Sequence record: MT028491.1
Strand: one strand, 5' to 3'
DNA length: 64,000 nucleotides
Shown here: piece by piece, positions 1 to 64,000 of the stretch
Position numbering within the stretch: position 1 is the first letter of the stretch
Layout: each line of letters starts with the position of its first letter
Translations under genes and position numbers: made by a program
Notes under the pieces: generated by a model
Databases searched by the model: none
What the model saw: only the letters and a program-made list of their open reading frames with translations
What the model was told of the DNA's origin: nothing

Positions 1-1
1 C

Positions 2-1381
2 TTAATTAAATTTAAATTTACTAAACTTTCCGTTTCCAGATTGAGCGCTTCCATTAGTATTTACATTGTTTGAATAGTTCGATTGAACGCTGTTATTATC
101 ATTTGGATCATAATAATTGACAGTTTCAGCATCAAATCCTAGGGTAAACATACCTATAGAGTCTTTGTTCGAATATCGAGACTTCAATACCTTAATAAAA
201 ATATTCTCAATTTCCTTTTCTTTTGGCTTGATAATTGCAAGCAAAAGATCGGCAGTCATGACAATACCATACGATTCCGATACGTCTTCCATTTCTGGAT
301 CACCTTCGGCATTTCGGTTAAACTGTGCGGCTGAAAAGAGCGCAACATTTTCGGTAATTGCAAGAGCGCGCAATTCTTCCGAAACCGACTTTTGAATCGT
401 ATATGAATTATGATTTTTAAGGCTTGCCTTGGCACTCTGTAGAATGCCCATATAATCAACATAAATGATGTCTGGAACGAACTTTTCCTTCATCTTAAGG
501 TCTTTAAGAAGAGACTTGATGTGAAGGACAGAACAGCTAGAAGTTGGAAGCTGTTTGATTTTTAGTTTGCCGAGTGTCTTAGTCTTTAGCTCTTGAATAC
601 GATTCTTAAATCGGTCCATTGTAATGTTACCGTTTTCAAGATCGTTAATGGAGAAGTTCAATAGGCTGGCGTCAATTCGCTGACCAATCTTAAATTCTTC
701 CATTTCCAAAGAGATATAAAGAACGTTGTAACCAAGCTTTAGATGATCGGCGGCACATTTACACATCATGCCGGTTTTACCCGCGTGTGGAGCGCCTAGG
801 AACAGATTGAAAGTCTTCTTTGGAACACCGCCATTTGTCGCCTTATTAAATGAGCCTATACCAAATGGAATCTTAACTTCCTTATTGGTATAGAAGGCGA
901 AACGACTTTCAAAATCGTCAAGATAGTCGTGTCCAATGGAACTATCAAAATCAACTGCTAGGGCATCTTCTAGAAGGCTTGGAACCTGACCAATCTCAAC
1001 AGCACCGTTTGTTCCTTGATAAGAATTCATTGCTTCGGCAATGGCGTTATAGATAGCCTTGTTTCGGCAATAATCCTTCGCCATATCCATCAACCAATCG
1101 GTATCATGTTTGGTTTCGATGTTGTCAGATATCTTGTTTAAAACGTCTTCAACCTGTTTAACCGCAATTTCGTTAAGTGTAGAATCGTTAGAAATATCAA
1201 TAGCTAGGGCTTGTAGATTGGTCTGTTTATCAAACTTTTCTTGATATTGCTTAATGTACTTGAGAATGATTTTCTCACCTTCATTAGCCATATATTCAGG
1301 CTTAATGTAAGGGATAGATTTTCTAAAAAAGTCGTCATCATTAATAAGGCCACTAAGGATAATTTGTGTTTCGGTTAGCAT
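2..1381 (-). CDS. gp41: Replicative DNA helicase (T4 gp41/DnaB-like)
   Basis: Walker A GAPHAGKT, Walker B IYVDY, SAAQFNR and DVSESYG motifs; follows uvsX as in T4-like phages. Confidence 0.95.
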   Translation of the reverse strand: MLTETQIILSGLINDDDFFRKSIPYIKPEYMANEGEKIILKYIKQYQEKFDKQTNLQALAIDISNDSTLNEIAVKQVEDVLNKISDNIETKHDTDWLMDMAKDYCRNKAIYNAIAEAMNSYQGTNGAVEIGQVPSLLEDALAVDFDSSIGHDYLDDFESRFAFYTNKEVKIPFGIGSFNKATNGGVPKKTFNLFLGAPHAGKTGMMCKCAADHLKLGYNVLYISLEMEEFKIGQRIDASLLNFSINDLENGNITMDRFKNRIQELKTKTLGKLKIKQLPTSSCSVLHIKSLLKDLKMKEKFVPDIIYVDYMGILQSAKASLKNHNSYTIQKSVSEELRALAITENVALFSAAQFNRNAEGDPEMEDVSESYGIVMTADLLLAIIKPKEKEIENIFIKVLKSRYSNKDSIGMFTLGFDAETVNYYDPNDNNSVQSNYSNNVNTNGSAQSGNGKFSKFKFN

Positions 1382-1404
1382 TAAATTCCTGAATAAAAAG
1401 TATG

Positions 1405-1440
1405 AAAAAATGGCATGGTTGCCTTTACGACAACCACACC
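1405..1440 (-). terminator. Intrinsic terminator between uvsX and gp41
   Basis: Minus strand GGTGTGGTTGTC-GTAAA-GGCAACCATGCC stem followed by a T6 tract. Confidence 0.6.
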
Positions 1441-1465
1441 GGTATGCGATTAAATTTTTAATAAA

Positions 1466-2575
1466 TTAATGGTCTAGATTGACAACCTTACCTTCAATGT
1501 CGTTGTCAATTTCTTCGCCAGCGATTTCAATATCTTCTTCGATATCAGCATCAGGAACAATCTCTTCCTCTTCTGGCTTACCACCTAACTTATAATTGAT
1601 TTGACACCAATTGTCAATCTTAGCTAGGACTTCATCAGTGAAATATTCTTCTGGATTACGCCAGATTTCCTTTTCATAGACTTTCTTACCGCCCGGAACC
1701 TCATAGCGAGTGGCTACCTTTTTGAAGATACCCAATTCTTCGGCAATTGGCAGAAGACCATAATATTTGTGTAGACCGGTCTGATAGGAAAGTTTAAGTT
1801 CAACCTTGATAGAATCGCGAGTGAAACGCGACTTATCCATCTTAATGGTCAAGATGTTACCAACAACATCATTGCCGTCCTTATCCTTTTTCTTGGAAAT
1901 CATTACGGTTGATGAAGCAGCATACTTAACACCACCACCGCCTGAAACTTCCTTTGTAGGGACATATGCACCAACAACCTGATAAGTGTGGTTGGTGAGG
2001 ATCAAAGGAACGCCAGCACGTCCAAGACGTTGTGTAAGTGTACGGAAGATAGAACGGATAATCTGTTGCTTGGTCATATCGCGAGTGTTCTTACCTTCGG
2101 TCGAGTCTTCCAATTCCTTAGAAGATGGAAGATTTCCAAGGGAATCGAGTACCATCAATAGAGGAACACGATCCTTTTCCTTTTGAGCTTCGATAGACTG
2201 TAGAATCTTGAGCGCCTTGCCTCTAAAATCCTCTAGGGTTTCAGGCTGGACAATATAGACGTTTTCTGCATTGATTTCACGTTGACGGAAGAATTCACGA
2301 TCAAGAGCAAATTCCGTATCAAAATAGACAACGCGACCAGTAGGATTATCAATCAAAAACTGTCTAACGGCAGTCAATGCAAAATAGGTCTTACCAACGG
2401 CACTTTCACCGGCAAATGCAGTGATACGGTTATTGGCCACACCACCAAAAATTGAGCCTGAAATAGCGGCATTTAGAGCATAACAACCGGTATCAATAAA
2501 CCCGGTAGTGGCGATTTCTTCCTGAAAATGAGGATCAACGCCCTTAATAATATCTAGAAATTCTGAGTCTTTCAA
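1466..2575 (-). CDS. uvsX: RecA-like recombinase UvsX
   Basis: GESAVGKT Walker A, VYFDTE, VLDSLG, SGGGGVKYAAS; TTG start. Confidence 0.95.
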   Translation of the reverse strand: MKDSEFLDIIKGVDPHFQEEIATTGFIDTGCYALNAAISGSIFGGVANNRITAFAGESAVGKTYFALTAVRQFLIDNPTGRVVYFDTEFALDREFFRQREINAENVYIVQPETLEDFRGKALKILQSIEAQKEKDRVPLLMVLDSLGNLPSSKELEDSTEGKNTRDMTKQQIIRSIFRTLTQRLGRAGVPLILTNHTYQVVGAYVPTKEVSGGGGVKYAASSTVMISKKKDKDGNDVVGNILTIKMDKSRFTRDSIKVELKLSYQTGLHKYYGLLPIAEELGIFKKVATRYEVPGGKKVYEKEIWRNPEEYFTDEVLAKIDNWCQINYKLGGKPEEEEIVPDADIEEDIEIAGEEIDNDIEGKVVNLDH

Positions 2576-2577
2576 AA

Positions 2578-2826
2578 TTATTTCCTTATTTCTTTAAGTA
2601 ATTTCTTAACTTTTTTAATATTTTGTTCAATATCATCTACACGATCTGGCCATTTAATAGTAACCACACCGTTCTTATCAGGTAGATTTTTTAGATTTTC
2701 AAGTAAAGACATAATAAGTTCTTCTAATTCGTCTATTGACTTACTATTGTCTTTTTCTTGTTTAGTACGCTTTGGGTTTAGAGTTTCTTCCCTAAACCCA
2801 AAGTCATCATCAGAAAAAGAAGTCAT
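2578..2826 (-). CDS. Small hypothetical protein between gp43 and uvsX
   Basis: 82-aa ORF tightly packed between the two genes; no recognisable motif. Confidence 0.7.
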   Translation of the reverse strand: MTSFSDDDFGFREETLNPKRTKQEKDNSKSIDELEELIMSLLENLKNLPDKNGVVTIKWPDRVDDIEQNIKKVKKLLKEIRK

Positions 2827-5335
2827 CTAATGTTGCTTGTTCCTCTAGCGTCCAACGTCTGGTTTCCAGAAGTCTAGACAAAGGTTCTTCAAATACTTTT
2901 TGAAATTGAGTATCATAATCAATAAACCCATCTAACTGAAATTCTTTTGGAAGTTCTGTTAGACACGCCAAGTCTTTAAAACCTAGTGGGTTTGGGGTTT
3001 TCAATGCAACGATCTTAATTTTGTCGCCAGAATTAATAAGGTCGTATCGTTCCTTCAAATTGTGATGATTCAAGAGTTTGTTATACAGAGCGCTTGCTTT
3101 TGCATTTTGCGGTGCACCCTTAATTGGATTTCCCTTATGATCTGTATATTTTCCAAGATCGCTAATACCCTTGGAAATACCGATTTCATGGAAAGCCATA
3201 TTCTTGAATTCTTCACGTTTTTTATTGGTGAATTCCCAAATGTCCTTTTCCTGCCCTGTGATAATAATCTTCATCGCATCACCCATCCATTCACGCACCT
3301 TATGTGGTGTAGATGTCTGGACAACCTCAAGGCCGGTTACAGTAAGCTTTGGTTCGCTATAACGAACTTTTTCCGAATCCCAAACATAAAGGCCATAACG
3401 CTTTTTGGCAGTCTGAATCATCACTTCGCAAATCTTTTCTCTCTTGAAAGAAAGCTTGCGCTGGAATGAATTCAAATAGTCGGCAAGGTCTTCAAAACAC
3501 TTATCGAAAACAGGCTGTAGCTTTTCATCTGAGACACGATCTAGGAAGTTAACAATGTCTTCCTTTGTCGCATTTGGGCGCTTGGCTAGAAGGATATCAA
3601 CGAATTTCGAGCAATCAAGATAGATCGAGTCAGTGTCGCCATAAACAACATACTCTTGATCAAATGTACCTAATGTCTTATTGAGATATTCATTGATATA
3701 TTTCATAGCCGATAGAATCGTAAGCTGGCCTGAAATGGTAACAGCTTCGGCATTCTTAAGACTATAATAACGGAAATTAGGTTCTCCTAGAGCGCCGTAT
3801 AGAGCATTAATAGCAACCTTACGGGCATTCTGTGAGACGTTTTCAATGGCTTCTGTTAGTGACCATTTATCATATTCCGCCGTATCACCTTTGTTCTTGA
3901 AATCCTGTGCCAAACGAGCAGCATCAAGCATTTTGTTTTTATGCTCTTTACGCTTGTTGAAGAACAGTTCAATAACTTCTGGAATGATCCCTTTGAAATC
4001 TCTTGTGTAGAGAACACCATTAGCCGACATGCAAAGGTTTTCGTTTTGGAAACGTTTTCTCTCTGCAAAATCATCCTGATTGATAAGATGGTTTAGGGAT
4101 ACACCAGATACAAAACCACGCATGGTTTCTGGTGAAATGTTATAGTGCATAATAATCGAAGGATATAGACTTGTCAAGTCAAAAGATACAACCCAAGGAC
4201 TAAAATGAGGTTCAACCTCTTTTACATATGCACCTTCAAATTTAACTTTAGGATTAGATTGACGTGGTGGAATAACAATATTATTCTTCTTAAGATAATT
4301 GAAAAGAATAGCATCCCACATTCTAGTATTATGAAGAATATCTTCATAATTACACTTCGCGTCATAAGTCATAGAGATAATAAGATCGAATAATTTCTTC
4401 TTATCATCAAGATCAGCTAGTAGTTCAACGTCCTGTACGTTATACTCAATATGATTTTGCGGGTCTGTTCTATACAACAAATGGCCCGGAATACCGTTAT
4501 CTAGCTTAAGCTTGCCTTTTCCTAATTCATTTCTACAAACCCATTCAAGAGCATATGAAGCTTGTGGACTAAACCCCATTTTCTTATACAAGAATTGATA
4601 GTCGATATGGGTAACACCTAAAAGAGTATATTCCTTTACCAGCTTACCGTTTTCGTAATATTCTCTTTCTCTAATTTCTTTCCATGGAGAAAGGCGCTTG
4701 GCAAATGAATCATCCAAGACTTTACGAATTCTATTGATGATATAAGGCAAATCGAAACCAGCCGAATACCAACCAGTGATGATGTCAAAACCAGTTTCTT
4801 CCATGAAACGAACAAAGTCTGCCAACATTTCATGTTCATAATCATATTTCTTGAATACAGTCTTACGGTTGGGATCGGGAACATAATCATTGATAGCAAA
4901 AACATAATAAGTACGGTTCCATTCAACAGTGATAACATTAATCACTTCTGGTGTACCGTATGGATCGGGTCTTGATCCTTCTGTTACTTCTGTTTCAATG
5001 TCGAGGCGACCAATTCTAATCAGGGATCGATTGTATGCTACGGCTTCATCTGGAAACTCATCCGACAAAAAAGCGTAGGTGAAATTATCCATGCCATAGA
5101 TTTCAAACCCATCAACATCCTTATATTGGTTGATAAAGTTATTGGCGTCTTTCAAACCATCAAAATGATGTGGTTTGACGTTCTTTCCTTCAAGGGTTTT
5201 GTATCCTGTAGGATCATTAGAAAGCGTGAATAGAGTTGGTTCATAAGGAACCTTTCGATTGAAAGGCTCACCATTCTCATAACCACGCAAGAGGATATTG
5301 TTACCCCACTTTACAGCGTTGGTATAAAAATACAT
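2810..5335 (-). CDS. gp43: Family B DNA polymerase (T4 gp43-like)
   Basis: Exonuclease DIET and GFDLPY; SFDLTSLYPS, KVAINALYG, YGDTDS; C-terminal clamp-binding TLDDFF. Confidence 0.97.
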   Translation of the reverse strand: MYFYTNAVKWGNNILLRGYENGEPFNRKVPYEPTLFTLSNDPTGYKTLEGKNVKPHHFDGLKDANNFINQYKDVDGFEIYGMDNFTYAFLSDEFPDEAVAYNRSLIRIGRLDIETEVTEGSRPDPYGTPEVINVITVEWNRTYYVFAINDYVPDPNRKTVFKKYDYEHEMLADFVRFMEETGFDIITGWYSAGFDLPYIINRIRKVLDDSFAKRLSPWKEIREREYYENGKLVKEYTLLGVTHIDYQFLYKKMGFSPQASYALEWVCRNELGKGKLKLDNGIPGHLLYRTDPQNHIEYNVQDVELLADLDDKKKLFDLIISMTYDAKCNYEDILHNTRMWDAILFNYLKKNNIVIPPRQSNPKVKFEGAYVKEVEPHFSPWVVSFDLTSLYPSIIMHYNISPETMRGFVSGVSLNHLINQDDFAERKRFQNENLCMSANGVLYTRDFKGIIPEVIELFFNKRKEHKNKMLDAARLAQDFKNKGDTAEYDKWSLTEAIENVSQNARKVAINALYGALGEPNFRYYSLKNAEAVTISGQLTILSAMKYINEYLNKTLGTFDQEYVVYGDTDSIYLDCSKFVDILLAKRPNATKEDIVNFLDRVSDEKLQPVFDKCFEDLADYLNSFQRKLSFKREKICEVMIQTAKKRYGLYVWDSEKVRYSEPKLTVTGLEVVQTSTPHKVREWMGDAMKIIITGQEKDIWEFTNKKREEFKNMAFHEIGISKGISDLGKYTDHKGNPIKGAPQNAKASALYNKLLNHHNLKERYDLINSGDKIKIVALKTPNPLGFKDLACLTELPKEFQLDGFIDYDTQFQKVFEEPLSRLLETRRWTLEEQATLDDFFF

Positions 5336-5436
5336 TAAATTCCTATATAAAAATCAAAATAATTATCACATTGATTCCAAAGCGGAATCAAATGCATATT
5401 AAAATCGTATGCGTATTATATATCATAAACATAAGC

Positions 5437-5476
5437 AAAAAACAAGGGCAGAGTCGTTAAACCCTACCCCTTGTTT
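5437..5476 (-). terminator. Intrinsic terminator after the Gly/Asn-rich gene
   Basis: Minus strand AACAAGGGGTAGGGT-TTAACG-ACTCTGCCCTTGTT followed by a T tract. Confidence 0.6.
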
Positions 5477-5506
5477 TCATTTTTTAATGGTTTAGGCTGT
5501 TATGGA

Positions 5507-6454
5507 TTAGTGGCGACCGCCACCCTTTCCACCACCGGAATTGCCTTTGCCGCCACCGTTGCCGTTGCCATTTCCATGGCCATTTCCGTTACCGTTGCCA
5601 TTCCCATGACCATGGCCATTATTGCCGGAATTTCCGTTACCGTTGCCGTTACCATTATTGCCGGAATTTCCGTTACCGTTGCCGTTACCATTATTGGAAC
5701 CACCGTTGCCAGTGCCGGGACCATTGCCACCGGTATTACCACCGCCATTGCCGGGATTTCCGTTATTACCATTTCCATTGCCGGGTCCACCGGTATTACC
5801 GTTGCCGTTTCCATTACCGTTGTTTCCACCAGTATCACCGCCACCAGTGTTACCGCCTGTGTCTCCACCACCGGTATTTCCACCGTTGTCAGAACCACCG
5901 TTATCACCGCCACCGGAATTATCACCACCGCCAGTGTTTCCGCCGCCGTTATCCGATCCACCGGTATTATCACCACCGCCTGTGTCTCCACCACCGGTAT
6001 TTCCGCCGGTATTATCGCCACCGCCAGTGTTTCCGCCGTTGTCAGAACCACCAGTATTTCCACCTGTGTTTCCGCCAGAGCCGGAGTCAGTTCCACCAGT
6101 ATTGCCCGTATTCGATCCACCGGTATTTCCACCAGTTGAACCAGTACCGGAACCAGAGTCCGTGCCGCCCGTCGAACCAGAACCGGCGTTAGTACCACCA
6201 GTTGCACCACCGGAAGTGCCGGAATTTGCACCACTGGTATTTCCGCCAGTATTCGTACCGCCATTGGCACCACTGTTTCCCTTGCCGGAATCTGAATGAT
6301 CAGACCCACGACCGGACGAACCAGCATCACCGAAAAGCGTTCGCTTATAGACAATGGCATTACCCTTGTCGATATCGCTGGCGTCAAGTGCACCAGCATA
6401 GGCAGCGCCCGACATAAGAACAGCAACGGCCATAGACAGGTAAATACGCTTCAT
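5507..6454 (-). CDS. Secreted Gly/Asn-rich repeat protein with Sec signal peptide
   Basis: AAGGAG SD precedes ATG at 6454 (MKRIYLSMAVAVLMSGAAYA-GA: n/h/c regions, AxA site); then GGNT, GGGDN and GNGNGN repeats. Confidence 0.8.
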   Translation of the reverse strand: MKRIYLSMAVAVLMSGAAYAGALDASDIDKGNAIVYKRTLFGDAGSSGRGSDHSDSGKGNSGANGGTNTGGNTSGANSGTSGGATGGTNAGSGSTGGTDSGSGTGSTGGNTGGSNTGNTGGTDSGSGGNTGGNTGGSDNGGNTGGGDNTGGNTGGGDTGGGDNTGGSDNGGGNTGGGDNSGGGDNGGSDNGGNTGGGDTGGNTGGGDTGGNNGNGNGNGNTGGPGNGNGNNGNPGNGGGNTGGNGPGTGNGGSNNGNGNGNGNSGNNGNGNGNGNSGNNGHGHGNGNGNGNGHGNGNGNGGGKGNSGGGKGGGRH

Positions 6455-6581
6455 GTTTTTCTCCTTTTCACAATTGAACTCATAACAAATAAACATGTTC
6501 TAACGGGTGTTTTAGTCACCCTCACAACACCATATCTAACACTTAATTTTTGGATGTCAACAACAAAATAAAGAAAAAAAT

Positions 6582-6602
6582 AAAAAAGGGGCCGAAGCCC
6601 CT
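6582..6602 (-). terminator. cUUCGg intrinsic terminator after the hsp20-like gene
   Basis: Minus strand AGGGGC-TTCG-GCCCCT-TTTTT. Confidence 0.85.
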
Positions 6603-6608
6603 AAAATT

Positions 6609-7217
6609 TTACTTAATAGCTATTTTCTTTGGCTTTGGTTGAGCCGCAACAGACAGTGGTTTCGTCAATATACGAAGTTCGCCATTGATCAATTCTACGC
6701 TTTCAACATCGGATTGATATGTACACTCGAAATGTACCGTATTTGGTCTTTCAACTATACCACCAATCTTTTTAAAACCGGCTGGAATAGTTGATTCTTT
6801 CTTGGCATCCACGACAATATGAAAATTTCCATCGCTTTGCTTGGTACTGGTTACTTCAATCTGGTCTTTTGTGAAGCCAACAACTTCAACAATAACCATT
6901 GCGCTACCGGTTTCAGTGTTAAAGTAATAAAGAGCTTTGCGATTATTACCATTAATCATTTCATTATCAGTAATGCGTCTGGAACGAATTGGTTCCATAA
7001 TTTTCTTTTCCCATTGATTTTGATAATCAATGCCATCACGACCATCAAACAAAATATCGTCTGGATATGCGCTTGACTGACTTTCACCCGGAAGATCGAT
7101 TTTATCAACCAATTCACCAGAAGTTGGATCAATAAAATGAATGGACTTAACACCCATTCCACCAAGAACGTTTCCAATCTTATCAATCATAGCCTGTTCT
7201 TCTGTATTTTTAATCAT
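6609..7217 (-). CDS. Small heat-shock protein (Hsp20/alpha-crystallin-like), divergent
   Basis: VVGFTKDQIEV...VELINGELRI and C-terminal KKIAIK (IxI) motif; regA-hsp20-gp43 synteny of marine T4-like phages. Confidence 0.65.
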   Translation of the reverse strand: MIKNTEEQAMIDKIGNVLGGMGVKSIHFIDPTSGELVDKIDLPGESQSSAYPDDILFDGRDGIDYQNQWEKKIMEPIRSRRITDNEMINGNNRKALYYFNTETGSAMVIVEVVGFTKDQIEVTSTKQSDGNFHIVVDAKKESTIPAGFKKIGGIVERPNTVHFECTYQSDVESVELINGELRILTKPLSVAAQPKPKKIAIK

Positions 7218-7281
7218 TATAAGCCTTTCAATTCACTACAGTTTTTAAATTCATGTTAGGCGGTATATAAACCATTATCCT

Positions 7282-7314
7282 AAAAAGACAATAGGCGGAT
7301 CGAAACCCGCCTAT
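7282..7314 (-). terminator. Probable terminator after regA
   Basis: ATAGGCGG / CCGCCTAT 8-bp stem with T-rich tail on the minus strand. Confidence 0.55.
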
Positions 7315-7318
7315 AAAA

Positions 7319-7729
7319 TTATTCCGTTTCCGGCTTCTTTTTGCGTCCAACCTTATATTTGTGGATAAGTTCCCAATTTTCCCTATCAGAGAACTTGACA
7401 ATGACAATCTTATCCATCTTAGCCCTTGGTTCTTCAATAAGATTTTTATCGACAACCTCAATCAACCCCCACTGTTCAAGCAAGGAAATGATTGTATTGC
7501 GTCTGGCAATATCAGACTTGGCTAAGGTTGATTCACGCCCATCAAGCAAGAACAATTCCTTGAAATGGACGATGAAAAATTTACCCTTCTTATGAAGGAT
7601 ATGGCAGGACTGATATAGCTTCTTTTCTTTACTTGAAGCCACACCCATTCTTGTAAGAGTTTCTTTTACTTTTAAAAAATCATCTGGACTCTTTAAAGTA
7701 ATTTCAACAAAGTTGATTTCACTAGACAT
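7319..7729 (-). CDS. regA: Translational repressor RegA
   Basis: PDDFLKVKETLTRMGVAS...LYQSCHILHKKG..IVHFKELFLLDG; start moved to ATG 7729 behind an AAGGTGG SD. Confidence 0.95.
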   Translation of the reverse strand: MSSEINFVEITLKSPDDFLKVKETLTRMGVASSKEKKLYQSCHILHKKGKFFIVHFKELFLLDGRESTLAKSDIARRNTIISLLEQWGLIEVVDKNLIEEPRAKMDKIVIVKFSDRENWELIHKYKVGRKKKPETE

Positions 7730-8120
7730 CACGTCTACCACCTTTGAACAATACTTTTTCTAATTCTTCTTTTTGTTGTTCATTCAATAATCCTGCAATT
7801 TCACATGCTTTACGGTAGGATACATTGTAAACTTGCATGACGAGTTGAATTTCGTCGGACTCATGCTTCTTAAACCACTTGCCAAAACGATAACCCTTTG
7901 GCAGTGCGTAGTAATAAAAATCATAGTTCATTTCATCCGTCATATTTGGCATTTGATTAGCCATATTTGCGTATAAAATGGAGTCCTTGCAATTGGCGAA
8001 AGCCTTGTTAATTACAAACTGGTTGTAAAGCTTTCCTTCCATATCTGGCGAGAACATGTACTCTTTTTTGTTAATGCTCTTCACCAAATCAAAGATATTT
8101 ATCTCTTTTTCTTCACTCAT
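7722..8120 (-). CDS. gp62: Clamp loader small subunit
   Basis: YNQFVINKAF...YDFYYYALPKGYRFGKW; position between gp44 and regA. Confidence 0.9.
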   Translation of the reverse strand: MSEEKEINIFDLVKSINKKEYMFSPDMEGKLYNQFVINKAFANCKDSILYANMANQMPNMTDEMNYDFYYYALPKGYRFGKWFKKHESDEIQLVMQVYNVSYRKACEIAGLLNEQQKEELEKVLFKGGRRDV

Positions 8121-9064
8121 TTGAACTCACATTCGCCCATAATTTGCATGAGCATGGCAATTAGGTGGATTTCCTTGCTACTCGCATGAACGAATGTTTT
8201 GTCTGCTTCATTAAGCTGATAAATCAAAACAGGAACCGATTCTGGTACAACCTGTTTGGAGACTTCGGCATAAAGACGCTCAATAAGATGACGGAATTCA
8301 AGATCACCGTTTTCAGCTACCCATTGGCGCATATCATCGAATCGACGTTCCTTAACAAGTGTGATAAGACCTTCGATTAGCTTGTCATCAAGAGCGGTAA
8401 GAATACCGGTATTGATTTCATTATGATCATTGGCAAACTTCTGTAGCTTGTTCAACATGCGCCGCATGTCTGGTAGCATTGTCTTGACAACTTCCTTCAT
8501 GACTTCCTTGTCATAGGGGACTTTTTCAGTGTCAAGAATATTAAGAAGAATTTTGAACAGTGGTGGAATGACTTCTTTTAGTTCACTCTTGCTGTAATGG
8601 AAATCAATCTCAATCAATCGACTATCGCGGATTGGTTCGATAATCTGATTTGGATAGTTACAGGTAAGAATAAAGCCACAAGAGCCGGAAAACTGTTCCA
8701 TAAGGCCACGAAGAGCCTTTTGTGTAAGAATGTTAAGGCCATCAGCTTCATCGATGATGACATATTTGCGCTCGCCTTCAAGAGACAATGCAGACGCGAA
8801 TTCGGACACATCATTACGAAGCATATCAATACCACGATCAAGCGAACCATTGATAAACAGTACATCACGTCCTAGAGCGCGGATTGCCGCTTGCGCAATC
8901 GTTGTCTTTCCAGTTCCGGGCGGTCCAAAAAGTAGGAGATTTGGGATTTCCCCACCTTCAACGAACTTATGGAACGAATTCTTGATTCTATTCGGAAGTG
9001 CACATTCGTCAATAGTCTGTGGCTGGTATTTCAGATACCAAACAAATTTTTCGTGATTATCCAT
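8117..9064 (-). CDS. gp44: Clamp loader ATPase subunit
   Basis: KYQPQTIDEC, GPPGTGKTT, IIDEAD, FILTCN RFC-type motifs. Confidence 0.95.
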   Translation of the reverse strand: MDNHEKFVWYLKYQPQTIDECALPNRIKNSFHKFVEGGEIPNLLLFGPPGTGKTTIAQAAIRALGRDVLFINGSLDRGIDMLRNDVSEFASALSLEGERKYVIIDEADGLNILTQKALRGLMEQFSGSCGFILTCNYPNQIIEPIRDSRLIEIDFHYSKSELKEVIPPLFKILLNILDTEKVPYDKEVMKEVVKTMLPDMRRMLNKLQKFANDHNEINTGILTALDDKLIEGLITLVKERRFDDMRQWVAENGDLEFRHLIERLYAEVSKQVVPESVPVLIYQLNEADKTFVHASSKEIHLIAMLMQIMGECEFK

Positions 9065-9080
9065 TATAAAAGTCCTTTAC

Positions 9081-9755
9081 TCACGGTTCGATTCGCGAGT
9101 CCAAATTACAAACAACAACATACTTAGCATCATATGTTTTAGTTTCGATGCTCAAAATAGCCACCTTACCAGCATCATGGACATTAAAGGTGTACTCTTC
9201 ATCCTTGATCAATCTCATTAGATCGATATTGACAGATAGATCGAAAACACGATCAGTATTGCCAACCTCAATAGCAATTGTCTTTCCCTTTTGCTGTTCG
9301 CCAGTACAGAAGAAAATACTCTTACCATCGGCGCGGAAATTGAATTGATTGCTCTTGAAAATACCGGAAGCTGTTCGAACCTTGTTATAGGTATTTTGAT
9401 CAATCTTGAATGATAGGATTGCATCAGGAAGGTTTGCGCCGTTCTTTTCCTTGTAATCCTTCAAAAAAGCTTCACTGCAATAGGAATACTGAATCGAGTC
9501 ATTACCTTGCTTGATCGTTAAAGCCGTCTCTGAAAACTCAATTTCAGGTTCATCAAACAGGGAAATAGCTTGTAGAAGGCGCTTGACTTCGAAGATAGGG
9601 AAACGTCTAGGAAACTCTTCTTCTAGGTTTACATCCATCAAAATCTTGCCGGAAATGTCGGTAACAACCTGTTTGCGACCTTGCTTGAAAATGATGGTAT
9701 CATTAATCTGACTAAGATTATCAAGGATTTTAATCGTGTCCTTGCTAAGTTTCAT
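9081..9755 (-). CDS. gp45: Sliding clamp
   Basis: MKLSKDTIKILDNLSQIN N-terminus typical of gp45; directly upstream of gp44. Confidence 0.9.
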   Translation of the reverse strand: MKLSKDTIKILDNLSQINDTIIFKQGRKQVVTDISGKILMDVNLEEEFPRRFPIFEVKRLLQAISLFDEPEIEFSETALTIKQGNDSIQYSYCSEAFLKDYKEKNGANLPDAILSFKIDQNTYNKVRTASGIFKSNQFNFRADGKSIFFCTGEQQKGKTIAIEVGNTDRVFDLSVNIDLMRLIKDEEYTFNVHDAGKVAILSIETKTYDAKYVVVCNLDSRIEP

Positions 9756-9782
9756 TATAAATTCACTCCAAAAAATTAATTA

Positions 9783-9819
9783 TAAAAATAGGGTGCCGGG
9801 ATTATTTCCCGACATCCTT
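9783..9819 (-). terminator. Probable terminator upstream of gp45
   Basis: Minus strand GGATGTCGGGA-AATAA-TCCCGGCACCC then TATTTTT. Confidence 0.55.
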
Positions 9820-10296
9820 ATGATCGTCAACATATGCCTGTGGAGAATTAAGAAATCGCTTTACAATTTCTTCATCTGCCGATCCAACCGTCCAACTCTT
9901 TTTGACATCAGACGAATCGTTCTTTAGCTGTAAATCGCTAAGATCAAGTTTTTCCGGTGGCCATGAAGTCGTCTTCACCATTCCTGTGGTCAAAGGCTTT
10001 GTTTCTACCTTATTGTCCTTGTCATGATTATAGATTGCAAGCACAAGATAGTGTAGAGCCTTCATTAAATCCTTACGATTATGGCCAGCCTTTTCACCAT
10101 AACGGTTAACATATTTGCCTGCCGTATCAACACAGAAATATGTTCCCCTATTATTACCCTTTTGAAAGATTGTGTCAAGGTATTGAACGATATCTTTACC
10201 TTCGATTCCATCCGCTCGCTTAACATAATGTTCTGAATAGGTCTTCTCAATATAAGCTTTTAGCTCTTCGACAATATTGTCTTCATTATAACGCAT
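9802..10296 (-). CDS. DUF3310-like protein (conserved in T4-like phages)
   Basis: GGAG SD before ATG 10296 (MRYNEDN); KYVNRYGEKAG..KDLMKALHY resembles the DUF3310 KYxxRxGxK...DLxKAxxY pattern. Confidence 0.5.
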   Translation of the reverse strand: MRYNEDNIVEELKAYIEKTYSEHYVKRADGIEGKDIVQYLDTIFQKGNNRGTYFCVDTAGKYVNRYGEKAGHNRKDLMKALHYLVLAIYNHDKDNKVETKPLTTGMVKTTSWPPEKLDLSDLQLKNDSSDVKKSWTVGSADEEIVKRFLNSPQAYVDDHKDVGK

Positions 10297-10321
10297 TAAA
10301 AATGTAGCTCCAAAAAATGTA

Positions 10322-11128
10322 TTAAGTAAGTGCGGCAAGCGCCCCAAGGTTGCCCTTGAAGACATATGTTCCAATATGATTGAGATTCATGAATGGAAGT
10401 ATCCATACCTTTTTGCCAAGCTTGCGCGCCTTTTGGCAAAAGAAATAGTCTTCTGATAGATATCGTCTGGACTCTGGATCAATTTCGGCTTGGAAATAAA
10501 GCATAATATCGCGAGAACCATTGAAATTGTCGTCTCTCACGTGATCGGGCTTAAATAGCAATTCAGGGTATGCTTGATCAAAATCGTCTAGAAGTTCCTT
10601 ACGGAATAACATGAAGCCTGTACCGGTTTCAGCGACTTCCATAGGCTCTACCATCTTGAATGAGCCTGTCTTGAGCGGATTAAACACGTAATCCCCTGCA
10701 TAATGTTCTAGGACGTTTGGATTTTCATCCGCATAGCCACGATCAACAGCGGCTTTAACTCTTTCCCATGCAATGTTCTTTTTTGGATAGGTTGCGGCTA
10801 GGATATCATAATCACTGCCGGTTTCTGACAATTGCATCAGGTAAAAAACGTATAAAGGATTAAATTCAATATCAGCATCGATGAAGAGCATATGCGTCAT
10901 GCCGGATCGCTTAAATTCGTCGCAACAGTATGATCTAGCTCTTGTGATTAGGGATTCATTTGCAATAAAATGAACCTTCATCGGTATTTGGTATTTCGTA
11001 GCAATAATAGTGATTTCTAATAGGCTCTTAGCAAAATTGACATTGCAACTCCCACCATAAGCAGGAGTTGCAATAAACAATGACTTGCCTTTAAGACTAT
11101 CGAAATCGATAGTCGGACTTTGTGTCAT
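10322..11128 (-). CDS. GT-A fold glycosyltransferase-like protein (GT2-related)
   Basis: IATPAYGG, ESLITRAR, FIDADI (DxD), GTGFML, YLSEDYFFC, H-I-G C-terminal motif. Confidence 0.7.
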   Translation of the reverse strand: MTQSPTIDFDSLKGKSLFIATPAYGGSCNVNFAKSLLEITIIATKYQIPMKVHFIANESLITRARSYCCDEFKRSGMTHMLFIDADIEFNPLYVFYLMQLSETGSDYDILAATYPKKNIAWERVKAAVDRGYADENPNVLEHYAGDYVFNPLKTGSFKMVEPMEVAETGTGFMLFRKELLDDFDQAYPELLFKPDHVRDDNFNGSRDIMLYFQAEIDPESRRYLSEDYFFCQKARKLGKKVWILPFMNLNHIGTYVFKGNLGALAALT

Positions 11129-11140
11129 TCTTACCTTTCA

Positions 11141-12079
11141 TTATCCATTAGCATTAAGCTTCTTATGAAGATTTGAATAGAATTCGAAGTTATTAGCTTC
11201 GCTGATCTGTTCATCTTCTGTCTTCGAATCGTCTTCATAAGAAGAGATATAGAAGTCAATCAAACCGTCTCGGAAACCATCCGCGAAACGAGAAAATGTA
11301 ATGCGCATAGCACGTACAACCGAAGCACCAGACGATTCCATTTCTTCCAAAAGGAACTTGAGACGACGAGACGAAAGGGTATGTTCGGTATCATGACCGC
11401 CATTCTTCTGTGCTTCGCGAACCTGACTTGCATAGTCTGCAATACGTTCAAGTGGATCAAAGTTCGTGTAACCAGAAAGATCGATTCCACGGTCTTCAAC
11501 AAATTTCTTGAACGATTCAAGTTCCTGATCGCGAGACATATAATCGAATTCAAGAACCGCCGCGATACGTTCAAGGAACGCTTCGTTAAGGTACTGAGTA
11601 CCGATATACTTACCGGTTTCATCACCCTGACCCTTAGTATTTGCAGTCAAGAAAATCTGGAAACCGGGGGCCGGAAGAATGGTTTCGTTGCTATCCGCAA
11701 TATGATAGCCATTGCCTTCCATGACGGATTGCAAGCACATGATATTATTTGGATGTGCACAGTCAAATTCGTCCAAAACCAGAACAGCACCTTGCTGCAT
11801 AGCTTCTGTTACAGGCCCGTACTGGAAGATGGTTTCACCAGCCTTAAGGCGGAAACCACCCATAAGATCATCCTTGGTCGTTTCCTTGGTAACAGAAAAC
11901 TTGAGCATAGGACGATTGTTATGGGCGCAAGCCTGTTCAACCGTCATCGACTTACCAGAACCAGTTTCACCAACCAAAAGAACCGGCTTGAAACGCTTAT
12001 TCAGAATGACCTTTTCAATATAGTCATAATGAGCGGTTTTCACGAATTCCGGCTTCTTCTTTGGCACGATAATTGTCAT
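11141..12079 (-). CDS. MoxR/CobS-like AAA+ ATPase
   Basis: GETGSGKS Walker A, LVLDEFD Walker B, TANTKGQGD, LNEAFLERI arginine finger, LSSRRL. Confidence 0.9.
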   Translation of the reverse strand: MTIIVPKKKPEFVKTAHYDYIEKVILNKRFKPVLLVGETGSGKSMTVEQACAHNNRPMLKFSVTKETTKDDLMGGFRLKAGETIFQYGPVTEAMQQGAVLVLDEFDCAHPNNIMCLQSVMEGNGYHIADSNETILPAPGFQIFLTANTKGQGDETGKYIGTQYLNEAFLERIAAVLEFDYMSRDQELESFKKFVEDRGIDLSGYTNFDPLERIADYASQVREAQKNGGHDTEHTLSSRRLKFLLEEMESSGASVVRAMRITFSRFADGFRDGLIDFYISSYEDDSKTEDEQISEANNFEFYSNLHKKLNANG

Positions 12080-12123
12080 AATATAAAAATCCCTTTCGTT
12101 TCGGTTTAACTCTAATGTTAGTT

Positions 12124-12152
12124 TTATAGTCGATTCTTAGGATAAAGTCAAC
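12124..12152 (-). promoter_or_regulatory. Sigma70-type promoter for the AAA+/GT/DUF3310 genes
   Basis: TTGACT-17 nt-TATAAA on the minus strand. Confidence 0.65.
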
Positions 12153-12159
12153 TTGTTTT

Positions 12160-14259
12160 TTACAAAATCGCCTTCATCAAATCCTTAGCAAATTTCAGGT
12201 ATTCCGGGCGATTCTGAATAACCTTGCGAGACAGGTTGTAATGCTTCGTGTATTCAGATTCCACACCTTCACTATGAGTCTTTTCAAGATCAATAGCGAT
12301 AAAGGCCGCGTTGAACAGTTCCTTATAAAGCTTGATCGTATGACCATAATAAGCCTGAGTCGTTGAAGAAAACAACTTACCAGTCTTATTATCCTGCAAA
12401 CCACCAACACTACCAAGTTCATCACCACCATCAGTGATAGCAATAACACCAAATTTCTTGATATCATTACCTTCAATGAAAGAGTCTGCAACATAACGAG
12501 CCGTCAACAGAGTGTTTGTGAGTGGAGTACCACCCAAGCTAACACCGCCGTCCTTAAGACCGGACATCATTCCATTATAAACCTGATTGATTTCTGATTT
12601 CTTAAGATCAGAAGAGAACAGTTCATAAACGTTATAACCGCCGCCCCAACCAGATTTGAAATGATTGGCAATGGTTCGATTACCAGTCTTCATGTTGTTG
12701 ATCGTAAGACCGACAGAGAAGAACTTGAAAGGAACGCCAACTCGCTTAAAGAACATTGACATGATGTAAGCATGTTCCGTAACCTTCAAGACCTTATCAG
12801 ACATAGAGCCTGAATAGTCAAGGAAAATAAAGAAACCGTACTTATCACCAGTGTATTCAATCTCACTATGCTTAAAGATATCTTCTGAAACCTTGTAAGC
12901 ATGAAGTTCACGCGGGTTAATCTTACCAGTCTTTGCAGTCTGAGTCTTATGATATTCTTCTGACTTCTTATTCAGTTCGAAACCACGAACAAGACTAGAA
13001 ACGTTATGTCGAATATCATCCTTCACGTTATTTGCAAACCTACGGAAATGGTTTGCAACATGCTTGGCAGGAATATAAATCTTCGTCGGATCATATTGAC
13101 CCTGTGGACGTGCGATACCGGTAGCATGACCGTAATGGTTGTTTCCACCGACAGTACCAGTTGTTACATGACCAGATGATGTGTTGTTAGTGTCTAGTGC
13201 ATGAGAAGGTGAAGAACCTTCTGATCCACCAGTTCCAACGGAAACATCGCCTTGCTTATAACCAGAACCGGGACCGGAATTGGTTCCCTTCTGTTGCTGA
13301 TCTTGTTCGGCTTGATCCTTTGCAGCCTGTGCCATCTTTTCCTTAATTTTCTTAAGGATTTCCTTGGCTTCATCATCAAGATCAGATTCGTCAATGGCCT
13401 TACCATCACCAGAACCAACTTGAGCGCCGCCCTTGGAATTGACATTGATTTTATTAGCCGAGTCAGATGAAAGCATATCCAAGAGTTGCTTAAGGAACTT
13501 TGTCATCTGTTCCTTATCGCGTTGCTTGTCCTTGGCATACTGTTCATCAAGAAAATGCTTCATAATGTCTTCTGACAACGTGTAAACATGATCTTCCGTA
13601 ACGGTTCGATCCATACGTTCGAAGAAATCAGTTTCAGCGGTTTCCTTAAACGTTGGTTTGGTTGACTTTCCATCCCAACGCGACTTGTAAAAGATGTTTG
13701 CCGCGTTAAGAAATTCCATCATCTTACGGAAAGATTCGTTGAACTTCTTCTGTTCTTCACTTTGTTCGTTTGTGACCTTTTCCGCGTCCTTGATCGACTT
13801 GGCAATAATACCCTTTTCGGCCTTTTCAGGATTGAACAATGGAGACTCACGAATGATTCCAGCCGCAACCTTATAATCGGCGCGCATACCCGGAAGACGA
13901 TGTTGAATCTTTTTGTCAATACGGACATCTTCACAGACATTGTGAACGCTGGAAAGGATGTTATTCCACATTTGGGAAACATTCTTGTTTGCTTCCAAAC
14001 GCTTCATAAATTCTTCATAGCTTGTCCAAATAACATGTGCTGATTCGTGACCGACAAGCATACGGAACATCCCATCTGGAACATCCCAATAAGGAATAAC
14101 AATATCGCTATTCTTCAAATCGACATAAGCCGTTGGAGCATTTTCGTCCAGACGAAGACGCAATTGCTTTTCCGTCACCAATTCGGCCAAAATATTCAAT
14201 CGGCCTACATTCGGCATTGGATAAATGCGACCAGTCGTAACGTTCTCAAGCTTTGCCAT
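12160..14259 (-). CDS. CobT-like vWA protein with N-terminal HExxH metallopeptidase-like motif
   Basis: GHESAH near the N-terminus; MIDAS FLDYSGSMS, GGTPL, AITDG; Gly/Ser low-complexity linker; adjacent to the MoxR/CobS ATPase. Confidence 0.8.
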   Translation of the reverse strand: MAKLENVTTGRIYPMPNVGRLNILAELVTEKQLRLRLDENAPTAYVDLKNSDIVIPYWDVPDGMFRMLVGHESAHVIWTSYEEFMKRLEANKNVSQMWNNILSSVHNVCEDVRIDKKIQHRLPGMRADYKVAAGIIRESPLFNPEKAEKGIIAKSIKDAEKVTNEQSEEQKKFNESFRKMMEFLNAANIFYKSRWDGKSTKPTFKETAETDFFERMDRTVTEDHVYTLSEDIMKHFLDEQYAKDKQRDKEQMTKFLKQLLDMLSSDSANKINVNSKGGAQVGSGDGKAIDESDLDDEAKEILKKIKEKMAQAAKDQAEQDQQQKGTNSGPGSGYKQGDVSVGTGGSEGSSPSHALDTNNTSSGHVTTGTVGGNNHYGHATGIARPQGQYDPTKIYIPAKHVANHFRRFANNVKDDIRHNVSSLVRGFELNKKSEEYHKTQTAKTGKINPRELHAYKVSEDIFKHSEIEYTGDKYGFFIFLDYSGSMSDKVLKVTEHAYIMSMFFKRVGVPFKFFSVGLTINNMKTGNRTIANHFKSGWGGGYNVYELFSSDLKKSEINQVYNGMMSGLKDGGVSLGGTPLTNTLLTARYVADSFIEGNDIKKFGVIAITDGGDELGSVGGLQDNKTGKLFSSTTQAYYGHTIKLYKELFNAAFIAIDLEKTHSEGVESEYTKHYNLSRKVIQNRPEYLKFAKDLMKAIL

Positions 14260-14306
14260 TATAAATTTGTCTCCATTAACTATTCAGAGTTATCTTGACA
14301 TTGTTC

Positions 14307-14801
14307 TTAGCTATCAGCCTTAACAATGTCAACACCTTTTTTCATAGCTTGTTCAAAAGAATATCGATTAACCTTTGACTTAATGGTTTCACCGTCTAAC
14401 GCTTCAATCGCTCTTTGGATTACAGCGGCGGTAGTTCCACCAAATACGTTTGTCATAGTCTCACCAGTTGGTAATGTAAAGCGGACTCTGATTTCCTTTG
14501 CCCTTTTTACAGGAATTGGCTTATTCCCAAAAAGTGGACATACATCATCAACTTCAACAATATCCTGTGATCGACTCACAATACGCGGGTTGAACATTGG
14601 TAAATAGCTCTTAGGGTCTTGCCAATTGCCAACGATAATAGCTCGCTTATTGATACCAATCATGTTAGCAGAAAGCCCGATTGACTTGGTATCAATCAAG
14701 GCTTCCACCAGCTTAGTGCAAAGATCGTCAATATCGTCTTTATCCATATAGACATAGACGTTTGCCGGTTTCAAATCCATATAATTTACAATTTCGGTCA
14801 C
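14307..14801 (-). CDS. Peptide deformylase homologue, catalytically degenerate
   Basis: IGLSANMIG (motif 1), MFNPRI, DDVCPL (motif 2), VKRAKEIRVRF, IQRAIEALDG (motif 3 lacking HExxH); overlaps the gp46 stop. Confidence 0.75.
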   Translation of the reverse strand: MTEIVNYMDLKPANVYVYMDKDDIDDLCTKLVEALIDTKSIGLSANMIGINKRAIIVGNWQDPKSYLPMFNPRIVSRSQDIVEVDDVCPLFGNKPIPVKRAKEIRVRFTLPTGETMTNVFGGTTAAVIQRAIEALDGETIKSKVNRYSFEQAMKKGVDIVKADS

Positions 14802-16519
14802 TGTCTGTTTTCCCTCATGACGCTAAAGTTATTTTCCTTAACAAATTCAATAGTATCTGTAATATGTTCCTTCATAGCTTCCGAATGGGAAATAATGAAG
14901 ATATTGGCTTGAAGGGTATCAAAAATGCTAAGCATTGCATGAACGCCTTCTGAGTCCATTGACGAATCACCAACTTCATCCAAGAACAAGATATTCGTAT
15001 TAATGTTGTTGCGGCGTCTGGCAATTTCTCGCCATGCGAAAAGAATAGCCAAATCAATACGTTGCTTTTCACCTTCTGAGAAGTTCTCATAGGTGAAATT
15101 ATCACGGTATCGGCTCTTGATGGTTTCATTAAAGCTACTGTCAAGAGTGAATTCAACATAAAAATTCATATGTTCCAGATACATATTCATCAATTCATTG
15201 AACAATGGAATGTATTGTTCAATGACTTCTGCTTTAATAGCCGTATCTTTCATCATGAGTTTTGAAATATTCATCACTTCACGTTCACGATATAGACTAT
15301 CTTTAGTGATTCTTTTTTCTTCCAAATCCTTTTCTGCAAGATCAAGTTTATTCTTGTATTCGGATGTATCGGCTTGACCGGTGCTTTCTTCCTTTTCAAT
15401 CTCTCTTTCGATATAATCAATCATGCTTCTCTTGTCAGAAATTGATTGAGCGATTGAAGATGATCTTTGTGTCAGTTTTTGAAGATCGTTTGCCTTTTGT
15501 CTAGCCGTGGTAATAACGTCACGAATCTTGATACTCTTATCGTTATATTCCTTGCTTGCCTTTTGATTTTCATCAATCTCTTGACATAGCACATGAATGC
15601 GATTCTTGCGATTTTCTGGATCAAATGGGTTCTTACAAGTTGGACAAGATTCATTACCCTTAAGGAATGTTACCTCTTTATTCTTAAGACCATATTCCGT
15701 TTGAAGGGTATTAACCTTAAGTTTCAGCTTGGTTTCAGCTTCTTCATATTTAGTAACATCTTGGATTTCACCAGACAGTTTTTCAATAGCCTGTGCAACC
15801 TTATCTTGGTCAATAGTTAACTGATCAATTTCACTCTGGATAGACTTGATCTTTTCACGCTTCGAACTAATGCCTTCTTTATTAGCTTTTTCCAATCTTT
15901 CAATCACACTCTTGTTAGTCTGAATTTCATTCACAAGAGACTTGATATCATTGTCATAGCTATTGATTTCGGTATTAAGCTTGTCGTTGAATTCCTTCAT
16001 CACATCAGACATAACGGAAAAAACATCAAGCCCAAGAATGGTTTCTGTCACTCTCCTACGTTCTGCCGTCTTGAGAAGCATGAAAGGCTGATATTTACCA
16101 GATGCAATAACGACAATCTGTTTAAAGGTTTCATAACCAAATCCTAGAATGTGTGATTCTAGATAATCCTGTAGTTCTCTCTTCGATCCAGCATCGGCAT
16201 CAATAGGTTCACCATCCTTGGTGATTTCAAAGATATCTGGCTTAATACCACGATGCACAATATATTCCGAATGATTTTTTTCGAAACATATCTTGATTTC
16301 GGCACCCTTCTTATTAATCGAATTGATAAGCTTGTCTTTGGTAATTCCGCGAAAATCTTTACCAAATATAGCATAAGAAAATGCAGAAATGATTGTAGAT
16401 TTACCACGTCCATTCTTACCAAAGATAAGAGTAGTTTTAGATTTTTCAAAATCAATCTTAATAGGATGGTTGCCAGTAGCAAGAATATTCTTATATTCAA
16501 TCCACTTAAACTTAATCAA
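14798..16519 (-). CDS. gp46: Recombination ATPase (Rad50/SbcC-like)
   Basis: GKNGRGKST, coiled coils with CPTC zinc hook, FSEGEKQR signature, LFLDE. Confidence 0.95.
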   Translation of the reverse strand: MIKFKWIEYKNILATGNHPIKIDFEKSKTTLIFGKNGRGKSTIISAFSYAIFGKDFRGITKDKLINSINKKGAEIKICFEKNHSEYIVHRGIKPDIFEITKDGEPIDADAGSKRELQDYLESHILGFGYETFKQIVVIASGKYQPFMLLKTAERRRVTETILGLDVFSVMSDVMKEFNDKLNTEINSYDNDIKSLVNEIQTNKSVIERLEKANKEGISSKREKIKSIQSEIDQLTIDQDKVAQAIEKLSGEIQDVTKYEEAETKLKLKVNTLQTEYGLKNKEVTFLKGNESCPTCKNPFDPENRKNRIHVLCQEIDENQKASKEYNDKSIKIRDVITTARQKANDLQKLTQRSSSIAQSISDKRSMIDYIEREIEKEESTGQADTSEYKNKLDLAEKDLEEKRITKDSLYREREVMNISKLMMKDTAIKAEVIEQYIPLFNELMNMYLEHMNFYVEFTLDSSFNETIKSRYRDNFTYENFSEGEKQRIDLAILFAWREIARRRNNINTNILFLDEVGDSSMDSEGVHAMLSIFDTLQANIFIISHSEAMKEHITDTIEFVKENNFSVMRENRQ

Positions 16520-17565
16520 CGCTTCCTTGCCTCTTTATAGACCTTCAATAACAGGTCTTTAACTTCATCTTTAAATTCACTAGAGATTGTTTCGTCATCT
16601 AGTTTATCAACATAATTTACAATAATATCAGGAATATCTTTAGTCTGGATTTCTTCATCAACAGACTCATTGATCATTTCCTTGATAGAAGTCTTCGTTT
16701 CATCAACAAAGGTAACATCATATGGTTTTTGTAGCTGAATATCCTTGACAAAACGTTCAAAATCAGTTTCCGATTCTTTGATCCCATGGAAAACCTTGAT
16801 ATTCTTACCTTCCATATTTTTGGGGGCAACAATACCATTTTGATATTTAACCCTCATAAAATGGTTGTTATCGTAATTAGGAATGAATTCTAATTGTCCG
16901 GTTTCGGTATCCAGAATATGAAAACCTACTTCATTCTCGATTTCACCCCAATCCAAAATCATAGGAGAACCAAGATAATAGATGTTACCAATTTTCTGTT
17001 GCTTATGAAAGTGACCAGACATAACCAGCTTGTATTTCTTAAATAAAGCTTGCTCCAATCCTTTGGACTTGGTTCCGCCGTAATCAAACCCGGTGATTTG
17101 CAAATGACCGATCAAATAATCAGCATCAGAATTGGCAATCATATCTAACGAATGTTGGTGATTCTCTTGATTGATCCAAGGAACAAACAAGAATTTCTTG
17201 CCACCTATCACAATCTCTGTTGTGGTTTCGTAAATCTTGACTTTGTTTAACTTGAAAATATGTTTTGGACTATTTACGCGATTGGTTGACTCATACAGAC
17301 AATCGTGATTGCCAATAATATGATCAATCGGAATACCCAACTCATTGGCTGGACCTTCAAACGTTTCACGATAAGAATCGATTGCCGCCATACCAAGATT
17401 GATACGGGCATCGAACATGTCACCAGCATTAATAATGTGTGTGACGCCATTCTCTTTAAGGGTAGGGAAAAAATTATCTCGAAAGAAATTTCCAGTCTCT
17501 TTTAACAGGAACGGATTGTTTCGATTCTTACCATAGTGAACGTCTGTCACTATTGCGATTTTCAA
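16516..17565 (-). CDS. gp47: Recombination nuclease (Mre11/SbcD-like)
   Basis: TDVHYG, GDMFD, GNHD, GHL, SGHFH phosphoesterase motifs. Confidence 0.95.
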   Translation of the reverse strand: MKIAIVTDVHYGKNRNNPFLLKETGNFFRDNFFPTLKENGVTHIINAGDMFDARINLGMAAIDSYRETFEGPANELGIPIDHIIGNHDCLYESTNRVNSPKHIFKLNKVKIYETTTEIVIGGKKFLFVPWINQENHQHSLDMIANSDADYLIGHLQITGFDYGGTKSKGLEQALFKKYKLVMSGHFHKQQKIGNIYYLGSPMILDWGEIENEVGFHILDTETGQLEFIPNYDNNHFMRVKYQNGIVAPKNMEGKNIKVFHGIKESETDFERFVKDIQLQKPYDVTFVDETKTSIKEMINESVDEEIQTKDIPDIIVNYVDKLDDETISSEFKDEVKDLLLKVYKEARKR

Positions 17566-17641
17566 TATTCACTCCATATACAAAATTATTATAATTTAAA
17601 AAATAAACGCGAGTCGTTTTATCCAACCCGCGTTTATATGT

Positions 17642-17779
17642 TTAGTCTAAAAATTCTGCATTGTCAAGTTCGGATTGTTCATCCTGACTAACTACCTCTT
17701 CGAACAGTGAACCATCACTGGTCTTACGATATAGCTTACCATCAATCTCAACAAGTTCCTCATTTTTCTTTTCTGGCAT
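17642..17779 (-). CDS. 45-aa acidic microprotein (not in ORF track)
   Basis: MPEKKNEELVEIDGKLYRKTSDGSLFEEVVSQDEQSELDNAEFLD; purine-rich SD; overlaps the upstream small ORF. Confidence 0.5.
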   Translation of the reverse strand: MPEKKNEELVEIDGKLYRKTSDGSLFEEVVSQDEQSELDNAEFLD

Positions 17780-17936
17780 TCTTTCCCATTTCCTTTTCGT
17801 AAGCCTCTAGCACGGCTTCAATCTCCTTATGGATCATTGAAAGGGTCGTGTAGCAGTTATTACGTTCAAATATAGGTGTGTTCGGATTAGCAAGCCTCAA
17901 AACAAAATTTTCAATTACAGGCGGTAACTTTTCCAT
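17760..17936 (-). CDS. 58-aa protein coupled to gp55 (not in ORF track)
   Basis: MEKLPPVIENFVLRLANPNTPIFERNNCYTTLSMIHKEIEAVLEAYEKEMGKNARKEK; ATG overlaps the gp55 TAA (TAATG). Confidence 0.65.
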   Translation of the reverse strand: MEKLPPVIENFVLRLANPNTPIFERNNCYTTLSMIHKEIEAVLEAYEKEMGKNARKEK

Positions 17937-18472
17937 TATTCTTTACTCTTCTTAGCGGCTTCTTTCTTATTCTTAAGTGAAACCTCATATTCTTCAATGA
18001 AAGTTAACATATTTTCTTGAGCATGTTTAGAATATATGTCATTTTCCTGATAAGAACTATCATCATTTTCTTGACTATCTGAGATAGACTCAAAAATCCT
18101 ACTATTTTCAATTGCCTTATATTTTTTATAAAGATAACGTCTTTCATTATTAATTGATTGAAAGAAACCGTTTGTAATAACTGATGTGAAATAGCTAAAA
18201 GGACTTGTTCCCCTATCAGGATCGTATGAATCTATATATCTTACGCATAACATCACCGCGTCCTGTCTCATGTCTTCGATATGCATATAACCTCTAAATC
18301 GGTACTTTGTACTTAAATTATTTGCAATATCCATAAAACATTTAGCTAGATAGTCGGGGCAAGGCTCATCTGGATTGGCTTGCTTTCGTTCCTTATAAGC
18401 CTTGAATTCCCTCCACATCTTATCTTTATCAATATAATTGTTAGTCTTTTTCTTCTTTGGAGTATTATTCAT
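17936..18472 (-). CDS. gp55: Late-transcription sigma factor
   Basis: NYIDK, YLAKCFMDIANNLS.KYRFRGY, EDMRQDA, SPFSYFT...F. Confidence 0.95.
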   Translation of the reverse strand: MNNTPKKKKTNNYIDKDKMWREFKAYKERKQANPDEPCPDYLAKCFMDIANNLSTKYRFRGYMHIEDMRQDAVMLCVRYIDSYDPDRGTSPFSYFTSVITNGFFQSINNERRYLYKKYKAIENSRIFESISDSQENDDSSYQENDIYSKHAQENMLTFIEEYEVSLKNKKEAAKKSKE

Positions 18473-20000
18473 TCCACCAATCTTTTTTACTTACTTTGGT
18501 CATAGTATATTTCTGACCTTCGCTATTATAAATTTTCAAACGACTCAAGAAATGTTGCATACAATAGTTTTTAGTCTTATATGACTTACCATTTCGAATG
18601 CAATCTACAATGTCATAAAGTTTTCCGTGAGTCTTATCTTCACTTGTTCTAAGCAAACGCCCAATTGACTGCCAAACTTTAACTTTTGACTTATATGGGC
18701 TTGCAAAAATCATGTTGTTAAATGCCGCAACATTGATCCCGGTTGATGTTGTTCCATAAGAGGCAATTAGAATTGCGTCTTTTGCCTTACCAGATTTGAA
18801 AAAAGCTAATATCTTTTCTCTCTCATCAACCTTGATACCGCCATGGATAATGAACACCTTACGGTTTGTTGCCATCTTAATCAGGTTATAAAGCCCGACA
18901 CCATGACTATCTACGTGCTGGAATAGAACCAGAATGTTTCCATCTAAGGAAAGCGTCAAATCGCGTATATACTCATTTCTGTAAGGATGTGACTTAATGT
19001 ACTCGATTTCTCTCTGATAGTCCTTTGGAACCGTTGTATAAGAAAGATTCTCATAATCTAAAATTTTAAACTCAATATCGAGTTGAGCACTAATTCCGCG
19101 ATCTTGCAATTCCTTGGTAGAAACTGTGTTATAAACGTTTCCAAAATGTCCAACGATGGTTAGCTTATTGACCTCTACATCATCAAACGTTCCAGTTAGA
19201 CCAAAACGATGTGGACAACGCTTGAGCTTTTCCATGATCTTCTGAATCGACTTGGCTTTAGCCCCATGCACTTCATCAACTATCACTTGCTTGATATTGA
19301 TGTACCACTCTTCCGGCAAATCCTTTAGAGACTGCCATGTTGAAATGATAACCTGTCTCTGGAATTCCTTCTCCAAACCACCCATGATGATCTGGCAATT
19401 GTCGTAAGCATTCCAGCTATCATCAAACTTGGAATAGTCTGCAAAATCCCTTAGCATCTGGTTCACAAGATTGACGGTTGGAACGATAATCAGAGACGGA
19501 ACATTGAACCATCTGATTAGCAGATAAATGATCAAACTCTTTCCTGAATTAACAGGTGATAGAAATGAACATCTTCCATAGGCAATAGCGTTCAAAAACG
19601 CCTTTAGCTGGTAATCTCTAGGTAGTCTATCAGCTTCCTTAAGTTTTAAGTCAGAAAAGAATTGTTTGACTTCTTTCAAATCAATATCTTTTTTAACAAA
19701 ATTGGTCTGATTATCGATGGTGTACTTAACACCTTCTGCCCATTTAACAAGGGTTATAACCAGTCCTTTATATAAAGTTCTTTTCTTTACATTGAAGAGC
19801 CGAATCATTCCATCCCAATATTTGAGATTTGGATTAGCTCTTTTCATTACTTCATAGCCATCTACTTTGAATGAGAATTCATCAGAGATTTCTCTTAGTA
19901 TAGCTTCATTGTCGGTAATTACTTCACAAAATACATCATCTATTTCTTTAACGATAATATCAGTCTTATTCTCCACCGTTAGTCCATTTTTTCCATTCAA
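18465..20000 (-). CDS. uvsW: SF2 DNA/RNA helicase UvsW
   Basis: PRDYQ, SPVNSGKS, IVDEVH, GLTGT, ASYGTTSTGIN, QSIGRLLR. Confidence 0.95.
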   Translation of the reverse strand: MNGKNGLTVENKTDIIVKEIDDVFCEVITDNEAILREISDEFSFKVDGYEVMKRANPNLKYWDGMIRLFNVKKRTLYKGLVITLVKWAEGVKYTIDNQTNFVKKDIDLKEVKQFFSDLKLKEADRLPRDYQLKAFLNAIAYGRCSFLSPVNSGKSLIIYLLIRWFNVPSLIIVPTVNLVNQMLRDFADYSKFDDSWNAYDNCQIIMGGLEKEFQRQVIISTWQSLKDLPEEWYINIKQVIVDEVHGAKAKSIQKIMEKLKRCPHRFGLTGTFDDVEVNKLTIVGHFGNVYNTVSTKELQDRGISAQLDIEFKILDYENLSYTTVPKDYQREIEYIKSHPYRNEYIRDLTLSLDGNILVLFQHVDSHGVGLYNLIKMATNRKVFIIHGGIKVDEREKILAFFKSGKAKDAILIASYGTTSTGINVAAFNNMIFASPYKSKVKVWQSIGRLLRTSEDKTHGKLYDIVDCIRNGKSYKTKNYCMQHFLSRLKIYNSEGQKYTMTKVSKKDWWNE

Positions 20001-20397
20001 TATAATTCTTAATGTTGTATGATCGCATATTAATCTGTGAAATTACTTCCTTTAGAAACAATAGCTTTTCTTCCTGATTCCCAATCTGTTTAGACAGGTC
20101 CATATATTCCTTGTCTGCTAGTAGGGCTTTTTCCGCTCTTGCCTGTGTTGTGATTTTCAACTGAAAAGGCGGTCTTCCTATATCTTTGCCATCAATTGCA
20201 CCTTGAAAGTATTGCAATAGTTGTTCGGCTAACACATCGCGTTCGGAAGAAAGTTTTTTCAACGCGAGTTTTTCCAATGTCATTATTTTTAAGTATTTCG
20301 AATGGAGCTTAGGGACTCGAAGTGTCTCAACAGCAATATTAGCTTCGTTGATTTCTGAGTCGTTATCCCAAGCATCCATGATTTCGGATAGCTTCAT
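19966..20397 (-). CDS. uvsY: Recombination mediator UvsY
   Basis: WDNDSEI...VPKLHSKY...IKNYIEWKKW; adjacent to uvsW. Confidence 0.9.
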   Translation of the reverse strand: MKLSEIMDAWDNDSEINEANIAVETLRVPKLHSKYLKIMTLEKLALKKLSSERDVLAEQLLQYFQGAIDGKDIGRPPFQLKITTQARAEKALLADKEYMDLSKQIGNQEEKLLFLKEVISQINMRSYNIKNYIEWKKWTNGGE

Positions 20398-20446
20398 CTA
20401 ACCAACTTCCACAATCTATTATAAAATGTCTTGATTATATGCTTGC

Positions 20447-20475
20447 ATTCTATCATAATATTATGATAATGTCAA
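20447..20475 (-). promoter_or_regulatory. Sigma70-type promoter for uvsY-uvsW-55
   Basis: TTGACA-17 nt-TAGAAT on the minus strand, about 50 nt upstream of uvsY. Confidence 0.8.
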
Positions 20476-20487
20476 CTCTTTACATAA

Positions 20488-20516
20488 CAAAAAAGGCGGG
20501 TTTTTAGCCCACCTTA
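20488..20516 (-). terminator. Terminator insulating the uvsY promoter
   Basis: Minus strand AAGGTGGG-CTAAAAA-CCCGCCTT-TTTT. Confidence 0.6.
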
Positions 20517-20589
20517 AAAAGTTGTCAAGAGAAATGTTATGAAAAAGATTAATGTTATCAATGAGTTATGACATGCGACAATTTGTCAA

Positions 20590-20618
20590 TTGACATGGTA
20601 TATAAACTTCCATATAAT
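20590..20618 (+). promoter_or_regulatory. Consensus sigma70 promoter pointing into non-coding DNA
   Basis: TTGACA(20590-95)-17 nt-TATAAT(20613-18); no plus-strand ORF follows. Confidence 0.8.
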
Positions 20619-20622
20619 CGCG

Positions 20623-20825
20623 GTAGCGAAGCTACTCAATAAAACCCTTTAGAGTCTGGTTTAAAGATTGTACTAAAATTCCCTTAAAAATTCAAGAAAA
20701 GAATGTAGCGTAGCTACACACCCGTAAGGGTGTTAATTAACACCTTCGGTGTACAAGCTTCGCTTGCTTTATTATATATAAATTATTTTTAAAATAAAGT
20801 CGTGTTAACGACACACCGAAGGTGT
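20623..20825. repeat. Cluster of six short palindromic mini-hairpins plus an AT-rich tract
   Basis: GTAGC-GAA-GCTAC, GTAGC-GTA-GCTAC, ACACCC-GTAA-GGGTGT, ACACC-TTC-GGTGT, CAAGC-TTC-GCTTG, ACACC-GAA-GGTGT; near-pure A/T run 20767-20798. Confidence 0.9.
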
Positions 20826-20839
20826 TCAATAGAATCCCA

Positions 20840-21430
20840 CTAAAATGTTTTATATCTGGTTAAAGACAATTCAATATCTTGAACATCATTCCATTTTTCA
20901 TATGTGCTGGCGATCCTAACCGCTTTGATCCATGATTCAAAGAAATGACGTATAAGGATGTGTTCTCTTGAGCATGAACCTAACACGTATTGATAGGATG
21001 TTTCTCTCAAAAACGCGAACAATGTTAACAGAATGTTTTCATTTTCATCGTTTGGAATCATAAATGTCCAGCGATCAGAATTTACACCTTTCACCGCGAT
21101 TTTTGAATAATAATGACCTATTTCTAATGACAGTGGATAACCACTACCTATAAAATATTCATCATTTATTTTTGATGAAAATTTAATCGATCCATTTTCG
21201 CTTTTAGCTGGAATTAGGTCTGTTCCCATAATATGTGATCCAGTAACCAATTTCAGTATAGGGATTTGCTTAATATCGTAATCGGTTAAATTCAAACTAT
21301 AATCAACAGCCAGATATTCTTTATAATCATGTATGTCCACTGTTCTATAGGTAGATAATTTCAACTCATCAGCCGTCATAGATTGGTAGATATCTATAAT
21401 TTGATTATATGGGTGTTTCTTCATCTTCAA
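20840..21430 (-). CDS. Hypothetical protein (array member 5)
   Basis: 196-aa ORF in an AT-rich co-oriented array; no motif recognised. Confidence 0.75.
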   Translation of the reverse strand: MKMKKHPYNQIIDIYQSMTADELKLSTYRTVDIHDYKEYLAVDYSLNLTDYDIKQIPILKLVTGSHIMGTDLIPAKSENGSIKFSSKINDEYFIGSGYPLSLEIGHYYSKIAVKGVNSDRWTFMIPNDENENILLTLFAFLRETSYQYVLGSCSREHILIRHFFESWIKAVRIASTYEKWNDVQDIELSLTRYKTF

Positions 21431-21433
21431 TTC

Positions 21434-22039
21434 CTATACAAAATAATTCCACTCTGGATCATTATATGTTAGCCTATGACTGGCAATTAATGCCTTGGTA
21501 AATTTCACCAATATATCATACGCGATTGTACTAATTCCGTAATGATATGAATTTTCCAAACTCATATCAAATTCATTATTGATTTTGTATTTGGAAATAT
21601 TAACATATTTTCCTTCTACTATGTAGAATATGAAATTGAATTTACCATTATCATTAATCTGGTGTACATCAATTCGACAACTCAAATGGTCAACTTTATC
21701 TAAATGAAATCCGACAATGATTCCATTAGATGGACGCCCTTTTGACAGACAACCATAATCATAATCTTTTTTCTGAAAACTTACTCTGTATGGTGTTTCT
21801 GGTTTTGGGTTCATGCCCCATAAATTAACACAAAACATATTTGGATTGACTTTTATATAATCCAAATCTGACACATTGAAAGGGTATTCCATTTTCAATG
21901 TGACAAATGGAAATACACCACGTTCTCTTTCTCTCTGGTCAGTTTCGATGAATTTCGAAGGCGCACAACTAAGAAAATTATTCATGACTGTATAATAAAC
22001 AGGTTTCATAGTCTTCATAATTGACCTCTTATTTTCCAA
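21434..22039 (-). CDS. Hypothetical protein (array member 4)
   Basis: 201-aa ORF; C-terminal helix ILVKFTKALIASHRL. Confidence 0.75.
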   Translation of the reverse strand: MENKRSIMKTMKPVYYTVMNNFLSCAPSKFIETDQRERERGVFPFVTLKMEYPFNVSDLDYIKVNPNMFCVNLWGMNPKPETPYRVSFQKKDYDYGCLSKGRPSNGIIVGFHLDKVDHLSCRIDVHQINDNGKFNFIFYIVEGKYVNISKYKINNEFDMSLENSYHYGISTIAYDILVKFTKALIASHRLTYNDPEWNYFV

Positions 22040-22572
22040 ATCAAAAATCTCTTATGGATTTCGATTATATCATCCATAAGATGTGAAATCTGTTTATATG
22101 TTAAAGTGTTGGGATGTTCAAGGTCTATTGTTTCTAATAATCTGTATTCTATTTTTACATCTTTTACGTCATTTATGATTCTACCTTGATACGTTTTAAC
22201 TCCATCCTTATCCACATTTCTTAGAATGACAATATGTTTGATTTCAGAATGATTGACCATTGGGCCATCTAAGACCAATGCCACTCTACCGTCCTGTGCG
22301 ACCGTAATTGAAACAACACTCCAATGGTCATCATGGTAAATTGGAGTGTTCATTTCAACACCATAACCAAGATCATCACCAAGGCACCTATTTTTGTGAA
22401 TGCCGGTTTGGATAGGATCAATGAAGCTAAGCGGAACAACTATTTGATGCGAGAACCTTTCAATATCATAATGAATAAATTTGTCATCTATAATGGATAC
22501 GTTGCCTGCAACGATATCGTTCAAGCCACCACCTACGACAAATTTCATTATGTCCTTACTTATCTCACTCAT
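22015..22572 (-). CDS. Hypothetical protein (array member 3)
   Basis: 185-aa ORF; ATGA overlap with member 2. Confidence 0.75.
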   Translation of the reverse strand: MSEISKDIMKFVVGGGLNDIVAGNVSIIDDKFIHYDIERFSHQIVVPLSFIDPIQTGIHKNRCLGDDLGYGVEMNTPIYHDDHWSVVSITVAQDGRVALVLDGPMVNHSEIKHIVILRNVDKDGVKTYQGRIINDVKDVKIEYRLLETIDLEHPNTLTYKQISHLMDDIIEIHKRFLIWKIRGQL

Positions 22573-23075
22573 TTACCACCCATTTGAAGTCTATGGCGTT
22601 GAACCATAGTTTCTACAAACCAAACAAGATTGTCGCATAAATCCGATCCAGTAAAACCAAAACGCTTTATAATTTCGCCATCCGATCTTTGATAATCAAA
22701 AGTTGCTGTTTTATTGGCAATCAATACGTCGATCTGAGATTCACCATTGGGATTAACAAATTCCAACTTCATTGTGTTGTCATTTCGAATTTGAATATAC
22801 ATTAAATTCATAGCTTTGTTTTGATCCGCAAGGATACATTCGGCATCAATAATAAGACTGTTTAATTCCAAAAAATAACTAACTTCTGTCCTTACAGATA
22901 ATTTAGTTATATTGAAATTTGCAAGATCGAAAGGTCTTACTGTAATTAATAGTTTTTCATCAAATCCTAATGATGTTAATGAAAGGATAGCCATATTAAT
23001 ATCAGTAGATTCAAAACGACTACTGAAAATTAATTCATCTTCTGCCAGTTTTCTTGCTTTATTGAAACCGCTCAT
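22569..23075 (-). CDS. Hypothetical protein (array member 2)
   Basis: 168-aa ORF; C-terminal helix LVWFVETMVQRHRL. Confidence 0.75.
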   Translation of the reverse strand: MSGFNKARKLAEDELIFSSRFESTDINMAILSLTSLGFDEKLLITVRPFDLANFNITKLSVRTEVSYFLELNSLIIDAECILADQNKAMNLMYIQIRNDNTMKLEFVNPNGESQIDVLIANKTATFDYQRSDGEIIKRFGFTGSDLCDNLVWFVETMVQRHRLQMGGK

Positions 23076-23077
23076 TG

Positions 23078-23647
23078 CTATCCACCATAATAATTTGTAC
23101 TAATTGTGTGACATGTTTTTAAAACATTTAGAAGATCGACTATACAGTTAAATGGTTGATCTTCATCAATTGCTTTACTTTCTTCATCAATTGGACTATT
23201 GAAGATCATTTCATTTTTATGATGATTATAACAGATAATAACATCTGGTGAGTTGTTTACCATAAGATTGGTAAAATACAAAACTGATTGCCCTTTGTTA
23301 TAATGTTGTATTTTATGAAGAATGTATATCAATCCCATATCAACATTGTCGTTCCACGAACTATGATTTTGTTTTCTTGTCAATGATATTGATTTTTCTC
23401 CTGTCCATCTACCATGTATTTCGATATCAAATTCTCCAATATCGAAAGTGTGGATTGGAATCCCAATCAAAAATTTAGACACATCACCGGGATCGAAATT
23501 TATGATAGACGAAGTGGTAATATCATCCCCATCCCTATCAAGGTGACGAACAGTCGTTGTAGCTGAATTTCTCTCACACCATTCCCTGACATGAGATAAA
23601 ATTTCATTACTAGTATCTTCTAATGATATATTCGTCATAGATTCCAA
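23078..23647 (-). CDS. Hypothetical protein (array member 1)
   Basis: 189-aa ORF (TTG start; ATG 23638 is an alternative). Confidence 0.7.
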   Translation of the reverse strand: MESMTNISLEDTSNEILSHVREWCERNSATTTVRHLDRDGDDITTSSIINFDPGDVSKFLIGIPIHTFDIGEFDIEIHGRWTGEKSISLTRKQNHSSWNDNVDMGLIYILHKIQHYNKGQSVLYFTNLMVNNSPDVIICYNHHKNEMIFNSPIDEESKAIDEDQPFNCIVDLLNVLKTCHTISTNYYGG

Positions 23648-23745
23648 TCCAGTTTAGTTTTATAATAATTTCACTAACCACAATGTAGCACATAAGTCAA
23701 TTCAAAACGTGTTTTTACGTCTTTTTTTGATAAACGAAATAAAAT

Positions 23746-23811
23746 TACCCGTTAACGCAATTATAGAACCATTCTAATATGATTGGTAAAATATAATTGC
23801 GTTAACGGGTA
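23746..23811. repeat. Perfect 20-bp inverted repeat with 26-nt spacer
   Basis: TACCCGTTAACGCAATTATA (23746-65) and TATAATTGCGTTAACGGGTA (23792-811). Confidence 0.95.
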
Positions 23812-23934
23812 TATTTTTGTAATATTATTGCTGAATTTGAGGGTCTATTATAAAGACACTCTTTGCCTACCTTGGATGATCTGAATTATATTAAAATGCG
23901 TTTTATTTGACGTATTTTAAATAACCTATTGTTT

Positions 23935-24477
23935 TTATTGGAATTTTTCTATAGGCTTGAATTCCATGTTCTCAACAGCAAATGTAACAGTTGCTTCTAG
24001 AGTGATATCGTTTCCCACTTTGGTATCCAGATTGATTCCGGTTAGTGTAGTAGGAAAGACGTTGCGAAAAATAATTTCCATGCTAGGATTAGATTGATTG
24101 TCAAGCATGATGATTGAGACATCGCAACCGATAAGATGTTCGTTCATCTGGTATTTGGTAATTTGGTGCGATTTAACCAAATCCTCACGCTCTTTATAAT
24201 CATGAGGTTTACCGATACCATTTAGCCAAGTGACAAGTTCGATATAATTTTTATATTCCTTGTCAATCTTGAACGTAACGGTTAGATCACCATAATCCAA
24301 CTTATCACCACCAACATTGACATAGTGCTGTTTGTATGGCACTTTGATTGATGTAGCAGTAATAGTAGGAGTAATATATTGAACGCCCAAAAACTGTGTG
24401 TTAGGAAGGTCTGAAATGACGAATCGAAACTTGTTACCATGGGCAAAATTAAGTGTATTCTGGTGTGTAGTGGACAT
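23935..24477 (-). CDS. gp3: Tail tube terminator/completion protein
   Basis: gp19-family motifs NKFRFVI, GGDKLDYGDLTVTFKIDKEYKNYIELVTWL, FRNVFPTTL; position after gp23 as in marine T4-like phages. Confidence 0.85.
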   Translation of the reverse strand: MSTTHQNTLNFAHGNKFRFVISDLPNTQFLGVQYITPTITATSIKVPYKQHYVNVGGDKLDYGDLTVTFKIDKEYKNYIELVTWLNGIGKPHDYKEREDLVKSHQITKYQMNEHLIGCDVSIIMLDNQSNPSMEIIFRNVFPTTLTGINLDTKVGNDITLEATVTFAVENMEFKPIEKFQ

Positions 24478-24603
24478 ATAAGCACCTTAAAAAGAAAAGG
24501 TCGATACCGAATTAACGGCACGACCTTTGAAAAAATTTAGACGTTGCCAATTATATTTATTATTAAATATGACAACCGAATAGGTAACTGTATTCTAATG
24601 TAT

Positions 24604-25542
24604 TTATAAAATATTAGTTTTGTTTGATCTTGGATGACCTTTTTCAGCTATTTGTTTTTTAGTTCTTTCTGACATGGCCAATCTTTGTTCCTTTGTTAAA
24701 GGTTTTCTTTCGTGTCTACCATTTGTCTTAGATTTCTTTTCTTTAGACCATGAGGATTCGCCTAGAAGCCAACCATTTGAAAGGTATTCTTCAAGTTTTT
24801 CTTTTGGAACTGATGTCATTTCCCCTGTCACTGGATGATGAATTTTTTTACGTCCTTTAGCAGCACTTGGTTTTCCCTTTGACTTGGAGACTCTATCTGG
24901 ATTACCAAATCCTAGTTTGGAACGTTCTTCATCTGTCAGTGTTGCCATATAGGCTTTCCGGGCTTCTGATTTCTTTTTATTCACTTCTTCTGGATAGCCG
25001 AGAACCCAACCCAAGGAAGCCATTAGTGATATTTCTGAAACAGGGAATTGCTTTTGCTCGCCAGTTGACGGAAGATGCATAATTTTTCTTCCTTTTCGAT
25101 ATTCTGGATACCCAAATTCCCAACCTTTATTCACAAATTCATTAACGTCCTCTTGATTGACGTATCTGTGTTTCTCTGTCTTTGGATTGCTCATCACCAC
25201 CTTGCCAGCGTTTTGACCGGGTGTTTTAAGATAATAAGGTCCAAAGGATTTGTTCAACCATTTTGGGTTATGAATAACGTTTAAACGTCTCAAGACGTTG
25301 GTTTCAAATTGAACACATCTTTTAGGATCGCCGGGAAACGTCCTTCTAATGGTAGCTGTAAATACATCTTTACCAAATTGTTCGATCAAAGAAAGAATCT
25401 CTTTGGAAGATGTGAAATAAGTTGTCCAAAGATCATTGGGATGACAATCTTTCCCGTATTTGGAACCATAATAATAAAATTTTTCTAATGTATCTGGATG
25501 TGTGAATGTTACTAGATATGTAAATGGAATGTGTTGTGTCAT
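24604..25542 (-). mobile_element. Free-standing Seg-like (GIY-YIG) homing endonuclease
   Basis: FTYLV..YYYGSK..YFTSS N-terminus, three GxKxxxxPxTxE...GWxxG repeats, NUMOD3-like LTKEQRLAMSE; own late promoter CATAAATA at 25561-68. Confidence 0.8.
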
Positions 25543-25608
25543 TGTAAATCCTCTTGTACTTATTTATGATTATGCATAGAAAATACGGAAATACAATATG
25601 TTTAGAAC

Positions 25609-25639
25609 AAAAAAAAGAGAGCCGAAGCCCTCTTTTTTT
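25609..25639 (-). terminator. gp23 terminator (cUUCGg, potentially bidirectional)
   Basis: Minus strand GAGGGC-TTCG-GCTCTC flanked by A and T runs. Confidence 0.85.
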
Positions 25640-25689
25640 CTTTTGGATAATTATTCGGTTTTGACCTAGAATAATAGAATTTATTTCTA

Positions 25690-27033
25690 TTAGAGAAGGT
25701 TTTTGGCCGAAAATATGCGAAAATATTTGTTTTTCTTTGTTGCGTCAACCTTACCATCGGCAGCGTCGGTAGCAAATGGATGCGCGACAAGACCATAACG
25801 GGTCTTAAAGCCAATGCGAGGTACGAAGTCTTCGGAACCGGTTGCACGGTACATTTCAAGAGGAATGTAAGGTGCATAGAATAGACCAGCATCGAATGAA
25901 TTCTTACCCTTGTAACCAACGGTAACGAAGTTGTTGCCGTTTGTTGAGTTGAAGTAAGGATCGATGAAGACCTTATAACGACCGAAGAGGATACCAGCAA
26001 ACGTGTTGCCTGTGTCGTCAACTTCAAGACGTTCTTGAGCTAGACCAGATGTATAGTCAAGCTGACCAGCCATAGCTAGAGCGGATGCAACATCAGAAGA
26101 AGTGATGATCCAGTTACCCTTGCCCATACGAGTTGCCTTAGCAATCTTGTTGGCTTCAAGTTCGATCTGGAACATAAGTCCCTTCCACTTTTCAACCATC
26201 CAACGACCATCAGCGTCGGTATCTAGGTCGAATACACCACCGGCCTTGCCACCGATTGTAGCGGTAGAATAGATAGAACGGATGATTTGACGGTTGATTT
26301 CAGCAAGCATTTCAGCCGAAAGGATGTTTGCTAGTTCTGTTTCAGCGTCAAGACCATGAACATTCTTCAAGTCCTGTGCAAGTTCGTGTGAGTATTCAGC
26401 CTTGATTGCACGGCCTTCGGCAGTTACGCTTACTTTTTCAATGCTCATTGCCATTTCGTTGAATAGCGTATTAGCATCGCGACCTAGGCTTTCAAGCTGT
26501 GCAGTTGTCATGCCGTTAGCAACGGTATAAGCAGCCGCATTGCCTTCTGCGATTAGAGAAGGATCGGAACCAACTTGACCCTTACCGAAGGTGTTACCCT
26601 TTGCGGAAGCGGTGAAAGCTGTATTCGCTTCATTGAAGAGAGCTTCAATGCCAGTCTGTGATTCGTAGCGTGAACGCAATGCGAAGATAAGACCGGTAGG
26701 CATTGTCATTGGCTGTACGCCGCAAACATCATATGCCAAGAGATTAGGCATCGAACGACGAACCATAGAAATCATCACAGGATCGTAAATGTCGATTGCG
26801 CCGTCACCAGCAGTTGAAGACGAAGCACCCATAGCGTTGGTTGGTGCGCCTTCTAGAAGAGCGGTAAGGGACTGTGCACCATAACGCTGTACTAGCTGGT
26901 TGGAGTGGTTGTTCTGGTTTTCAAGTAGAACGGCTGTAGTTTCGCGACGAGTGCGATCCTTAATAGGAGAAGCGCCCTTAGCGTCAAGAATATCGCCCCA
27001 CTTTTCAACTAGAGCTTCAAGACTTTTTTCCAT
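25690..27033 (-). CDS. gp23: Major capsid protein
   Basis: LLENQ, DPVMISMVRRSMPNLLAYDVCGVQPMTMPTGLIFALR, FYAPYIPL, PRIGFKTRYG. Confidence 0.98.
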   Translation of the reverse strand: MEKSLEALVEKWGDILDAKGASPIKDRTRRETTAVLLENQNNHSNQLVQRYGAQSLTALLEGAPTNAMGASSSTAGDGAIDIYDPVMISMVRRSMPNLLAYDVCGVQPMTMPTGLIFALRSRYESQTGIEALFNEANTAFTASAKGNTFGKGQVGSDPSLIAEGNAAAYTVANGMTTAQLESLGRDANTLFNEMAMSIEKVSVTAEGRAIKAEYSHELAQDLKNVHGLDAETELANILSAEMLAEINRQIIRSIYSTATIGGKAGGVFDLDTDADGRWMVEKWKGLMFQIELEANKIAKATRMGKGNWIITSSDVASALAMAGQLDYTSGLAQERLEVDDTGNTFAGILFGRYKVFIDPYFNSTNGNNFVTVGYKGKNSFDAGLFYAPYIPLEMYRATGSEDFVPRIGFKTRYGLVAHPFATDAADGKVDATKKNKYFRIFSAKNLL

Positions 27034-27079
27034 TTTATTATTTTTCCTCTATATGAAAAAATTCAATAGTTTCTAATAC

Positions 27080-27087
27080 TATTTATA
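27080..27087 (-). promoter_or_regulatory. gp55-dependent late promoter for gp23
   Basis: TATAAATA on the minus strand. Confidence 0.8.
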
Positions 27088-27103
27088 ATTTTGACGTTTC
27101 AAA

Positions 27104-28222
27104 TTAATGTTGTAGGTGTTTTAGAACTTTATCGACACTTGAAGAACGCTTTGGCTTCTTAACCTCTACTTCTTCTGTAACTACTTCTGTGTCGTCTACT
27201 TCTACACTATTAACAATAACTTCCTCTTTTGCTTCTGCAAAATAGGCTTCTTTGATGTCGTCTAGACGTGACTTAAAGTCTTGTGAGCTAGAGAATACAA
27301 CACCTTCGGCAAGGCTAAAGAACTTGGCCTTGTCGGTTTCGCTAAGATCGGCGGAATAACCTTCAACAATACGCTTGCGGCGTTCGCTGATTACAGCATT
27401 CTTAAGCTTGACATTAGCATCAACCTGTTCGTTAAGACGGCTATTAAGTGAGTCGTTTTCTTCCGAAAGGGATTTAACAACATCAACCTGTAGGTTATCC
27501 GTATTAACATAATGAGCTTCGAATAGGGTCTTAAGACCAGAAATGAAGGATTCAGAAAGCTTAAGCTGTAGCTTGCTTTCAACGGCTTCGCGGTTTGCGT
27601 CTAGCCAATCTTCAACAACTAGATTAAGATATTCGTCAACCTTAGTTGAAAGAGCTTCGGTAAGTTCTGCTTTTGCAGCTTCAAACTTACGTGAAGATTC
27701 GGTATTAACCTTTTCAACGTATAGGGCGATTGTTTCATTAACCTTGGCTGTAACAGCGGCTTCAAAAATGCCGGTTGCCTTGGTCTTGAATTCTTCTGAT
27801 AGAGATTCTTGTTCGCCGCCGAAGATCGCTTCAATGTCTTCTGAAAGATCAAGTTCGCCAGCCGCAACGTTAAGCTTGACTTCTAGAGATTCATCAACCT
27901 CATCGTCTTCATCTTCGTCGTCGTCCGAATCATCATCTTCATCATCTGAATCGTCGTCTTCGTCTTTTTCGTCCTTGTCGTCTTCCTTGCCTTCTGCAAC
28001 GGTTTCGACTGTTTCAGTTTCGGCAGTAGCTTCTTCTTCAACAGTTTCAGTAGTTTCCGTTTCTTCGGCTACAGCTTCAACTTCGGCAGTTTCTTCAACA
28101 ACGGCTTCGGCTTCGGTTTCCTCAAGAATGCTATCAAGTTCAACTGCCAAGCTACCATCAATGTCTTCAACAATTGGAGCGTCGGCAGGAATTTCTAGTT
28201 CTTCTAGATTTTCCTTAGTCAT
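27104..28222 (-). CDS. gp22: Prohead core scaffolding protein
   Basis: Very acidic; LSEEFKTKATGIFEAAV, YLNLVVEDW, ESFISGLKTLFEAHY; between gp21 and gp23. Confidence 0.9.
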   Translation of the reverse strand: MTKENLEELEIPADAPIVEDIDGSLAVELDSILEETEAEAVVEETAEVEAVAEETETTETVEEEATAETETVETVAEGKEDDKDEKDEDDDSDDEDDDSDDDEDEDDEVDESLEVKLNVAAGELDLSEDIEAIFGGEQESLSEEFKTKATGIFEAAVTAKVNETIALYVEKVNTESSRKFEAAKAELTEALSTKVDEYLNLVVEDWLDANREAVESKLQLKLSESFISGLKTLFEAHYVNTDNLQVDVVKSLSEENDSLNSRLNEQVDANVKLKNAVISERRKRIVEGYSADLSETDKAKFFSLAEGVVFSSSQDFKSRLDDIKEAYFAEAKEEVIVNSVEVDDTEVVTEEVEVKKPKRSSSVDKVLKHLQH

Positions 28223-28258
28223 CTATAGTTCCTTTTATGATGTAAACTAACATACTAT

Positions 28259-28266
28259 TATTTATG
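28259..28266 (-). promoter_or_regulatory. Late promoter variant for gp22
   Basis: CATAAATA overlapping the gp21 stop codon. Confidence 0.55.
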
Positions 28267-28924
28267 ATTTCTGGCCTATGTTTTTAACAAATGCTTCAAA
28301 TAGCTCAAGTTTCTTGGCTTCTTTGACTTCTTTGCTAATAGTTGGCTTTGAAATATCATTCATTTCTTTCTTAGATTCTTCAATGTATTTAGGAACCCAA
28401 GTACCGTCAAATTTCTGAATCCACTCTGTTGACTCCATAATATTATCAACAAAACAGGTATAACCTGATGGATCAGCAACGATATCGGCGGCAGTTGTGA
28501 TTAGAAATGATTCAACCAATTTACCGTGTTTGGTGTCTTTGGTCTTGCCAAGGCCACGGCTGGAAACGCCTAAAACGCAACCTTCATCCATGAAAGCCTT
28601 AACGATTTTGCCCATATCGGTATTTAGAACTTTTGCTCTACCAATATAGTCGGCACCTTCTTTTCTTAGATCAACAATTAGGTGCGAAGCACGTTCAAGG
28701 TTGACGGTTGGATTAGAAGGATGATCTAGTTCCCCAAATGCACGTTTCTTAGAAACATAATCGGCAATGTAAGTTGATGCTGATTGCTCTAGAACATGTT
28801 CTGGATAGATACGACCATTTCTATTTTTGCGATTTCCCATGAGGAAAACACCTTCAATGAAATAGCCCTTTTCTCTATCCAATTGGAAATTTACGTCTTC
28901 AATAACTTCACACAAAAGTTTCAT
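28262..28924 (-). CDS. gp21: Prohead protease
   Basis: IEGVFLMGNRKNRNGRIY, AFGELDHP, GVSSRGLG, ADIVADPS. Confidence 0.95.
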   Translation of the reverse strand: MKLLCEVIEDVNFQLDREKGYFIEGVFLMGNRKNRNGRIYPEHVLEQSASTYIADYVSKKRAFGELDHPSNPTVNLERASHLIVDLRKEGADYIGRAKVLNTDMGKIVKAFMDEGCVLGVSSRGLGKTKDTKHGKLVESFLITTAADIVADPSGYTCFVDNIMESTEWIQKFDGTWVPKYIEESKKEMNDISKPTISKEVKEAKKLELFEAFVKNIGQKS

Positions 28925-28948
28925 GATATGATTCCTTTCGTGTAATAA

Positions 28949-29275
28949 TTAACCAACTGTGTTAGGGTCTTTTTCGCCAGCAATAGCGGCACGAACATCA
29001 GCGGCGATATCTTCAATATCAACGTCTATTTCAATTTCTTCTTCGTCGTCATCTTCTCCATCTAGATCAAGATCACGAGTCATATCTGCAACCATTAAAG
29101 CATGACCGATAGTTTCAACGGATTCGCCAAGGTTCTTTACGGAATGAGCAATATATTCTCTTTCAACAACCTTGGCTTTGCGTTCTGCTAGGTCTTCCTT
29201 AATGGCTTCAACGAACTTGGCTGATTCACCATTCAATAGTGAACCAATCGCGTTCTTTAGTTTTTCTGTAGCCAT
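28949..29275 (-). CDS. Prohead core protein (gp67/gp68-like)
   Basis: Acidic 108-aa protein between portal and protease; synteny only. Confidence 0.6.
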   Translation of the reverse strand: MATEKLKNAIGSLLNGESAKFVEAIKEDLAERKAKVVEREYIAHSVKNLGESVETIGHALMVADMTRDLDLDGEDDDEEEIEIDVDIEDIAADVRAAIAGEKDPNTVG

Positions 29276-29298
29276 AGGTTTGGACTCCTTTACAGTAA

Positions 29299-29306
29299 TA
29301 TTTATA
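29299..29306 (-). promoter_or_regulatory. Late promoter upstream of the prohead core gene
   Basis: TATAAATA on the minus strand. Confidence 0.75.
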
Positions 29307-29310
29307 ATTT

Positions 29311-31065
29311 TTATGAATTAAAAAATTTGTTGTTATAGTCATCAATAGACTTGATGAAGGTTAGAATATCTGATTCAGACTGTACATCTTGTAGATTTCT
29401 ACTGTCTTCTTTAGACTTTTTCTTTTCTTTAGCCGCTTTATCGACTATATCAAGATCGTCTTCATCTTCATCATCTTGAGACTTCTTACCGAAAGGTTGT
29501 TTCTTAGGAGCCTGACTATTGAAAGGATTGTCTGGATCAATGCCCATATCATCCAAATTGTCGCCACCGGCTTCTTTTTCTTCTTCCATTTCTTTCTTCA
29601 TCTGTTCCCATTCATCTTCATTTAGATGAAGAACATTCTTGGCAACCCAATTTTCAGAAACAAATCTATGAATATAAGGATCGATAAGCTGTAGTTGTTG
29701 GAAACGATTTCCGATAATTTCGGCTTCTTTTAACTCTGTGAAAAAGTTATCTTCGTTGTAGTCGTAATTGACTGCCTCTTTTAACTCTTTCCATTCTTCG
29801 AACTTGACAATTCCCTTAAGAACAAGTTGTGTTCCAAGAATATCATCAAAAAGCATGTTGAAACGCTTGCGAAGACGGTTAATAAACTTAGAGAATTTCA
29901 CTTCGTCGCGGGTGATTTCAGAAGCACGTCCAAGGTTGAAACCATTGCCAGTTTCAAGACGTGTTGAAGGTACTTCTAGAGCCTCATAAAGTTTGCCCTT
30001 GAAGTATGTAACGTCTTCGATTTCACCTAAGTTTTGTCCACCGGCAAGCTGATCAACAGTAGTTCCTTTGCCATCACGCTTAGGAAACCAATAGTCTTCC
30101 ATGATCGATGAAAAACGTCTGTCATCAGCAACTTCACCAGTTGATGCATCGTAATAAGTGCGCTTCTTAAGCGAGCGAATTAGATTTTGAACGTATTCTT
30201 CGGCCTTGGCCTTTGGTAGATCACCAACTTCAATGTTGAATACGCGGCGTTCTGGTGCACGTGCAACACGATAAATGACAAGAGAATCTTCAACCCAACG
30301 TAGCTGATTATAAATTTTAATAGCTTTGTGAAGGTTTGAAAGAACGTGTTTATTTGATTGATCCAAGATACCAGAATGCACATAACAAATGGTATCAATT
30401 GTGATCTTGATACCATCCATCTTATTGGTTTCTGAAATACCATTTGGATTATACAAAAAGAATTCGTCATAATCAGAGTTTGCAATCAAATCCTGATTAT
30501 AAACGTAACCTCTATAGTGATTGTTTTTAGCGGATGACGACTTGAGCCTTTTTTCACGAACCTTACGAATGCGTCTAGGATCGATATAACGTAGCTCTGT
30601 AATGCCCTTCTTAGGAGCGGATTCGTCAATAATCTTGTGGTAGTAAAGTCTACCATCAACATAAAAACGCTTGAAAATTTCATACGAATCATGGCGGAAG
30701 TTTAGGAGCTTCATCACCGTATCGAATTCGTCTCGAATCTTGTTTTTCAGACCTTCCGGCGCTTCCATTTCGTCAAGGTTCAACGAAATTGGTAATGCAT
30801 CATCGTCATAAACAATAGCTTCGTTTACGATGTCATCAATTGCGCGACCGACTTCCGGTTGTCTGGATAGATTTCTGTATTTTGTAATTAGAGCGGTTTC
30901 ATCTGTAATGGTCGTTCCTTCCAAATCGGAAGTAAACCCAAGGAAACCGTAGTCGTTAACTGTTCTTTCTAAAGCGCCATCTAGGCTTGCTGGTGGAGTA
31001 AAGGATTCGTTATCCTTATTGCTCTTGTCCTTTGCCTTAGTAAGTGAGTAACCGAAAAATTGCAT
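29311..31065 (-). CDS. gp20: Portal vertex protein
   Basis: FYVDGRLYYH, LRYIDPRRI, EDSLVIYRVARAPERRVFNIEVG, ITRDEVKFSKFINRLR. Confidence 0.97.
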   Translation of the reverse strand: MQFFGYSLTKAKDKSNKDNESFTPPASLDGALERTVNDYGFLGFTSDLEGTTITDETALITKYRNLSRQPEVGRAIDDIVNEAIVYDDDALPISLNLDEMEAPEGLKNKIRDEFDTVMKLLNFRHDSYEIFKRFYVDGRLYYHKIIDESAPKKGITELRYIDPRRIRKVREKRLKSSSAKNNHYRGYVYNQDLIANSDYDEFFLYNPNGISETNKMDGIKITIDTICYVHSGILDQSNKHVLSNLHKAIKIYNQLRWVEDSLVIYRVARAPERRVFNIEVGDLPKAKAEEYVQNLIRSLKKRTYYDASTGEVADDRRFSSIMEDYWFPKRDGKGTTVDQLAGGQNLGEIEDVTYFKGKLYEALEVPSTRLETGNGFNLGRASEITRDEVKFSKFINRLRKRFNMLFDDILGTQLVLKGIVKFEEWKELKEAVNYDYNEDNFFTELKEAEIIGNRFQQLQLIDPYIHRFVSENWVAKNVLHLNEDEWEQMKKEMEEEKEAGGDNLDDMGIDPDNPFNSQAPKKQPFGKKSQDDEDEDDLDIVDKAAKEKKKSKEDSRNLQDVQSESDILTFIKSIDDYNNKFFNS

Positions 31066-31142
31066 ATTATGAAAACCTTATAGTATAGGACTGTTCTAGT
31101 TTTATTTATGTGTCTAAAACAGTCCTAATACTTAATGGTCAA

Positions 31143-31682
31143 TTAGACTGTCGTTTCACCAACGCCTTCGACTTCAACCCAATAGTCTACAGCAAATGTA
31201 ACTTGGAATTCTTGAACAGCTTCATTATCCCAAGATAGTTCGATTGCAGAAATATTAGTTGGATAGATACCAACAACTTCAAAAACCTTGACAATCTTAC
31301 CTGTCTGTGACTTTTGGTACACAAGAGCGGTAGATTTATATTCAAGGATAGAAGATGTGGCAGTACCACGAACGTTTTCTACTGGTTGATTGATTGCGTT
31401 AGCCCATGCCATCAATCCGTCATGAATACGGAAGTCTTCATTGTTGAAAAATGTAACTGTCCAGTCTTCATAGGTTGAGTTGCCAGCAACCTTGATCGGA
31501 CGACCGAAATAAGAAACATCAATGTTATTGATTGTACGTCCCGGCAATTGAGCCGCTTTACAACGTAGTGGGGTTTCAGCATCGGAAGTTGGATCAATAG
31601 GATTAGTGATGTAGACTTCAAATTGACTTGTTCTTGCGCCACCATCCTTAAAAGAGGCTTTGAATGTATCAATATTAGCCAT
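31143..31682 (-). CDS. gp19: Tail tube protein
   Basis: GGARTSQFEV, CKAAQLPG, GRPIKVAGN, YPTNISAIELSWD. Confidence 0.95.
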   Translation of the reverse strand: MANIDTFKASFKDGGARTSQFEVYITNPIDPTSDAETPLRCKAAQLPGRTINNIDVSYFGRPIKVAGNSTYEDWTVTFFNNEDFRIHDGLMAWANAINQPVENVRGTATSSILEYKSTALVYQKSQTGKIVKVFEVVGIYPTNISAIELSWDNEAVQEFQVTFAVDYWVEVEGVGETTV

Positions 31683-31719
31683 TTGGTGTAATTTCTCCTA
31701 TAAGAATATCTTTCAAATA

Positions 31720-31727
31720 TATTTATA
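31720..31727 (-). promoter_or_regulatory. Late promoter for gp19
   Basis: TATAAATA just downstream of the gp18 terminator hairpin. Confidence 0.75.
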
Positions 31728-31765
31728 GGCGGGAAACCTAATCAAAGATTTCCCGCGTATAATTC

Positions 31766-33682
31766 TTAGAACTTGCCAATGACTGTGTTGAAATCGACAC
31801 CGGTTCTAGTTGCGATGAAGTTTAGGGTAATGAATTCGGCTGTTCTTGATGGTTTAATGTAGATATCAGCGATAAATTCATTTCCATCAATGACTTCTGG
31901 TGTGTTGTTTGTTTCAGAACATTCAACGTGGAAGTCATAAACACCACGACGACCCTTAACGTCTCTTAGGTAAGGTGTGACCATGTTACGGAAGCTTGCG
32001 CGTGTGAATTCATCGTTGAATTCGAAGAGCGAATAACGAGCCGCCTTAGAAATGGCCTTTTCAAGCACAATAAAGAGACGACGAACGTTAATGCGGTCAA
32101 ATGCGCTAGGCTTTGTCTGCATTGTCTTGTTGCCCATAAGAACAGTGCCTTCGCCTTGTTCTGAAACAACAGGATTGATACCGTTCTTATATAGAAGATC
32201 GCGTACAGACTGTTCCGAAGGATTCCAAGAAAGCTTGATAACATTCTTGTACTGGCCACGGTTGTAACCGGCAGCGGCGTACCAAGGGTCTTTTTCATAA
32301 TCCGAACGGGCATGAAGACCGGCAGTATCACCGTTTAGAGGAACATAACGATAAACGTCATTGTATCGATCATACTGATACTTCCATGCAGAATCGATAG
32401 CAGCATAGCTTGAAGAAACTAGAGAGTTTCGGTAAGCAACAACTGAATCGGCTTCACTACCTGTGTTATTGACAACGTATTGACGTGGTGGCGAAATGAA
32501 CGCAACAACATCCTTACGGTATTCAGCAACAGAATTGATTAGATATAGTGCCGTTGTTTGGGTAGAAGCGCCACCAATCAAGAATGAAATGTCAACAGAA
32601 TTTTTGTCTCTGAATAGAGCATAACCGTTGATGTATTCGTTGTTATCTGGCTTTTGACCATCCTTACCACCAGAAAGAACAAAGTTCTTAGGGGTGTTAT
32701 TACCAACGAAAGTTACATTCTTTGCAGCTTTACCAGCTTCGGTTAGATTGTCATCATGACCAGCCCAACGAACGTACTTAGAACCAAGATTTACAGCTTG
32801 TACATAGTAATTTGCGGAACCATCAGATAGAGTAGCATCCTTAGCCTGTGATAGACCTTGGAAACGTTCTAGAACCGAACCCTTAACACCTGTCCAGTCA
32901 CCGAAAGCATCGACAACAACAATGTGTAATTCATCATTTTCACCGTCTTTATCTTCCACATAGTCAGAAGTACCCGGTGCAAAGGCGAATTCATTGAAGT
33001 ATTCCCAACGACGAGTTGCAACAGCATCGGTAGCACCAAGGATATGGCGTGTAGCGAGTGTTAGAGAGTTGTTGTTAGCAATAGCTGCAACCTTGTGCAC
33101 TTCGTTATTCAGAACAAGCCAATCACCTACTGTTAGTTCTGTGGTAAATGCAGAATCGTCACCTGTAACAGTGTTATTAGCAGATGCAACGGTTAGAGTA
33201 CCGGTAACAGAAGATTGGAAAGCGCTTGCAGACGAACATACGGAAACCTTAAGAGAGTTACCTAGATCACCAGCAAACTTAGCGATCCAGTCACCAGCAT
33301 TATGCGTGGTTTTTAGTTCGCCGTTTGTATAATTGTTATTGTAAACTTCGTTGTTCTTGACAAGGAAGCCGTTACCAGAAGCGGTAGCATTTGTTGCGCG
33401 CAACGATGTGTTAGCATTGGTTGAGTCAACAACACGAACGGTATAGAGTGCATTGGTATAACCAAGGAAGTTTGCAGCACTAAACCAATCTTCGTAGTTA
33501 GTATCATTAGGCTTATGAAACTTGGCTACAAGATCGTTTTCGTTCGTTACGAGAGTCAATTCCTCAACAGCGCCCCATGCGAAAGCACCGGCAAAGCCAC
33601 CTTCGGTTGTAGCAACAGAAGGTACAATTGTCGTCAAGTCATGTTCTTTGACTTGAACGCCAGCGGAAAGCATATCAGCCAT
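31766..33682 (-). CDS. gp18: Tail sheath protein
   Basis: SAGVQVKEHDLT, WYAAAGYNRG, FDRINVRRLF, YIKPSRTAEFITLNF. Confidence 0.97.
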   Translation of the reverse strand: MADMLSAGVQVKEHDLTTIVPSVATTEGGFAGAFAWGAVEELTLVTNENDLVAKFHKPNDTNYEDWFSAANFLGYTNALYTVRVVDSTNANTSLRATNATASGNGFLVKNNEVYNNNYTNGELKTTHNAGDWIAKFAGDLGNSLKVSVCSSASAFQSSVTGTLTVASANNTVTGDDSAFTTELTVGDWLVLNNEVHKVAAIANNNSLTLATRHILGATDAVATRRWEYFNEFAFAPGTSDYVEDKDGENDELHIVVVDAFGDWTGVKGSVLERFQGLSQAKDATLSDGSANYYVQAVNLGSKYVRWAGHDDNLTEAGKAAKNVTFVGNNTPKNFVLSGGKDGQKPDNNEYINGYALFRDKNSVDISFLIGGASTQTTALYLINSVAEYRKDVVAFISPPRQYVVNNTGSEADSVVAYRNSLVSSSYAAIDSAWKYQYDRYNDVYRYVPLNGDTAGLHARSDYEKDPWYAAAGYNRGQYKNVIKLSWNPSEQSVRDLLYKNGINPVVSEQGEGTVLMGNKTMQTKPSAFDRINVRRLFIVLEKAISKAARYSLFEFNDEFTRASFRNMVTPYLRDVKGRRGVYDFHVECSETNNTPEVIDGNEFIADIYIKPSRTAEFITLNFIATRTGVDFNTVIGKF

Positions 33683-33730
33683 TTGTTAGTTTTTCCTTCT
33701 AAAATAAATTTAGTATAAAGTTACCTACTG

Positions 33731-34234
33731 TTATTTATCATTTTCCCGATTTTTTTGGTGTTGCTCTTTCAATGCTTGAATTTCTGGAATATTTTCTGCA
33801 ATAGCTTCAAGTTCTTTTGTAGTACCAGCATAGATATTCACCTGATTATTAGTCTGTGAATAATTATTAACTTCCTTATTATCGGTAGGTTTTTCTTTCG
33901 AAATTTTAATATTATTATGCTTAAACTTTTGTCTTTTCTCATGCATTTCCAACATGAGCTTTGCAGTTTGGTTCATCGTTCTTAGAAGATTGGTAACACT
34001 GTCAAAGGCTTTTGGGCTTTCGTCTTGTTTTGCAATCTCAACAATATGTTCCAAGGAATTGCGAGCGGTATCCAAAGTCTCTTCTAGAATTTCTAGGGAC
34101 TTATCAAAATCAGTTTCAAATTCGACTTCATCACCAGCATCTATTGGTTTATCTTCTTCAATAAGTGCTGGTAATTCATTATCATCGGGAATTAATAGTT
34201 CCCCAATGCCAAGCTTTTCATCAATTTGTTTCAA
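33731..34234 (-). CDS. gp16: Terminase small subunit
   Basis: DFDKSLEILEETL..IAKQDESPKAFDSVTNLL..QTNNQVNIYAGTTKEL; follows gp15. Confidence 0.8.
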   Translation of the reverse strand: MKQIDEKLGIGELLIPDDNELPALIEEDKPIDAGDEVEFETDFDKSLEILEETLDTARNSLEHIVEIAKQDESPKAFDSVTNLLRTMNQTAKLMLEMHEKRQKFKHNNIKISKEKPTDNKEVNNYSQTNNQVNIYAGTTKELEAIAENIPEIQALKEQHQKNRENDK

Positions 34235-35018
34235 GGAAAAAATCCTCTATATTTTCAATATAGCCGTAATCGTCTTCCGGCTTAATCAGTCTATAATCAA
34301 TAGATTCATCAGAGTTTGAGGTTGGTTTACCATCAGCCGTTAGGCCCGGAGTCGTGGTAACTCTAGTCATGGTCTTATTGGTTTCTTCGGCAATCAATGA
34401 AACGATTGACTTTTTAATTAGACCTTGATTGGTTTTTGCTCCAAACAACCAAATTGCCATATCAAAATTGAGAGTCCAAACGACAACCTGTCTCATTTCT
34501 TCATAGGCATGTTCTTTAGAGACAGATGTTAAGGCAATTGTAATATCAAAGGGTTTCAATCCCTTGATAATATTGGCAGTGGATGTTAGGGATGGTGTGA
34601 AGAACGGCAAAATCTGTTCGATTATCATTGCGCCATCTTCGACATTTTTTGTAATAATTGATAGTTCCATCGTCATACGGTATGGAACTGGTACGAACAT
34701 CTTGTTTAGTGATCGTTCTAATTGGGGATCATTATCGGCTACAATATGGACTGGATTGGTTTGTCTTTCTGGATCATGAACGATATTCGCGTCATAGAAA
34801 GACATCATAGGAAGCTTGAGGCTAACTCTTTCACCTTCTGGTGGAGTTAATGCGTCAACAACATACTTTGATTTAGGTCCATATCTAACCGGAACTGGAA
34901 TATTTTGAGCAATTTTACCATCACGATCAAAACGTCTAACAGTGATATCATTGAAAATATTACCAAACATTATGATATAATTGCGTGTAAGACTATGATA
35001 AAAATCGTGTCCTAGCAT
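34221..35018 (-). CDS. gp15: Tail sheath stabiliser/completion protein
   Basis: FYHSLTRNYIIMFGNIFNDI, VPVRYGPKSK, LPMMSF, IIEQILPFFTP. Confidence 0.93.
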   Translation of the reverse strand: MLGHDFYHSLTRNYIIMFGNIFNDITVRRFDRDGKIAQNIPVPVRYGPKSKYVVDALTPPEGERVSLKLPMMSFYDANIVHDPERQTNPVHIVADNDPQLERSLNKMFVPVPYRMTMELSIITKNVEDGAMIIEQILPFFTPSLTSTANIIKGLKPFDITIALTSVSKEHAYEEMRQVVVWTLNFDMAIWLFGAKTNQGLIKKSIVSLIAEETNKTMTRVTTTPGLTADGKPTSNSDESIDYRLIKPEDDYGYIENIEDFFLETN

Positions 35019-35863
35019 TATTTCTTTTTCCTTCCACTAAATGGTGACTTTTCAGACCAATCGATTAGTGTTTCGGATTCGTCATCAAAAATACGATTTT
35101 GAGCGGCGTTATTGCTATCTTCCAACTGATATTCTTCATTGGTTAGCTCGCCAAATTCTTCTTCTCCCAAACCTTCATTCTCAATAGCAGCACCAAGTTC
35201 TGTAATGAGACGATCAAACTTAGTATCAGACGAATATTCGCGCATGATAGAATCGATAGTGTCATCACCGGTTTCCATTTCTTCATGTGAATAGTCAAAA
35301 ACTTCACATTCAAGATCGTAAACTTGTAGTTCACCCAACTGGTAAAAGATGGTTTCGTAATTGACGTTCTTGATTTCAAAAAGCTTATCAACCTGTCCGA
35401 AATAGACTAGATCGCCAGCACGCGGGCGCGGGGCCGGTAGCGTGTAGCCATCGGCAGAACCTTCCTCAAGATCGTAATGGTTTGAATAACCAGAACGCAT
35501 AGCGGACTCTTCCATATGGAGAATTGCGCCATCTTCTGTTAAAAGGGATTCAGTCATTGCTTGTTCATAGCGAAGCTTTGACACTGTGAATGTTATCTGG
35601 TCGCGAACTTCAATTCCCCATTTGGAAAGGAATTTACCTTGACCGGCAAAACCATCAACATTCTTAATATACATTTCGATTGTACTAGAGGCTTCAAATC
35701 TCGACAAACGATCTTCACCGAAAATCTTGTCCTCTTGGATAATTGTTCTTGGAACATATTTGATATCGTAGCCATAAATCTTAATCGCTTCTATGATTAG
35801 ATCGGTTACTAGTTTCTGTGTCCCTGTATAATCGAAGTGTCGGAAATATGGACTTGTAGACAT
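35018..35863 (-). CDS. gp14: Neck protein
   Basis: ATG 35863 after AGGA; IKIYGYDIKYVPR, FGEDRLSRF, YQLGELQVYDLECE. Confidence 0.93.
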   Translation of the reverse strand: MSTSPYFRHFDYTGTQKLVTDLIIEAIKIYGYDIKYVPRTIIQEDKIFGEDRLSRFEASSTIEMYIKNVDGFAGQGKFLSKWGIEVRDQITFTVSKLRYEQAMTESLLTEDGAILHMEESAMRSGYSNHYDLEEGSADGYTLPAPRPRAGDLVYFGQVDKLFEIKNVNYETIFYQLGELQVYDLECEVFDYSHEEMETGDDTIDSIMREYSSDTKFDRLITELGAAIENEGLGEEEFGELTNEEYQLEDSNNAAQNRIFDDESETLIDWSEKSPFSGRKKK

Positions 35864-35920
35864 TGCTATTCCTAAAGATAAAATATACAAATTTATTTAT
35901 GATAAAGGTAAGAATAGGTA

Positions 35921-35957
35921 TTGACGTTCTTTTTTAGATATGCGATAAACAATCATC
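35921..35957 (+). promoter_or_regulatory. Sigma70-type promoter of the inverted island
   Basis: TTGACG-17 nt-GATAAA followed by AATCATC. Confidence 0.6.
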
Positions 35958-35975
35958 GAAGGATCAAACCAACTA

Positions 35976-36182
35976 ATGGTTGATGAAAATGGAGAGATTG
36001 AAATGACTGTATCTAAGAAAGTTGTTCATGAGAAAGCAAAAGGAAGCAAGCTTGTTCGCATGATTTCATATGAGAATATCATGCATAGCGTCATAGTTTT
36101 TGATGATTTCGAAATTATTGATGCTGTTGATTTTCTCTATTATGTTGACGCTTTTGAATTCTTTGATAACTATGAAATATAA
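35976..36182 (+). CDS. Hypothetical acidic/aromatic protein
   Basis: 68-aa ORF downstream of the island promoter. Confidence 0.55.
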   Translation: MVDENGEIEMTVSKKVVHEKAKGSKLVRMISYENIMHSVIVFDDFEIIDAVDFLYYVDAFEFFDNYEI

Positions 36183-36188
36183 GGAGAT

Positions 36189-36470
36189 ATGGAAATGGAA
36201 AAGTTCGTATTTCACATCACCGAAAGGCAATTCAATGGCTTGGTTAAGCTTGCTGTTCTTTTACCAGAACAACGCGGTAGGGAAATTGAATTGAAGGCCG
36301 GAACCCATCTTGAAATGTGGATGACTTCCAAGGAAGTTCACGATCTTATGATTGCTGTTGATAGCTTCGGTCCAAATCAGAAAGTATTCGATCAAGGTGA
36401 TATTGCAGAACTTTATCTCAATATCTGCTATGCTTGGCAACAGTATGAAACCTCAAGAGGACTCGATTGA
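36189..36470 (+). CDS. Hypothetical protein
   Basis: 93-aa ORF with AAGGAG SD. Confidence 0.7.
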   Translation: MEMEKFVFHITERQFNGLVKLAVLLPEQRGREIELKAGTHLEMWMTSKEVHDLMIAVDSFGPNQKVFDQGDIAELYLNICYAWQQYETSRGLD

Positions 36471-36471
36471 T

Positions 36472-36636
36472 ATGTCATGGGAAATGTCCATTTTCTGGTT
36501 ATTGGTTGCCAGTGTTTACTTATATGTCATGTCCATTTGTATTAAATACGATATTGTACCACCAGCATGGGGAATCATGGGTTTACCAATATCGATAGCA
36601 TTTGTTGCTGGAATGTTTGAATTTTTTGTTTGGTAA
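36472..36636 (+). CDS. 54-aa two-helix membrane protein
   Basis: GAGG SD; MSWEMSIFWLLVASVYLYVMSICIKYDIVPPAWGIMGLPISIAFVAGMFEFFVW. Confidence 0.6.
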   Translation: MSWEMSIFWLLVASVYLYVMSICIKYDIVPPAWGIMGLPISIAFVAGMFEFFVW

Positions 36637-36637
36637 T

Positions 36638-36664
36638 AAAAAAGGGCCAATGAAGGCCCTTTAA
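36638..36664. terminator. Bidirectional terminator between the island and gp13
   Basis: AAAGGGCC-AATGAA-GGCCCTTT between convergent genes. Confidence 0.8.
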
Positions 36665-36685
36665 TTTTGTCTTAAAACGAGTGTC

Positions 36686-37429
36686 TCAACCGATGAAATC
36701 CATTGGGGGGAGTTGCCACATACTTTTCATTTGCTCTTGAAGAGTAGTGATTTCTGTATTGGCTTCATCATAGATTTGCTGGCCATTATACGTCACGTTG
36801 GCAGGAAGAACTAGGTTGAACTTCTTAACGTTTTCACCCCATTGCCTTTTAACCAATGCTGTAACGTAATTTAGGAACCAAATGTCTTTCCAGATATTGG
36901 CTGAATTTGAAGAATCGACGCTTCTATAACCCATGAACATGACCTTCTGTCCAACGAATACTGCACCCCAATCGCCGTCAACATAAGCCTTGCCAGTGTT
37001 TACGTTCCATCTGACAGTAGGTTCAACGGTAAGCATCCATTCAATCAATTCCAAATGTCTATGAGCAAGATAGTACGGTTGTACAGAATATGCGGCCATA
37101 CTGAATAGGTTGTCATAGATGATCTGGTATTTGGCAGAGAACATACCGGTTGTTGCTGTTGCACCACCAGCATGAAAATTAAACACTTCTGAAATTGTCA
37201 ACATATTTTCTGGAACTGGCAGGGATCGACTATCAATGTCTTCCTGTGTGATTACATATGGTACTAGGACTTCTTCCGATCCAGAATAGTGGAATGTTGC
37301 ATAATATAGCAAAGCATCGTCAATACGATCTTGAATCTGATCTTCTGAAACGTTTACCTGAATAACAGGTTCGCCAAGTCGTCTAAGAATATAATCTCTT
37401 AGCTCTTGTCTATTTCTTGGTAATGCCAT
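36686..37429 (-). CDS. gp13: Neck protein
   Basis: RQELRDYILRRLGEPVIQVNVSEDQIQDRIDDAL, YVTALVKRQWGEN, NGQQIYDEA. Confidence 0.95.
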   Translation of the reverse strand: MALPRNRQELRDYILRRLGEPVIQVNVSEDQIQDRIDDALLYYATFHYSGSEEVLVPYVITQEDIDSRSLPVPENMLTISEVFNFHAGGATATTGMFSAKYQIIYDNLFSMAAYSVQPYYLAHRHLELIEWMLTVEPTVRWNVNTGKAYVDGDWGAVFVGQKVMFMGYRSVDSSNSANIWKDIWFLNYVTALVKRQWGENVKKFNLVLPANVTYNGQQIYDEANTEITTLQEQMKSMWQLPPMDFIG

Positions 37430-38115
37430 TAAAATGTAGCTCCAAATTCATTAAGATTAGATTTTGATTGTACTTCTGGAATAGTTCTTAGAGTAAATAA
37501 TTCAGACGTTTTACGATAAAGTTCATTTTTGGCTTCATCAAAGTTATTGAATTTGCCTTCATCGGCCATAGAAAATACTTCTAATTGTGATTTACGAATC
37601 CCGTTTAAACAGGCTTCCATTCGCAAAATGAGCTTATAAAGATCATTTGCATTTAGAATAACTTTATTAAATTCATAATCATAATGAACAAAGTAATCGT
37701 TGTGATAATCGTATTCATTTGGAGTATTCAGGGATTTTAGATAATTTAAATCTTTCCAAGAACCAGCAAATGTCAAGTCATTATGAGTAAATCTAAAATC
37801 TTCTTCGATAAGTTTTCGAAATTGATCTACTTCATACTTGATTTCGTATGAATTATATGGCCTGAATTTTACATCAATTTGTGGAATTCCTTGACCGTCT
37901 AAGACGAAATCATAGGATTCCATGATATGATCTTTAGGAGCTATCGGATGTGGAATAATATAAATTCCCCTATCGTTTAGCTCTTTATCGGTAAGCAATT
38001 CAGCCGATGACCAGTCTAATTCTCGACCGCGATCATCTAAAAGTTTCGCATTCCTATATCGTTCAATAATACGTCCATCTAAAGTTTTAGTAACTACGTG
38101 AGGAACAAAATTCAT
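37429..38115 (-). CDS. Hypothetical protein, possibly tail fibre assembly factor
   Basis: 228-aa ORF after the fibre and adhesin genes; function from position only. Confidence 0.4.
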   Translation of the reverse strand: MNFVPHVVTKTLDGRIIERYRNAKLLDDRGRELDWSSAELLTDKELNDRGIYIIPHPIAPKDHIMESYDFVLDGQGIPQIDVKFRPYNSYEIKYEVDQFRKLIEEDFRFTHNDLTFAGSWKDLNYLKSLNTPNEYDYHNDYFVHYDYEFNKVILNANDLYKLILRMEACLNGIRKSQLEVFSMADEGKFNNFDEAKNELYRKTSELFTLRTIPEVQSKSNLNEFGATF

Positions 38116-38130
38116 TATAACTCCAAAAAA

Positions 38131-38973
38131 TTATGACCAATATATATCTATCCAGCCTTGACCGCCGTATGCAGCTTGACCTTTATCAGTATATCTAGAA
38201 CCACCAGTGAAACCACCAGCACCACCGGGACCAACATGAACACTGGTTACAACACCACGATTGTAGGCACCGTAACCACCTTTCGCTAAACTTCGTTTAG
38301 CATAGCCGCCGTTACCACCGTTACCACCGCGAGAATCCATGAATGTTTTGCCACCGCCGCCATGAATCCAATTTCCGCCCCAATAAGTTCCAGCACCGCC
38401 ACCACCGCCACCACCTGTTTGGTTGACGTTTCCGTTGACACCGTATCCCCAAGCACCATTTGCGCCGTCTGTTAAATCCGATGCATTTGATTGTCCTTGT
38501 GTTCCACCATTTCCACCAATTGCAGAAACATTGAAACCATTACATTGGAAAATACTATCTCCACCTTTACCACCATCAGAACCGAAAACAGGTTCACTTT
38601 GCCATCTAGTAACTAGATAACCTCCACCCGGTTCACGTTGCATATATGTGTACTGATATGAATAAATGTATGATGCACCGCCGCCACCGCCGCCAGCACC
38701 ATAAACATAAACATCCATATTTTCATAAGCTGGCCATGTAAAACTTGTCCAGCCTAATGCTCTTGGATGATATGAACCAGATGTAGCAACGGAAGAACCA
38801 TAAAATTGAGATAACCAAATAGTTCCACCGGTAGGAATACTTGCATTGCGTGATGTATTGGGAACAAGTCCAGCACCACGATAATACCATGACAACCATC
38901 TAGGGTTTCCATATGAGCCAAATTCGGCGGAAATTTCAGCTATACTGATCCAACCAGAACCGACTAGTGCCAT
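38131..38973 (-). CDS. Glycine-rich gp38-like adhesin / fibre-tip protein
   Basis: Trp-rich N-domain (GWISIAEISAEFG...WLSWYY...IWLSQFYG) then many GGxGG/GGGGGG runs with aromatic loops; follows the fibre gene. Confidence 0.65.
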   Translation of the reverse strand: MALVGSGWISIAEISAEFGSYGNPRWLSWYYRGAGLVPNTSRNASIPTGGTIWLSQFYGSSVATSGSYHPRALGWTSFTWPAYENMDVYVYGAGGGGGGASYIYSYQYTYMQREPGGGYLVTRWQSEPVFGSDGGKGGDSIFQCNGFNVSAIGGNGGTQGQSNASDLTDGANGAWGYGVNGNVNQTGGGGGGGAGTYWGGNWIHGGGGKTFMDSRGGNGGNGGYAKRSLAKGGYGAYNRGVVTSVHVGPGGAGGFTGGSRYTDKGQAAYGGQGWIDIYWS

Positions 38974-38975
38974 TT

Positions 38976-40634
38976 TTATACCCCTTTAAGTCTTTTAATT
39001 TCTTCTTCCAATTCGGAAATCTTAGACTCATATTTAGCGTCAATTTCTTTGATAGCTTCAATGAGTAGAGCGCTAATATTACCATAGGAAACAGTTAGAA
39101 GGTCTTCTTCTCCGTTGTTGAATGCCATAACAACCTGTGGAATAACTTGCTGAATTTCTTGAGCAATCACGCCAATTTGACGATCACCATTGTCTTTTCT
39201 GGTATATTCAACACCACGTAATTTCTTTGTTTTTTCCAAAGCATTACTAATTGTGCTAATGTTTGTCTTGATTTTAATATCAGAATAAGCACCAACGTTA
39301 CCTTGAGAATAAAGATTGCCACTAGTATCAGCGGTCACACGAATAGTTCCACCATCCATTAGACGCCATGCACCATCGGATGTTACATGATGATTCCAAC
39401 GTCTAACACCGGAACGCTCAATGAAGATTTGTGGAGAACCACTAGCAACACCAATATCAGATGTGAAGGTTTGACCGTTCACATTAGCCTTGGTATTTGG
39501 ATTGAAGTTATTAGCATTCCATGTGAAATTGGTAATGTAATTGCTATTGAATGCAGTGGACCAGATATTACCATCACTCTGAATAAATGTTGGGGTGGAA
39601 ATATAAGTTCCAGCCGCATTATAGAATGAAAAACGCAACTGTGGAGTTGAGTTATTGGCTGTATGGATTTTATATTGATGGAAACTATCGATTAGTGTTA
39701 AACTAGCATCTGACTTTGTAATAGAAATATTACCAGTAAGATTGCCACCATTTACACCCAACTTTGTGTTAGGATCGAAATTGCCAGAATGCCATACATT
39801 TTGACCATTGACACGAATGTTTCCAGACATGTCAAGAACGCCATTGATAGTATCAACAAACCCCTTGACTTGGTTAGAAGAATCTAGAAAGGCAATACCT
39901 TTCCAAAGCTTAAATCCAATGTTATATGTGGTATAGTTGATAGCATCGCCATTACCGTTAATAATTTGGTTTGTGCCAACACCATTGAAGGTAATATCAC
40001 CAGTCAGAGCGCCACCAGATTTGCTAAATTTGATGTCGTTAATTTCCTGCAAAGCGGCCTGCACATTTGCAGAAATCAAGCCACCGGCTGGAATAAAAGG
40101 TGTATTGGTTGCGTTCAAACCAATATTAACGCGAGCTAGATTAGGGTCTGGTAGATCGCCAAGATTTTCAGCCTTTGCCAAAGCATTGGCAACAGCGAAA
40201 ATACCGTATGCATTAACCTTTACCTTTTGACCGGCAGTAAGTGCAACACCAAGAACAATGCTATTCCCTGTCGTTGCTGTATAATCGCTGGATTGAAGGA
40301 TTTCACCACCAACAAACACGTCAATATTGTCTGGTGTATATGCCAGAATTTCGCCGTGAAGATCGGGACCGGCAATGGTAGTTTGGCCAGCCGAACCAGT
40401 GAATTCGAATCGTTTAATTTGTGCCGCACCACCACTTGTAGTATCGTCAACATATTTCTTGTTGGCGAGTTCATTGTCTGTAGCTGGTTCCAAAGGTTGA
40501 TTAAGCGGTCCTGTAAGGGTATCGCCAGATTTCTTGACGTAATCACCCGACTCATTGGAAAGGTTGTTAATGGCTTCGAAAACATCAGTCATCTTAGCCA
40601 TTGAATGAGGGGATGTATCGATAATATCAGCCAT
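38976..40634 (-). CDS. Tail fibre protein with C-terminal intramolecular chaperone (peptidase S74)
   Basis: YVKKSGDTLTG, KKYVDD, repeated WxxxNFxPNTK; C-terminal YSDIKIKTNI..LRGVEY..GVIAQEIQQVIPQVV. Confidence 0.88.
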   Translation of the reverse strand: MADIIDTSPHSMAKMTDVFEAINNLSNESGDYVKKSGDTLTGPLNQPLEPATDNELANKKYVDDTTSGGAAQIKRFEFTGSAGQTTIAGPDLHGEILAYTPDNIDVFVGGEILQSSDYTATTGNSIVLGVALTAGQKVKVNAYGIFAVANALAKAENLGDLPDPNLARVNIGLNATNTPFIPAGGLISANVQAALQEINDIKFSKSGGALTGDITFNGVGTNQIINGNGDAINYTTYNIGFKLWKGIAFLDSSNQVKGFVDTINGVLDMSGNIRVNGQNVWHSGNFDPNTKLGVNGGNLTGNISITKSDASLTLIDSFHQYKIHTANNSTPQLRFSFYNAAGTYISTPTFIQSDGNIWSTAFNSNYITNFTWNANNFNPNTKANVNGQTFTSDIGVASGSPQIFIERSGVRRWNHHVTSDGAWRLMDGGTIRVTADTSGNLYSQGNVGAYSDIKIKTNISTISNALEKTKKLRGVEYTRKDNGDRQIGVIAQEIQQVIPQVVMAFNNGEEDLLTVSYGNISALLIEAIKEIDAKYESKISELEEEIKRLKGV

Positions 40635-40637
40635 TAA

Positions 40638-40859
40638 TTATTCGTCCGGTCTAATAAGTGTTAAAAGCAAATTCTCAAGATATTGAACTTTTTCTTCTAG
40701 TGAAGATACTTGAATTTTAAGTTCATCTACTTCTTTATTTATATTAGAAATTCGCTTTTTTTCAGCTTTGATTTTTTTATACTCTGCTAATGCAGAAGGG
40801 TCCGCTGACACTACTGCCAGCGAACCGTTATCTCTTTTAACGCCTTTTTGTTCTATCAT
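40638..40859 (-). CDS. Small coiled-coil protein in the virion gene cluster
   Basis: 73-aa ORF abutting both neighbours. Confidence 0.65.
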   Translation of the reverse strand: MIEQKGVKRDNGSLAVVSADPSALAEYKKIKAEKKRISNINKEVDELKIQVSSLEEKVQYLENLLLTLIRPDE

Positions 40860-43800
40860 TATTTCTGCAATGCAATGACACGAAGGTCTTTACAACGTGG
40901 AACCAATGAAGTATTTCCGCTAAGAAGGACTACCTTAATTGCAAAATACTTGAAGCCGGTAAACTTAATTCCGTTAGGGTTGGTGTACTGTACTTCTTCA
41001 TTCGGTCCAGTCAGAGCGCTTGAAGGAATAGAGAATTTAAGTTCTCTAAAGTCATTTTCATTATTCTTTGCAGAATAAGAAATTTTGCTTGACTCTTCAA
41101 ATTCTTGCCATTCCAGATTATCAAACAATGTTGAGTCTTCACCATGCAATAGCTTGTAATAGACTTTTACACTTGTTGATGCTGGTCTATATGCTCCAAT
41201 GTAAACCTGTAGGTCTTCCGCGTCTTGGTCTTCATCAAGAGTAACCTTGTTGGTTAGATAACGCGCTAGAGCCTCACCACCATTTGTTCCATCTTCATCG
41301 GTTGCATCATTGTTGATAATGTTCTTGACAAAGATAAGGTTTGACCTTGATAGATCGACCAAAGGACTAATATAATTGTTGAAGGATTCAAAGGCACCAT
41401 TAAAGACTACAGATTTAGTTCCACCCTCATTAGAGAATGATTTAACCATCTTTTCGTCATCAAGTGGTGTATTTTCCTTTACATTTATATATGATGGAGA
41501 ACCATCGGGAGAACCAGCATTGTTAGTTCCAACAAAGTTCCATTCGATATTCGTATTTGAGAATGTCAAATACGATGGTTCGAACTGGATTAAGTTCATT
41601 GCAGGATTTAGAATTGTTGTGATATCAGCTTTAGCCCCTGATAGAATACCAGTGATTTGTCCACCAGTATTTACTAGAGATTGGGCTTTACCACGAATGA
41701 TAGCAGTTGTACCATCTAGCAATTCAAGTTCAAATGTTGGTACGATTACTTCACTAAGAGTTGTAGTACCGGAAATATTTCCAGCAATAACAACATTACA
41801 AATTTCACCAACAACAAATTTTCCTACAACATCTTTGATGTAAACATAACCAGATGAAGTGTTGATGCTTGAAACCAAACCAGTTGCACCAGATGTTTGC
41901 CCTACAAGTTGATAACCGTTAGACAAAGCTACTGTTGAAGCGGTAACACGAACTCTTGTTTCACCTTGAATCAATTCACCCTTGGCAAATGTACCATTGA
42001 TGTTTGAGATATCCAAGAATTCATAATCATCGTTTGACATGCTCATTGATCCAGTCAATGAAGTGAATTCAGCACGATATAGGCGGAATTTCATGTCTTC
42101 ATCTTGGATTGGCGACCATGTACGATCATTTGCAGAGATATACATCACACCAGTATATGGTTGTTCGTTAACAACAGTCTGTGTTGCAATATCTGTTTCA
42201 CCAAGTTTTGCAGTCCATAATGTAGTGTTATTGTTATCTGCAACGGGTTTAACTACAATCGCATATTCTGTCTTGTCTTCAACATAGACAGGAGCCGTGA
42301 ATTTGAATGTTGTTGGAACGGTTCCATCTTCTGAAACTTCAATGTTTGCTGGTGGCAATTCTACTTGAGAATAAGGAAGAATCCATGGAGTTAGGGTGCT
42401 GTTTGCGTCCACTTCACGAATTTCAACAAGTGCACCATATTGAGTGTCTTTATCCTTAAAATAAAGATCAATCTGTGTCAGGAAACAACCGGCAGAAACA
42501 CCTTTAAGATCGATAAGAAATGTTTGTGCAACCGGATCAGGACCACCACCACGTTCACCACCAGAACCAGAAGGTCCACGTGCCTCTGGTGTACTTGTAA
42601 CAACAGTTGAGCTTGAGCTTGATGTTGTTACAGATGAAATAACCTGTGATTCTGTAACAGTATTAACAGACACTTGTGGACGAACAGTTGAAACAATTGT
42701 TGACTGTTTAGTCTGTGATAGACCTTCCGCCGTGTATGTTGATTCCGCTGATGTTGTAACAGCACCAGTTTCTTGACTATTGGTAATGGAGTCTGTTAGA
42801 CGCAATACCTTAGAACCAGTACGGAACTTCTTCTTAGTATTATTTGGCAACATGAAAAGAGCATAAACTTCTCCGTTTTCAGTTGAAACAATACGATCAC
42901 CCAACGCACCTTCTGGATCAAATGATGGAGAAGCCGGAACCATATATTCAGTAACGTTTTCACCGTCAAAGAATGCATATAGTCTGGTTTTTGGCTTAAC
43001 ACCGGTAGCCTTAACACCAATTGGACGTGCGCGCATGTATGGAACAAGGCTAACGTCGATAACACGATCACCATAGCTTTGTGTGGTTGTTACACCGGAC
43101 ACATTCAACTGTGTTCCAGAACGTGTTTGTCCTTGTGACGTAGTTGTAGTGGTTGTGTTAGTTGTGGTTGTTGAAGACTGGCCACGGTTGTTGTTTGAGG
43201 TTGTTGAAACAGAAGTTTCATTAGAAACACCTGTCCAGATTGTTTGCCAATCGCCCCAATTTGTTCCCCAAGCATCAGCAAGAGATTGCCAAGCGGCATA
43301 GTCGCCTGTGTCGTCAATTTGCAAGTCTGGTGCTTGTGTAGTATCGGTCCAATAGTCCTCACTAGGATTTAGGCCCATGTTACCAACAAAGCGATACATA
43401 GCACCAGCCAAATTTCGAGTCGTTGTCGAATAAGGCTGAGAAATGAATTCCTTGTTGCTAAATGGTAGTGTGACAATTCCAGAATTGTTAACAAGACCAG
43501 AAGTGTTTAGAAGTTTGAGCTTAATATTGTTAAGTTCAAACTTTGGACGCATTTCACACTTGGTTGAATCGATAGCGATTGCATAATCAGGATGTGTATA
43601 ATCCGCAACCTTGTGGCTACGGAATGGATCAACCAGAATACCATTCTTGAAACGATTTAGACCGTTTTCATCTGTAATCGTCATGTCAAGAGTGTCTTTT
43701 TCTAGAAGAGAAAGAGACGTATAATATTCAAGGTTGTTAACACGCTGATTGATTACGCCAATATCACGCATTGTATAGCGTTTATTGAAGACCTGTTTAA

Positions 43801-46687
43801 CGCTGTTAGCATATTGTGGTCTATTATAGAGCTTCGCAACGTCATATGGGAGTGACGGATATGGAGCAATATTAATAACCGCAAGTGTCATACAATCGCT
43901 TGGTTCTTGTGGAGTAATCGCAGTTGTAGCAGGAACACCAGTTACAGAACGGAATTCACCTGTAGAGTTAATGACGATCAAATCTTTACGTCCAAGGTAA
44001 TATTGAAGATCGGCAATAAAGTTGGTGTTTGGTGCAACGGTATATAGACCGGCTGTAGCCTGTTTATATGTGTTCGTTGTGCTAGGATTGGTTGAAGCTG
44101 TTTCGACTGTTGATGCGTCCGAAGCGGTATTAACCTTAGAAGGACGTGTATCAATGCAATCTCTAAGAGAGTAATTTACACCAGTAGTTGGTGATACGAA
44201 TACAGGAATTTGAGCGGTTTGAATTGCCGCTGTATTGGCTGTATTTGCATCATCAATCTGATAAGAGTCTACGCTGAAATAACCTTGACCTTGTGAAAAG
44301 TCATGTTCAAAATAATCAAGATTAACAACGATTTTTTGTCCAGATGTAGGAGCCGTTGCTAATTTGATAGAAGCGTGATCATAGAAATTATCACGCTGAC
44401 CATCATCTAGGCTATAACCCATAGTCAATCCATTTGATAGTGTGTTTGTAGTAGGAACACTATCGAATGCTAGAACATAATTGATGTTGAAAACATCTGA
44501 AATACCAAGATTGTAAGTTCCACCAAGTCCAGCCGAACCAGTATCGATGATAACAAAACGATTTTTCTTGACATTCTTTTTGATTTCGCGAGCGTCAATT
44601 TTGTTTACTTTACAAATCACAGTACCAGTGATAGCCGAAGCGAAAGTTTCGCCAAGAACAATCGACATGGAGTTATTTGTATCAACGTTGATGGAACGTG
44701 CGGCATTAGCCCCACGACCTGTCATGTTAACAATATCGCCCGGTAGGAAAGACTTTAGAATTGCACCTGTTAGGGTTGAACCGGCTGTCTTATCAACTTC
44801 AAGAGAAGTGTTTGAGTTGATTTTTGTAACGTGTCCAACTACAGTTCCGTTGACCTTTAGACGATCACCAATCGAAACCTGATTTGTGAAGTTGGTGCTT
44901 GTTCCAGTAACAATCTTTGTTCCACTGTTGATAGTAGCCGTACCTGTTAGGGCCGCTGAGTCAACAGTTGAATTTAGCGTAACAATAATTTCATTCTTTT
45001 GGGTATTATTGAGCGCTCCAATGCTATATGGGAATATGTCATTGGCTGTAGAGGTTGTTAGAGAGAATGTTCCACCAGTACCAATGTTAACGTCAAAGCG
45101 TCTCATATAGGTAAAGGTAGTGTCAATGTCACCAGAAGCATCACGCAACGTTTTAACATTGCTTGAGCTAATTGGGAAAACACCATTACTAAATGCGGTT
45201 TCTCTTAGAGTAGAAACGCCGTTTGTTAGAATTACGTCTGCAACACCAGAAGAACGACCAGTTTGTGGTAGATAAAGAGCCTTAACGTTCTTAAATTCAC
45301 CATTGGTCATCTTAATGTCATAGAGATAGACATTATATTGAGCGGTTGCAGTGCCGATATCACCACCAGCATATTCAACAGCACGAACACGCGCTGTACC
45401 AATCTGTGTTCCAGTTGGGGCAGTTGTAGAAGCTGTATTGTTTGTGATTCTAGCTTGCGCGGTATTGTAAAGATTTACGATAGCACCGGCTGTAAAATCC
45501 CATGCACCCATGAATTCGTTAACAACAACATATGAACCGTAGTTTGCAGATACAACTTGTTGTTCAACGGACTGGAAATCCAATCCCTTGCGAATAGGTA
45601 CATATTTGGTTACTAGGGTTTCGATATCATAACCGAAAACATAAGCTAGACCTGACTCAACACCCACGGCTAGTTGTGATGAATTACCACCCTTTTCAGC
45701 CGAATATAGGCCAAAATTTGTGCCGGTATCTAGGTGTTCACGAACCTTAGTTTGCAATCCACGAACAACATATGAACCAGATTCGTCATATGTACGACGA
45801 GCAAGTTCATCACGAATGACAGAATAAGAAGTCTTATCATTCTTTTCGCGAATGATACCATCTTCAATATCATAGATTTTCTTGAAATCTGGATCGGTAT
45901 CGGTTAGACGCATAACCTTGATAGAAGGGTTAAGCTGTAGTCTGTCCGCACCGGGGGCATCGAAGTTGGTTGCATTGTTGGCGTTGTCTTTTAGGGTTTC
46001 GTCTTCAATGTAATCAACAATGTTTTCATTAACTACAAAACCAATTTGACAACTTGGCTTGTTTGTGTATTTGCCAGCAATCACTTTTGATTCTTCAAAG
46101 CGAACGAAATAGCCCTTAGCATAAAGAACGCCCTCTTTGATAATGAATTGCAAGCTGTTACCAATTGCATCTTCTTCAATGCGAATCGTTACAGATGCAT
46201 TTGTATCTTCGGCGCGCAAACGTTCGCCGGGGGAAAATGTCTTTGTTTCGTTGTCATTACCAGACGAAACATATTTGACGAATAGGGTCTTAGGTTCAAA
46301 AACACCCAAGTTATCGGTTGCGGCTGCAACATCAATAACATATGCACGAACGCCACTGTTTTCCGAATAGATGTAGCTATTACGGAAATTTTCAACATTC
46401 ACATTCACGCCTAGATAGTCGGTATCTTCAAGTTTGAGATATCCAACGGTTCCATCCAGTACGGTTTGTCCACCTGTGACAAGTGAACCTTCATTAAAGA
46501 TATGATCAGCAAAGCGTCTGACTTGCTGATATTCCATGTTTTGTAATTGGTTTAGTTCGCGAGTTTGAACAGCTAGAGACGGCTTAAATAGAACCCTGTA
46601 GTAATTCTTCTTATAATCGTAATCATCGAAGTAAGGGGCAGTATTAAAGCTTGTCGTTAGCTGTGAATTGTTACTGTTTTCAGCCAT
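40859..46687 (-). CDS. Very large virion/baseplate structural protein (DUF4815-type)
   Basis: FNTAPYFDDYDYKKNYYRVLFKPSLAVQTRELNQLQ, LARRTYDESG, RFKNGILVDPF, DPVAQTF; start moved to MAENS at 46687. Confidence 0.85.
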   Translation of the reverse strand: MAENSNNSQLTTSFNTAPYFDDYDYKKNYYRVLFKPSLAVQTRELNQLQNMEYQQVRRFADHIFNEGSLVTGGQTVLDGTVGYLKLEDTDYLGVNVNVENFRNSYIYSENSGVRAYVIDVAAATDNLGVFEPKTLFVKYVSSGNDNETKTFSPGERLRAEDTNASVTIRIEEDAIGNSLQFIIKEGVLYAKGYFVRFEESKVIAGKYTNKPSCQIGFVVNENIVDYIEDETLKDNANNATNFDAPGADRLQLNPSIKVMRLTDTDPDFKKIYDIEDGIIREKNDKTSYSVIRDELARRTYDESGSYVVRGLQTKVREHLDTGTNFGLYSAEKGGNSSQLAVGVESGLAYVFGYDIETLVTKYVPIRKGLDFQSVEQQVVSANYGSYVVVNEFMGAWDFTAGAIVNLYNTAQARITNNTASTTAPTGTQIGTARVRAVEYAGGDIGTATAQYNVYLYDIKMTNGEFKNVKALYLPQTGRSSGVADVILTNGVSTLRETAFSNGVFPISSSNVKTLRDASGDIDTTFTYMRRFDVNIGTGGTFSLTTSTANDIFPYSIGALNNTQKNEIIVTLNSTVDSAALTGTATINSGTKIVTGTSTNFTNQVSIGDRLKVNGTVVGHVTKINSNTSLEVDKTAGSTLTGAILKSFLPGDIVNMTGRGANAARSINVDTNNSMSIVLGETFASAITGTVICKVNKIDAREIKKNVKKNRFVIIDTGSAGLGGTYNLGISDVFNINYVLAFDSVPTTNTLSNGLTMGYSLDDGQRDNFYDHASIKLATAPTSGQKIVVNLDYFEHDFSQGQGYFSVDSYQIDDANTANTAAIQTAQIPVFVSPTTGVNYSLRDCIDTRPSKVNTASDASTVETASTNPSTTNTYKQATAGLYTVAPNTNFIADLQYYLGRKDLIVINSTGEFRSVTGVPATTAITPQEPSDCMTLAVINIAPYPSLPYDVAKLYNRPQYANSVKQVFNKRYTMRDIGVINQRVNNLEYYTSLSLLEKDTLDMTITDENGLNRFKNGILVDPFRSHKVADYTHPDYAIAIDSTKCEMRPKFELNNIKLKLLNTSGLVNNSGIVTLPFSNKEFISQPYSTTTRNLAGAMYRFVGNMGLNPSEDYWTDTTQAPDLQIDDTGDYAAWQSLADAWGTNWGDWQTIWTGVSNETSVSTTSNNNRGQSSTTTTNTTTTTTSQGQTRSGTQLNVSGVTTTQSYGDRVIDVSLVPYMRARPIGVKATGVKPKTRLYAFFDGENVTEYMVPASPSFDPEGALGDRIVSTENGEVYALFMLPNNTKKKFRTGSKVLRLTDSITNSQETGAVTTSAESTYTAEGLSQTKQSTIVSTVRPQVSVNTVTESQVISSVTTSSSSSTVVTSTPEARGPSGSGGERGGGPDPVAQTFLIDLKGVSAGCFLTQIDLYFKDKDTQYGALVEIREVDANSTLTPWILPYSQVELPPANIEVSEDGTVPTTFKFTAPVYVEDKTEYAIVVKPVADNNNTTLWTAKLGETDIATQTVVNEQPYTGVMYISANDRTWSPIQDEDMKFRLYRAEFTSLTGSMSMSNDDYEFLDISNINGTFAKGELIQGETRVRVTASTVALSNGYQLVGQTSGATGLVSSINTSSGYVYIKDVVGKFVVGEICNVVIAGNISGTTTLSEVIVPTFELELLDGTTAIIRGKAQSLVNTGGQITGILSGAKADITTILNPAMNLIQFEPSYLTFSNTNIEWNFVGTNNAGSPDGSPSYINVKENTPLDDEKMVKSFSNEGGTKSVVFNGAFESFNNYISPLVDLSRSNLIFVKNIINNDATDEDGTNGGEALARYLTNKVTLDEDQDAEDLQVYIGAYRPASTSVKVYYKLLHGEDSTLFDNLEWQEFEESSKISYSAKNNENDFRELKFSIPSSALTGPNEEVQYTNPNGIKFTGFKYFAIKVVLLSGNTSLVPRCKDLRVIALQK

Positions 46688-46739
46688 AGATAAAAACCAT
46701 ATTCCTAAAAATATAAAAAAGGCGATTGTCTTCTTATTG

Positions 46740-46747
46740 TATTTATA
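46740..46747 (-). promoter_or_regulatory. Late promoter for the large virion protein
   Basis: TATAAATA on the minus strand. Confidence 0.75.
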
Positions 46748-46766
46748 TGACAATCGCCTTTAAGTA

Positions 46767-48266
46767 TTATAGTTTTACAACGAATTTGATATCTTCTTGC
46801 TGGTCTAGAGCGCGAGAGATAGCATTTCTATTTTCAACATACAAAATTCTACCTGAATTTCTCTTGATGTTAGGCCCTGTAATAGAGTTTACAACACCAG
46901 TTGAAAGGGTAATATTTGAGCGGATTGTTTCACCAGCAACAAATGTTCCTCTAATTGGTAGAATTCTCATATCGTTACCATCCTTATTGACAACATAAGC
47001 TGTTGCGCCGGATGTCTGACCTGTTACAATTTCGTCGGCATTAAATGAACCGTTTGTAACCGTAACGTCAAAATGAGTAGTTAAATCATAAACGGTCGCT
47101 GTTACAGGATCGCCGTTTGATAGGGTTGGATCAAGCAAGATACCCATCACGCGGAATTCGTTTCCAACGATGAAGGTATCAGATTCTGTACCGGTTAGGC
47201 GTGTATTCATAATAATGTTATGCGCATAAAGATCATTTACAGCATTTGCACCATGACCACCTTTTGGAGAAGGGTTTGCTTGTAGAACAGCACCAGAACC
47301 AACGTTACCTGAAACGGTAACTGGTGTATCCGAATAACCTTGTCCACCACTGACAACTACAACATTGGTAATTGTTCCGCCCGATCCTTCACAATAAGCA
47401 AAGAAACCGGTTCCGCCTGAGATAGAAATCTTAGGAGAAACAACCGCTGTACTGGTTGCATCTGGAATTACAGAGAATGTTCCATTGATGGTAGCTGTAC
47501 GTGAAACGCCATCATAAGAAACAATGTCAAAATGTTGACCAGCACCAACACCAGACTTGATATAGACAGAATACCCGTTATAGATGTTGTCTGTGGTTGC
47601 GGCTAGAGTTGATAATGAAATAGTTGTTGCCGTCGCACTTACAACGTCACCATTGAAGAACTGATAAGCAGTACCACCATTGATAATGTCAACCACATCA
47701 ATAGCGCCATCTACAGCCGCTTGTTGAACTGCCCACTGTGTAGAACCATCATCAGCAAGAATGAACTTCACAGGGATATAATTCTGTGTCAAGAAACGAA
47801 GAGCATCAGAAGCGGAAATGGAATATAGGTACTTCCATTTATATCCGTCTTGAGTAGAGAAAGCTTCTGTTGATGTTCCAGAAGGTTTAACCGTTGATGG
47901 AGCGCCATTGCCGTTTTTTAGGCAAAGATAGACATTAAAGTCTTCTGTGATGACATAGAATTTACCAGTGTAATAAGGTTCCGAAACCGAATATTTGGTA
48001 TAGACTTCACCAGACAACCAATTGTATCTAGGAGCCGCAAAGCATGTGTCAGAAGCCGTAATACGCTTCATAGCAAGCATTGTGTTCCAGCCATCATATT
48101 CGATGTCTTTAATTGTATCTACCGGTACTGGTGGATTTGTTTCATCAGCCCAAGGAATTGGACGACCGATGTAGAGGAACAAGCGCGATGGTTCTGATTC
48201 ATCAAACTGTTCTTTAAATTGATTTGCCATATGAAGGCGAAATTTTTTGGTTAGAATACCAGCCAT
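46767..48266 (-). CDS. gp8: Baseplate wedge subunit
   Basis: LYIGRPIPW, PRYNWLSGEVY, YVITEDFNVYLCL, DGYKWKYLYSI, YVENRNAISRALDQQEDIKFV. Confidence 0.9.
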   Translation of the reverse strand: MAGILTKKFRLHMANQFKEQFDESEPSRLFLYIGRPIPWADETNPPVPVDTIKDIEYDGWNTMLAMKRITASDTCFAAPRYNWLSGEVYTKYSVSEPYYTGKFYVITEDFNVYLCLKNGNGAPSTVKPSGTSTEAFSTQDGYKWKYLYSISASDALRFLTQNYIPVKFILADDGSTQWAVQQAAVDGAIDVVDIINGGTAYQFFNGDVVSATATTISLSTLAATTDNIYNGYSVYIKSGVGAGQHFDIVSYDGVSRTATINGTFSVIPDATSTAVVSPKISISGGTGFFAYCEGSGGTITNVVVVSGGQGYSDTPVTVSGNVGSGAVLQANPSPKGGHGANAVNDLYAHNIIMNTRLTGTESDTFIVGNEFRVMGILLDPTLSNGDPVTATVYDLTTHFDVTVTNGSFNADEIVTGQTSGATAYVVNKDGNDMRILPIRGTFVAGETIRSNITLSTGVVNSITGPNIKRNSGRILYVENRNAISRALDQQEDIKFVVKL

Positions 48267-48314
48267 GTGTAAATATCTCTTTTATAAAAAGTTGTTACCT
48301 AAGTCTATTTATCT

Positions 48315-50210
48315 TTAGGCGAAGGTAACAAAATCAAAATCGACTTCATTTGTAAGTTCGTTTCCATCTTCATCTAGAAGTTCTATTTCTTCATTATTTA
48401 GGAGAATATAGAAAGGCGTATCTTGAGATACGTATGTTTCAGACTGGAAACCAATGTTATCGCCTAGATCGGTTATAATTTCTTCATCATTACTTGTGGT
48501 AATATTATATACAACATCAATTTGAGTTGGATCGATGATGTCAGTAAGTTTATCAGTGAATTTTCCGTATTTCTTAGAAAATTGTCTAATAAAAATCTTG
48601 GATGATTGTTCTGCCGGATAAGTATCCACATAGATTGCTTCATCACTTTGATTTGCTAATGCTTCTAACTGTTCATTGGTTATAATGCGTTCTGCAATGA
48701 TATCATCATATGTTTTGACGTTATATACTCTAGATTCTGCCATAACACCAAGTTGGTTGTTTGTTGAACGAACCATTTTACCACTGTCGAAATCATGAAT
48801 TCCAACATTTGCTAGATCAACAACATAATCGTCAATATATTCAAGAATTGTTGAATATCTAGGTGCACCAGAAACGATAAGCTTGTCTTCTAGTTTGCGA
48901 GAACTAATGAATGAATACGGGATTTCATCTTCATTGTTCTGAGATTTATAAACGGAAATATTTCCGTTATCTAGTTTTTGGGTTTCAAAACGAGGTTCTA
49001 CAAAAATATATTTGTTACCTTGCTTTTTATAAACCTTATAATCATAAAGATTATTGATATATTCGCCACTGATTGTGATAACATCGCCAACGTCCACACC
49101 ATCGAATTCACCACGCATACGGTTGCGGCTTTCATCGAAATATGAATATGTCAAGGCATTATAGCTTATACCAGATAGAGTAAATCCATACATGGTATTA
49201 GTAAAACGACGATCACCCCAATAATCGATGTCAATGATACGTGAAATTGTACCAAAAGACGAACTGATATCAAAGAATGCATCCCAATCATAATCGATCT
49301 GTCGTTCAAGAATAATGGAATACCATTTATCATAACCATATCCAAAACCTGTTTCAGTGCTGATATCGAGAATGGATTCCATTTCGATAGAACCGAACAT
49401 TTTAAGACCGGCTGGATGGACGAGGTTCTTAACCGCATTCTGATACTGATCAACCGTCTTGGACGATTTGATAACGTATGAATATTCTTGATAATAGTAA
49501 TTGTCTTGTAGATATTTGTCGGATGATAGGAAACCATATGTTCCCTCATAATAACCGTCTTGAGTGATAACACCATCAGACTCGACAAGCCCAACAAAAT
49601 CTTCAATTCCATCAGCTAGGAGTTTTTCACCCTTGATGAAATCGCCATCGATATGAGATAGATAAACTTCATAAACTTCATAATTGTTTTGAATGAAAGA
49701 AACTAGTTTTTCAAAACGAGCATAAGCACCAGACTGTTCACCACGAATGGTGTAAAAGCCTTGGAAAGCATCCTGTGGAATATTGGGATTGATACGAAGA
49801 GTTTTATTGACAATCCAACGACCATCAGAAGTTCTAAGAATGTCATCAGCCGGATAGTAGAACGAAATATCTTCATTATACAGAATACGGAATAGGAGTT
49901 TGAAAGCCTTTTCCGAACCCTTGGCACGATAAAAATCCTTGATGTTCTTGTATAGGATTGTTTCGTCAATAGGCATTCCGTGTGGCAAATTCTTTAGGAA
50001 CTCGCCACGCAAGAACGTATAAAACTTTTCTGGAACCCTATCAACATCGCGATAGTGGTTTATCTTTCTGGTTACGTCAATTGGGTTTCCCGATTGCTGT
50101 AGCCATTCATAATAATATTCGATAAATTTAACCAGCAATTCCCCATCTTCTCGAAAGATTTGGGGGAACTGTTGACTAATAAAATCTTTTAGTTTTGTTT
50201 CGTTTGTCAT
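48315..50210 (-). CDS. gp7: Baseplate wedge initiator (gp7-like)
   Basis: FIEYYYEWL, IKDFYRAKGSEKAFKLLFRILY, LQDNYYYQEYSYVIKS, LVHPAGLKMFG. Confidence 0.8.
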   Translation of the reverse strand: MTNETKLKDFISQQFPQIFREDGELLVKFIEYYYEWLQQSGNPIDVTRKINHYRDVDRVPEKFYTFLRGEFLKNLPHGMPIDETILYKNIKDFYRAKGSEKAFKLLFRILYNEDISFYYPADDILRTSDGRWIVNKTLRINPNIPQDAFQGFYTIRGEQSGAYARFEKLVSFIQNNYEVYEVYLSHIDGDFIKGEKLLADGIEDFVGLVESDGVITQDGYYEGTYGFLSSDKYLQDNYYYQEYSYVIKSSKTVDQYQNAVKNLVHPAGLKMFGSIEMESILDISTETGFGYGYDKWYSIILERQIDYDWDAFFDISSSFGTISRIIDIDYWGDRRFTNTMYGFTLSGISYNALTYSYFDESRNRMRGEFDGVDVGDVITISGEYINNLYDYKVYKKQGNKYIFVEPRFETQKLDNGNISVYKSQNNEDEIPYSFISSRKLEDKLIVSGAPRYSTILEYIDDYVVDLANVGIHDFDSGKMVRSTNNQLGVMAESRVYNVKTYDDIIAERIITNEQLEALANQSDEAIYVDTYPAEQSSKIFIRQFSKKYGKFTDKLTDIIDPTQIDVVYNITTSNDEEIITDLGDNIGFQSETYVSQDTPFYILLNNEEIELLDEDGNELTNEVDFDFVTFA

Positions 50211-52090
50211 GCTACAACCGTTGTTAGGACGCCATTAACGGAATATGGGGATTCGTTACCAATAACATCTACAACGCTTGACTTCACCGATGACTGATTC
50301 TTAACATTAAACATTGTAATGTTAGGGAATGAAAGAAGGATGATTTGATTGAACTGTGGAGCAATATTTTTGTCCGAAGATTGTATCAAAATTCGGATTT
50401 CATCACCATCCCAATCGGTAAAGATCGCGTCTTTGATTGTTAGTGTTCCGGTTGAATAATCAACTGTTCCAATGCTCTTTCTATAGATAACTTTCTTATC
50501 GGTACTATCTAGATAGAAATATCTTAGATTGCCGTTTCCATCGTCATCGATATAGAACGTGCGATCATCACCAGAAATCTTGAATCCACTAGAAGTGATA
50601 GCACCCAAGAAACCATCATATGGATGATAGATTTCATGAGAGAAAATGACCTGATAAGTCATCTTGGAATTCATCAAAGGCTTGAAGCGCTTTTCAATCC
50701 ACATCGAATTGATCTGTGTTGAAACGATAGAAGCATCTGAATTATCAACTGCCGTTGTGAAACGAGACAGGTAGAAAGCGTTTCCAAAATCGTTTAGAGT
50801 GGTGTATTCAAAATCTTTGACTGTTGCGGCTACCTTAAGATAGACAGAATCAACATCCAAAGTGGTATTATCTGGATTATATGAAACAGTGATATTTGGT
50901 TGAATGAATAGGAATGTAGGATCAATAATAACCGGATCAATAGCCGGAATTTTGATCCCTTCCATTTCAGTCAAGATTTGTGATTTTCTGGCATTCGAAA
51001 GAACGTAACCATTCTTAGGTTTTGCCGAAACAATCATTTTACCATATTGTGGTGGAATGTTATCATCGCCACCCCAAGCAATAACGCTTTGAATGTCAGA
51101 AAAATTGTCTTTGATGAATGATTGATAATCAAATGGAGTTACCAGACGATCTTGACGTTCAAAATAGTTTGGAGCATTGAATTTAATATCACGAATATCA
51201 TCACCATTATCACCACCTTCTGAAATATCAGATGTTGTAACAATGGTAGGGGCATATGTAATGCCTGTTGAATAATCGATACCGATGTTGCCCATGGCGT
51301 TGATATTAGAAATGTCGTTGCCGTTAGAACCTTCTGTAACCAATTGAGTTACAGAAATAACGTTTCCATCACTCAATCCTTTGCCAAGAATTCCATCACC
51401 AAAATAAATTTCATATTTCCCATCAGCATTACACTGGACGAAAAATACATTATCATTTTGGGTGACTTCTGTTAGCTTGTTGGCTTTATAAAATCTTGTC
51501 GAATCACTGGATTGTTGATTTGGACGGACGTTCACAACCAGACGAGAAATATCAATAGCATCATTGTAAAGAGTAAATAGTTTTGAACCGTTGGACGAAT
51601 AGAGATATTCAGCCGTGATTACGATACCTTCATACACATCCAATGTCTTGAAATAGACGCCATTGCTGTTTGAGACTGTTGTGTCTTCCAATGTTACAAA
51701 ATAGAATTCCTTGCTGTCACGAACAGCTTTGAATTTTGTGTATTTTGGAATGGTGATAGTTGAAGGATTGTCGTTAGGAGAAAATCTTACTGCGATCTTG
51801 GCTTTTGCAGCCGTTGGAGATTTTGGAAGATATCCATAGTCGCGAGCGCGCAAGCGCACATTGCCTAGCAATTGCGCTGTAGAAAGATATTCTTCATTGA
51901 CTGCCATATTAGCGTAAATACCGTGATAGTATTGGTTATATGCAAGCAATGAAACTAGTTGGTTTGTTACAGAACCTTCGAAATCATAGTCAAGAAATTC
52001 GGGCTTATCCTTAAGGAAGTCCTTCATATTTTGCTTAATTTCATCGAAATTTAGCTCTGTAGCTCTTAAAGTAGTATTTGCAGTAGCCAT
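50207..52090 (-). CDS. gp6: Baseplate wedge subunit
   Basis: LNFDEIKQNMK, DYDFEGS, LLAYNQYY, YEIYFGDGILG, RQDRLVTPFDY, PPQYGK. Confidence 0.95.
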   Translation of the reverse strand: MATANTTLRATELNFDEIKQNMKDFLKDKPEFLDYDFEGSVTNQLVSLLAYNQYYHGIYANMAVNEEYLSTAQLLGNVRLRARDYGYLPKSPTAAKAKIAVRFSPNDNPSTITIPKYTKFKAVRDSKEFYFVTLEDTTVSNSNGVYFKTLDVYEGIVITAEYLYSSNGSKLFTLYNDAIDISRLVVNVRPNQQSSDSTRFYKANKLTEVTQNDNVFFVQCNADGKYEIYFGDGILGKGLSDGNVISVTQLVTEGSNGNDISNINAMGNIGIDYSTGITYAPTIVTTSDISEGGDNGDDIRDIKFNAPNYFERQDRLVTPFDYQSFIKDNFSDIQSVIAWGGDDNIPPQYGKMIVSAKPKNGYVLSNARKSQILTEMEGIKIPAIDPVIIDPTFLFIQPNITVSYNPDNTTLDVDSVYLKVAATVKDFEYTTLNDFGNAFYLSRFTTAVDNSDASIVSTQINSMWIEKRFKPLMNSKMTYQVIFSHEIYHPYDGFLGAITSSGFKISGDDRTFYIDDDGNGNLRYFYLDSTDKKVIYRKSIGTVDYSTGTLTIKDAIFTDWDGDEIRILIQSSDKNIAPQFNQIILLSFPNITMFNVKNQSSVKSSVVDVIGNESPYSVNGVLTTVVA

Positions 52091-52094
52091 TCAA

Positions 52095-52511
52095 TTATCT
52101 CACGCGCTCAAGGAAAATATCGATTTTCGTAGGTTCTTGTTTATTTATTGGTGTAAAATAGATTTCAAGTTTGATTGAATGTCTGTCACTGTCTACCGAC
52201 ACTAGAAGATCATTCAATACGGCACGTGGTTCATAAATTTTAATGATGTTCTCAATTCTCACTTTTAGTGCCGTTTGGACAACTGAGTCGCCTTCGATAT
52301 TTTCAAAGAGCATTTCCTTAACGCCGCCATATAGATTAGGCTCAAAAGGCATTTCATATTTGTTATAAAGGACGGTATTCTTGATTGCTTGTTTAATAGC
52401 GTCTACATTGGTCTTTTGCTTAAGCTTTCCAGAAATTGGATGTGCTTGAAAGGCCATGTCAAGATCGCTATAGATCGTTTGTTGAATTGGTTTGATAAAA
52501 TCTTGACTCAT
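52095..52511 (-). CDS. gp25: Baseplate wedge / sheath initiator
   Basis: YSDLDMAF, AIKQAIKNTV, PFEPNLYGGV, IYEPRA. Confidence 0.92.
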   Translation of the reverse strand: MSQDFIKPIQQTIYSDLDMAFQAHPISGKLKQKTNVDAIKQAIKNTVLYNKYEMPFEPNLYGGVKEMLFENIEGDSVVQTALKVRIENIIKIYEPRAVLNDLLVSVDSDRHSIKLEIYFTPINKQEPTKIDIFLERVR

Positions 52512-52798
52512 CCAATTTTAACCTTTGTCTGTCCGGTAACGATTGTGCTTGCACCGCAAGACCTTCCGTCACCATGTCTATGAATGGATAAGCCGCCGAT
52601 TTTAACATTTGCCGATCCTGTAACAGCTTTCGGATTACAATGTTCACCGCCAACGATTGGACATAGGTTATCAGCGCTTGCATTACTGGTTACGCAAACG
52701 ATCAGTAATCCGCCAATTTTAACCTTTGTTTGTGTGTCTGCCAGAAGTGCACCGTTGCCGTCTGTGTTAGGATCACCCTTAACCGAAACCAATGCCAT
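52508..52798 (-). CDS. PAAR-like spike tip protein (gp5.4-like)
   Basis: Repeated T/NVKIGG, Cys/His ligands, HRHGDGRSCGA. Confidence 0.85.
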   Translation of the reverse strand: MALVSVKGDPNTDGNGALLADTQTKVKIGGLLIVCVTSNASADNLCPIVGGEHCNPKAVTGSANVKIGGLSIHRHGDGRSCGASTIVTGQTKVKIG

Positions 52799-52832
52799 TC
52801 AAAAAATCCTTATAATAATGGGTTTACAATCT

Positions 52833-52852
52833 TATTTATGATGTTATAAATA
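52833..52852. promoter_or_regulatory. Back-to-back late promoters
   Basis: CATAAATA (minus, 52833-40) for PAAR/25/6 and TATAAATA (plus, 52845-52) for the island. Confidence 0.7.
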
Positions 52853-52877
52853 GGGAGATTGTTAGTTTATAAGGTTA

Positions 52878-53240
52878 ATGTTTTTGGGAATTACGGTTTT
52901 AATTTGTGGTGGCAGAGATTATGCCGATGCTGCAAAAGTGTATGATATTCTGGATTATATCCATAAAAAGGTTGGAATTGACGTTCTGATTAGTGGAGCG
53001 GCAAGAGGGGCCGATATGATCGGAATAAATTGGGCCGAAGAAAGAGGAGTCCGATGCTTAAAATTTCCTGCCAATTGGAAGAAATACAATAAAGCCGCTG
53101 GATTCATCAGAAATAAACAAATGGCAGAATGCGAACCTGATATTTGTGTTGCATTTTCTGGTGGAAGTGGAACCAATAATATGATAAAATTATGTGAACA
53201 ATACGGAATCAAATACAAAAGGTACGATTATGGGAAATGA
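52878..53240 (+). CDS. SLOG-superfamily protein (DUF2493-like)
   Basis: LICGGRDY, ISGAARGAD, ANWKKYNKAAGFIRNKQM, VAFSGGSGTNNM. Confidence 0.85.
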   Translation: MFLGITVLICGGRDYADAAKVYDILDYIHKKVGIDVLISGAARGADMIGINWAEERGVRCLKFPANWKKYNKAAGFIRNKQMAECEPDICVAFSGGSGTNNMIKLCEQYGIKYKRYDYGK

Positions 53241-53409
53241 TTATTTAGACGAATATAAAAAAGCATTGGGTAATTTTAATGCAGAAGATTATTTTGCCCA
53301 ATATAACAACCATTATGTTGAAGAAATGGTTAAATTTATGGCGTTTAAGAAACATATGGAAGATGTAAAAGAACGAAAGAGGAAACTTATGAAGGAAATT
53401 CTTCTATGA
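53230..53409 (+). CDS. Small hypothetical protein
   Basis: MGNDYLDEYKK...; AAAGG SD; overlaps the SLOG stop region. Confidence 0.55.
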   Translation: MGNDYLDEYKKALGNFNAEDYFAQYNNHYVEEMVKFMAFKKHMEDVKERKRKLMKEILL

Positions 53410-53510
53410 GTTTTGGTGTTCGTCCACCACCACCGCCACCTAAGACGAGTTTGAATACCAAACCTAAGACGCATGTAATCCTTCATCTAAAAAAAGGAAA
53501 GGTTACTTGA
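53406..53510 (+). CDS. 34-aa proline-rich basic microprotein (not in ORF track)
   Basis: MSFGVRPPPPPPKTSLNTKPKTHVILHLKKGKVT; ATGA coupling to the upstream ORF. Confidence 0.45.
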   Translation: MSFGVRPPPPPPKTSLNTKPKTHVILHLKKGKVT

Positions 53511-53520
53511 AAAATATTAA

Positions 53521-53606
53521 GCTAGTGATGACAAATGGGGAGTCCTGCCGCTCATAACGGTATATCCGAAAGGATCAAGTCGGTTCGATTCCGGCCACTA
53601 GTACCA
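53521..53606 (+). tRNA. tRNA with CAT anticodon and long variable arm (Met/Ile2 by anticodon, class II body)
   Basis: Acceptor GCTAGTG/CACTAGT, D stem GAC/GTC, anticodon arm TGCCG-CTCATAA-CGGTA, variable arm ATCC-GAAA-GGAT, T arm GTCGG-TTCGATT-CCGGC, A73 and encoded CCA. Confidence 0.9.
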
Positions 53607-53622
53607 TTTTTTATTTTTATTG

Positions 53623-53660
53623 TTGACATCAAACTTAACATCTGACATAACTTAATCATC
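53623..53660 (+). promoter_or_regulatory. Early sigma70-type promoter
   Basis: TTGACA-17 nt-CATAAC-TTAATCATC. Confidence 0.7.
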
Positions 53661-53688
53661 GGAAACAAACCAAACAAGGTTTAAGACA

Positions 53689-54024
53689 ATGGCTAAGAGA
53701 TTTACGAAACAGACTGACAAGGTAGTTGCTGAAACCATTCTCGCCCAAATGGGTGGCAAGCGTTTTGCAATGATGACCGGTGCCAAGAATTTCGTTGCTG
53801 GTGATTTGTCCCTTCGTTTCAACATTCCCGGCTCACTTACGAAGAAACACATCAACACGGTAATCGTCACTCTTGATGAAGCCGCTGATCTGTATGTGAT
53901 GGAATTCGGAAAGTTCTCTAAGAAGACAATGGAATTCACATCTATTTCGAAGGTGAAGGGTGTCTATTGCGATATGCTTGAAGATATCTTTGAAACAGAA
54001 ACCGGCCTTCTCACTCATTTCTAA
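53689..54024 (+). CDS. Conserved phage/plasmid-type hypothetical early protein
   Basis: TILAQMGGKRFAMMTGAKNF...ITLDEAADLY-like...VYCDMLEDIFETETGL pattern; AAGG SD behind an early promoter. Confidence 0.75.
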   Translation: MAKRFTKQTDKVVAETILAQMGGKRFAMMTGAKNFVAGDLSLRFNIPGSLTKKHINTVIVTLDEAADLYVMEFGKFSKKTMEFTSISKVKGVYCDMLEDIFETETGLLTHF

Positions 54025-54036
54025 AGGGGTAACGGA

Positions 54037-54489
54037 ATGAATGTTGCTTTGGCAAAAAAGGTGGTAGTTGGAATTCAATATTCCAACTCTTGTCATGGTA
54101 ATGGTAGGTATGATTTTTTTGTAAAGAGTGCCAAGACGGTAATCGAATCACTTGAATACATCAACATAATTGATGTCGTTTGGTTTTCTCATAAAAAAAT
54201 CGGATCAGTAATGCATATGACAAGAAAGGAATTTTTGGACCATGCTTTTATGGAACCGTTAACAGGTGGAGGGACAAACTTTCATTGTGTGTCGGATTTT
54301 ATTATTGATTGTGGATTAAATCCTGATTTGGTATTGGTTATGACCGACAAACCAATATCAATAATTGATTATCCAAAGATTCCTGAATTCGATAAAGCAA
54401 AACTCTTGTTCGTCTATCATGATTATAATGATGATCATCCTGATAGTTGTGGTAATATTCCAGAAATTTCAATTGTAGAGGGAAATTAA
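54037..54489 (+). CDS. Stand-alone vWA-like domain, degenerate MIDAS
   Basis: GIQYSNS (DxSxS position), GGGTNF, LVMTD. Confidence 0.55.
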   Translation: MNVALAKKVVVGIQYSNSCHGNGRYDFFVKSAKTVIESLEYINIIDVVWFSHKKIGSVMHMTRKEFLDHAFMEPLTGGGTNFHCVSDFIIDCGLNPDLVLVMTDKPISIIDYPKIPEFDKAKLLFVYHDYNDDHPDSCGNIPEISIVEGN

Positions 54490-54744
54490 ATGTCGATACT
54501 TGACGTGACTGGAACAAAGAGACTGGATAATCAAATGAAGCTTTCACAAGCTAGTGAACTTCTTTCTGCGCATGGTTATCTGGTAACAATAACCGATGGT
54601 GTAATGTTTGTTGATGATTGGTCTGGTCCAGTTGACCAGATACCCAAACTACCTATCAAAAATGATAAGGTTTCCCGGTCTGATGTTGAAGAGTTTCTTA
54701 AATGTGAGCCTGTCGATGTCGCAGAAAAAATACCTTGTTTTTAG
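54490..54744 (+). CDS. Hypothetical protein
   Basis: 84-aa ORF, GAGG SD. Confidence 0.65.
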   Translation: MSILDVTGTKRLDNQMKLSQASELLSAHGYLVTITDGVMFVDDWSGPVDQIPKLPIKNDKVSRSDVEEFLKCEPVDVAEKIPCF

Positions 54745-54747
54745 GTG

Positions 54748-54785
54748 TTGACTTAGGTTTAAGGTTAAGGTAAAACTTAATCATC
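54748..54785 (+). promoter_or_regulatory. Early sigma70-type promoter
   Basis: TTGACT-17 nt-TAAAAC-TTAATCATC. Confidence 0.7.
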
Positions 54786-54803
54786 AAAACCGGAGATAAA
54801 CCA

Positions 54804-55100
54804 ATGTTCAAAGTTGAATGTGCAAAATGCAATGGCAAAGGCGAAATCAAAGCTTTTTCTGGTATTGCTGGTGGCATTTGTTTTTCTTGTAACGGCAAAG
54901 GGTTCATCTGCCAAAAGAGCGCACCAAAGAAGTCCAAGAAATTTGCTGTTTCTGCTGTAAGAAAAGATGATAACACCGTTGCGGAAAACATTTGCACAAT
55001 CAACGCCATGAGTGAAACAAAAGCACTTCAAATGGCAATCGTACAGCTTTCAAGGGGAAATGGTTATTTTCCAGAAACAGCGACTGTTAGAGAAATTTAA
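54804..55100 (+). CDS. DnaJ-type zinc-finger (CxxCxGxG x2) early protein
   Basis: CAKCNGKG and CFSCNGKG; GGAG SD. Confidence 0.8.
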   Translation: MFKVECAKCNGKGEIKAFSGIAGGICFSCNGKGFICQKSAPKKSKKFAVSAVRKDDNTVAENICTINAMSETKALQMAIVQLSRGNGYFPETATVREI

Positions 55101-55106
55101 ACAACA

Positions 55107-55130
55107 AAAAGGGCCATTAAAGGCCCTTTT
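55107..55130. terminator. Bidirectional terminator at the island end
   Basis: AAAAGGGCC-ATTAAA-GGCCCTTTT between convergent genes. Confidence 0.8.
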
Positions 55131-55134
55131 ATTT

Positions 55135-55719
55135 TTATAAAAAACCTCTAAGGCTGGTTAGGCCATTTTCTGCAACACCAAGAATCGAATCAACGGTTTT
55201 GAACTCCGGTGCTTCAAAATTAGTTGCACTAGATAATGCGCGCTTTGGATCAATATCCAAATGAATCCAGCTTGTTTGACCGTAGACCAATTGAATACCG
55301 GATGCTTTCTTCGCAATCTGTTGAACTTCTTTGGCAACGTTAAACATATTGTCTTGATAACCATTAATTTGAATATCAAAAGAACGCCCAATCTGGTGAA
55401 GTGCTTCCAATGGATTGTTTTGAATATTAGAAGCAAGGTTTAGGCCAGAACGAATTACCAAGTCAGAACCAATCTCACGCATGAGGTTTTCAATAACATT
55501 TTCAGCACTGATTTGTAAATTTCTGGCGATCTGCCAACCTTCCATTCCAGTAAGCTTTAGAATGCCTTCTGAATTGGTTGGGATAAGTTTTGCTGGATAT
55601 TTTGGAATCCACTCGCCAAGCATATAATGATATGCACCGGTTGTTAGATGATCGATCAGAAGATTTTTCGAAATCTGCAACCCGTAATCAATTTTGGTTG
55701 TGTTTGTGATTTCAGTCAT
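55135..55719 (-). CDS. Peptidase M15-like protein, partly degenerate
   Basis: VIRSGLN..ALHQIGRSFDI..SWIHLD keeps the H/D/H zinc ligands; the SGYR arginine is lost. Confidence 0.6.
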   Translation of the reverse strand: MTEITNTTKIDYGLQISKNLLIDHLTTGAYHYMLGEWIPKYPAKLIPTNSEGILKLTGMEGWQIARNLQISAENVIENLMREIGSDLVIRSGLNLASNIQNNPLEALHQIGRSFDIQINGYQDNMFNVAKEVQQIAKKASGIQLVYGQTSWIHLDIDPKRALSSATNFEAPEFKTVDSILGVAENGLTSLRGFL

Positions 55720-56363
55720 CAGCTAACCTTGCCTAAATTTTGTTTAAACAAAACGTTTCCATTAGGGAATCGCTTGTTGAAAAAATCCATCAATTCAGAA
55801 TATGTTCTGTCAACTTCTTTTTTGTTTCGATATTTCTTAATGATGTTTTTGTCTTTTTGTGTTCCAACACTGGTTACAATATCATCTGGATTAGACTTTG
55901 CTTTATCCAAAACTTCCTTGACTTTTGTTCCGCTTTTCAAGGTGAAAGCCATAAACAATTCACCTTGAGTCGGATCGCGCCCAAGAGAGTTACGAAGATC
56001 ATTGACATAGCCGACAATCTTTTTAGCGATGTCGGTTGAGTCGGTTCCGTCTGATCTTGATGTCAAGTCCTTTTCCCAATCACAGCAAAATAGCAAAAGG
56101 TAATAAGGAACTTGTGTGGATCGTGCGGCCTTGGAAATATCTTGAAAAACTTTATCAGGAATTTCACCAGACAATTCTTTTTCAGTACCATTGCTCAAGG
56201 CCCTACAACGATTAACCAGTTTGATAGCACCATTGCTAGAGAACAAAGGATGTTCATAATCCTTCACGTTGGACTTGATTCCTTCATCCTCTTCAAAATG
56301 TCCTTCGCCCTCTTGTGGCTGTATATTGACACCAAAATTTGGATCATTGAAATCTGTACTCAT
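55719..56363 (-). CDS. Degenerate lytic transglycosylase-like protein
   Basis: ISKAARSTQVPYYLL..WE and LRNSLGRDPTQGELFMAF..KAKSNPD resemble SLT-type muramidases; the GLxQ motif is missing. Confidence 0.4.
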   Translation of the reverse strand: MSTDFNDPNFGVNIQPQEGEGHFEEDEGIKSNVKDYEHPLFSSNGAIKLVNRCRALSNGTEKELSGEIPDKVFQDISKAARSTQVPYYLLLFCCDWEKDLTSRSDGTDSTDIAKKIVGYVNDLRNSLGRDPTQGELFMAFTLKSGTKVKEVLDKAKSNPDDIVTSVGTQKDKNIIKKYRNKKEVDRTYSELMDFFNKRFPNGNVLFKQNLGKVS

Positions 56364-56364
56364 A

Positions 56365-58791
56365 TTAAACCTCTAAGTAATGTGTCATTCCTTCTTCAAA
56401 ACCATCATAAGAATCAGGGTTTTCTTTTGCCTTGTATTCTTTCTTGACAACGGTTCTTTCTGGAATTTTACCAATCGCAGTTGACTTTGCAGGGAGCGCA
56501 TCCTTTGGAGATTCAACCGATCTAGCAAGATCAATATCAGGTGAATCCATTGAAATGGAGTTACCCTTGATCCCGGTAGAATCGCCTTGCATCTTAAGGT
56601 CTTTTGTCTTGACATTAACATTGTTTTCGCCAGAAATATTGATTTCTTTTGACTTAATGTTAATAGCTTGTTCCGCTTCCATGTTTATGTATGAAGTTGA
56701 ATACAAGTCAATAGCTTCGGCTTCAATAATAAGCTTGCCAACTTTAATCTGATACTTTCCACCAACACCCATTTCAACATCACCAGAATAAATTTCTGAC
56801 TTGTCATTGCCGCCAATGATTTGGAATGAACCATCAGCATGTAGGATCATATCGGCTGTTGTTCTAAAGTTCTGGTTGCCTCTAGCAGTCACATATTGAT
56901 CGCCATCGGTATAAGTGAATGAATCGCTCATGGTGAAATTGTAGTAATTTCCCATGGCTTTTTGTGAAACTGTACCCTTGGCTGAATACTCGATTTTAGA
57001 ACCGCTTTTATGCATAATGTTGATACGCTCTGCATTAGGCGAATCGTCATATTCAATCAAGTGTCCTGATAGTGTGGAATATGTCTTATTGTAAGGATAT
57101 TTCGCATTATAAGCAACTGGTGGCTCACCAAAAGTTCCAGTATCACCACCGATAGGAACACTTGTTACACGATTGGCAGATTGTGAAACCGCTGCCGGTT
57201 GATTTGTGTTTCCATTCAATCCGCGAGCCGCATGATTGGTTGATGGTGCACCGCGATATTCATTATATGGCAATGAGTTTGTAGGGTCTTGGAAACCGGC
57301 AACCTTTGAATTGGTATTGCCCGTTCCACCATTTCCTAGAAACTGTTCTGCATAGCTATAACGCTTGCCTGTTTCTATACCATTACGACCGTTTTGATAG
57401 CCCTTAAAGCGCTCATAGCGGTTCATAGCACCCATAGCAGAATCAAGATCGGTAGAGTTTCTAAGCATTTTGCCAGCACCCATACCATGACCAGAATCCA
57501 AATCCTTGATCATGTAATCGACCTGTGTGTCGAAATCGCTAGGACTTACACCACGCGAAGCCGCAAATGCTTCATAATCGGTTCTTCTAGGTCCAAGCCA
57601 TTGGTTAAGACCATAAGCCCCAATTCCGTTTTGTGCACCAGAATTGAAGCCCGATTCCTGTTTGATCGTTCCAAGAACAGCCGCTTTTTGATGATCGCCG
57701 GTATATCCAGCCGCGTCTAGTTTCTTGTTGATTCTGTCAACGGCTTCGGCTTCATTAGCTGGTTGTGTACCACTAGAACCAGTAGACGTATTGGTAGTTG
57801 TTGTATTGGAAGAATTATTCGCTGTCTGTTGCGAAGTATCAACCTTGATCCCCTCAAGACCCTTTTTTCCTTCATACCAACCAGCCTGTCTAATTGCTGC
57901 AATAAACTTAGGATCACGCGCACCATTCCATACACGACCGCGACCGGTATCTATATGGATGAATGTGTCATAAAGACCAAAACCAACAAAGCCACAACGA
58001 ACAGCATATTGAGCAAACTTGAAGACATTACCACGACCACCAATAGTTGAATAGGGGATATCCAAAGCGCGCCCTTGGATGTGTTGAGAAGCCTTAGCCG
58101 CGCCATTCAATCTAGCATTATATGCGGCTGTACGATATGCCGAAGTGATACTAAACTTTTTACCACCATTGTATTCATTTGTGAGCTTTTCAAGAGCCGC
58201 CGCTGTAGCATGATGGAACCTGAGAGAACCCATACCATCCTTACACTGCAAATCTGACTTTTGATAAATCTTCAATGGCCAATTGGTCATTTCTTTTGTC
58301 AGATATGTTCCATCATCCTTGATAGCTGTACCATCTGGTAGATTGGATTGGTTTTGTGGTTGATATTTGTCTGTCTCAACAGATTGACCATGATATTGAT
58401 TTGGTGGCAATACACCGGCATATGTAGGATCGGCTGTACCGCCTGCAACTGTACCAGCATTTGGTTTATGAATACCAGCCCAAGTTCCAATAACAACTGG
58501 ATATTGAGCGGTTCTTCCATCCATGAAAAAGCCAAATACCCAAGAACCCGGAAGAAGTCCATTTGGACTCCAACCGATACCTGAAATAGATGCACTGTTT
58601 GTAGGTTGTAGAACTTGCGCCCAAGGCAAATCAATGGTTGGAACCTCATCACGATCTTCCGGGTGAAATCCAAACCATCGTACACGCACACGCCCAAGCG
58701 TAAGCGGATCGATATTGTCTTCAACAACACCGATTGCCCAAATCATTCCGTTAATGCCAATGAAATCATTAAGCTGTTGATCATTAATCAT
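56365..58791 (-). CDS. gp5: Baseplate spike with OB fold, peptidase M15 and phage-lysozyme-2-type domains
   Basis: GVVEDNIDPLTLGRVRVR..LPWAQV; SAYRT..SQHIQGRALD..FIHIDTG; GTIKQESG..GLNQW..YERF; SGHLIEYDDSPNAERI; beta-helix C-terminus. Confidence 0.9.
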   Translation of the reverse strand: MINDQQLNDFIGINGMIWAIGVVEDNIDPLTLGRVRVRWFGFHPEDRDEVPTIDLPWAQVLQPTNSASISGIGWSPNGLLPGSWVFGFFMDGRTAQYPVVIGTWAGIHKPNAGTVAGGTADPTYAGVLPPNQYHGQSVETDKYQPQNQSNLPDGTAIKDDGTYLTKEMTNWPLKIYQKSDLQCKDGMGSLRFHHATAAALEKLTNEYNGGKKFSITSAYRTAAYNARLNGAAKASQHIQGRALDIPYSTIGGRGNVFKFAQYAVRCGFVGFGLYDTFIHIDTGRGRVWNGARDPKFIAAIRQAGWYEGKKGLEGIKVDTSQQTANNSSNTTTTNTSTGSSGTQPANEAEAVDRINKKLDAAGYTGDHQKAAVLGTIKQESGFNSGAQNGIGAYGLNQWLGPRRTDYEAFAASRGVSPSDFDTQVDYMIKDLDSGHGMGAGKMLRNSTDLDSAMGAMNRYERFKGYQNGRNGIETGKRYSYAEQFLGNGGTGNTNSKVAGFQDPTNSLPYNEYRGAPSTNHAARGLNGNTNQPAAVSQSANRVTSVPIGGDTGTFGEPPVAYNAKYPYNKTYSTLSGHLIEYDDSPNAERINIMHKSGSKIEYSAKGTVSQKAMGNYYNFTMSDSFTYTDGDQYVTARGNQNFRTTADMILHADGSFQIIGGNDKSEIYSGDVEMGVGGKYQIKVGKLIIEAEAIDLYSTSYINMEAEQAINIKSKEINISGENNVNVKTKDLKMQGDSTGIKGNSISMDSPDIDLARSVESPKDALPAKSTAIGKIPERTVVKKEYKAKENPDSYDGFEEGMTHYLEV

Positions 58792-60428
58792 CTTTTAGTA
58801 ATATCCACAATAGTATCAGGGTTTTTAATCTGTTCAAGTAATGATTCTGTTGTAAAAGGAACCATTCTATTCTGTCTTTTTCTGGCTTCTTCTTCGGCCT
58901 TTTGCATAAGAACATCAATACTTTCTTCATATGCGTTCTTTACACATCGCATAGCAATATTATATCCGGTTTCTGGATTATAATGATGTCTTATGTCAGT
59001 AATAAGATATGATCCTGCAAGTAATCTATGATTTTGACTAATCATATCATCGGTAGAACTGAATTCAGGGAGTTGAACTAGGATTGTATCCCCAATTCTT
59101 CTTTCTGTGTCACCAACAATTGTAATATCTGCAACAATATGATTAAGAAGACCTCTACTTGCAATAAGCAAATTCATAAAATCTAATTTTGTGTCCTGAT
59201 TATCAACACCTGTACCAAAATTTGAAACAATATAATTGATATTAGAATCGCCAGCTAGATTTGCTAAATCACCTTTTTCATAAACAACTCTTCCATTGTC
59301 ATTTTGTGTGATTTTTTCAAGACTGTCATAGTCTTTATTGTAATTATATGTTTTCTTATCAAAATATTGATTGGCAGGATTCACTACAAAAACAGTATTA
59401 TCATAAGCACCACTTTTCAACATGTCTTCTATATCAAATACTGTGTGAATTTTAAAATCTGTGATTTTTTGCCATGCAATGGGTTTTCCTGATCTGGAAC
59501 TTCTAGCCTGTTTATCATCCTTCGGTAATTCAATGAAGTTAGAAACCTTTTCAATTTCCGTAGCATGGTCATTGAAAATTGTTTGAGCAAAATTTTTCAA
59601 TGTTGAAGTTGCCGGTTTAACACTCATTTCAGGATTTGATTTCAAATCATTTCCTAGTGACCATGGTTGAGTGTTTGTTAATTCACCGTCAATAGATTTT
59701 TCTGTTAAGAAATATTCTTCTAAACCAATCCCGCCGATGGTGTTAGCTTTGGTTCCATCGATGATTTCATCAAATGGTTTGAAATTGAAACCATCTAAAG
59801 TTTTATAAAAAACAAAATTGGAAGCCTTGTATTCGCTCGATTTCGATTCTCTACAAAGAAATTTTATAGATTCTTTTGGTCGCATATTTGGGATGACAAT
59901 GGTTCTATTGCCTTCGGTATCAGAAATGTTACAAGGTAATTTCTGATCTTGAAAAACTCTACTATCATATTCAGAATTCAGATAAGATTGAAAAATTCCA
60001 TCAACCATTTTAGAAATTGGTTGATTTGAATAGCTTTTTCTGATATGAGTAGTAAGTTCTTTGATGTGTTCTTTACTTACACATCTTAACATATAAATCG
60101 ATTTACGTACCTGTCCACCACGATAAAGATTGTTAACGGAAGATACGCGAAATTCGTGTTTGATGGATTTCGAAAAAGAAGGGTCTGGAATTGATAGATG
60201 AACAATTACAGTTTCTTCACCAACAATTGGAAATGTGGTAACGAGCGAAAGCGAATCTTCCAACACAATATCCATTGTAGGATAATGATTGAAAGATTCA
60301 TAAATTGAAATTTCACGAACAAGGGGTACAATGCTTAATTCTTCGCCAGTATGTAAAGATTTTAAAATAAACAAATCGATAGATAAAGTACCGGCATTAA
60401 GTATTTTTGACCCTTTTAATTCACTCAT
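58788..60428 (-). CDS. Baseplate hub protein (gp27-like)
   Basis: VREISIYES, FPIVGEET, IRKSYSN, IVIPNMRP, FVFYKTLDGFNF, AGSYLITDIRH; between gp53 and gp5. Confidence 0.65.
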   Translation of the reverse strand: MSELKGSKILNAGTLSIDLFILKSLHTGEELSIVPLVREISIYESFNHYPTMDIVLEDSLSLVTTFPIVGEETVIVHLSIPDPSFSKSIKHEFRVSSVNNLYRGGQVRKSIYMLRCVSKEHIKELTTHIRKSYSNQPISKMVDGIFQSYLNSEYDSRVFQDQKLPCNISDTEGNRTIVIPNMRPKESIKFLCRESKSSEYKASNFVFYKTLDGFNFKPFDEIIDGTKANTIGGIGLEEYFLTEKSIDGELTNTQPWSLGNDLKSNPEMSVKPATSTLKNFAQTIFNDHATEIEKVSNFIELPKDDKQARSSRSGKPIAWQKITDFKIHTVFDIEDMLKSGAYDNTVFVVNPANQYFDKKTYNYNKDYDSLEKITQNDNGRVVYEKGDLANLAGDSNINYIVSNFGTGVDNQDTKLDFMNLLIASRGLLNHIVADITIVGDTERRIGDTILVQLPEFSSTDDMISQNHRLLAGSYLITDIRHHYNPETGYNIAMRCVKNAYEESIDVLMQKAEEEARKRQNRMVPFTTESLLEQIKNPDTIVDITKR

Positions 60429-60988
60429 CTGTTAAACACCCTTTGCTTTTCAGCAATTAATTGTGTGATGTAACGACTATCTGGAACATTGATACTTCTT
60501 CTTTTTTCATTCAAAGCCACTTCATAATCATAGCATTTGATTTCGCGTCTGTCAGAAGCATCAAGACCTAGATAAGTTTTCTCATCAACGATAATTACTT
60601 TTTCTGGAATGACTTCACCATAATCATTGTAAGTTTTTTTAAAAACTATCCATTCATAGTGATGTGTCTGTTGTGTTGATTGCTCTATTGAACCATATTT
60701 TGTTGCTAGATATTTTTCAAATACTGAATAACTCATAGGCCAATCAAAATAAGGATCATGTATTTTGTTGAACATAAGAATAATCCATTCAAGAGAAATA
60801 TCACCATAAAGCTTATGAGCTACTATTTCTGGTGTTTCTCCGTCTTGGATATGATATTCAAAAAAGATTTGTATCTTAGCAAAAACATCACTTTTTACTT
60901 TGAAAGCTTCGAAAATATTGGTCAACGTAATGGTAGATTTTTCCAGTTTATATGAAACTTTAGGAAATTCTTCAAAATATGTAGCCAT
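60425..60988 (-). CDS. gp53: Baseplate wedge subunit (LysM-like)
   Basis: YFEEFPKVSY, IQDGETPEIVAHKLYGD..WIILMFN..DPYFDWPM, YDYEVALNEKRR. Confidence 0.92.
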   Translation of the reverse strand: MATYFEEFPKVSYKLEKSTITLTNIFEAFKVKSDVFAKIQIFFEYHIQDGETPEIVAHKLYGDISLEWIILMFNKIHDPYFDWPMSYSVFEKYLATKYGSIEQSTQQTHHYEWIVFKKTYNDYGEVIPEKVIIVDEKTYLGLDASDRREIKCYDYEVALNEKRRSINVPDSRYITQLIAEKQRVFNR

Positions 60989-60991
60989 ATA

Positions 60992-61816
60992 TTAACGTCC
61001 TTCATCAATTGATTCTTTGGTATTCATTTCAATTTCACGGAATGTCAAAGAAAGCATGATGCTTGCTGGTGCGCGTTTTCCATCTTTTTGCAGATAGTTG
61101 GGTCCACCTTCACCGTGATAATTAACACCAACTTCTGTTAGTACACACATTCCGAATTTGAAAAGCATGTCTTGAACACTTGTGTCAGTGAAACGAATTC
61201 CGTACATATTAGGATATTTCATCAAATTGTTTAGATATCCTTCACCAACTTCCGGGTGCATCGCTCGCTTGAAACTTTTAATGATGTCTCGAATATGTTC
61301 TGAGTCTTCATAAGACTTAGGAACAAGCTTGTATTGAAAGTTAAATGTTCTTAAGTTCATTTGATTGAACATAACAGCTTGGAACGGGTTTTTAGCTAAT
61401 CCAACCGTTGCAGAAATATTTCTGAAAATTTGATTGCCGGTCATCATATCTGTTGAAGCGGCTTTCATGATTCCACCAGCAAGAGTTGGAATGTTTAATT
61501 GGCTGTTAATAGTTGAAGCGATATCCATGTAACCAAGTTTGCCTGATTGCAAACCTGTTGTGATATCCTTTGCGGTATTTGCGATAGCGCCGGAATGATC
61601 TTGTAAGAATGCATTCCAAGCACCCATTGAAGCATTTTCCCAATCGGCAACATGATTAGCTTCCATGTTGATAGGTACAGGAAGTGAAATAGAATTTCCA
61701 GTTGGCAATGGAACAGCTTCTTTATTTCTACTTGGTCTTGAATATTCATATTCGGTAAAAAGCAACCAGTTACCGTTAGTTTCTTCAAAATCGTTAGGGA
61801 ATTTAAGAATAGACAT
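60992..61816 (-). CDS. gp48: Baseplate tail tube cap
   Basis: ISLPVP, NPFQAVMFNQMNLRTFNFQYKLVPKS, IIKSFKRAMHP, LTFREIE. Confidence 0.88.
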   Translation of the reverse strand: MSILKFPNDFEETNGNWLLFTEYEYSRPSRNKEAVPLPTGNSISLPVPINMEANHVADWENASMGAWNAFLQDHSGAIANTAKDITTGLQSGKLGYMDIASTINSQLNIPTLAGGIMKAASTDMMTGNQIFRNISATVGLAKNPFQAVMFNQMNLRTFNFQYKLVPKSYEDSEHIRDIIKSFKRAMHPEVGEGYLNNLMKYPNMYGIRFTDTSVQDMLFKFGMCVLTEVGVNYHGEGGPNYLQKDGKRAPASIMLSLTFREIEMNTKESIDEGR

Positions 61817-61828
61817 TGGGATTTATCT

Positions 61829-61861
61829 CATAAATATTAAGGAGTCTTACTTGTATTTATG
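61829..61861. promoter_or_regulatory. Face-to-face late promoters
   Basis: CATAAATA on plus (61829-36) and on minus (61854-61). Confidence 0.6.
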
Positions 61862-61872
61862 ACTGGTTTTCA

Positions 61873-62313
61873 ATGGCATATAATTTTAAACAGGGGATAT
61901 ACAAACCTTTGTATCCCGAAAAGTGGGTTAATCCCAATAATATTGTATATCGATCTGGTTTAGAAAAAAAATATTTTAAACATCTAGAAAGACATCAGGC
62001 TATCGAAAAAATTGCGAGTGAAGAATTTTATATTCCTTACTACTCGCCTGTAGATAACAAGATGCATCGATATTTTGTTGACTTAATGGTCAAAACAAAA
62101 ACTGGCGAAATTTGGATTATTGAAATTAAACCAGATTCGCAAACTAGACCTCCAAAGAATAGTAAAAGAAAAAAGCAAACTACTTTTCTTCAAGAGGCTC
62201 TAACCTATGAGATAAATAATGCAAAGTGGACGGCTGCTAAAGAGTTTTGCCGTAAACGTGGATATAAGTTCTTGATTGCAACAGAATTAGATTTAAAGAA
62301 CGTTAGGAATTAA
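61873..62313 (+). CDS. gp4: Head completion nuclease (TnsA-like fold)
   Basis: YRSGLE, SEEFYIPYYSPVDNKMHRYFVD, IIEIKP, NNAKWTAAKEFC. Confidence 0.93.
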   Translation: MAYNFKQGIYKPLYPEKWVNPNNIVYRSGLEKKYFKHLERHQAIEKIASEEFYIPYYSPVDNKMHRYFVDLMVKTKTGEIWIIEIKPDSQTRPPKNSKRKKQTTFLQEALTYEINNAKWTAAKEFCRKRGYKFLIATELDLKNVRN

Positions 62314-62315
62314 TT

Positions 62316-62975
62316 ATGGCGTCAATTTTTGGTTCAACTACAACCATTCGTGACATTGTTGAAGATGCTCTTCGCTCCAATGTTAATCTAAGAGATAGAA
62401 ATCGCAAAAGCATGTTGTGGCTTGCCGAACGTGCTAGACAGATGAATTCAAGAGCAAACAATGCATCAACCTTTATTCGTGAAGATGGTCACACACTATT
62501 GAATAAAGGTAATGAAGGTATCGGTAAAATGTTCCTTTATTTCTATGATGCTAAACATAAAGCAACACTACCATATTATGACCAAGTGCCATGCATATTC
62601 GTTCTTGAACGTTATAAGGATGGTTTCTTAGGTCTTAACCTACACTATCTTGCTTATCGCGAGCGCGCCTTTTTGCTGGACGCTTTGTTTGAATTAGAAA
62701 ACAATGCAAAGCTTCCTGAGAACAAAAAGTTGCGTTTGCGTTATGCTGTCTTGAAGACAATTAGCCGATCAGAATTGGCTATGCCTTGTATCAAGAGATA
62801 TCTTTATTCACAAGTTAGAAGTCGTTTTGTTCGTGTGCCTGCCGATGAATGGCACATTGTTGCAATGCTTCCATATCAGGCTTTCCGCGATGGAAATGGC
62901 AAGACTATTCCGGTTCGAAAGGTTTGGGCCGATTCCAGACGTGCCGCCAAAAAGAGACAAAGAAAAGGAAAATAA
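62316..62975 (+). CDS. gp2: DNA end protector protein
   Basis: MFLYFYDAKHKATLPYYDQVP, GFLGLNLHYL, CIKRYLYSQV. Confidence 0.93.
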   Translation: MASIFGSTTTIRDIVEDALRSNVNLRDRNRKSMLWLAERARQMNSRANNASTFIREDGHTLLNKGNEGIGKMFLYFYDAKHKATLPYYDQVPCIFVLERYKDGFLGLNLHYLAYRERAFLLDALFELENNAKLPENKKLRLRYAVLKTISRSELAMPCIKRYLYSQVRSRFVRVPADEWHIVAMLPYQAFRDGNGKTIPVRKVWADSRRAAKKRQRKGK

Positions 62976-63517
62976 TGTCAAACATTGATGAATTCCTATC
63001 GGCACTGTCGAAAGGTGGAATATCCAAATCTTCTAACTTTTCGTGCATTGTCACATCACCAACCGGATCAGCCGACGAAATGCGCGACCTTACAATGCGT
63101 ATTGAAGCGGCTGATATTGCCGGTCGAAACACTACAATCTTGGAAGATACTACAGGTGGTTTTCCAACAAAGGTTGTGGTTGGTTCAACAATGAACGAAT
63201 TACCCTTGAGCATTATTCTTTCCGAAGATTTGAAAGAAAAAATCTTTATGGAAAAATGGCAAGACCTTGCTACAGGAAGTTATCGATCTGGAACAATATC
63301 TAAATACATGTATAATCCGGGTTATTATAACGATTATGTAGGTACTGTTTTAGTCTATGTCAAAAATGATATGGGTGATACTACTTACGAAATCGAATAC
63401 GAAAATGCTTTCCCTGCATTGATTGGTAATATTTCTTATTCATGGGAAAACGGACAAGCAATTGCAAAGCTACCTGTGACATTTATATTCAAAAAGTTTA
63501 TAGACAAAACTTTATAA
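62975..63517 (+). CDS. gp54: Baseplate tail tube initiator (gp54/gp19 family)
   Basis: TAATG coupling to gp2; MSNIDEF..GISKSSNF..EKIFMEKWQD..YNDYVG..ENAFPALI. Confidence 0.7.
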   Translation: MSNIDEFLSALSKGGISKSSNFSCIVTSPTGSADEMRDLTMRIEAADIAGRNTTILEDTTGGFPTKVVVGSTMNELPLSIILSEDLKEKIFMEKWQDLATGSYRSGTISKYMYNPGYYNDYVGTVLVYVKNDMGDTTYEIEYENAFPALIGNISYSWENGQAIAKLPVTFIFKKFIDKTL

Positions 63518-63536
63518 AGGACTGTGACTTAATACT

Positions 63537-64000
63537 ATGGCGTTACCAAAACTTAGAGTACCTGAATATTTTACTAAACTACCTTCCAATGGAAAAGAAA
63601 TTAAGTTTAGACCTTATCTTGTTGGTGAACAGAAAACACTTCTGGTTGCTATTGAAAGTAAGGACGTAAAAGAAATCTATAACGCAATCTTGAACATTAT
63701 TAACGAATGTATTTTGACTCCGGGCATCAAAGCTGAAAAGCTGGCGTCCTATGATGTTGAATGGCTGTTCATTAAAATGCGCGAACATAGCGTCGGTGGG
63801 CAAATCGCACTTATGCATAATCATGTGGTTGATGAAGAGGAATTTGAAGTCCCTGTTAAAGTCAATCTTGCAAATGTCAAGTACGAAAATCCAAATGTAA
63901 ACAATAAGATTTTGCTTGAAGAAGAAACTGGAATTGGTGTTGTTCTCAAGCATCCAACTCTAGAAATGTCTCTTAAGATATCAGACTTCCAAGAGGAAAT
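63537..64000 (+). CDS. gp26: Baseplate hub assembly protein, truncated by the window end (not in ORF track)
   Basis: MALPKLRVPEYFTKLPSNGKEIKFRPYLVGEQKTLLVAIE..YDVEWLFIKMREHSVG. Confidence 0.9.
   Translation, partial: MALPKLRVPEYFTKLPSNGKEIKFRPYLVGEQKTLLVAIESKDVKEIYNAILNIINECILTPGIKAEKLASYDVEWLFIKMREHSVGGQIALMHNHVVDEEEFEVPVKVNLANVKYENPNVNNKILLEEETGIGVVLKHPTLEMSLKISDFQEE

Follow-up and report, generated by a model that had tools for sequence, protein, structure and literature searches.

A Gly/Asn-rich protein of a jumbo T4-like Ochrobactrum phage carries a predicted Sec signal peptide and a peptide block found in exported proteins of Alphaproteobacteria

The phiOC_p005 locus

The window (the whole stretch of DNA analyzed, 64,000 nucleotides) is identical in sequence (100%) to Ochrobactrum phage vB_OspM_OC (MT028491.1), and window coordinates are those of the record. 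This phage is a lytic jumbo T4-like myovirus of the Kyanoviridae, with a genome of 227,654 bp. The gene considered here, phiOC_p005 (5507–6454, minus strand; hereafter p005), encodes 315 amino acids plus a stop codon, as judged from ORF translation, annotation, and the pattern of substitutions in a variant. The record annotates it as a hypothetical protein, and the genome paper of vB_OspM_OC does not mention it. Genes on the minus strand are arranged in the order gp45 (clamp), gp44 and gp62 (clamp loader), RegA, p006, p005, gp43 (DNA polymerase), UvsX, and gp41 (helicase), with RegA recognized by the Pfam model Translat_reg (E 5e-43). This order, running from gp45 to RegA, p006, p005, and gp43, bears out the placement of the gene within the replication module in a preliminary description of this DNA.

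The interval between regA and gp43 is also variable in cyanophage S-ShM2, where it is filled by a dozen small genes, suggesting that it is a site at which T4-like phages collect accessory genes. Searches with p005, p006, RegA, or DNA as the query detected no close relatives of the phage, p005 has no relative in two phage collections, and the closest DNA polymerase to gp43 of vB_OspM_OC is 40% identical. No further copy or paralogue of p005 was found elsewhere in the phage record.

Two observations concern the neighboring genes. The p006 gene (6609–7217, minus strand) encodes 202 amino acids, the C-terminal half of which faintly resembles small heat-shock proteins (PHROG 432, E 0.04; NCBIfam IbpA, E 0.028). 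The hsp20 gene of S-ShM2 occupies the regA–gp43 interval too, and a direct BLASTP comparison of its product with p006 was not significant. The regA frame (7319–7741, minus strand) has a possible GTG start at 7741, which would yield 140 amino acids, and an annotated start at 7729, which yields 136; both candidate starts overlap the 3' end of gp62.

The p005 gene lies in a cassette bounded by terminators. Upstream, the intrinsic terminator of p006 (6587–6602, minus strand; -11.7 kcal/mol) consists of a GC stem, a UUCG loop, and a T run, and should insulate p005 from read-through. A putative sigma-70-type promoter, read from the sequence, is located at 6533–6560 (minus strand). It has a perfect -35 element, TTGACA (6555–6560), a 16-nucleotide spacer with a terminal TG (extended -10), and the -10 element TAGATA (6533–6538). 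The latter is weak, and a consensus scan missed the site because this element ends in A. The T4-type late motif TATAAATA is absent upstream of p005. The 5' leader of about 70 nucleotides (6455–6532, minus strand) contains the Shine-Dalgarno sequence AAGGAG at 6461–6466; its predicted RNA fold is unremarkable (z -1.9), and it matches no Rfam family. The ATG of p005 (6452–6454) is 6 nucleotides 3' of AAGGAG, and an earlier in-frame ATG has no ribosome-binding site. The intrinsic terminator of p005 itself (5434–5471, minus strand; -20.9 kcal/mol, z -4.8) is formed by a hairpin at 5444–5471 and a T run. It starts 36 nucleotides past the stop codon, and none of 200 shuffled sequences was equally stable. 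The cUUCGg terminator, TTGACA-containing leader, and own terminator of the preliminary description were thus all recovered, each hairpin with its T run.

A further promoter-like site occurs at 5362–5391 (minus strand), past the p005 terminator and ahead of the gp43 start, and is composed of TTGATT, an 18-nucleotide spacer with TG, and GATAAT. Its position suggests that the DNA polymerase gene may be transcribed apart from the upstream replication genes.

The phiOC_p005 gene is truly protein-coding and evolves under purifying selection. A variant of it, ~97% identical, is present in contigs of two runs (X1 and X2) of a single ‘fungus metagenome’ study. The repeat tracts of the variant and the reference differ by indels of 15, 6, and 15 nucleotides, all in frame, so that repeat length drifts while the reading frame is kept; a comparison of repeat counts across isolates had been suggested earlier. 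Of the 30 coding-sequence substitutions listed, 24 are synonymous and 6 nonsynonymous in the minus-strand frame, with many falling at successive third positions. We weighed the possibility that p005 has no function as a protein, being instead a slippage-generated low-complexity ORF, a shadow of an opposite-strand gene, or a GGA-rich transcript with an RNA role. Long plus-strand ORFs do run across the repeats as well, phage relatives of the gene are lacking, and a faint CsrC-like Rfam match was obtained. The synonymous bias together with the in-frame indels excludes the plus-strand ORFs and a noncoding repeat. The Shine-Dalgarno sequence, signal peptide, and terminators are likewise all consistent with the minus strand, a block within the protein is conserved at the peptide level in the minus-strand frame (see below), and the CsrC-like score is far under the gathering score. 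The absence of a protein function is therefore extremely unlikely. The CsrC-like match itself (5429–5639, minus strand; 18 bits, where the gathering score is 61 bits) comes from GGA-rich coding sequence and was taken to be due to chance.

Among runs X1–X4 and X6/X8, several from a single ‘fungus metagenome’ study contain a strain ~97% identical to the phage over the region 5300–7300, and wastewater libraries contain exact 151-nucleotide pieces. These matches indicate that the phage or its close kin exists beyond the original sewage isolate. Two RNA-labeled runs have phage sequence; these are wastewater libraries with short contigs only, and probably represent DNA.

Architecture and composition of the p005 protein

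The first 20 amino acids of p005 (6395–6454, minus strand) form a predicted Sec signal peptide of the signal peptidase I type, recognized heuristically, by eye and by hydropathy. It has an MKR n-region, a 15-residue hydrophobic core, and A-Y-A at the predicted cut, with a hydropathy peak of 2.08 at residues 4–15. On direct reading, the segment has the features of a Sec/signal peptidase I substrate, with neither a lipobox cysteine nor a twin arginine. The preliminary description of a 315-amino acid ORF with a signal peptide was confirmed by the translation, by the AAGGAG-ATG start, and by these n-, h-, and c-regions.

T4-type phages have few exported proteins, and most of these are lysis or exclusion factors. 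The unstructured translocation domains of colicins, in turn, are Gly/Asn/Ser-rich. Both facts speak for p005 being a lysis or competition peptide, either one that regulates the timing of lysis from the periplasm or a Gly-rich chain resembling a bacteriocin or the disordered translocation domain of a colicin. We consider such a role very unlikely, as no lysis gene lies near p005 and the protein has no double-glycine leader, hydrophobic segment, or killing domain.

The signal peptide is followed by a unique charged segment of 38 amino acids (residues 21–58; 6281–6394, minus strand), for which sequence searches detected no relatives. Repeat analysis divides the next portion (5822–6280, minus strand) into degenerate Gly/Thr/Ser/Asn repeats (residues 59–125) and acidic Gly/Asp/Asn/Thr repeats (residues 126–211). 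The acidic repeats have a period of 4–5, and the length of the repeat zone differs among strains. Residues 212–300 constitute a region of alternating Gly and Asn (period 2) with four His. Its last part is a Gly-Asn dipeptide run containing the four His (residues 259–300), which together with a basic end (residues 301–315) spans 5510–5680 (minus strand); the last 15 residues contain K, K, and R.

The composition of the protein is extreme. The mature chain is 43.7% Gly, 20.7% Asn, 10% Thr, 9% Ser, and 6% Asp. The ~257 residues from position 59 on are 47% Gly and 23% Asn, and have a net charge of about -10. Among residues 59–315, four Ala account for all hydrophobic amino acids, and position 90 is the last of these. 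p005 contains a single N-x-S/T sequon, arguing against an array of N-glycosylation sites. The short unique segment, the more than 250 residues nearly free of hydrophobic amino acids, and the repeat zones with a basic tail are thus as first described. The zones stand, but the tract is not of uniformly low complexity, since it includes one sharply conserved block at residues 223–258.

The cassette had been noted to be GC-richer than its neighbors, and this holds (0.54–0.565 as compared to 0.33–0.42 around it). As a mark of recent foreign origin, the GC content fails. The same protein in the codon usage of the phage would have a GC content of 0.512, as compared to the observed 0.547, and GC3 is 0.415 as compared to 0.341 +/- 0.062 for phage genes, which is within 1.2 standard deviations. 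The bump in GC content is therefore due mainly to Gly codons. Codons for Gly, Asn, and Asp are broadly phage-like, with GGT preferred as in the phage, while the choice of Thr and Ser codons deviates, as judged from few codons. Recently transferred host DNA was rejected as an explanation, based on the phage-like preference for GGT, the GC3 value, and the saturation of third positions with respect to bacterial proteins that carry the conserved block.

No match to whole p005 was found in sequence searches of Pfam, NCBIfam, PHROGs, and the PDB, and a search of the ESM Atlas gave sub-threshold leads only. AlphaFold yielded a pLDDT of 34 for whole p005 (single sequence); with a 10-row family alignment, the C-terminal 101 residues reached 44. 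No confident structure or ordered bundle was present in these models, although low pLDDT may also reflect a lack of information available to AlphaFold. The lack of a predicted fold agrees with the disordered chain envisaged in the preliminary description.

The alternative that had been offered, a polyglycine-II structure as in gp38 and snow-flea antifreeze protein, did not survive. Polyglycine-II proteins have Gly at every third residue across several segments, each ~10 residues long. In p005, the autocorrelation of Gly at lag 3 is 0.66, which is below random, and Gly-x-x runs extend to no more than 4 triplets. This depletion of Gly at a spacing of 3 argues against polyglycine-II or collagen-like packing, and, along with the short Gly-x-x runs and the absence of an ordered bundle, led us to rule out polyglycine-II. 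RTX repeats were likewise ruled out, as the tract has zero matches to GG.G.D and no hydrophobic U position.

Gly spacing also bears on whether p005 is a virion component, such as part of a Gly-rich fiber, whisker, or adhesin akin in principle to polyglycine-II gp38 tips. Gly-rich motifs do occur in phage adhesins. In addition, vB_OspM_OC has an elaborate baseplate (PMC7139368). Besides Gly spacing that is not of period 3, a virion role is opposed by the cleavable Sec signal, by the location in the replication module with an early-type promoter and no TATAAATA late motif, by the lack of a PDB or PHROG match, and by the relatives of p005, which are bacterial exported proteins rather than phage proteins. 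We regard it as highly improbable.

A conserved block in exported alphaproteobacterial proteins

Word-based homology searches with p005 produced weak matches only (best E 2e-7), all of them on residues 223–258 (5681–5788, minus strand). This block, GPGNGNGN...GPGTGNGG, is common to exported alphaproteobacterial proteins and has 23 invariant positions. The invariant columns, which include two Pro, were defined in an alignment of ten proteins (A1), whose flanks are unalignable. p005 matches all 23 invariant positions, whereas shuffled tracts match at most 18 and the best segment elsewhere in p005 matches 17. The probability of a chance match to the 23 positions, given the composition of the tract itself, is 7e-14 per position. 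There is one copy of the block in the phage genome.

Between the phage and bacterial carriers, the block has 86–92% amino acid identity. At the nucleotide level, codon positions 1 and 2 are 90–94% identical and position 3 is 22–53% identical, as determined for three bacterial carriers. The combination of conserved amino acids and near-random third positions indicates that it is the peptide, and not a DNA element, that is conserved, and that transfer was not recent.

We retrieved ~45 bacterial proteins carrying the block, and those with organism names are all alphaproteobacterial. The named carriers are from three Ruegeria species, Limibacillus metagenome-assembled genomes (MAGs), a Rhodospirillaceae MAG, and a Hyphomicrobiaceae MAG, the last belonging to the order of Ochrobactrum. 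The carriers are of several types. Some have a signal peptide and a FecR domain (PF04773), others are Flp pilins extended at the C-terminus, and the remainder are small secreted proteins of 120–250 amino acids, a 420-amino acid family with a signal peptide, and ~510-amino acid proteins with two or three internal copies. The assignment of the Flp pilin carrier is based on Pfam Flp_Fap (E 3e-7), and one such protein is named Flp pilin by its JGI source. Annotations describe block proteins as hypothetical or by the N-terminal domain only.

Most full-length carriers begin with a signal peptide or a Flp prepilin leader. In most, 7–34 residues follow the core match, usually with K or R at the end; in the phage protein, 65 residues follow. 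p005 likewise combines an export signal and a basic end with a block near the C-terminus, the block ending 57 residues before it. Two carriers on long contigs lie among ordinary chromosomal genes, and no neighbor genes common to the carrier loci were seen. Neither Pfam nor NCBIfam has a model covering the block, whether in p005 or in ten bacterial carriers, and a literature search with two block motif strings found no relevant paper. The block is apparently undescribed.

Several carriers merit comment. In the metagenomic Flp-type pilins P0016 and P0023–P0026, the block forms a C-terminal extension and frequently has Cys on its flanks. Such pilins, if assembled into a pilus, would show the block along the pilus surface. 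The ~510-amino acid proteins P0028, P0032, and P0113, from Limibacillus MAGs and relatives, have acidic Pro-rich linkers between block copies and no recognizable signal peptide. Internal copies in proteins of this kind imply that the block is not strictly a C-terminal tag.

In a large representative profile search, 177 profile positions came from the sole full-length Flp pilin in alignment A2, and the matches were consequently mostly pilin relatives, with five block-only matches. Block peptide patterns in more than 600 genome and 254 viral stretches gave no match confirmed by tblastn, a result to be read in light of the BLAST filters, which reject the block. A scan with the FecR profile confirmed one block locus. 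The class-level search with A1 yielded FecR domains for the most part, and among the loci fetched only G001's own has the block. A 51-amino acid block query (single-sequence HMMER) missed one genome known to hold a carrier, where the DNA match was marginal.

The strict conservation of the block on unrelated carriers suggests that it is a recognized element and not a spacer. The main rival to this reading is that p005 acts in the periplasm or at the surface through its bulk properties, by forming a hydrated, acidic gel of Gly/Asn chains, by binding cations, or by assembling into a silk- or amyloid-like Asn ladder, the block serving only as a nucleation or turn element. Consistent with such a polymer are the 257 residues nearly lacking hydrophobic amino acids and carrying a net charge of about -10, the period-2 alternation of Gly and Asn toward the C-terminus, the drift in repeat number among strains, and the absence of a predicted fold. 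Bulk properties alone would hardly account for the retention of an exact block on unrelated architectures despite saturated synonymous sites, and the RTX-type calcium motif is absent. We judge the rival to be unlikely.

Proposed role and relation to known systems

Our favored interpretation, to which we give about an even chance, is that p005 is an early, exported, disordered accessory protein bearing a host-type envelope tag, encoded by a functional single-gene cassette in this lytic jumbo phage. Transcription would proceed from a host sigma-70-type promoter belonging to the gene, and so would probably be early, and would stop at the p005 terminator. Based on its signal peptide, the product would pass through the Sec system and be cut after residue 20. 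The mature protein of ~295 amino acids, acidic, Gly/Asn-rich, and predicted to have no stable fold, would then reside in the periplasm or beyond. A block of ~36 amino acids, a Gly/Asn run, and a basic end are the arrangement that Alphaproteobacteria place C-terminally on exported proteins of unrelated types, and the block may be a recognition or association element for some envelope component or for itself.

In these terms, p005 would consist of a spacer and a tag with no cargo domain, and what the phage delivers to the envelope is probably a cargo-free tag of host type. The lack of a cargo domain points to a competitor or a coat at the site of the block. p005 may occupy or coat the site used by host surface proteins that bear the block, which would remodel the infected cell's envelope; the phage might benefit by excluding other phages or by remodeling pili or adhesins. 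A more tentative proposal, which we consider unlikely, is that Alphaproteobacteria use the block on pilins, FecR-domain proteins, and secreted proteins as a hitherto undescribed module for extracytoplasmic targeting or association, and that the phage has captured it as a tag-only decoy. This decoy would compete with, or co-assemble onto, the host surface proteins that bear the block, for example shutting down pili or adhesins or excluding other phages.

The preliminary description had proposed that a lytic phage exports a polymer to the host envelope. The Sec-type signal peptide, the insulated cassette, and the absence of a predicted fold all favor this proposal, and its polyglycine-II component has fallen away. 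The functions suggested for the polymer, namely superinfection exclusion, receptor masking, and envelope stabilization, are speculative.

Lytic phages send few proteins to the host envelope, and most of the genes encoding these are orphans without an experimental handle. The p005 orphan has such a handle, namely a block that is under strong purifying selection and common to unrelated exported proteins of the host's class. The block raises two questions: what role and partner it has in Alphaproteobacteria, and whether the phage exploits the same interaction. If the block is a signal for sorting, anchoring, or self-association, it would be new to the envelope biology of a group to which Brucella, rhizobia, and roseobacters belong, and p005 would be a natural competitor with which to study it.

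Among known systems, polyglycine-II proteins (the T-even/S16 gp38 tip and snow-flea antifreeze protein) share with p005 a very high Gly content and the lack of a hydrophobic core. They are not Sec-exported phage early proteins, however, and p005 has no match to solved structures. RTX beta-roll repeats are, like p005, secreted and composed of Gly/Asp/Asn-rich tandem repeats, but are built from GGxGxDxUx nonapeptides with a hydrophobic U, none of which is found in p005. Colicin translocation domains resemble p005 as proposed here in being disordered and Gly/Asn/Ser-rich and in having short embedded recognition epitopes that act in the envelope. In contrast to p005, colicins have no signal peptide, enter from outside, and use Tol/Ton boxes, and no homology was found.

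Imm, Sp, and RI are T4-type exported or envelope accessory proteins. Along with moron cassettes, they offer parallels to p005 in having a dispensable-looking, envelope-directed product and a promoter-gene-terminator unit in a variable gap. Imm, Sp, and RI are small membrane or globular proteins, whereas p005 has no sequence or architectural similarity to them.

The closest resemblance is to the alphaproteobacterial block proteins, such as that of Ruegeria atlantica (WP_217354781.1), the FecR-domain proteins of the Hyphomicrobiaceae and Rhodospirillaceae MAGs, and the extended Flp pilins. As in p005, a signal peptide and a Gly-rich linker precede the block with its 23 invariant positions, and another Gly/Asn run follows it, with K or R at the end. 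The N-termini show no similarity: the bacterial proteins have a globular or pilin N-terminal part, whereas p005 has only its 38-amino acid unique segment along with a much longer repeat spacer. p005 thus belongs to a familiar kind of phage accessory gene, an orphan in a plastic region whose product is exported and directed to the envelope, and is distinctive in its extreme composition and in its sharply conserved, apparently undescribed peptide module of the host's class.

Follow-up and report, generated by a model that had tools for sequence, protein, structure and literature searches.

A conserved probable pseudo-deformylase overlapping gp46 in Ochrobactrum phage vB_OspM_OC and related T4-like phages

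The gene phiOC_p015 of Ochrobactrum phage vB_OspM_OC, labelled 'peptide deformylase' (PDF) in GenBank, very probably encodes a protein of PDF fold that is maintained by selection and does not deformylate. The phage (MT028491.1) is a T4-like jumbo myovirus of 227.7 kb from sewage; the window analysed here is a stretch of 64,000 nt that matches positions 1–64000 of that record at 100% identity, and all coordinates of the phage's genes refer to it. phiOC_p015 is an ORF of 164 aa on the minus strand (14307..14801). At its 5' end, four nucleotides (GTGA; 14798..14801, minus strand) contain both its GTG start codon and the TGA stop codon of the upstream gene, an arrangement of translational coupling, in agreement with the original prediction of a full-length ORF coupled to gp46. 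The upstream gene, gp46 (14798..16519, minus strand), is identified by its annotation and by PF13476 in its homologues as the Rad50/SbcC-like subunit of the recombination nuclease. The paper describing phage vB_OspM_OC makes no mention of phiOC_p015.

A second PDF was sought in MT028491.1 by tblastn with phiOC_p015, a search that detected 24–33% identical PDFs elsewhere; a single locus was returned and no paralogue was evident. A link with defence was sought with PADLOC, in which neither the pseudo-PDF nor the two genes downstream of it had a match. In a promoter scan of the locus, counts were not above those of shuffles; in a terminator scan they were weakly above shuffles, a hint that the stretch from gp47 to the AAA ATPase gene has no internal terminator. 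Two strong terminator-like hairpins at 17603–17637 and 11041–11075 (both minus strand; 14- and 16-bp stems, T-rich tails) flank the stretch from gp47 to the genes past the AAA ATPase, and no similarly strong hairpin lies between gp46, the pseudo-PDF and the gene downstream of it.

Fold and former catalytic centre

The protein matches PF01327 with an E-value of 6.4e-21 and 75 bits (gathering score, 22.8), over model positions 19–152 of 156, and PHROG 2890, 'peptide deformylase', at 1.2e-27. At least 60 solved PDFs were matched by sequence, the best being that of cyanophage S-SSM7 (PDB 3uwa; 1.6e-11). The AlphaFold2 model, for which 124 homologues served as input, has a mean pLDDT of 94.9, with helices at residues 140–143 and 146–160; by Foldseek it aligns with the full-length PDFs of E. 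coli and Plasmodium falciparum at TM 0.82–0.84. Pfam score, model and structural matches thus all give a PDF domain and fold, and the C-terminal extension is modelled as an alpha-helix that superposes on that of E. coli PDF, as in type 1B enzymes. phiOC_p015 is an unambiguous PDF homologue that keeps the whole type-1B fold, and the retained fold that had been proposed from the letters alone is borne out by both profile and structure comparison. Scores against the NCBIfam equivalog TIGR00079 (cut-off, 103.95 bits) are of another kind: canonical phage PDFs pass (Cr30, 119.1; P0005, 108.8 bits), whereas phiOC_p015 (62.7) and its relatives P0003 (57.2) and P0159 (52.2) stay below.

The register of the three PDF motifs was confirmed by HMMER alignments to solved PDFs, by a MAFFT alignment with E. 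coli Def and by a check of the translation, and the earlier reading of all three as aligned yet altered holds. Former motif I (14661..14684, minus strand) reads SIGLSANM for GIGLAAxQ; former motif II (14532..14546, minus strand) reads DVCPL for EGCLS, the metal-ligand Cys being kept and Gly, Leu and Ser replaced; former motif III (14391..14417, minus strand) reads QRAIEALDG for QHExDHLxG, so that HExxH has become R-A-I-E-A. In mature E. coli numbering, Q50 corresponds to Met47, C90 to Cys88, H132 to Arg130, E133 to Ala131 and H136 to Ala134. Four of the five catalytic and metal-binding residues are gone, namely the motif I Gln, which helps to stabilise the transition state, both His and the Glu, just as had been noted at the outset; Cys88 is the sole survivor and the only one left of three protein metal ligands. 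In E. coli PDF, mutational loss of these ligands abolishes activity. As neither HExxH histidine is left, nor the Glu between them, nor the Gln of motif I, phiOC_p015 is predicted from its sequence to be incapable of canonical metal-dependent deformylation.

The motif I substitution is not decisive alone, as Met is also carried at this position by PDFs of 136–137 aa with intact HExxH, and Gln to Met by itself may be compatible with activity. These short Met-type PDFs (P0188, P0191–P0215 and others, e.g., P0195; 33 of 237 aligned proteins, mostly from ENA assemblies) read G-M-A-A-N-M-I-G and keep ExCLS and HExxH.

Relatives, gene order and selection

Relatives were sought in 5.8 billion clustered proteins and 1.84 billion representatives. 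Four close lineages were found, all in metagenome assemblies: P0002 and P0003, with 57–58% identity to phiOC_p015, and P0010 and P0159, with 34–37%; P0159 is present on 10 contigs from several samples. Together with phiOC_p015 they form a supported clade (SH-aLRT 96). A scan of IMG/VR with the clade alignment gave no further member, returning only L005, a canonical PDF on a podovirus-like contig; among JGI metagenome contigs, 81 pattern matches included zero relatives of the clade.

The window and every clade contig that is long enough have one gene order in common: uvsY, uvsW, gp55, gp47, gp46, PDF-like gene, 'CobT'-like gene and AAA ATPase, followed by gp45, gp44, gp62, regA and gp43. In every such contig the start of the PDF-like gene overlaps the gp46 stop; overlaps of the same kind (ATGA or 7–8 nt) occur in L002, L003, L009, L012, L019, L008 and L016. 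The more distant sister P0133 retains the order gp46, PDF-like gene, CobT-like gene.

Several features of the contigs are recorded here for completeness. In L012, from a related metagenomic phage, the gp46 homologue (3984–6125) is 713 aa long, compared with about 572 aa in the others, and gives a faint match to intein splicing; uvsY (164–591) is split there into two adjoining ORFs (59 and 82 aa), pointing to a frameshift or an error of assembly. In L005 (IMG/VR contig 3300032053_000801), a 1315-aa ORF (50–3997) upstream of the canonical viral PDF contains two similar inserts with HNH-like motifs and looks like a structural or portal-type gene broken by two inteins or homing-endonuclease domains. 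P0028, P0040 and P0134 have 323–336 aa, about twice the PDF length, with two separate query matches each, and look like tandem PDF domains.

The downstream neighbour of phiOC_p015 (12160..14259, minus strand), labelled 'cobalamin biosynthesis protein CobT', carries an HExxH (residues 71–75) and an E-D-x-R-I-D (residues 110–115) that do not vary among the five lineages compared. Its C-terminal part is vWA-like, and cyanophage homologues of this part are labelled 'peptidase'; the protein has zero Pfam matches at E ≤0.001. The gene after it (11141–12079, minus strand) encodes an AAA_5 (MoxR/CobS-like) ATPase. The 'CobT' product resembles less a subunit of cobaltochelatase than a putative metallopeptidase-vWA protein that has an AAA+ ATPase as its partner.

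Intact ORFs of the pseudo-PDF were present in all five lineages, at 27–58% identity. By the Nei-Gojobori method (NG86), pN was 0.30–0.31 and pS 0.72–0.75; the codon-model omega was 0.028, compared with 0.010–0.024 in nine neighbours (gp46, gp47, gp45, gp44 and uvsW included), synonymous sites being saturated in all available pairs (pS 0.72–0.90), so that absolute omega is unreliable and the comparison with neighbours alone carries weight. Loci L009, L010, L011, L012 and L013 were unusable for dN/dS, having been fetched by exact protein identity and hence having zero amino-acid changes. Within subclades, the pseudo-PDF (57–58% identity) has diverged like gp46, gp47, gp45, the CobT-like protein and regA (52–61%); between the two subclades it is more diverged (27–37%) than its neighbours (44–70%). 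As judged from these alignments, purifying selection has maintained phiOC_p015, within a conserved block of genes, in five or more phage lineages. The original prediction of a gene that is maintained, free of frameshifts and not decaying is upheld by the five intact ORFs, an omega of about 0.03 and a divergence matching that of essential neighbours; neutral decay (omega near 1, frameshifts), named beforehand as its refutation, was not seen in the homologues.

The 158 nearest proteins are a query-biased set, made up mostly of one representative per 50%-identity cluster; the canonical Q/C/H/E/H pentad is found in 124 of them, and the other 34 are degenerate in many different ways. Where their contigs carry phage genes, the degenerate PDFs belong to T4-like phages and occupy the same locus: P0013, which overlaps the gp46 stop, has QueD downstream, as does P0155; P0026 is 42% identical to the canonical P0005, both having a downstream MazG-like gene and common synteny; the contig of P0041 is too short for synteny to be judged. 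Canonical PDFs are located between gp46 and gp45 in phages Cr30 and DLP_6, and 1–2 kb downstream of gp46 on the contigs of P0005 and P0006. The canonical PDFs occupy the same gp46–gp45 interval and the dead copies therefore derive from a PDF already resident in the phages; the ancestor of phiOC_p015 is the deformylase that T4-like phages have in the variable region past gp46. With respect to loss of catalysis, parsimony on a quick tree gave 16 changes, at least four of them forced by well-supported branches; a single clade of all 34 degenerate sequences was not rejected by the AU test (p 0.397), and recurrent loss of catalysis is therefore not claimed as shown. The similarity and synteny of P0026 with the canonical P0005 suggest at least two losses.

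A second cultured example is provided by Rhizobium phage RHph_I1_18 (MN988519, EVB91_063; L008 4812-5393), likewise a T4-like phage of an alphaproteobacterial host, in which a PDF with a degenerate centre overlaps the gp46 stop by 4 nt. It differs from phiOC_p015, to which it is 24–26% identical, in keeping the motif I Gln, in having Ser for Cys and QQLIEI for QHExDH, and in being followed by QueD instead of the HExxH-vWA gene. GO terms attribute iron binding and deformylase activity to EVB91_063, yet its metal-ligand Cys and HExxH are absent; from these residues, the annotation 'peptide deformylase' is probably wrong.

The rebuilt pocket and candidate functions

Across the five clade members, 29 of 164 positions are invariant overall, compared with four of the five formerly catalytic ones (Met47, Cys88, Arg130 and Ala134; Fisher p 0.0036); Pro89 is invariant too. 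Because the replacement residues Met, Cys, Arg and Ala are invariant, the former active site was remodelled and then became fixed, and the invariance of ex-catalytic positions with new residues is the main reason to regard the pocket as still in use. The sister P0133 keeps Met at motif I, has Asn for Cys88 and still has the first His; by this comparison, the Met/Cys/Arg/Ala site is specific to the clade and not universal for this gene arrangement.

The reading favoured here, tentatively, is that phiOC_p015 may act as a non-hydrolysing binder by means of the remodelled pocket, N-terminal (formyl-)Met being the likeliest ligand. The ancestral catalytic pocket would have been converted to a metal-free binding site, in which the guanidinium of Arg130 would probably substitute for the metal beside Cys88. 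The protein would bind without hydrolysing, and would most likely bind the ligand of its ancestor, (formyl-)Met at the N-terminus of nascent or newly made proteins; chosen N-termini might in this way be retained, or shielded from host PDF and from Met aminopeptidase. Two observations bear on the pocket from the other side. The motif I Gly, of which the backbone binds substrate in genuine PDFs, is replaced by Ala in two clade members; and other degenerate lineages carry quite different residues at the pocket positions, which counts against a pocket binder and would fit a function independent of the pocket. A formyl-Met binder had been one of three uses suggested beforehand. Of the other two, a decoy, for metal-chelating PDF inhibitors, would be unlikely with the metal site gone, and a ribosome exit-tunnel competitor appears to fit the conserved, rebuilt pocket less well than the binder does.

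As a ribosome exit-site occupant, the dead PDF would dock through its C-terminal helix near uL22, displace host PDF, Met aminopeptidase or trigger factor, and alter co-translational processing during infection. This we hold to be unlikely. The full type-1B architecture is kept, E. coli PDF, which docks on the ribosome through its C-terminal helix, offers a precedent, and the counterpart of that helix (residues 146–160; 14322..14366, minus strand) is among the best conserved segments in the OC/L002/L003 subclade, where its AMKK motif is common with canonical relatives. By contrast, the tail beyond motif III, which in 169 canonical relatives has a median net charge of +7, is at +2 in phiOC_p015, at +6 in both P0002 and P0003, and at -1 in both P0010 and P0159. 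The C-terminal helix noted in the original prediction is thus present in the model, though far less basic than in canonical relatives; the exit-tunnel competitor drawn from it is not supported as put forward, since the positive charge of the tail is not retained throughout the clade and the tightest constraint falls on former active-site residues, for which a pure blocker would have no need. Retention of the helix is in itself no sign of a ribosome function, as active viral PDFs function without it (Grzela 2017). The ribosome model is accordingly weakened: it would retain its structural basis, the helix, and lose its electrostatic one, and the charges do not support it across the clade.

We regard as quite unlikely a role as non-catalytic subunit or adaptor of a neighbouring phage complex, either the gp46/gp47 nuclease or the HExxH-vWA protein with its AAA+ ATPase. 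It would account for the overlap with the gp46 stop, which is found in all degenerate lineages in which the upstream gene was seen (OC and the seven loci listed above, RHph_I1_18 included), and which sets them apart from the canonical PDFs examined, which have at least one ORF between themselves and gp46; it would also account for the HExxH-vWA and AAA pair downstream in six of six OC-type lineages. Adjacency is weak evidence, given that T4-like core gene order is generally conserved, and the contrast between coupled and separated genes comes from few, possibly non-independent lineages. Downstream of other degenerate PDFs lies QueD or a MazG-like gene instead, and cyanophages have a homologue of the vWA protein, labelled 'peptidase', but no dead PDF.

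That the protein is still an enzyme with another chemistry or substrate, for example a metal-independent Cys88-Arg130 hydrolase or a residual deformylase, is improbable. Cys88, Arg130 and Asp/Glu86 are conserved in the clade, and type 3 PDFs of Trypanosoma brucei with altered motifs are reported in the literature to retain activity; the changes described in those proteins lie in motifs I and II, whereas here HExxH itself is gone. No conserved His or other general base is found among the 29 invariant positions, and the Cys is absent from the sister P0133 and from several other degenerate lineages.

A functionless relic, that is, a PDF gene in neutral decay with its deletion pending, would fit the loss of catalytic residues and the variation of degenerate patterns among lineages, and can practically be dismissed in view of the intact ORFs at such low identities in five lineages, an omega comparable with that of essential neighbours, the conserved position and gp46 overlap, the invariant replacement residues and a fold predicted with very high confidence.

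Comparison with known deformylases, and meaning

Phage PDFs that have been tested are active (Grzela 2017). PDF is among the most abundant gene families of viral metagenomes. Phage copies have been assumed to be active and to boost protein maturation (Grzela 2017); from the conservation of the motifs it had been suggested that every phage PDF might be active (Grzela et al. 2017). The active phage PDFs (S-SSM7, 3uwa; Vibrio phage Vp16, 5mtc; Caulobacter phage Cr30; Stenotrophomonas phage DLP_6) share fold and family with phiOC_p015, and those of Cr30 and DLP_6 share its T4-like neighbourhood as well; they differ in keeping GxGLAAxQ, EGCLS and HExxH, where phiOC_p015 is without Gln, His, Glu and His. 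Among relatives whose motifs are intact, the nearest are 31–40% identical to it and have the C-terminal helix in common with it. E. coli Def (type 1B) has the same overall structure, C-terminal helix included (TM 0.84; about 162–168 aligned columns), at 18% identity, and differs by its catalytic centre and its far more basic helix.

Inactive or weakly active PDFs of type 3 or accessory kind, with no known function, include the products of second def-like genes in Staphylococcus aureus and Streptococcus pneumoniae, and archaeal and trypanosomatid proteins. They resemble phiOC_p015 in fold, in retention by their genomes and in substitutions within conserved motifs, the type 3 character, which phiOC_p015 also displays. 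They are, unlike it, cellular paralogues with substitutions described mainly in motifs I and II; phiOC_p015 is phage-encoded, of type-1B-like phage PDF origin, has lost HExxH and has a fixed Met/Cys/Pro/Arg/Ala set. In a tree made up of the 155 nearest representatives, the clade sits among PDFs from T4-like phage contigs, which suggests an origin separate from type 3 PDFs.

A literature search that included full text found no description of a conserved, catalytically dead phage PDF. Inactive bacterial PDF paralogues were already known; the pseudo-deformylase described here is phage-borne, comes from a type-1B-like PDF and has a fixed replacement pocket. phiOC_p015 is a clear counter-example to the assumption that phage PDFs are active: it lacks the catalytic centre, yet its conservation equals that of the surrounding replication genes, and its rebuilt pocket is fixed in several lineages. 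That 34 of the 158 nearest representatives, a query-biased sample, are degenerate suggests that some viral proteins annotated 'peptide deformylase' are not deformylases, and both cultured examples, vB_OspM_OC and RHph_I1_18, carry proteins labelled as active enzymes.

It is conceivable, if doubtful, that non-cyanobacterial T4-like phages carry a widespread and so far unrecognised family of gp46-coupled pseudo-deformylases, which would bind nascent N-termini, the ribosome exit site or both, and would give the phage control over co-translational N-terminal processing. If this were true, retention of the formyl group, excision of Met and exposure of N-degrons would come under phage control during infection, and the family would include the OC clade as a specialised branch, marked by its fixed Met/Cys/Arg/Ala pocket. 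The finding raises the question of how a phage benefits from a non-catalytic PDF, which is testable in a cultivable phage-host pair, and the answer could carry over to the inactive PDF paralogues of bacteria.

Follow-up and report, generated by a model that had tools for sequence, protein, structure and literature searches.

Hairpins beside uvsY of the jumbo phage vB_OspM_OC belong mostly to one of three copies of a non-coding unit that most likely specifies a small structured RNA

The window analysed here is the first 64 kb of record MT028491.1, the 227,654-bp genome of the jumbo T4-like Ochrobactrum phage vB_OspM_OC, and the locus of interest within it adjoins uvsY. Promoters, hairpins, a palindrome and an A/T tract are all present there, far from chance, and every sequence feature listed in the initial annotation was found in its place. 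The promoter of uvsY, TTGACA-17-TAGAAT on the minus strand (20475..20447), matches the consensus at 11 of 12 positions with a TG-extended -10, and lies as a neighbour outside the repeated unit described below. Just upstream of it (20493..20515, minus strand) is a canonical intrinsic terminator, AAGGUGGG-CUAAAAA-CCCGCCUU followed by U6, and the two together form a terminator-then-promoter composite. The second promoter, TTGACA-17-TATAAT at 20590..20618 on the plus strand, is a perfect sigma-70 match, the only one in the 64-kb window (0.08 expected) and one of two in the whole genome; the two promoters are divergent, as first described. Ahead of the plus-strand promoter, a segment of the form ATG.RA.AATTYGT.A. 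(20568..20589, plus strand) is kept in the alignment of three copies and in copy A, the one beside uvsY, contains the palindromes GACAATTTGTC and TGTCAATTGACA; this segment is possibly a regulator site or an UP-like element.

The predicted start site of the plus-strand promoter, at about 20625, falls inside the first hairpin, H1 (GTAGC-GAA-GCTAC, 20623..20635, plus strand), in agreement with the original observation. H1 straddles this position, has three of its five pairs changed on both sides among the copies, and contains a core, AGCGAAGCU, that is the exact complement of 20756-64 within the last hairpin, H5. It is followed by a nearly invariant block of 30 nt, TCAATAAAACCCTTTAGAGTCTGGTTTAAA (20636..20665, plus strand), in which a weak hairpin, UUUAGA-GUCUGG-UUUAAA, can be drawn at 20648-65, and then by a variable A-rich linker (20666..20703, plus strand; 46-56% identity among copies) that holds a 10-11 nt insertion unique to copy A and the sequence AAGAAAAGAAU common to copies A and B. 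Four compact plus-strand hairpins come next. H2 (TGTAGC-GTA-GCTACA, 20704..20718) has two compensated pairs and a U.G closing pair in copy C. H3 (CACCC-GTAA-GGGTG, 20719..20732) reads ACACCU-GAA-AGGUGU in copies B and C, where a U-A pair takes the place of the C-G pair of copy A along with the altered loop size. H4 (ACACC-TTC-GGTGT, 20740..20752) becomes ACATCC-TTC-GGATGT in B and C, with one compensated and one extra pair. H5 (CAAGC-TTC-GCTTG), with its tail CTTTATTATATAT (20754..20779), is invariant across the copies, is terminator-like and is the presumed 3' end of the RNA. The 16-bp palindrome GGTGTTAATTAACACC noted at first does exist, at 20729..20744, but it is specific to copy A, copies B and C having GTTCAATTAAC at this position, and on account of this restriction it is probably incidental.

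Seven hairpins were confirmed at the locus, the five just described (H5 itself occupying 20754-66) together with GTCGT-GTTA-ACGAC at 20799-812 and ACACC-GAA-GGTGT at 20813-25, but they do not form the single array of six that had been proposed: they resolve into a repeated unit of five hairpins (20619-20775) and a separate minus-strand terminator of p023 (20799-20831). The module of the latter (20789..20831, minus strand) lies directly past the p023 stop codon and consists of ACACC-UUC-GGUGU (20825-13) and GUCGU-UAAC-ACGAC (20812-799), followed by UUUAUUUU. It lies outside the three-copy repeat and is a diverged, inverted copy of the H4-H5-tail module of the unit (nhmmer E=4e-7; inverted repeat), and the presence of this inverted copy directly after the p023 stop indicates that the 3' module of the unit serves as a terminator elsewhere. 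The A/T tract is likewise real, a pure run of 31 nt (20768..20798) that is the longest in the genome; it is composed of the plus-strand U-tract after H5 and the minus-strand U-tract after 20799-812, and the initial assignment of the tract and of two of the six hairpins was mistaken, as these are convergent terminators. As had been noted, the canonical terminators of the genome are hairpins with c(UUCG)g loops of the form AAAAAGAGGC-UUCG-GCCUCUUUUU; six cases are clear. Genome-wide, 15 triloop hairpins have the perfect C-GNA-G form and a stem of 5 bp or more, five of them in this 200-nt stretch and six in the two paralogous loci (11/15 in the three loci).

The unit that contains H1 to H5 is present in three copies, 68-76% identical overall, at 20619..20775 of the window (plus strand; copy A) and at 110308-110455 (plus strand; copy B) and 183800-183649 (minus strand; copy C) of the record; the cluster adjoining uvsY thus belongs for the most part to a non-coding unit of about 150 bases that has a strong promoter of its own and occurs as three diverged copies. 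No fourth copy was found in the genome by nhmmer or by a covariance model. Two weak partial resemblances occur in the genome, one being the p023 terminator and the other a match of 17/19 nt near tRNA-Met at 156.2 kb of the record. The proteins flanking the three copies are mutually unrelated, which indicates that the unit was duplicated on its own and led us to reject segmental duplication as the origin of the copies. Conservation begins about 55 nt ahead of the start site, takes in the -35 and ends about 25 nt beyond H5; it is mosaic, copy A being closer to B in the 5' part and B closer to C in the 3' part. The most constrained parts are the 30-nt block (90-97% identity) and the invariant H5, and this degree of identity indicates purifying selection on both. 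Identity among the copies falls to 45-56% over the H1 region, and the stem is nonetheless retained. The promoter equivalents aligned to that of copy A are TTGACT-18-AATAAT in copy C (10/12 match) and a weak TTGCCT-17-TAAACA in copy B. Copies A and C are directed towards convergent genes, copy C beginning 13 nt past the p161 stop codon, while copy B lies upstream of p346 on the same strand and adjoins a metallophosphatase gene where transcription switches strand. H5 with its tail was called terminator-like in A and C, not in B, and the U-tails past H5 are weak (CUUUAUUAU, CUUAAUCC and CUUAAUUU). The claim that the region is free of ORFs holds for the unit itself, the sole ORF touching copy A being a 30-codon, TTG-start frame on the minus strand (20737-20829) that is not confined to the repeat and also crosses the non-repeated p023 terminator. 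We count the lack of an ORF of its own as evidence that the unit is a gene for a non-coding RNA.

The pairing of the stems is conserved along with their positions. Across the three copies 98.8% of stem cells pair, as against 25-44% when the partners are slid, and six stem pairs are changed on both sides, a number reached by none of 500 shuffles; the covariation set comprises three sequences, and templated mutation in palindromes could imitate compensatory change of this kind. RNAalifold independently recovers the same six hairpins, and folding z-scores lie between -4 and -7.6 for each strand, whether RNA or DNA parameters are applied. Fold energies show no consistent difference between the strands. 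Two wobbles, a U.G that copy C has in H2 and the invariant G.U of the hairpin within the 30-nt block, pair on the plus strand only and favour that strand; as a counter-case, an A.C in the H5 extension of copy A would be a G.U on the opposite strand. The minimum-energy fold of copy A pairs its 5' and 3' ends, although the partner used for this end pairing differs per copy (H5 in A, H4 in B) and the pairing is weak in copy C.

We propose that a self-contained transcription unit occupies the plus strand from about 20568 to 20779 and that it is one of three paralogous genes for small structured non-coding RNAs of about 140-150 nt, a reading of the sequence to which we assign a probability of roughly 0.55. 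It starts from what is established here, namely the three copies, their pattern of conservation, the compensatory pairs and the promoter and terminator matches, and from these we infer the transcription of the unit, the strand used, the ends of the RNA and its action in trans. In this model the host sigma-70 RNA polymerase would initiate early in infection from the consensus promoter, with a start near 20625, and the transcript would cover the 30-nt block, then the A-rich linker and then the four compact hairpins H2-H5, ending at the H4-H5 module and its U-rich tail. The hairpins may act as modules for folding and stability, a role suggested by the conservation of their pairing alone, and the invariant block, exposed as a weak hairpin with a GUCUGG loop, could be the recognition surface for a putative protein or RNA partner. 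Pairing of the 5' end with H5 (through AGCGAAGCU in copy A) or with H4 (in copy B) would give a closed form in which both ends are protected. This model supports and sharpens one of the two interpretations offered initially, a structured RNA of about 145 nt ending at CAAGC-TTC-GCTTG-CTTT, since the stretch in question is the three-copy unit, with its -35 region, 30-nt core and terminal hairpin conserved and its other stems compensated. Copy B, with its poor -10 (TAAACA) and its position upstream of the co-oriented p346, might be a leader instead of a gene in its own right. In a search for an RNA target on both phage strands no convincing duplex was found for the core, the best being with the uvsW mRNA at -24.8 kcal/mol, which is at background level. 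One feature is not accounted for by a small RNA: H1 follows the end of the -10 by only 4 nt in copy A and 2 nt in copies B and C, and an ordinary start would cut its 5' arm, leaving the conservation of this hairpin to be explained otherwise.

The position of H1 is exactly that of one subclass of the PeSLs of T4-type phages, near-consensus sigma-70 promoters with an adjacent stem-loop, which in this subclass stands between the -10 and the start site (PMC2839356), and this likeness leads to the first alternative, in which the unit is a non-genic regulatory cassette. A PeSL-like strong early promoter with its stem-loops would have been spread by recombination and would act between transcription units as a bidirectional terminator or insulator and a site of recombination, the RNA itself being functionless. 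The mosaic identity of the copies suggests recombination among them, terminator-then-TTGACA composites occur elsewhere in the phage (76.6 kb and 205.2 kb are examples), H2 with UCUUUUCUUGAAUUUUU after it resembles a terminator on the opposite strand, and the unit of copy C lies 13 nt past the p161 stop codon; like PeSLs, the units are intergenic and prone to recombination, are repeated in one genome and combine a near-consensus sigma-70 promoter with a conserved stem-loop. PeSLs, however, are short, lead straight into a co-oriented gene through its Shine-Dalgarno sequence and start codon, and number about 50 copies per genome (PMC2839356, PMC4122927), whereas here a structured, conserved non-coding stretch of 130 nt with its own terminator follows the promoter, which in copies A and C points against the flanking genes, and the copies are three. 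Thus the promoter with its adjacent stem-loop is found (H1 4 nt past the -10), but neither the start of a co-oriented gene nor tens of copies in hyperplastic regions. An invariant 30-nt block that is not a stable hairpin is also unexpected for a terminator or insulator, and p023 is already terminated ahead of the unit. We consider such a cassette unlikely.

A second alternative, which we hold to be rather improbable, is that the three copies are RNA-primed replication origins, in which the promoter transcript would form a persistent R-loop in the A/T-rich DNA past H5 and prime the leading strand, resembling T4 oriE and oriF, or ColE1 RNA II with primer folding controlling formation of the hybrid, while the bubble would be held open with the help of stable hairpins with GNA loops on the displaced strands. 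The strongest class of promoter in the genome does lie 150 bp from its longest pure A/T run, the DNA past all three copies is 15-23% GC, H1 spans the start site and hence may act as DNA, and copy B stands at a transcription strand switch like several T4 origins. The phage also encodes RNase H, UvsW and a T4-type replisome (annotation; PMC7139368), and T4 origins consist of a promoter and an A+T-rich unwinding element, with oriE using an early promoter (PMC3016281); adjacency to uvsY, promoter, A+T-rich DNA and a replisome with RNase H and UvsW are what the locus shares with T4 ori(uvsY)/oriF and oriE. Yet oriF uses the MotA-dependent middle promoter of uvsY itself, with the unwinding element inside uvsY, and T4 origins have no common sequence and swappable unwinding elements (PMC3016281), whereas here a -35/-10 promoter fires away from uvsY, the 150 nt downstream of it are conserved in sequence and structure, and the unit exists in three copies; the conserved 30-nt block and pairing would not be needed by a simple unwinding element. 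The plus-strand promoter has a true -35 and lacks the TGCTT box at -30 that marks MotA-dependent middle promoters. GC content past the promoter is 20-47% in the first 80 nt (40-nt windows), and the extreme A/T run begins 150 nt downstream, where it is also read, and fully accounted for, as the two convergent terminator U-tracts. RNA over 20768-98 would be U-rich and form weak rU:dA hybrids, and in copy C the A/T-rich DNA is the 3'-terminal part of the coding sequence of p161. GC skew has no inflection at the locus and follows gene orientation, although skew is uninformative for T4-like phages. Relatives lack the element at uvsY. The suggestion of a transcription-primed origin tied to uvsY therefore did not find comparative support, the other copies lying by unrelated genes, the relatives being without the element, the skew showing no inflection and the promoter being of the -35/-10 type and directed away from uvsY.

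A more specific form of the origin proposal, to which we give still less credence, would make the units a sequence-conserved family of transcription-primed origins with a folded primer RNA as in ColE1 RNA II and with extra-stable GNA-loop DNA hairpins on both displaced strands, among them H1 exactly at the start site, which together would control R-loop formation by the A/T-rich unwinding tract. The likeness to ColE1 RNA II is that a strong promoter would yield a structured RNA able, through its folding, to hybridise or not with the DNA downstream; unlike in ColE1, no partner of the antisense RNA I type that has a conserved promoter is found here, and the RNA would measure 150 nt against the 555 nt of the RNA II primer. 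Were this proposal true, it would be the first multi-copy, structure-conserved type of origin described in a T4-like phage.

Two further comparisons can be treated briefly. Y RNAs are often multi-copy, measure 80-130 nt, have paired ends and carry GNCGAAN0-1G near the 5' end (PMC4201824), and a Y-RNA-like partner of the product of phiOC_p153 (annotated as Ro60-related), with paired 5' and 3' ends carrying the binding site, would agree with the location of copy C 3.1 kb from p153, with the CGAAG at the 5' end of copies A and B, with the pairing of the ends in the minimum-energy fold of copy A and with the general likeness to YrlA and YrlB (small, multi-copy, possible end pairing, a CGAA-containing 5' motif and one copy less than 4 kb from a Ro-like gene), but is very improbable, as the motif is matched by no copy (AGCGAAG in A, UCCGAAG in B, AGCGUAG in C), no tRNA-like domain and no Rfam match is found near p153 or at the copies, copy C and p153 are on opposite strands, the Pfam matches of p153 are DUF2828 and DUF7788 rather than TROVE, and the end-pairing partners differ among copies, with weak pairing in copy C. 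The hairpin promoters of the N4 virion RNA polymerase and the d(GCGAAGC) mini-hairpins have stems of 5-7 bp and 3-nt G-N-A loops closed by C-G, a form that H5 takes on the minus strand (CAAGC-GAA-GCTTG), but the analogy drawn with N4 goes no further than this resemblance, as the hairpins here are spread along the predicted transcribed unit on both strands instead of standing upstream of a start site at a constant distance, and the annotation tables name no giant virion RNA polymerase gene, the largest protein being the 1,502-aa PARP-like p405. A search of the literature brought up nothing on GNA triloops in phage promoters. A minus-strand mirror of the promoter arrangement, TATAAT-AAAG-hairpin at 20776-54, was also considered and set aside as chance in A/T-rich DNA, being without a -35 and not kept in copies B and C.

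Searches of Rfam, IMG/VR, JGI metagenomes and GTDB genomes yielded no homologue of the unit beyond this phage. Rfam gave no match at E<=10 at copy A, nor at E<=5 in a 10.5-kb stretch holding p153 and copy C, its scan of the whole genome at gathering scores returned tRNAs only, and ARAGORN detected nothing at the window locus. Among isolate phages blastn of 1.6 kb returned vB_OspM_OC alone; the best UvsW relatives in isolate phages are about 40% identical, and the UvsY of IMG/VR relatives is 24-28% identical. In Logan contigs encoding a 61-65% identical UvsY and then UvsW, the stretch upstream of uvsY measures only 76-92 nt and contains neither the element nor a match to the model, and the conservation of the hairpin cluster near uvsY in relatives, which the initial annotation had put forward as a check, is thus absent from these contigs. 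Relatives of the metallophosphatase neighbour of copy B (54-56% identity) gave no model match either. A 20-mer of the invariant core has two matches in IMG/VR, both inside coding sequence and judged to be chance, and the two-block pattern of the core has none in IMG/VR, none in GTDB genomes and one chance match in JGI metagenomes. An 18-mer of the core has 23 scattered matches in GTDB genomes, about the number estimated by chance and all scoring on the 18-mer only, none of them from Brucella or Ochrobactrum.

Taken with these comparisons, a new small structured RNA is the likeliest identity of the three-copy unit, ahead of a replication origin linked to uvsY. To our knowledge a role has been established for very few of the small RNAs of lytic phages, and hardly any such RNA has been described from T4-like jumbo phages that infect alphaproteobacteria. 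Within this class the unit is a candidate with unusually good internal evidence, as its three paralogues provide a natural covariation set, its promoter belongs to the strongest class in the genome and its 30-nt core is strongly constrained, and H1, which covers the start site and has its complement in the 3' hairpins, is a concrete oddity. Proximity to uvsY is not a marker of an origin here, which bears on the carrying of T4 origin maps to distant relatives. If expressed, the unit would constitute a new RNA family and would come with a ready mutational design, in which the stems can be altered apart from the core.

We propose, at a probability of about 0.55, that three copies of a non-coding unit in Ochrobactrum phage vB_OspM_OC are small-RNA genes whose structured product is made early by the host polymerase. 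The 1.6 kb around the hairpin locus is 100% identical, at the same coordinates, to this T4-like jumbo myovirus (MT028491.1; 227,654 bp; filed under Kyanoviridae), and the locus is the 442-bp gap from uvsY (19966-20397, minus; Pfam UvsY) to the hypothetical gene p023 (20840-21424, minus), whose neighbouring genes all lie on the minus strand. Promoters, terminators, repeats and mapped origins go unmentioned in the published description of this phage. When the gap was compared with the rest of the genome by blastn, ~20625-20794 (copy A) was found twice more, as copy C (record 110314-110453, plus; between p160 and p161, both minus) and copy B (record 183784-183624, minus; between p346, minus, and p347, plus). 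Searches with nhmmer and with a covariance model derived from all three recovered exactly these copies, the other matches being opposite-strand echoes of palindromic hairpins. The copies are 68-76% identical overall and the proteins flanking the three loci are mutually unrelated, which indicates that movement or duplication involved the unit alone. The structured RNA suggested in the initial annotation thereby gains support, and the two additional copies with conserved pairing extend it to a three-member family.

Just after its promoter each copy carries hairpin H1 (GTAGC-GAA-GCTAC, ATATCC-GAA-GGATAT or ACAGC-GTA-GCTGT), followed by a nearly invariant block of 30 nt (TCAATAAAACCCTTTAGAGTCTGGTTTAAA; 90-97% identity) that can fold as a weak hairpin containing an invariant G.U, then a variable A-rich linker and four tightly spaced hairpins, H2-H5. 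The last of these, H5 (CAAGC-TTC-GCTTG-CTT), is invariant and leads into a U-rich tail, the two together being terminator-like by scan in copies A and C and not in copy B. Pairs altered on both sides among the copies number three in H1, the most strongly compensated stem of the unit, two in H2 (plus one C-G to U-G) and one in H4 (plus one inserted pair), while in H3 a C-G is replaced by U-A and the loop is altered too. These six double-sided changes were equalled in 0 of 500 shuffles, 98.8% of cells were paired in the model-based alignment versus 25-44% when partners were displaced by 1-3 columns, and RNAalifold predicted the same six local hairpins. With three sequences, and with templated mutation able to keep palindromes symmetric, this is good evidence of conserved pairing rather than proof. 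Both strands also fold far better than their shuffled counterparts, whether RNA or DNA parameters are used (z -3.5 to -7.6). Counting either strand, the 227 kb hold 15 perfect hairpins whose stem reaches 5 bp or more and whose 3-nt loop is of C-GNA-G type; 20623-20825 accounts for five of them, and 110.3-110.4 kb and 183.66-183.79 kb for three each.

All the features listed in the initial annotation were found in the sequence, and its divergent promoters were confirmed by promoter scan as TTGACA-17-TAGAAT with TG (20475..20447, minus) and TTGACA-17-TATAAT (20590-20618, plus). The former belongs to an ordinary terminator-then-promoter composite serving uvsY (20447-20515), comparable to others in the genome. 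The latter, a perfect consensus, is the only one in the window (0.08 expected) and one of two in the whole genome; the other, at record 227411 (minus; 13411 of the later stretch L013), is close to the right end, within the ImmA/IrrE-like p413 or immediately upstream of it, and has another TTGACA 20 nt upstream. Copy A has TTGACA-17-TATAAT, copy C has TTGACT-18-AATAAT (10/12 consensus matches) and copy B a poor TTGCCT-17-TAAACA. Conservation among the copies begins ~55 nt upstream of the start site in a common segment, ATG.RA.AATTYGT.A.TTGMC, that includes the -35. Just upstream of this region, and confined to copy A, are two 17-nt direct repeats 18 nt apart (20527-20561; AAGAGAAATGTTATGAA, AAGATTAATGTTATCAA), which may mark a regulator site or have arisen by chance. 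There is a case for the plus strand as the working strand of the unit, as the conserved promoter points into it, H5 has a U-rich tail and two wobble positions pair there only (in copy C a U.G in H2, and in every copy a G.U in the core hairpin); against this, fold energies have no strand bias and one A.C in copy A is G.U on the opposite strand.

The -10 ends 4 nt before H1 in copy A and 2 nt before it in copies B and C. As transcription from E. coli promoters usually starts 7 nt after the -10, the start would fall within the 5′ arm of H1 (~20625 in copy A), and the whole H1 would be absent from this RNA. The predicted first nine bases of the copy A RNA, AGCGAAGCU, are perfectly complementary to 20756-64 in H5, with which they pair in the minimum-energy fold; the 5′ end of copy C matches H5 at 8/9 positions and that of copy B is complementary to H4 over 11-13 bp. 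By this complementarity H1 resembles a 3′ hairpin that has been copied in inverted orientation, which may reflect a closed RNA form with protected ends or simply the origin of the hairpin. A precedent for its position between -10 and start is found in the PeSL cassettes of T4-type phages, which join strong sigma-70 promoters to a stem-loop that, in one subclass, comes after the -10 and before the start site (PMC2839356).

The canonical terminators of the phage, AAAAAGAGGC-UUCG-GCCUCUUUUU, are distinct in kind from the triloop hairpins, as initially annotated; six clear c(UUCG)g cases with symmetric A/T arms lie at record 76591, 91500, 111696, 205194 and 215826 and at window 6587. Those at 76.6 kb and 205.2 kb are directly followed by TTGACA on the minus strand, forming PeSL-like terminator-promoter composites. 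The array of hairpins with an A/T tract is present, yet its last two hairpins (20799-20812 and 20813-20825) recur in neither copy B nor copy C and lie outside the repeated unit. On the minus strand they directly follow the p023 stop codon, as ACACC-UUC-GGUGU, GUCGU-UAAC-ACGAC and then UUUAUUUU. The scan calls this module a terminator, and H4-H5-tail is present in it as a diverged, inverted copy (nhmmer E=4e-7; also found as an inverted repeat). The A/T tract, whose pure run (20768-20798) is longer than any other in the genome, therefore represents the U-tracts of two convergent terminators, and a plus-strand terminator role for H4-H5 is supported by a similar module ending a genuine mRNA. The annotated 16-bp palindrome exists in copy A only. 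In the interval from copy B to the p346 start codon, a hairpin ACCGA-TTATTAG-TCGGT (record ~183590-183606; 19590-19606 of stretch L012), with UUUAAAAAUU after it on the opposite strand, could be a plus-strand terminator for the seg-like p345, which overlaps p346.

It is improbable that the unit is instead a replication origin with a folded primer RNA of the ColE1 type, although such a primer would likewise show conserved hairpins and the strongest promoter and longest A/T run are only 150 bp apart. GC skew merely tracks gene orientation, and the uvsY loci of relatives are without the unit, leaving the proposed origin beside uvsY unsupported. Contigs from public assemblies encoding proteins 61-65% identical to this UvsY keep the uvsY-uvsW-gp55 order with only 76-92 nt upstream of uvsY, or in a third contig 306 nt before the contig end, and none of them matches the unit. 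The unit also appears to differ from T4 oriF, which consists of uvsY's own MotA-dependent promoter and a sequence-independent unwinding element, and from the T4 origins generally, which have no common motif (PMC3016281), on each of these points. A Y RNA is very unlikely, as no copy has the motif GNCGAAN0-1G, a tRNA-like module or an Rfam match, and p153, the 'Ro sixty-related protein' 3.1 kb from copy C (record 105819-107222, minus; 41819-43222 of stretch L010), is on the opposite strand, is DUF2828 plus DUF7788 by Pfam rather than TROVE, and has no Y-RNA-like Rfam match within ~4-5 kb (L010 38000-48500).

Scanning both phage strands for duplexes with the invariant block gave nothing beyond background; its best non-self partner, AACCAGAUGCUAAGGGAUUUU at window 19465-19495 (minus-strand uvsW mRNA, two genes away; -24.8 kcal/mol), barely clears the background tail. 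In IMG/VR, JGI metagenomes and GTDB genomes, exact-pattern scans returned chance matches only, and contigs of relatives with the metallophosphatase that adjoins copy B gave no unit match. Within the phage, ATAGAGTCCGGTTTAAAGCC at record 156199-156233 (minus; L011 42199-42233) matches the invariant core TTTAGAGTCTGGTTTAAAG at 17/19 positions, ~40 nt upstream of a tRNA-Met gene and with the rest of the unit absent. In the tRNA island, record 153535-153607 (49.1 bits; L011 39535-39607, minus) and 148750-148822 (39.6 bits; L011 34750-34822, minus) match the Rfam tRNA model without a tRNA feature in the GenBank record, and may represent tRNA-like elements or tRNA genes missed by the annotation. At window 53521-53606 (plus) ARAGORN calls an 86-nt tRNA-Met (CAT), yet nowhere in the window is the gathering score of the Rfam tRNA model reached; the call may be false or the tRNA atypical.

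In the model we propose, the host polymerase would make the small structured RNA from these units early, with the hairpins as its stability modules and the invariant block as its working surface. As a candidate RNA family, the three-copy unit would be a new family of a general kind already known.

Follow-up and report, generated by a model that had tools for sequence, protein, structure and literature searches.

A tRNA(CAU) gene with an extra arm in phage vB_OspM_OC

The window analyzed here, 64,000 nucleotides of record MT028491.1, comes from Ochrobactrum phage vB_OspM_OC (phage OC). ARAGORN detected exactly one tRNA in it, with the anticodon cat at position 33 of the gene; GenBank lists the same gene as phiOC_p057, annotated as tRNA-Met(CAT) (Table 1). 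It scored 32.9 bits with Rfam RF00005 (gathering score, 29) and 92.3 bits with a model of the family described below (model R1). An Rfam search over 501 nt returned no match and a narrower search did, the miss apparently arising from the speed filters. The 5' part of the gene reads GCTAGTG A T GAC AAATGGGGA GTC C TGCCG CTCATAA CGGTA, and the 3' part reads T-ATCC-GAAA-GGAT-CAA GTCGG TTCGATT CCGGC CACTAGT A CCA. All of the features listed in a preliminary description of this DNA were present, namely, the length of 86 nt, the 16-nt variable region with its ATCC/GAAA/GGAT hairpin, the 3-bp D stem, A8, G1·U72, A73, and the encoded CCA.

The gene has the general features of a tRNA: an acceptor stem of 7 bp (G1·U72, C2:G71, U3:A70, A4:U69, and G5:C68 among its pairs), the three arms (D, anticodon, and T), U33 in an anticodon loop of 7 nt, and a UUCRANY-type T loop. 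It is a real tRNA gene. In the D arm, AAATGGGGA reads as A13·A22 flanking the 7-nt loop AAUGGGG, with a G where A21 is usual. The nucleotide U8 is near-universal in tRNAs and is replaced by A in the OC tRNA(CAU), so that the core lacks U8 and its tertiary pairing to A14 and A21 (A8, and G at the A21 site).

Two other interpretations of the locus were considered and rejected: a pseudogene, given the covariation and the intact CCA, and an attachment-site remnant, given the full-length gene and the virulent phage.

Table 1. Features of the tRNA(CAU) gene and its surroundings (window coordinates)
Feature	Position	Strand	Basis
Whole tRNA(CAU) gene, 86 nt with encoded CCA	53521..53606	+	ARAGORN, Rfam, family model R1, GenBank
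Acceptor stem 5' strand, GCTAGTG; pairs with 53596-53602 (CACTAGT)	53521..53527	+	Sequence
A8 and U9, linker between acceptor and D stems	53528..53529	+	Sequence
D arm, 3-bp stem GAC/GTC around AAATGGGGA	53530..53544	+	Sequence
Anticodon arm, TGCCG / CTCATAA / CGGTA	53546..53562	+	ARAGORN
Anticodon CAT, with U33, A37, and A38	53553-53555	+	ARAGORN
16-nt variable region: U44, extra arm, then unpaired C-A-A	53563..53578	+	Sequence
Extra arm ATCC-GAAA-GGAT, 4 bp, GAAA cap	53564-53575	+	Sequence
T arm, GTCGG / TTCGATT / CCGGC	53579..53595	+	Sequence; covariation
Acceptor stem 3' strand CACTAGT, A73 (53603), encoded CCA (53604-53606)	53596..53606	+	Sequence
Plus-strand gene island: p054-p056, tRNA, p058-p061	52878..55130	+	Annotation, ORFs, terminator scan

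The island that holds the tRNA is flanked by gp25 and gp5, baseplate genes on the minus strand, and terminates in a bidirectional terminator-like hairpin (55107-55130, terminator scan). The tRNA(CAU) is probably cotranscribed with the island. The gp5-gp25 interval of the nearest phages, Sinorhizobium phages phiM12 and phiN3, contains neither the island nor a tRNA. Proteins p053-p063 were not linked to the tRNA elsewhere, the sole homologue being one of p054, approximately 10 kb away in one contig type, and a search of IMG/VR with gp25 revealed no close relatives of phage OC.

A phage-only lineage that keeps the CAU anticodon

The preliminary description had proposed a search for the same tRNA body in other phages. 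With a pattern that left the anticodon free, this body was found on 22 IMG/VR contigs, and the anticodon was CAT in all 22 matches. Because these relatives uniformly carry CAU, a sequencing error in the anticodon, raised earlier as a way in which the description could fail, is ruled out. Fifty-six tRNAs lay under metagenome matches, 42 of them with CAU. No family member was present in 185,579 cellular genomes, in which the pattern gave two matches, both tRNA-Gln(CTG) according to ARAGORN. A near-exact pattern of the OC tRNA(CAU) had no match in IMG/VR, and in blastn searches of GenBank phages and PLSDB plasmids the gene matched OC itself and nothing else, even with the E-value limit raised to 10; OC is the only cultured phage with a family member in the GenBank-derived collection. 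A search of the literature on long-arm CAU tRNAs or phage tRNAs found no paper describing the family.

The OC tRNA(CAU) and these relatives form a phage-only, stable lineage that keeps CAU. Their common scaffold is compact and is marked by A8, a D stem of 3 bp with the loop AAUGGGG, a GNRA-capped extra arm of 3 to 4 bp, UUCGAUU as the T loop, the discriminator A73, and a CCA encoded in the gene. Outside the family, the OC tRNA(CAU) is closest to other tRNAs with CAU. All of the family contigs are AT-rich (30 to 48% GC), with 8.5 to 30 AUA per 1,000 codons.

Selection acts on all five helices of the family tRNA. We evaluated covariation in 33 distinct members over 23 modeled pairs, with 500 shuffles as a control. 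Pair cells were paired in 98.1% of cases, and compensatory changes occurred in 19 of the 23 pairs, values that none of the 500 shuffles reached. Such changes were seen at all three modeled pairs of the extra arm; all three D-stem pairs, four of the five anticodon-stem pairs, and two to three T-stem pairs covaried as well. Among the stems, G31:C39 and G5:C68 were each present in 33/33 members and A4:U69 was present in 28/33; the 3:70 pair was U:A in 29 members and A:U in 4 and never C:G, and position 1:72 was paired in every member (Watson-Crick in 27). Position 11:24, A:U in OC, is mostly G:C across the family. U43 occurs in the family, often as G27·U43, with C27:G43 in only 5/33 members and U27:A43 in OC itself.

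Unpaired positions were also conserved. A73 was found in 33/33 members, the extra-arm loop was mostly GNRA, and the 3' junction C-R-A of the variable region was retained (C in 33/33, R in 33/33, and A in 32/33). The D loop, AAUGGGGA, was invariant, in part because the search pattern required it. Because A8 is conserved (31/33), it is a trait of the lineage rather than damage; other compact phage tRNAs often have A8, too.

Amino acid identity follows the anticodon

The family scaffold also carries other anticodons, with GUU (Asn) accompanied by G73 and UUU or CUU (Lys) by A73, at 60 to 74 bits on the family model. Because these Asn and Lys sister tRNAs have discriminator bases that match their anticodons, the data fit an amino acid identity set by the anticodon and not by the extra arm. 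A tRNA-Val given CAU is charged by MetRS as well as the native tRNA-Met, and tRNA-Ile2 with unmodified C34 accepts Met, lysidine switching it to Ile (PMC9976931). The OC gene very probably encodes a genuine translating tRNA(CAU) that is charged according to its anticodon, as either tRNA-Ile2 or tRNA-Met. This result, for a phage lineage fixed for CAU, coincides with the fallback reading of the preliminary description, an unusual Met/Ile tRNA perhaps modified with lysidine.

A candidate tRNA-Ile2 that would read AUA

We see an even chance that the OC tRNA(CAU) is a tRNA-Ile2 that reads AUA by way of the host TilS. This reading is favored because of the partner genes of the family, the AT richness of the phages, the lack of C3:G70, and a parallel group of tRNAs with an Ile2 signature. 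Phage OC has 37.7% GC and 10.5 AUA per 1,000 codons, and AUA is expected to be poorly served in a host of roughly 56% GC. Across 51 distinct loci of the family, the most frequent partners were Arg(UCU) (27 loci) and Leu(UAA) (20 loci); Arg(UCU) was also the gene most often adjacent, and several stretches of contig held the family tRNA and Arg(UCU) only. A tRNA-Ile gene beside tRNA-Arg genes is known from phages, as in 933W, where the order is ileZ-argN-argO (tRNA annotation lines).

The gene itself also has features of tRNA-Ile2. C3:G70 is usual in bacterial tRNA-Met and tRNA-fMet, and A3:U70 is reported to be absent from both (PMC1635315); the family is without C3:G70, as is tRNA-Ile2, in which A3/U70 or G3/C70 is allowed. 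The OC tRNA(CAU) is an elongator with CAU in a CUCAUAA loop, A37, A38, and A73, features that the family shares, along with a paired 1:72, with known tRNA-Ile2 genes (E. coli ileX and ileY, T4 tRNA-Ile, and 933W ileZ). The frequent U43 or G27·U43 matches E. coli tRNA-Ile2 (PMC2500205), and the family likewise resides in AT-rich phages beside Arg(UCU) or Leu(UAA). A second group of extra-arm phage CAU tRNAs with A8 has the canonical Ile2 signature C4:G69/C5:G68; its niche is that of the family, either as a lone tRNA or beside Arg(UCU) or Leu(UAA), and the two were never seen together.

The family differs from tRNA-Ile2 in having an extra arm of 3 to 4 bp instead of a 5-nt variable loop, and in its A8, 3-bp D stem, and 7-nt D loop; lysidine in the family is predicted only. 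The acceptor determinants of TilS are C4:G69 and C5:G68 in E. coli and G3:C70 and C4:G69 in Burkholderia. The OC tRNA(CAU) has U3:A70, A4:U69, and G5:C68 in their place, yet the same positions make up the conserved part of the family acceptor stem. The determinants cited are those of E. coli and Burkholderia and may not be those of the Ochrobactrum host. No TilS-like PP-loop open reading frame (SGGxDS motif) was detected in OC or in the family loci, and the host TilS would therefore need to accept the tRNA(CAU). A long "tRNA-Ile(UAU)" in 14 of the 51 family loci, which could read AUA if functional, argues against the Ile2 function.

As an Ile2, the tRNA(CAU) would be expressed as part of the plus-strand island, processing would trim it to the encoded CCA, C34 would be converted to lysidine by the host TilS, and A37 would be modified to t6A. 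IleRS would then charge the lysidine-bearing tRNA, and AUA would be decoded. Copies that escaped TilS would be charged by MetRS and would read AUG as Met, harmlessly. Expression, lysidinylation, and charging of the tRNA(CAU), like any role of its extra arm, are predictions made from sequence.

An elongator tRNA-Met as the main rival

The main rival to Ile2 is an elongator tRNA-Met, a tenable assignment that we nevertheless consider somewhat improbable. C34 would be unmodified or acetylated, MetRS would charge the tRNA through CAU and A73, AUG would be read as Met, and the arm would be a trait of the lineage without effect on identity. Met is the default for CAU with A73, since MetRS identity rests on the anticodon (PMC9976931), and it is the call of both GenBank and ARAGORN. 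The 1:72 position, always paired, marks an elongator, and both the missing canonical TilS acceptor determinants and the long tRNA(UAU) genes noted above favor Met.

Against Met, C3:G70 occurs in no member, and A3:U70, reported absent from Met, occurs in four. The family differs further from tRNA-Met in its extra arm and A8, and OC, like most members, lacks the C27:G43 of E. coli tRNA-Met. The usual neighbors are rare-codon tRNAs, and an additional elongator Met tRNA would bring the phage little gain, yet the tRNA(CAU) is often the sole tRNA in its stretch or is accompanied only by Arg(UCU). The parallel extra-arm group that occupies the same niche has the Ile2 signature, which also argues against Met.

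The other tRNAs of phage OC bear on this choice in both directions. Its other Ile tRNAs are GAU only. Of its two other CAU tRNAs, one is initiator-like (C1xA72), and the other, CAT_a (150946-151023), is of the elongator type and already has a Met-like acceptor (GGC..., C3:G70, A5:U68), which argues against a second Met tRNA. CAT_a is, on the other side, 81% identical to T4 tRNA-Ile over positions 8 to 64 and has the G27xA43 mismatch in common with it. CAT_a could therefore itself be the Ile2, leaving the extra-arm tRNA(CAU) as Met.

Extra arms on phage tRNAs and a possible role in conflict with the host

The preliminary description had assigned long arms to Leu, Ser, Tyr, and Sec tRNAs, which is correct for cells but not for phages, on whose contigs a long arm is commonly seen on CAU, Asn, Lys, and Thr tRNAs. 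Extra arms were enriched among phage tRNAs with U36 (55/408 versus 15/683; odds ratio, 6.9). An adaptive role for the arm, in which AT-rich phages carry a distinct structural class of tRNAs for codons starting with A (CAU, Asn, Lys, and Thr) with A8, the compact D loop, and the extra arm as their common scaffold, is an unlikely but coherent explanation. The arm might protect these tRNAs against cleavage or inactivation by a host enzyme, or it might alter which modification enzymes, such as TilS, act on them.

Phage tRNAs that counter tRNA-targeting defenses are known in other systems. Another proposal puts the main value of the tRNA(CAU) in conflict with the host, as did the nuclease-resistant or decoy tRNA of the preliminary description: the arm, A8, and the compact D loop together would let a Met or Ile tRNA escape such a defense, or the molecule would be a nondecoding decoy or regulator; we regard this as improbable. 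Compensatory evolution of the extra arm, restriction of the family to phages, and the recurrence of extra arms on phage CAU, Asn, Lys, and Thr tRNAs with their U36 enrichment are in its favor. Nonetheless, the anticodon loop is a canonical CUCAUAA without escape-type changes, no defense or antidefense gene was consistently linked to the tRNA(CAU), and the analysis identified no nuclease that acts on tRNA-Ile2 or elongator tRNA-Met. For a complete, well-paired tRNA with A73 and CCA, the simplest view is that it takes part in translation.

The body is not of the Leu, Ser, or Tyr type

The leading idea of the preliminary description was a class II body with a switched anticodon, inserting Leu or another residue at AUG, or at AUA after lysidine modification. 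The shape is indeed like class II, with a long variable arm (one unpaired nucleotide, a stem of 4 bp closed by a 4-nt loop, and then three unpaired nucleotides), a 3-bp D stem with unpaired 13·22, and a length of 83 to 86 nt, as in bacterial Leu, Ser, and Tyr tRNAs, and the A73 of bacterial Leu and Tyr tRNAs is present. LeuRS ignores the anticodon (PMC9976931), and nematode nev-tRNAs offer a precedent: these lineage-conserved tRNAs of class II carry Gly or Ile anticodons, which belong to class I isotypes, and accept Leu in vitro (PMC3333845, PMC4300185). Even so, a switched class II tRNA charged by LeuRS, SerRS, or TyrRS is very improbable.

We built a Leu covariance model (R2) from 38 phage Leu tRNAs. 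The OC tRNA(CAU) scored 35.3 bits on it, which is background, compared with 65 to 86 bits for true Leu tRNAs, 79 to 82 bits for OC's own Leu tRNAs, and 37 to 47 bits for unrelated tRNAs (Ile, 46.7; Trp, 45.7; Val, 41.6). Its sequence similarity to Leu tRNAs was likewise not above background. The 38 Leu tRNAs invariably have U8, G9, and, in the 3' junction of the variable arm, a U, and the OC tRNA(CAU) has none of these three; the family has A8/U9 where Leu tRNAs have U8/G9. The Leu determinants of E. coli are U8:A14, the A15-U48 Levitt pair, the placement of G18G19, and A20a (PMC9976931). The OC tRNA(CAU) lacks this Leu-type core (G18G19 as in GAAUUGGUAGA): U8:A14, A15-U48, and A20a are absent, A15 faces A48 in the junction C-A-A, and the D loop is 2 nt shorter than in Leu tRNAs. 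Of the Leu features considered, the discriminator A73 is present.

Ser is contradicted by A73 in place of G73, by C2:G71, an antideterminant for SerRS, and by an arm of only 3 to 4 bp, shorter than the arms of Ser tRNAs; OC's own Ser tRNAs are 91 nt long, with longer arms. Tyr requires GUA (G34, U35), and CAU, which belongs to none of the three isotypes, has A at position 35. Compared with nev-tRNAs, which have true Leu-type bodies, the family body is not Leu-like, and its sister tRNAs change the discriminator to suit the anticodon: the scaffold that bears GUU takes G73, as Asn identity needs, which argues for charging matched to the anticodon and against Leu. The allo-tRNAs also have a noncanonical architecture with a long variable arm and occur in metagenomes and phages, but they have 8/4 or 9/3 acceptor/T branches and acquire Ser identity through the arm, whereas the family has a 7/5 branch and a short arm (PMC5389517).

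A recent anticodon switch that puts Leu at AUG is unsupported because the lineage is stable and phage specific, with a constant CAU; every member of this diverse lineage, which is under purifying selection, has that anticodon. Nothing suggests that the OC tRNA(CAU) recodes a codon to leucine.

A phage initiator tRNA is scarcely credible: CAU with three consecutive G/C pairs beside the anticodon loop, the weak G1·U72 pair, and the many long-arm initiator-like CAU tRNAs on phage contigs are outweighed by the pairing of 1:72 throughout the family, by variation at 29:41 and 30:40, by a stem without the G29 G30 G31 orientation, and by the C1xA72 CAU tRNA that OC already possesses. The initiator features (a 1:72 mismatch, G29G30G31:C39C40C41, and A11:U24) are not found as a set in the OC tRNA(CAU), and the paired 1:72 and the stem orientation show that it is not an initiator. 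The earlier remark that initiator hallmarks were lacking holds for C1:A72; its statement that the anticodon stem lacks three G-C pairs does not, since C29:G41, C30:G40, and G31:C39 adjoin the loop, although not in the initiator orientation.

Significance

Textbooks confine the long variable arm of bacterial tRNAs to Leu, Ser, Tyr, and Sec tRNAs. In the present case, a CAU tRNA and its Asn and Lys sisters have a conserved extra arm. Dozens of phage contigs carry the family, and none of the 185,579 cellular genomes does. Annotation pipelines label the family genes tRNA-Met; if they encode tRNA-Ile2, estimates of the fit between phage tRNA sets and phage codon usage are wrong. Because phage OC is cultured, the questions that the family raises, namely, lysidinylation and its determinants, the role of the arm, and the enrichment for codons starting with A, are open to bench work. 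If the arm is adaptive, the phage would go on reading AUA, AAY, and AAR codons after the failure of host tRNAs.

Structure and genomic setting of the OC CAU tRNA

Ochrobactrum phage vB_OspM_OC (OC) is a T4-like jumbo myovirus of 227,654 bp, with a GC content of 37.7%, ~18 points under that of its host, and 24 tRNA genes (PMC7139368). In the window, which covers bases 1 to 64,000 of the OC record MT028491.1, ARAGORN detected a single tRNA, with anticodon cat, and this gene (phiOC_p057) scored 32.9 bits on the Rfam tRNA model (gathering score, 29). Its annotation as tRNA-Met(CAT) in GenBank was already known. A remark on its unusual shape is absent from both the GenBank record and the describing paper (PMC7139368), and our literature search turned up no account of phage CAU tRNAs with a long arm. 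Nematode nev-tRNAs and allo-tRNAs are close in concept but differ from the OC tRNA and its relatives in body type and identity logic.

The structural features listed in the preliminary description, among them A8, the 3-bp D stem, the extra arm, and the encoded CCA, were all present. Its statement that the anticodon stem lacks three G-C pairs held only in part: C29:G41, C30:G40, and G31:C39 are consecutive, in an orientation that is not of the initiator type. The G1·U72 pair and A73 match the acceptor reported for the noncanonical tRNA-His of alpha-proteobacteria (PMC7590224), a likeness that is probably coincidental because G·U occurs at 1:72 in only 6 of 33 members of the family described below.

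The gene is the lone tRNA in a small island flanked by gp25 and gp5, two baseplate genes. The remaining tRNA genes form a single cluster 87 kb away. Two further CAU tRNAs lie in that cluster, one initiator-like (C1xA72) and the other with acceptor GGCGATA (C3:G70, G4:C69, and A5:U68). A bidirectional terminator-like hairpin divides the island from the minus-strand gene p062. Neither the island nor a tRNA was found at the matching site in phiM12 and phiN3, the Sinorhizobium phages nearest to OC (gp25 identity, 40%). A homologue of p054 (39% identity) lies ~10 kb from a family tRNA on contig L134/L182 (L numbers denote fetched loci); no other island gene was common to the OC island and the family contigs.

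Features of phage OC (positions in MT028491.1)
Feature	Position	Strand	Description
Island	52878-55100	+	contains the OC CAU tRNA
p054	52878-53240	+	120 aa; annotated "DprA-like"; small Rossmann-like GGxD...GAD type
p056	53406-53510	+	putative gene; 34 aa; stop 10 nt 5' of tRNA; seven-proline run (MSFGVRPPPPPPPKT...)
OC CAU tRNA	53521-53606	+	phiOC_p057
Parts, 5' to 3' (1)			acceptor GCTAGTG, A, T, D stem GAC, AAATGGGGA, GTC, C
Parts, 5' to 3' (2)			anticodon arm TGCCG-CTCATAA-CGGTA, T, extra arm ATCC-GAAA-GGAT, CAA
Parts, 5' to 3' (3)			T arm GTCGG-TTCGATT-CCGGC, acceptor CACTAGT, A, CCA
G1·U72 and A73	53521, 53602-53603	+	tRNA-His-like acceptor
Terminator-like hairpin	55107-55130	both	perfect 9-bp stem, T runs on both strands; closes island
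tRNA cluster	140995-156718	-	23 tRNA genes
"tRNA-Leu(TAA)"	154952-155029 (40952-41029 in L003, part of OC)	-	78 nt; short variable loop; class I-shaped

A phage family of extra-arm CAU tRNAs

Searches with blastn revealed no relatives in GenBank phages or plasmids. In IMG/VR, a general pattern for long-variable-region CAU tRNAs (CTCATAA, 19 to 32 nt, GGTTCRANTCC) gave at least 83 matches called tRNA(cat) of ≥80 nt by ARAGORN, and at least three of the matches listed shared the peculiarities of the OC gene. A family pattern was built from the body seen in those three and OC, with the anticodon set to NNN. It matched 22 IMG/VR contigs, all with CAT, and 63 metagenome stretches, in which ARAGORN called 56 tRNAs (42 cat, 9 gtt, 4 ttt, and 1 ctt). 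When applied to 185,579 species-representative genomes of bacteria and archaea, the pattern matched twice, and both matches were rejected as members, being tRNA-Gln(CTG) by ARAGORN. Because cellular genomes gave only these, the family is phage specific within the collections searched. Scores on the family's covariance model, R1, clearly set apart the members (86.7 to 105 bits; OC, 92.3), a short-variable-loop paralogue on contig L023 (66.8 bits), Asn and Lys tRNAs on the family scaffold (60 to 74 bits), and the remaining tRNAs (≤56 bits).

Selection on the fold and the probable basis of identity

Across 33 distinct members, standard pairs filled 98.1% of pair cells, and 19 of 23 pairs had changed on both sides. 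None of 500 shuffles matched this pairing and covariation, and sliding the partners reduced pairing to 33 to 49%. All three modelled extra-arm pairs covaried (GC, CG, UA, and AU); the arm loop was mostly GNRA, followed by three unpaired bases, C-R-A, in essentially all members. The arm is thus short, stable, and GNRA capped, lacks a conserved loop sequence, and is maintained by compensatory change, traits that argue for a structural or steric role, which it may play, over sequence-specific recognition.

A8 was kept in 31 of 33 members, and G31:C39 (33/33), CUCAUAA, and A73 were also conserved, as was the D loop AAUGGGG, with G replacing the usual A21, although its conservation was partly imposed by the search pattern. 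A8 and a compact D loop are a phage tRNA style rather than a defect, since they are frequent across many phage isotypes. In the acceptor stem, positions 1, 2, 6, and 7 varied freely, G5:C68 was invariant, A4:U69 occurred in 28 of 33 members, and the 3:70 pair was always U:A or A:U.

AsnRS and LysRS recognize the anticodon and require G73 and A73, respectively. Metagenome tRNAs on the family scaffold carried G73 with a GUU anticodon and A73 with UUU or CUU. A common body whose target shifts with anticodon and discriminator fits ordinary anticodon-matched charging and not arm-driven identity. MetRS and IleRS recognize their tRNAs through the anticodon (PMC9976931). A tRNA-Val bearing CAU is as good a MetRS substrate as tRNA-Met, and tRNA-Ile2, a CAU tRNA reading AUA, takes Met while C34 is unmodified and Ile once TilS has converted it to lysidine.

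Other unusual tRNAs in these phages

Bystander tRNAs of the fetched contigs were compared by length, with CAU, Leu, Ser, and Tyr left out and pattern-selected genes removed. Lengths of ≥82 nt were found in 55 of 408 tRNAs with U36, which read A-starting codons, and in 15 of the 683 remaining tRNAs (odds ratio, 6.9; p = 5e-13, ignoring phylogeny). This enrichment should be taken as a lead rather than an established result, because the ARAGORN calls are uncurated and the contigs related. The long U36 forms include Asn, Lys, Thr, and Ile(UAU). Genes for "tRNA-Ile(UAU)" of 91 to 94 nt with irregular D regions were seen at L132-L134, L136, L139, L142, L143, and metagenome loci; the loop of their long variable arm, CAGAUUA or UAGAUGA, was conserved across differing bodies, which hints at possible sequence-specific recognition.

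The OC "tRNA-Leu(TAA)" scored 50.3 bits on a covariance model of phage Leu tRNAs, and family contigs L097, L131, and L133 carry comparable Leu(UAA) genes of 75 to 77 nt. In these phages, the long arm has been lost from Leu(UAA) and gained by CAU, Asn, and Lys tRNAs. At least 41 long-arm CAU tRNAs from IMG/VR loci L008-L125 (e.g., L013, L017, L022, L025, L032, and L093) were initiator-like, with a (C/U)GCGGGG-type acceptor and a 1:72 mismatch or weak U1:A72; therefore, extra arms occur on phage initiator-like tRNAs too. A 91-nt tRNA-Ser with anticodon ACT (A34) was present in phage clusters L028, L127, L139, and L142-L144, and its variable-arm loops (GTTAATAGC) were similar to those of OC's own Ser tRNAs.

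Predicted decoding role of the OC CAU tRNA

Weighing Ile2 against Met, we predict a tRNA-Ile2, giving this reading about even weight. Of 51 distinct family loci, 27 also had Arg(UCU) and 20 had Leu(UAA), the most frequent partners; the adjacent gene was most often Arg(UCU), and several stretches held the family tRNA and Arg(UCU) alone. Together the three may read AGA, UUA, and AUA, all A-rich codons, which favors Ile2. In the annotation of phage 933W, tRNA-Ile adjoins tRNA-Arg genes (ileZ-argN-argO). Also favoring Ile2, all family contigs are AT rich (30 to 48% GC), with 8.5 to 30 AUA per 1,000 codons; OC has 10.5, and its remaining Ile tRNAs all have anticodon GAU. The C3:G70 pair is usual in bacterial Met and fMet tRNAs, in which A3:U70 is reported never to occur (PMC1635315); the family has C3:G70 in 0 of 33 members and A3:U70 in four, again pointing to Ile2. 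So does the frequent U43, often as G27·U43, as in E. coli tRNA-Ile2 (PMC2500205), and so does the presence in OC of an initiator-like and a Met-type elongator CAU gene. A second extra-arm CAU group (L105, L113, L008, L014, L015, L065, L087, and L089, among the matches listed) has A8, a 3-bp GCC/GGC D stem, the D loop GTAT(T)GGTTGCA, a GAAA-capped arm, and the canonical Ile2 acceptor signature C4:G69/C5:G68, often with G3:C70. Its niche is that of the OC family, where it stands by itself or is accompanied by Arg(UCU) or Leu(UAA), a further point for Ile2; no stretch among the matches listed held both groups.

An elongator tRNA-Met is the less probable but serious alternative. Several observations count against Ile2: the acceptor pairs known for TilS of E. 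coli and Burkholderia (PMC11947777, PMC2500205) are missing from the family, no phage-encoded TilS was found in OC or at the family loci, long tRNA(UAU) genes also occur at 14 of 51 family loci, and the second elongator-type CAU tRNA of OC shares 81% identity with T4 tRNA-Ile over positions 8 to 64. A host-conflict or decoy role is improbable.

Leu-type mischarging is very improbable. The preliminary description had assigned the tRNA to a class II, Leu/Ser/Tyr-type body, which our analyses did not bear out. The Leu model draws on 38 class II Leu tRNAs found on the same set of phage contigs. On it, the OC CAU tRNA scored 35.3 bits, in the range spanned by unrelated tRNAs (Ile, 46.7; Trp, 45.7; Val, 41.6), versus 65 to 86 bits for genuine Leu tRNAs (OC Leu-CAA, 82.3; OC Leu-TAG, 79.1). 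Where the 38 Leu tRNAs are uniform, with U8, G9, and a U in the arm's 3' junction, the CAU family carries A8, U9, and C-R-A. The OC tRNA also lacks the determinants that E. coli tRNA-Leu has besides A73: the A15-U48 pair, A20a, and the U8:A14 core (PMC9976931). In pairwise alignments, the closest nonfamily sequences were other CAU tRNAs, and Leu tRNAs were at background. Ser identity is unlikely, given A73, the short arm, and C2:G71, a SerRS antideterminant, and A35 excludes Tyr. An initiator role is the least probable of all.

The interest of the OC tRNA lies partly in its source: OC is a cultured phage, so the questions it raises can be tested.
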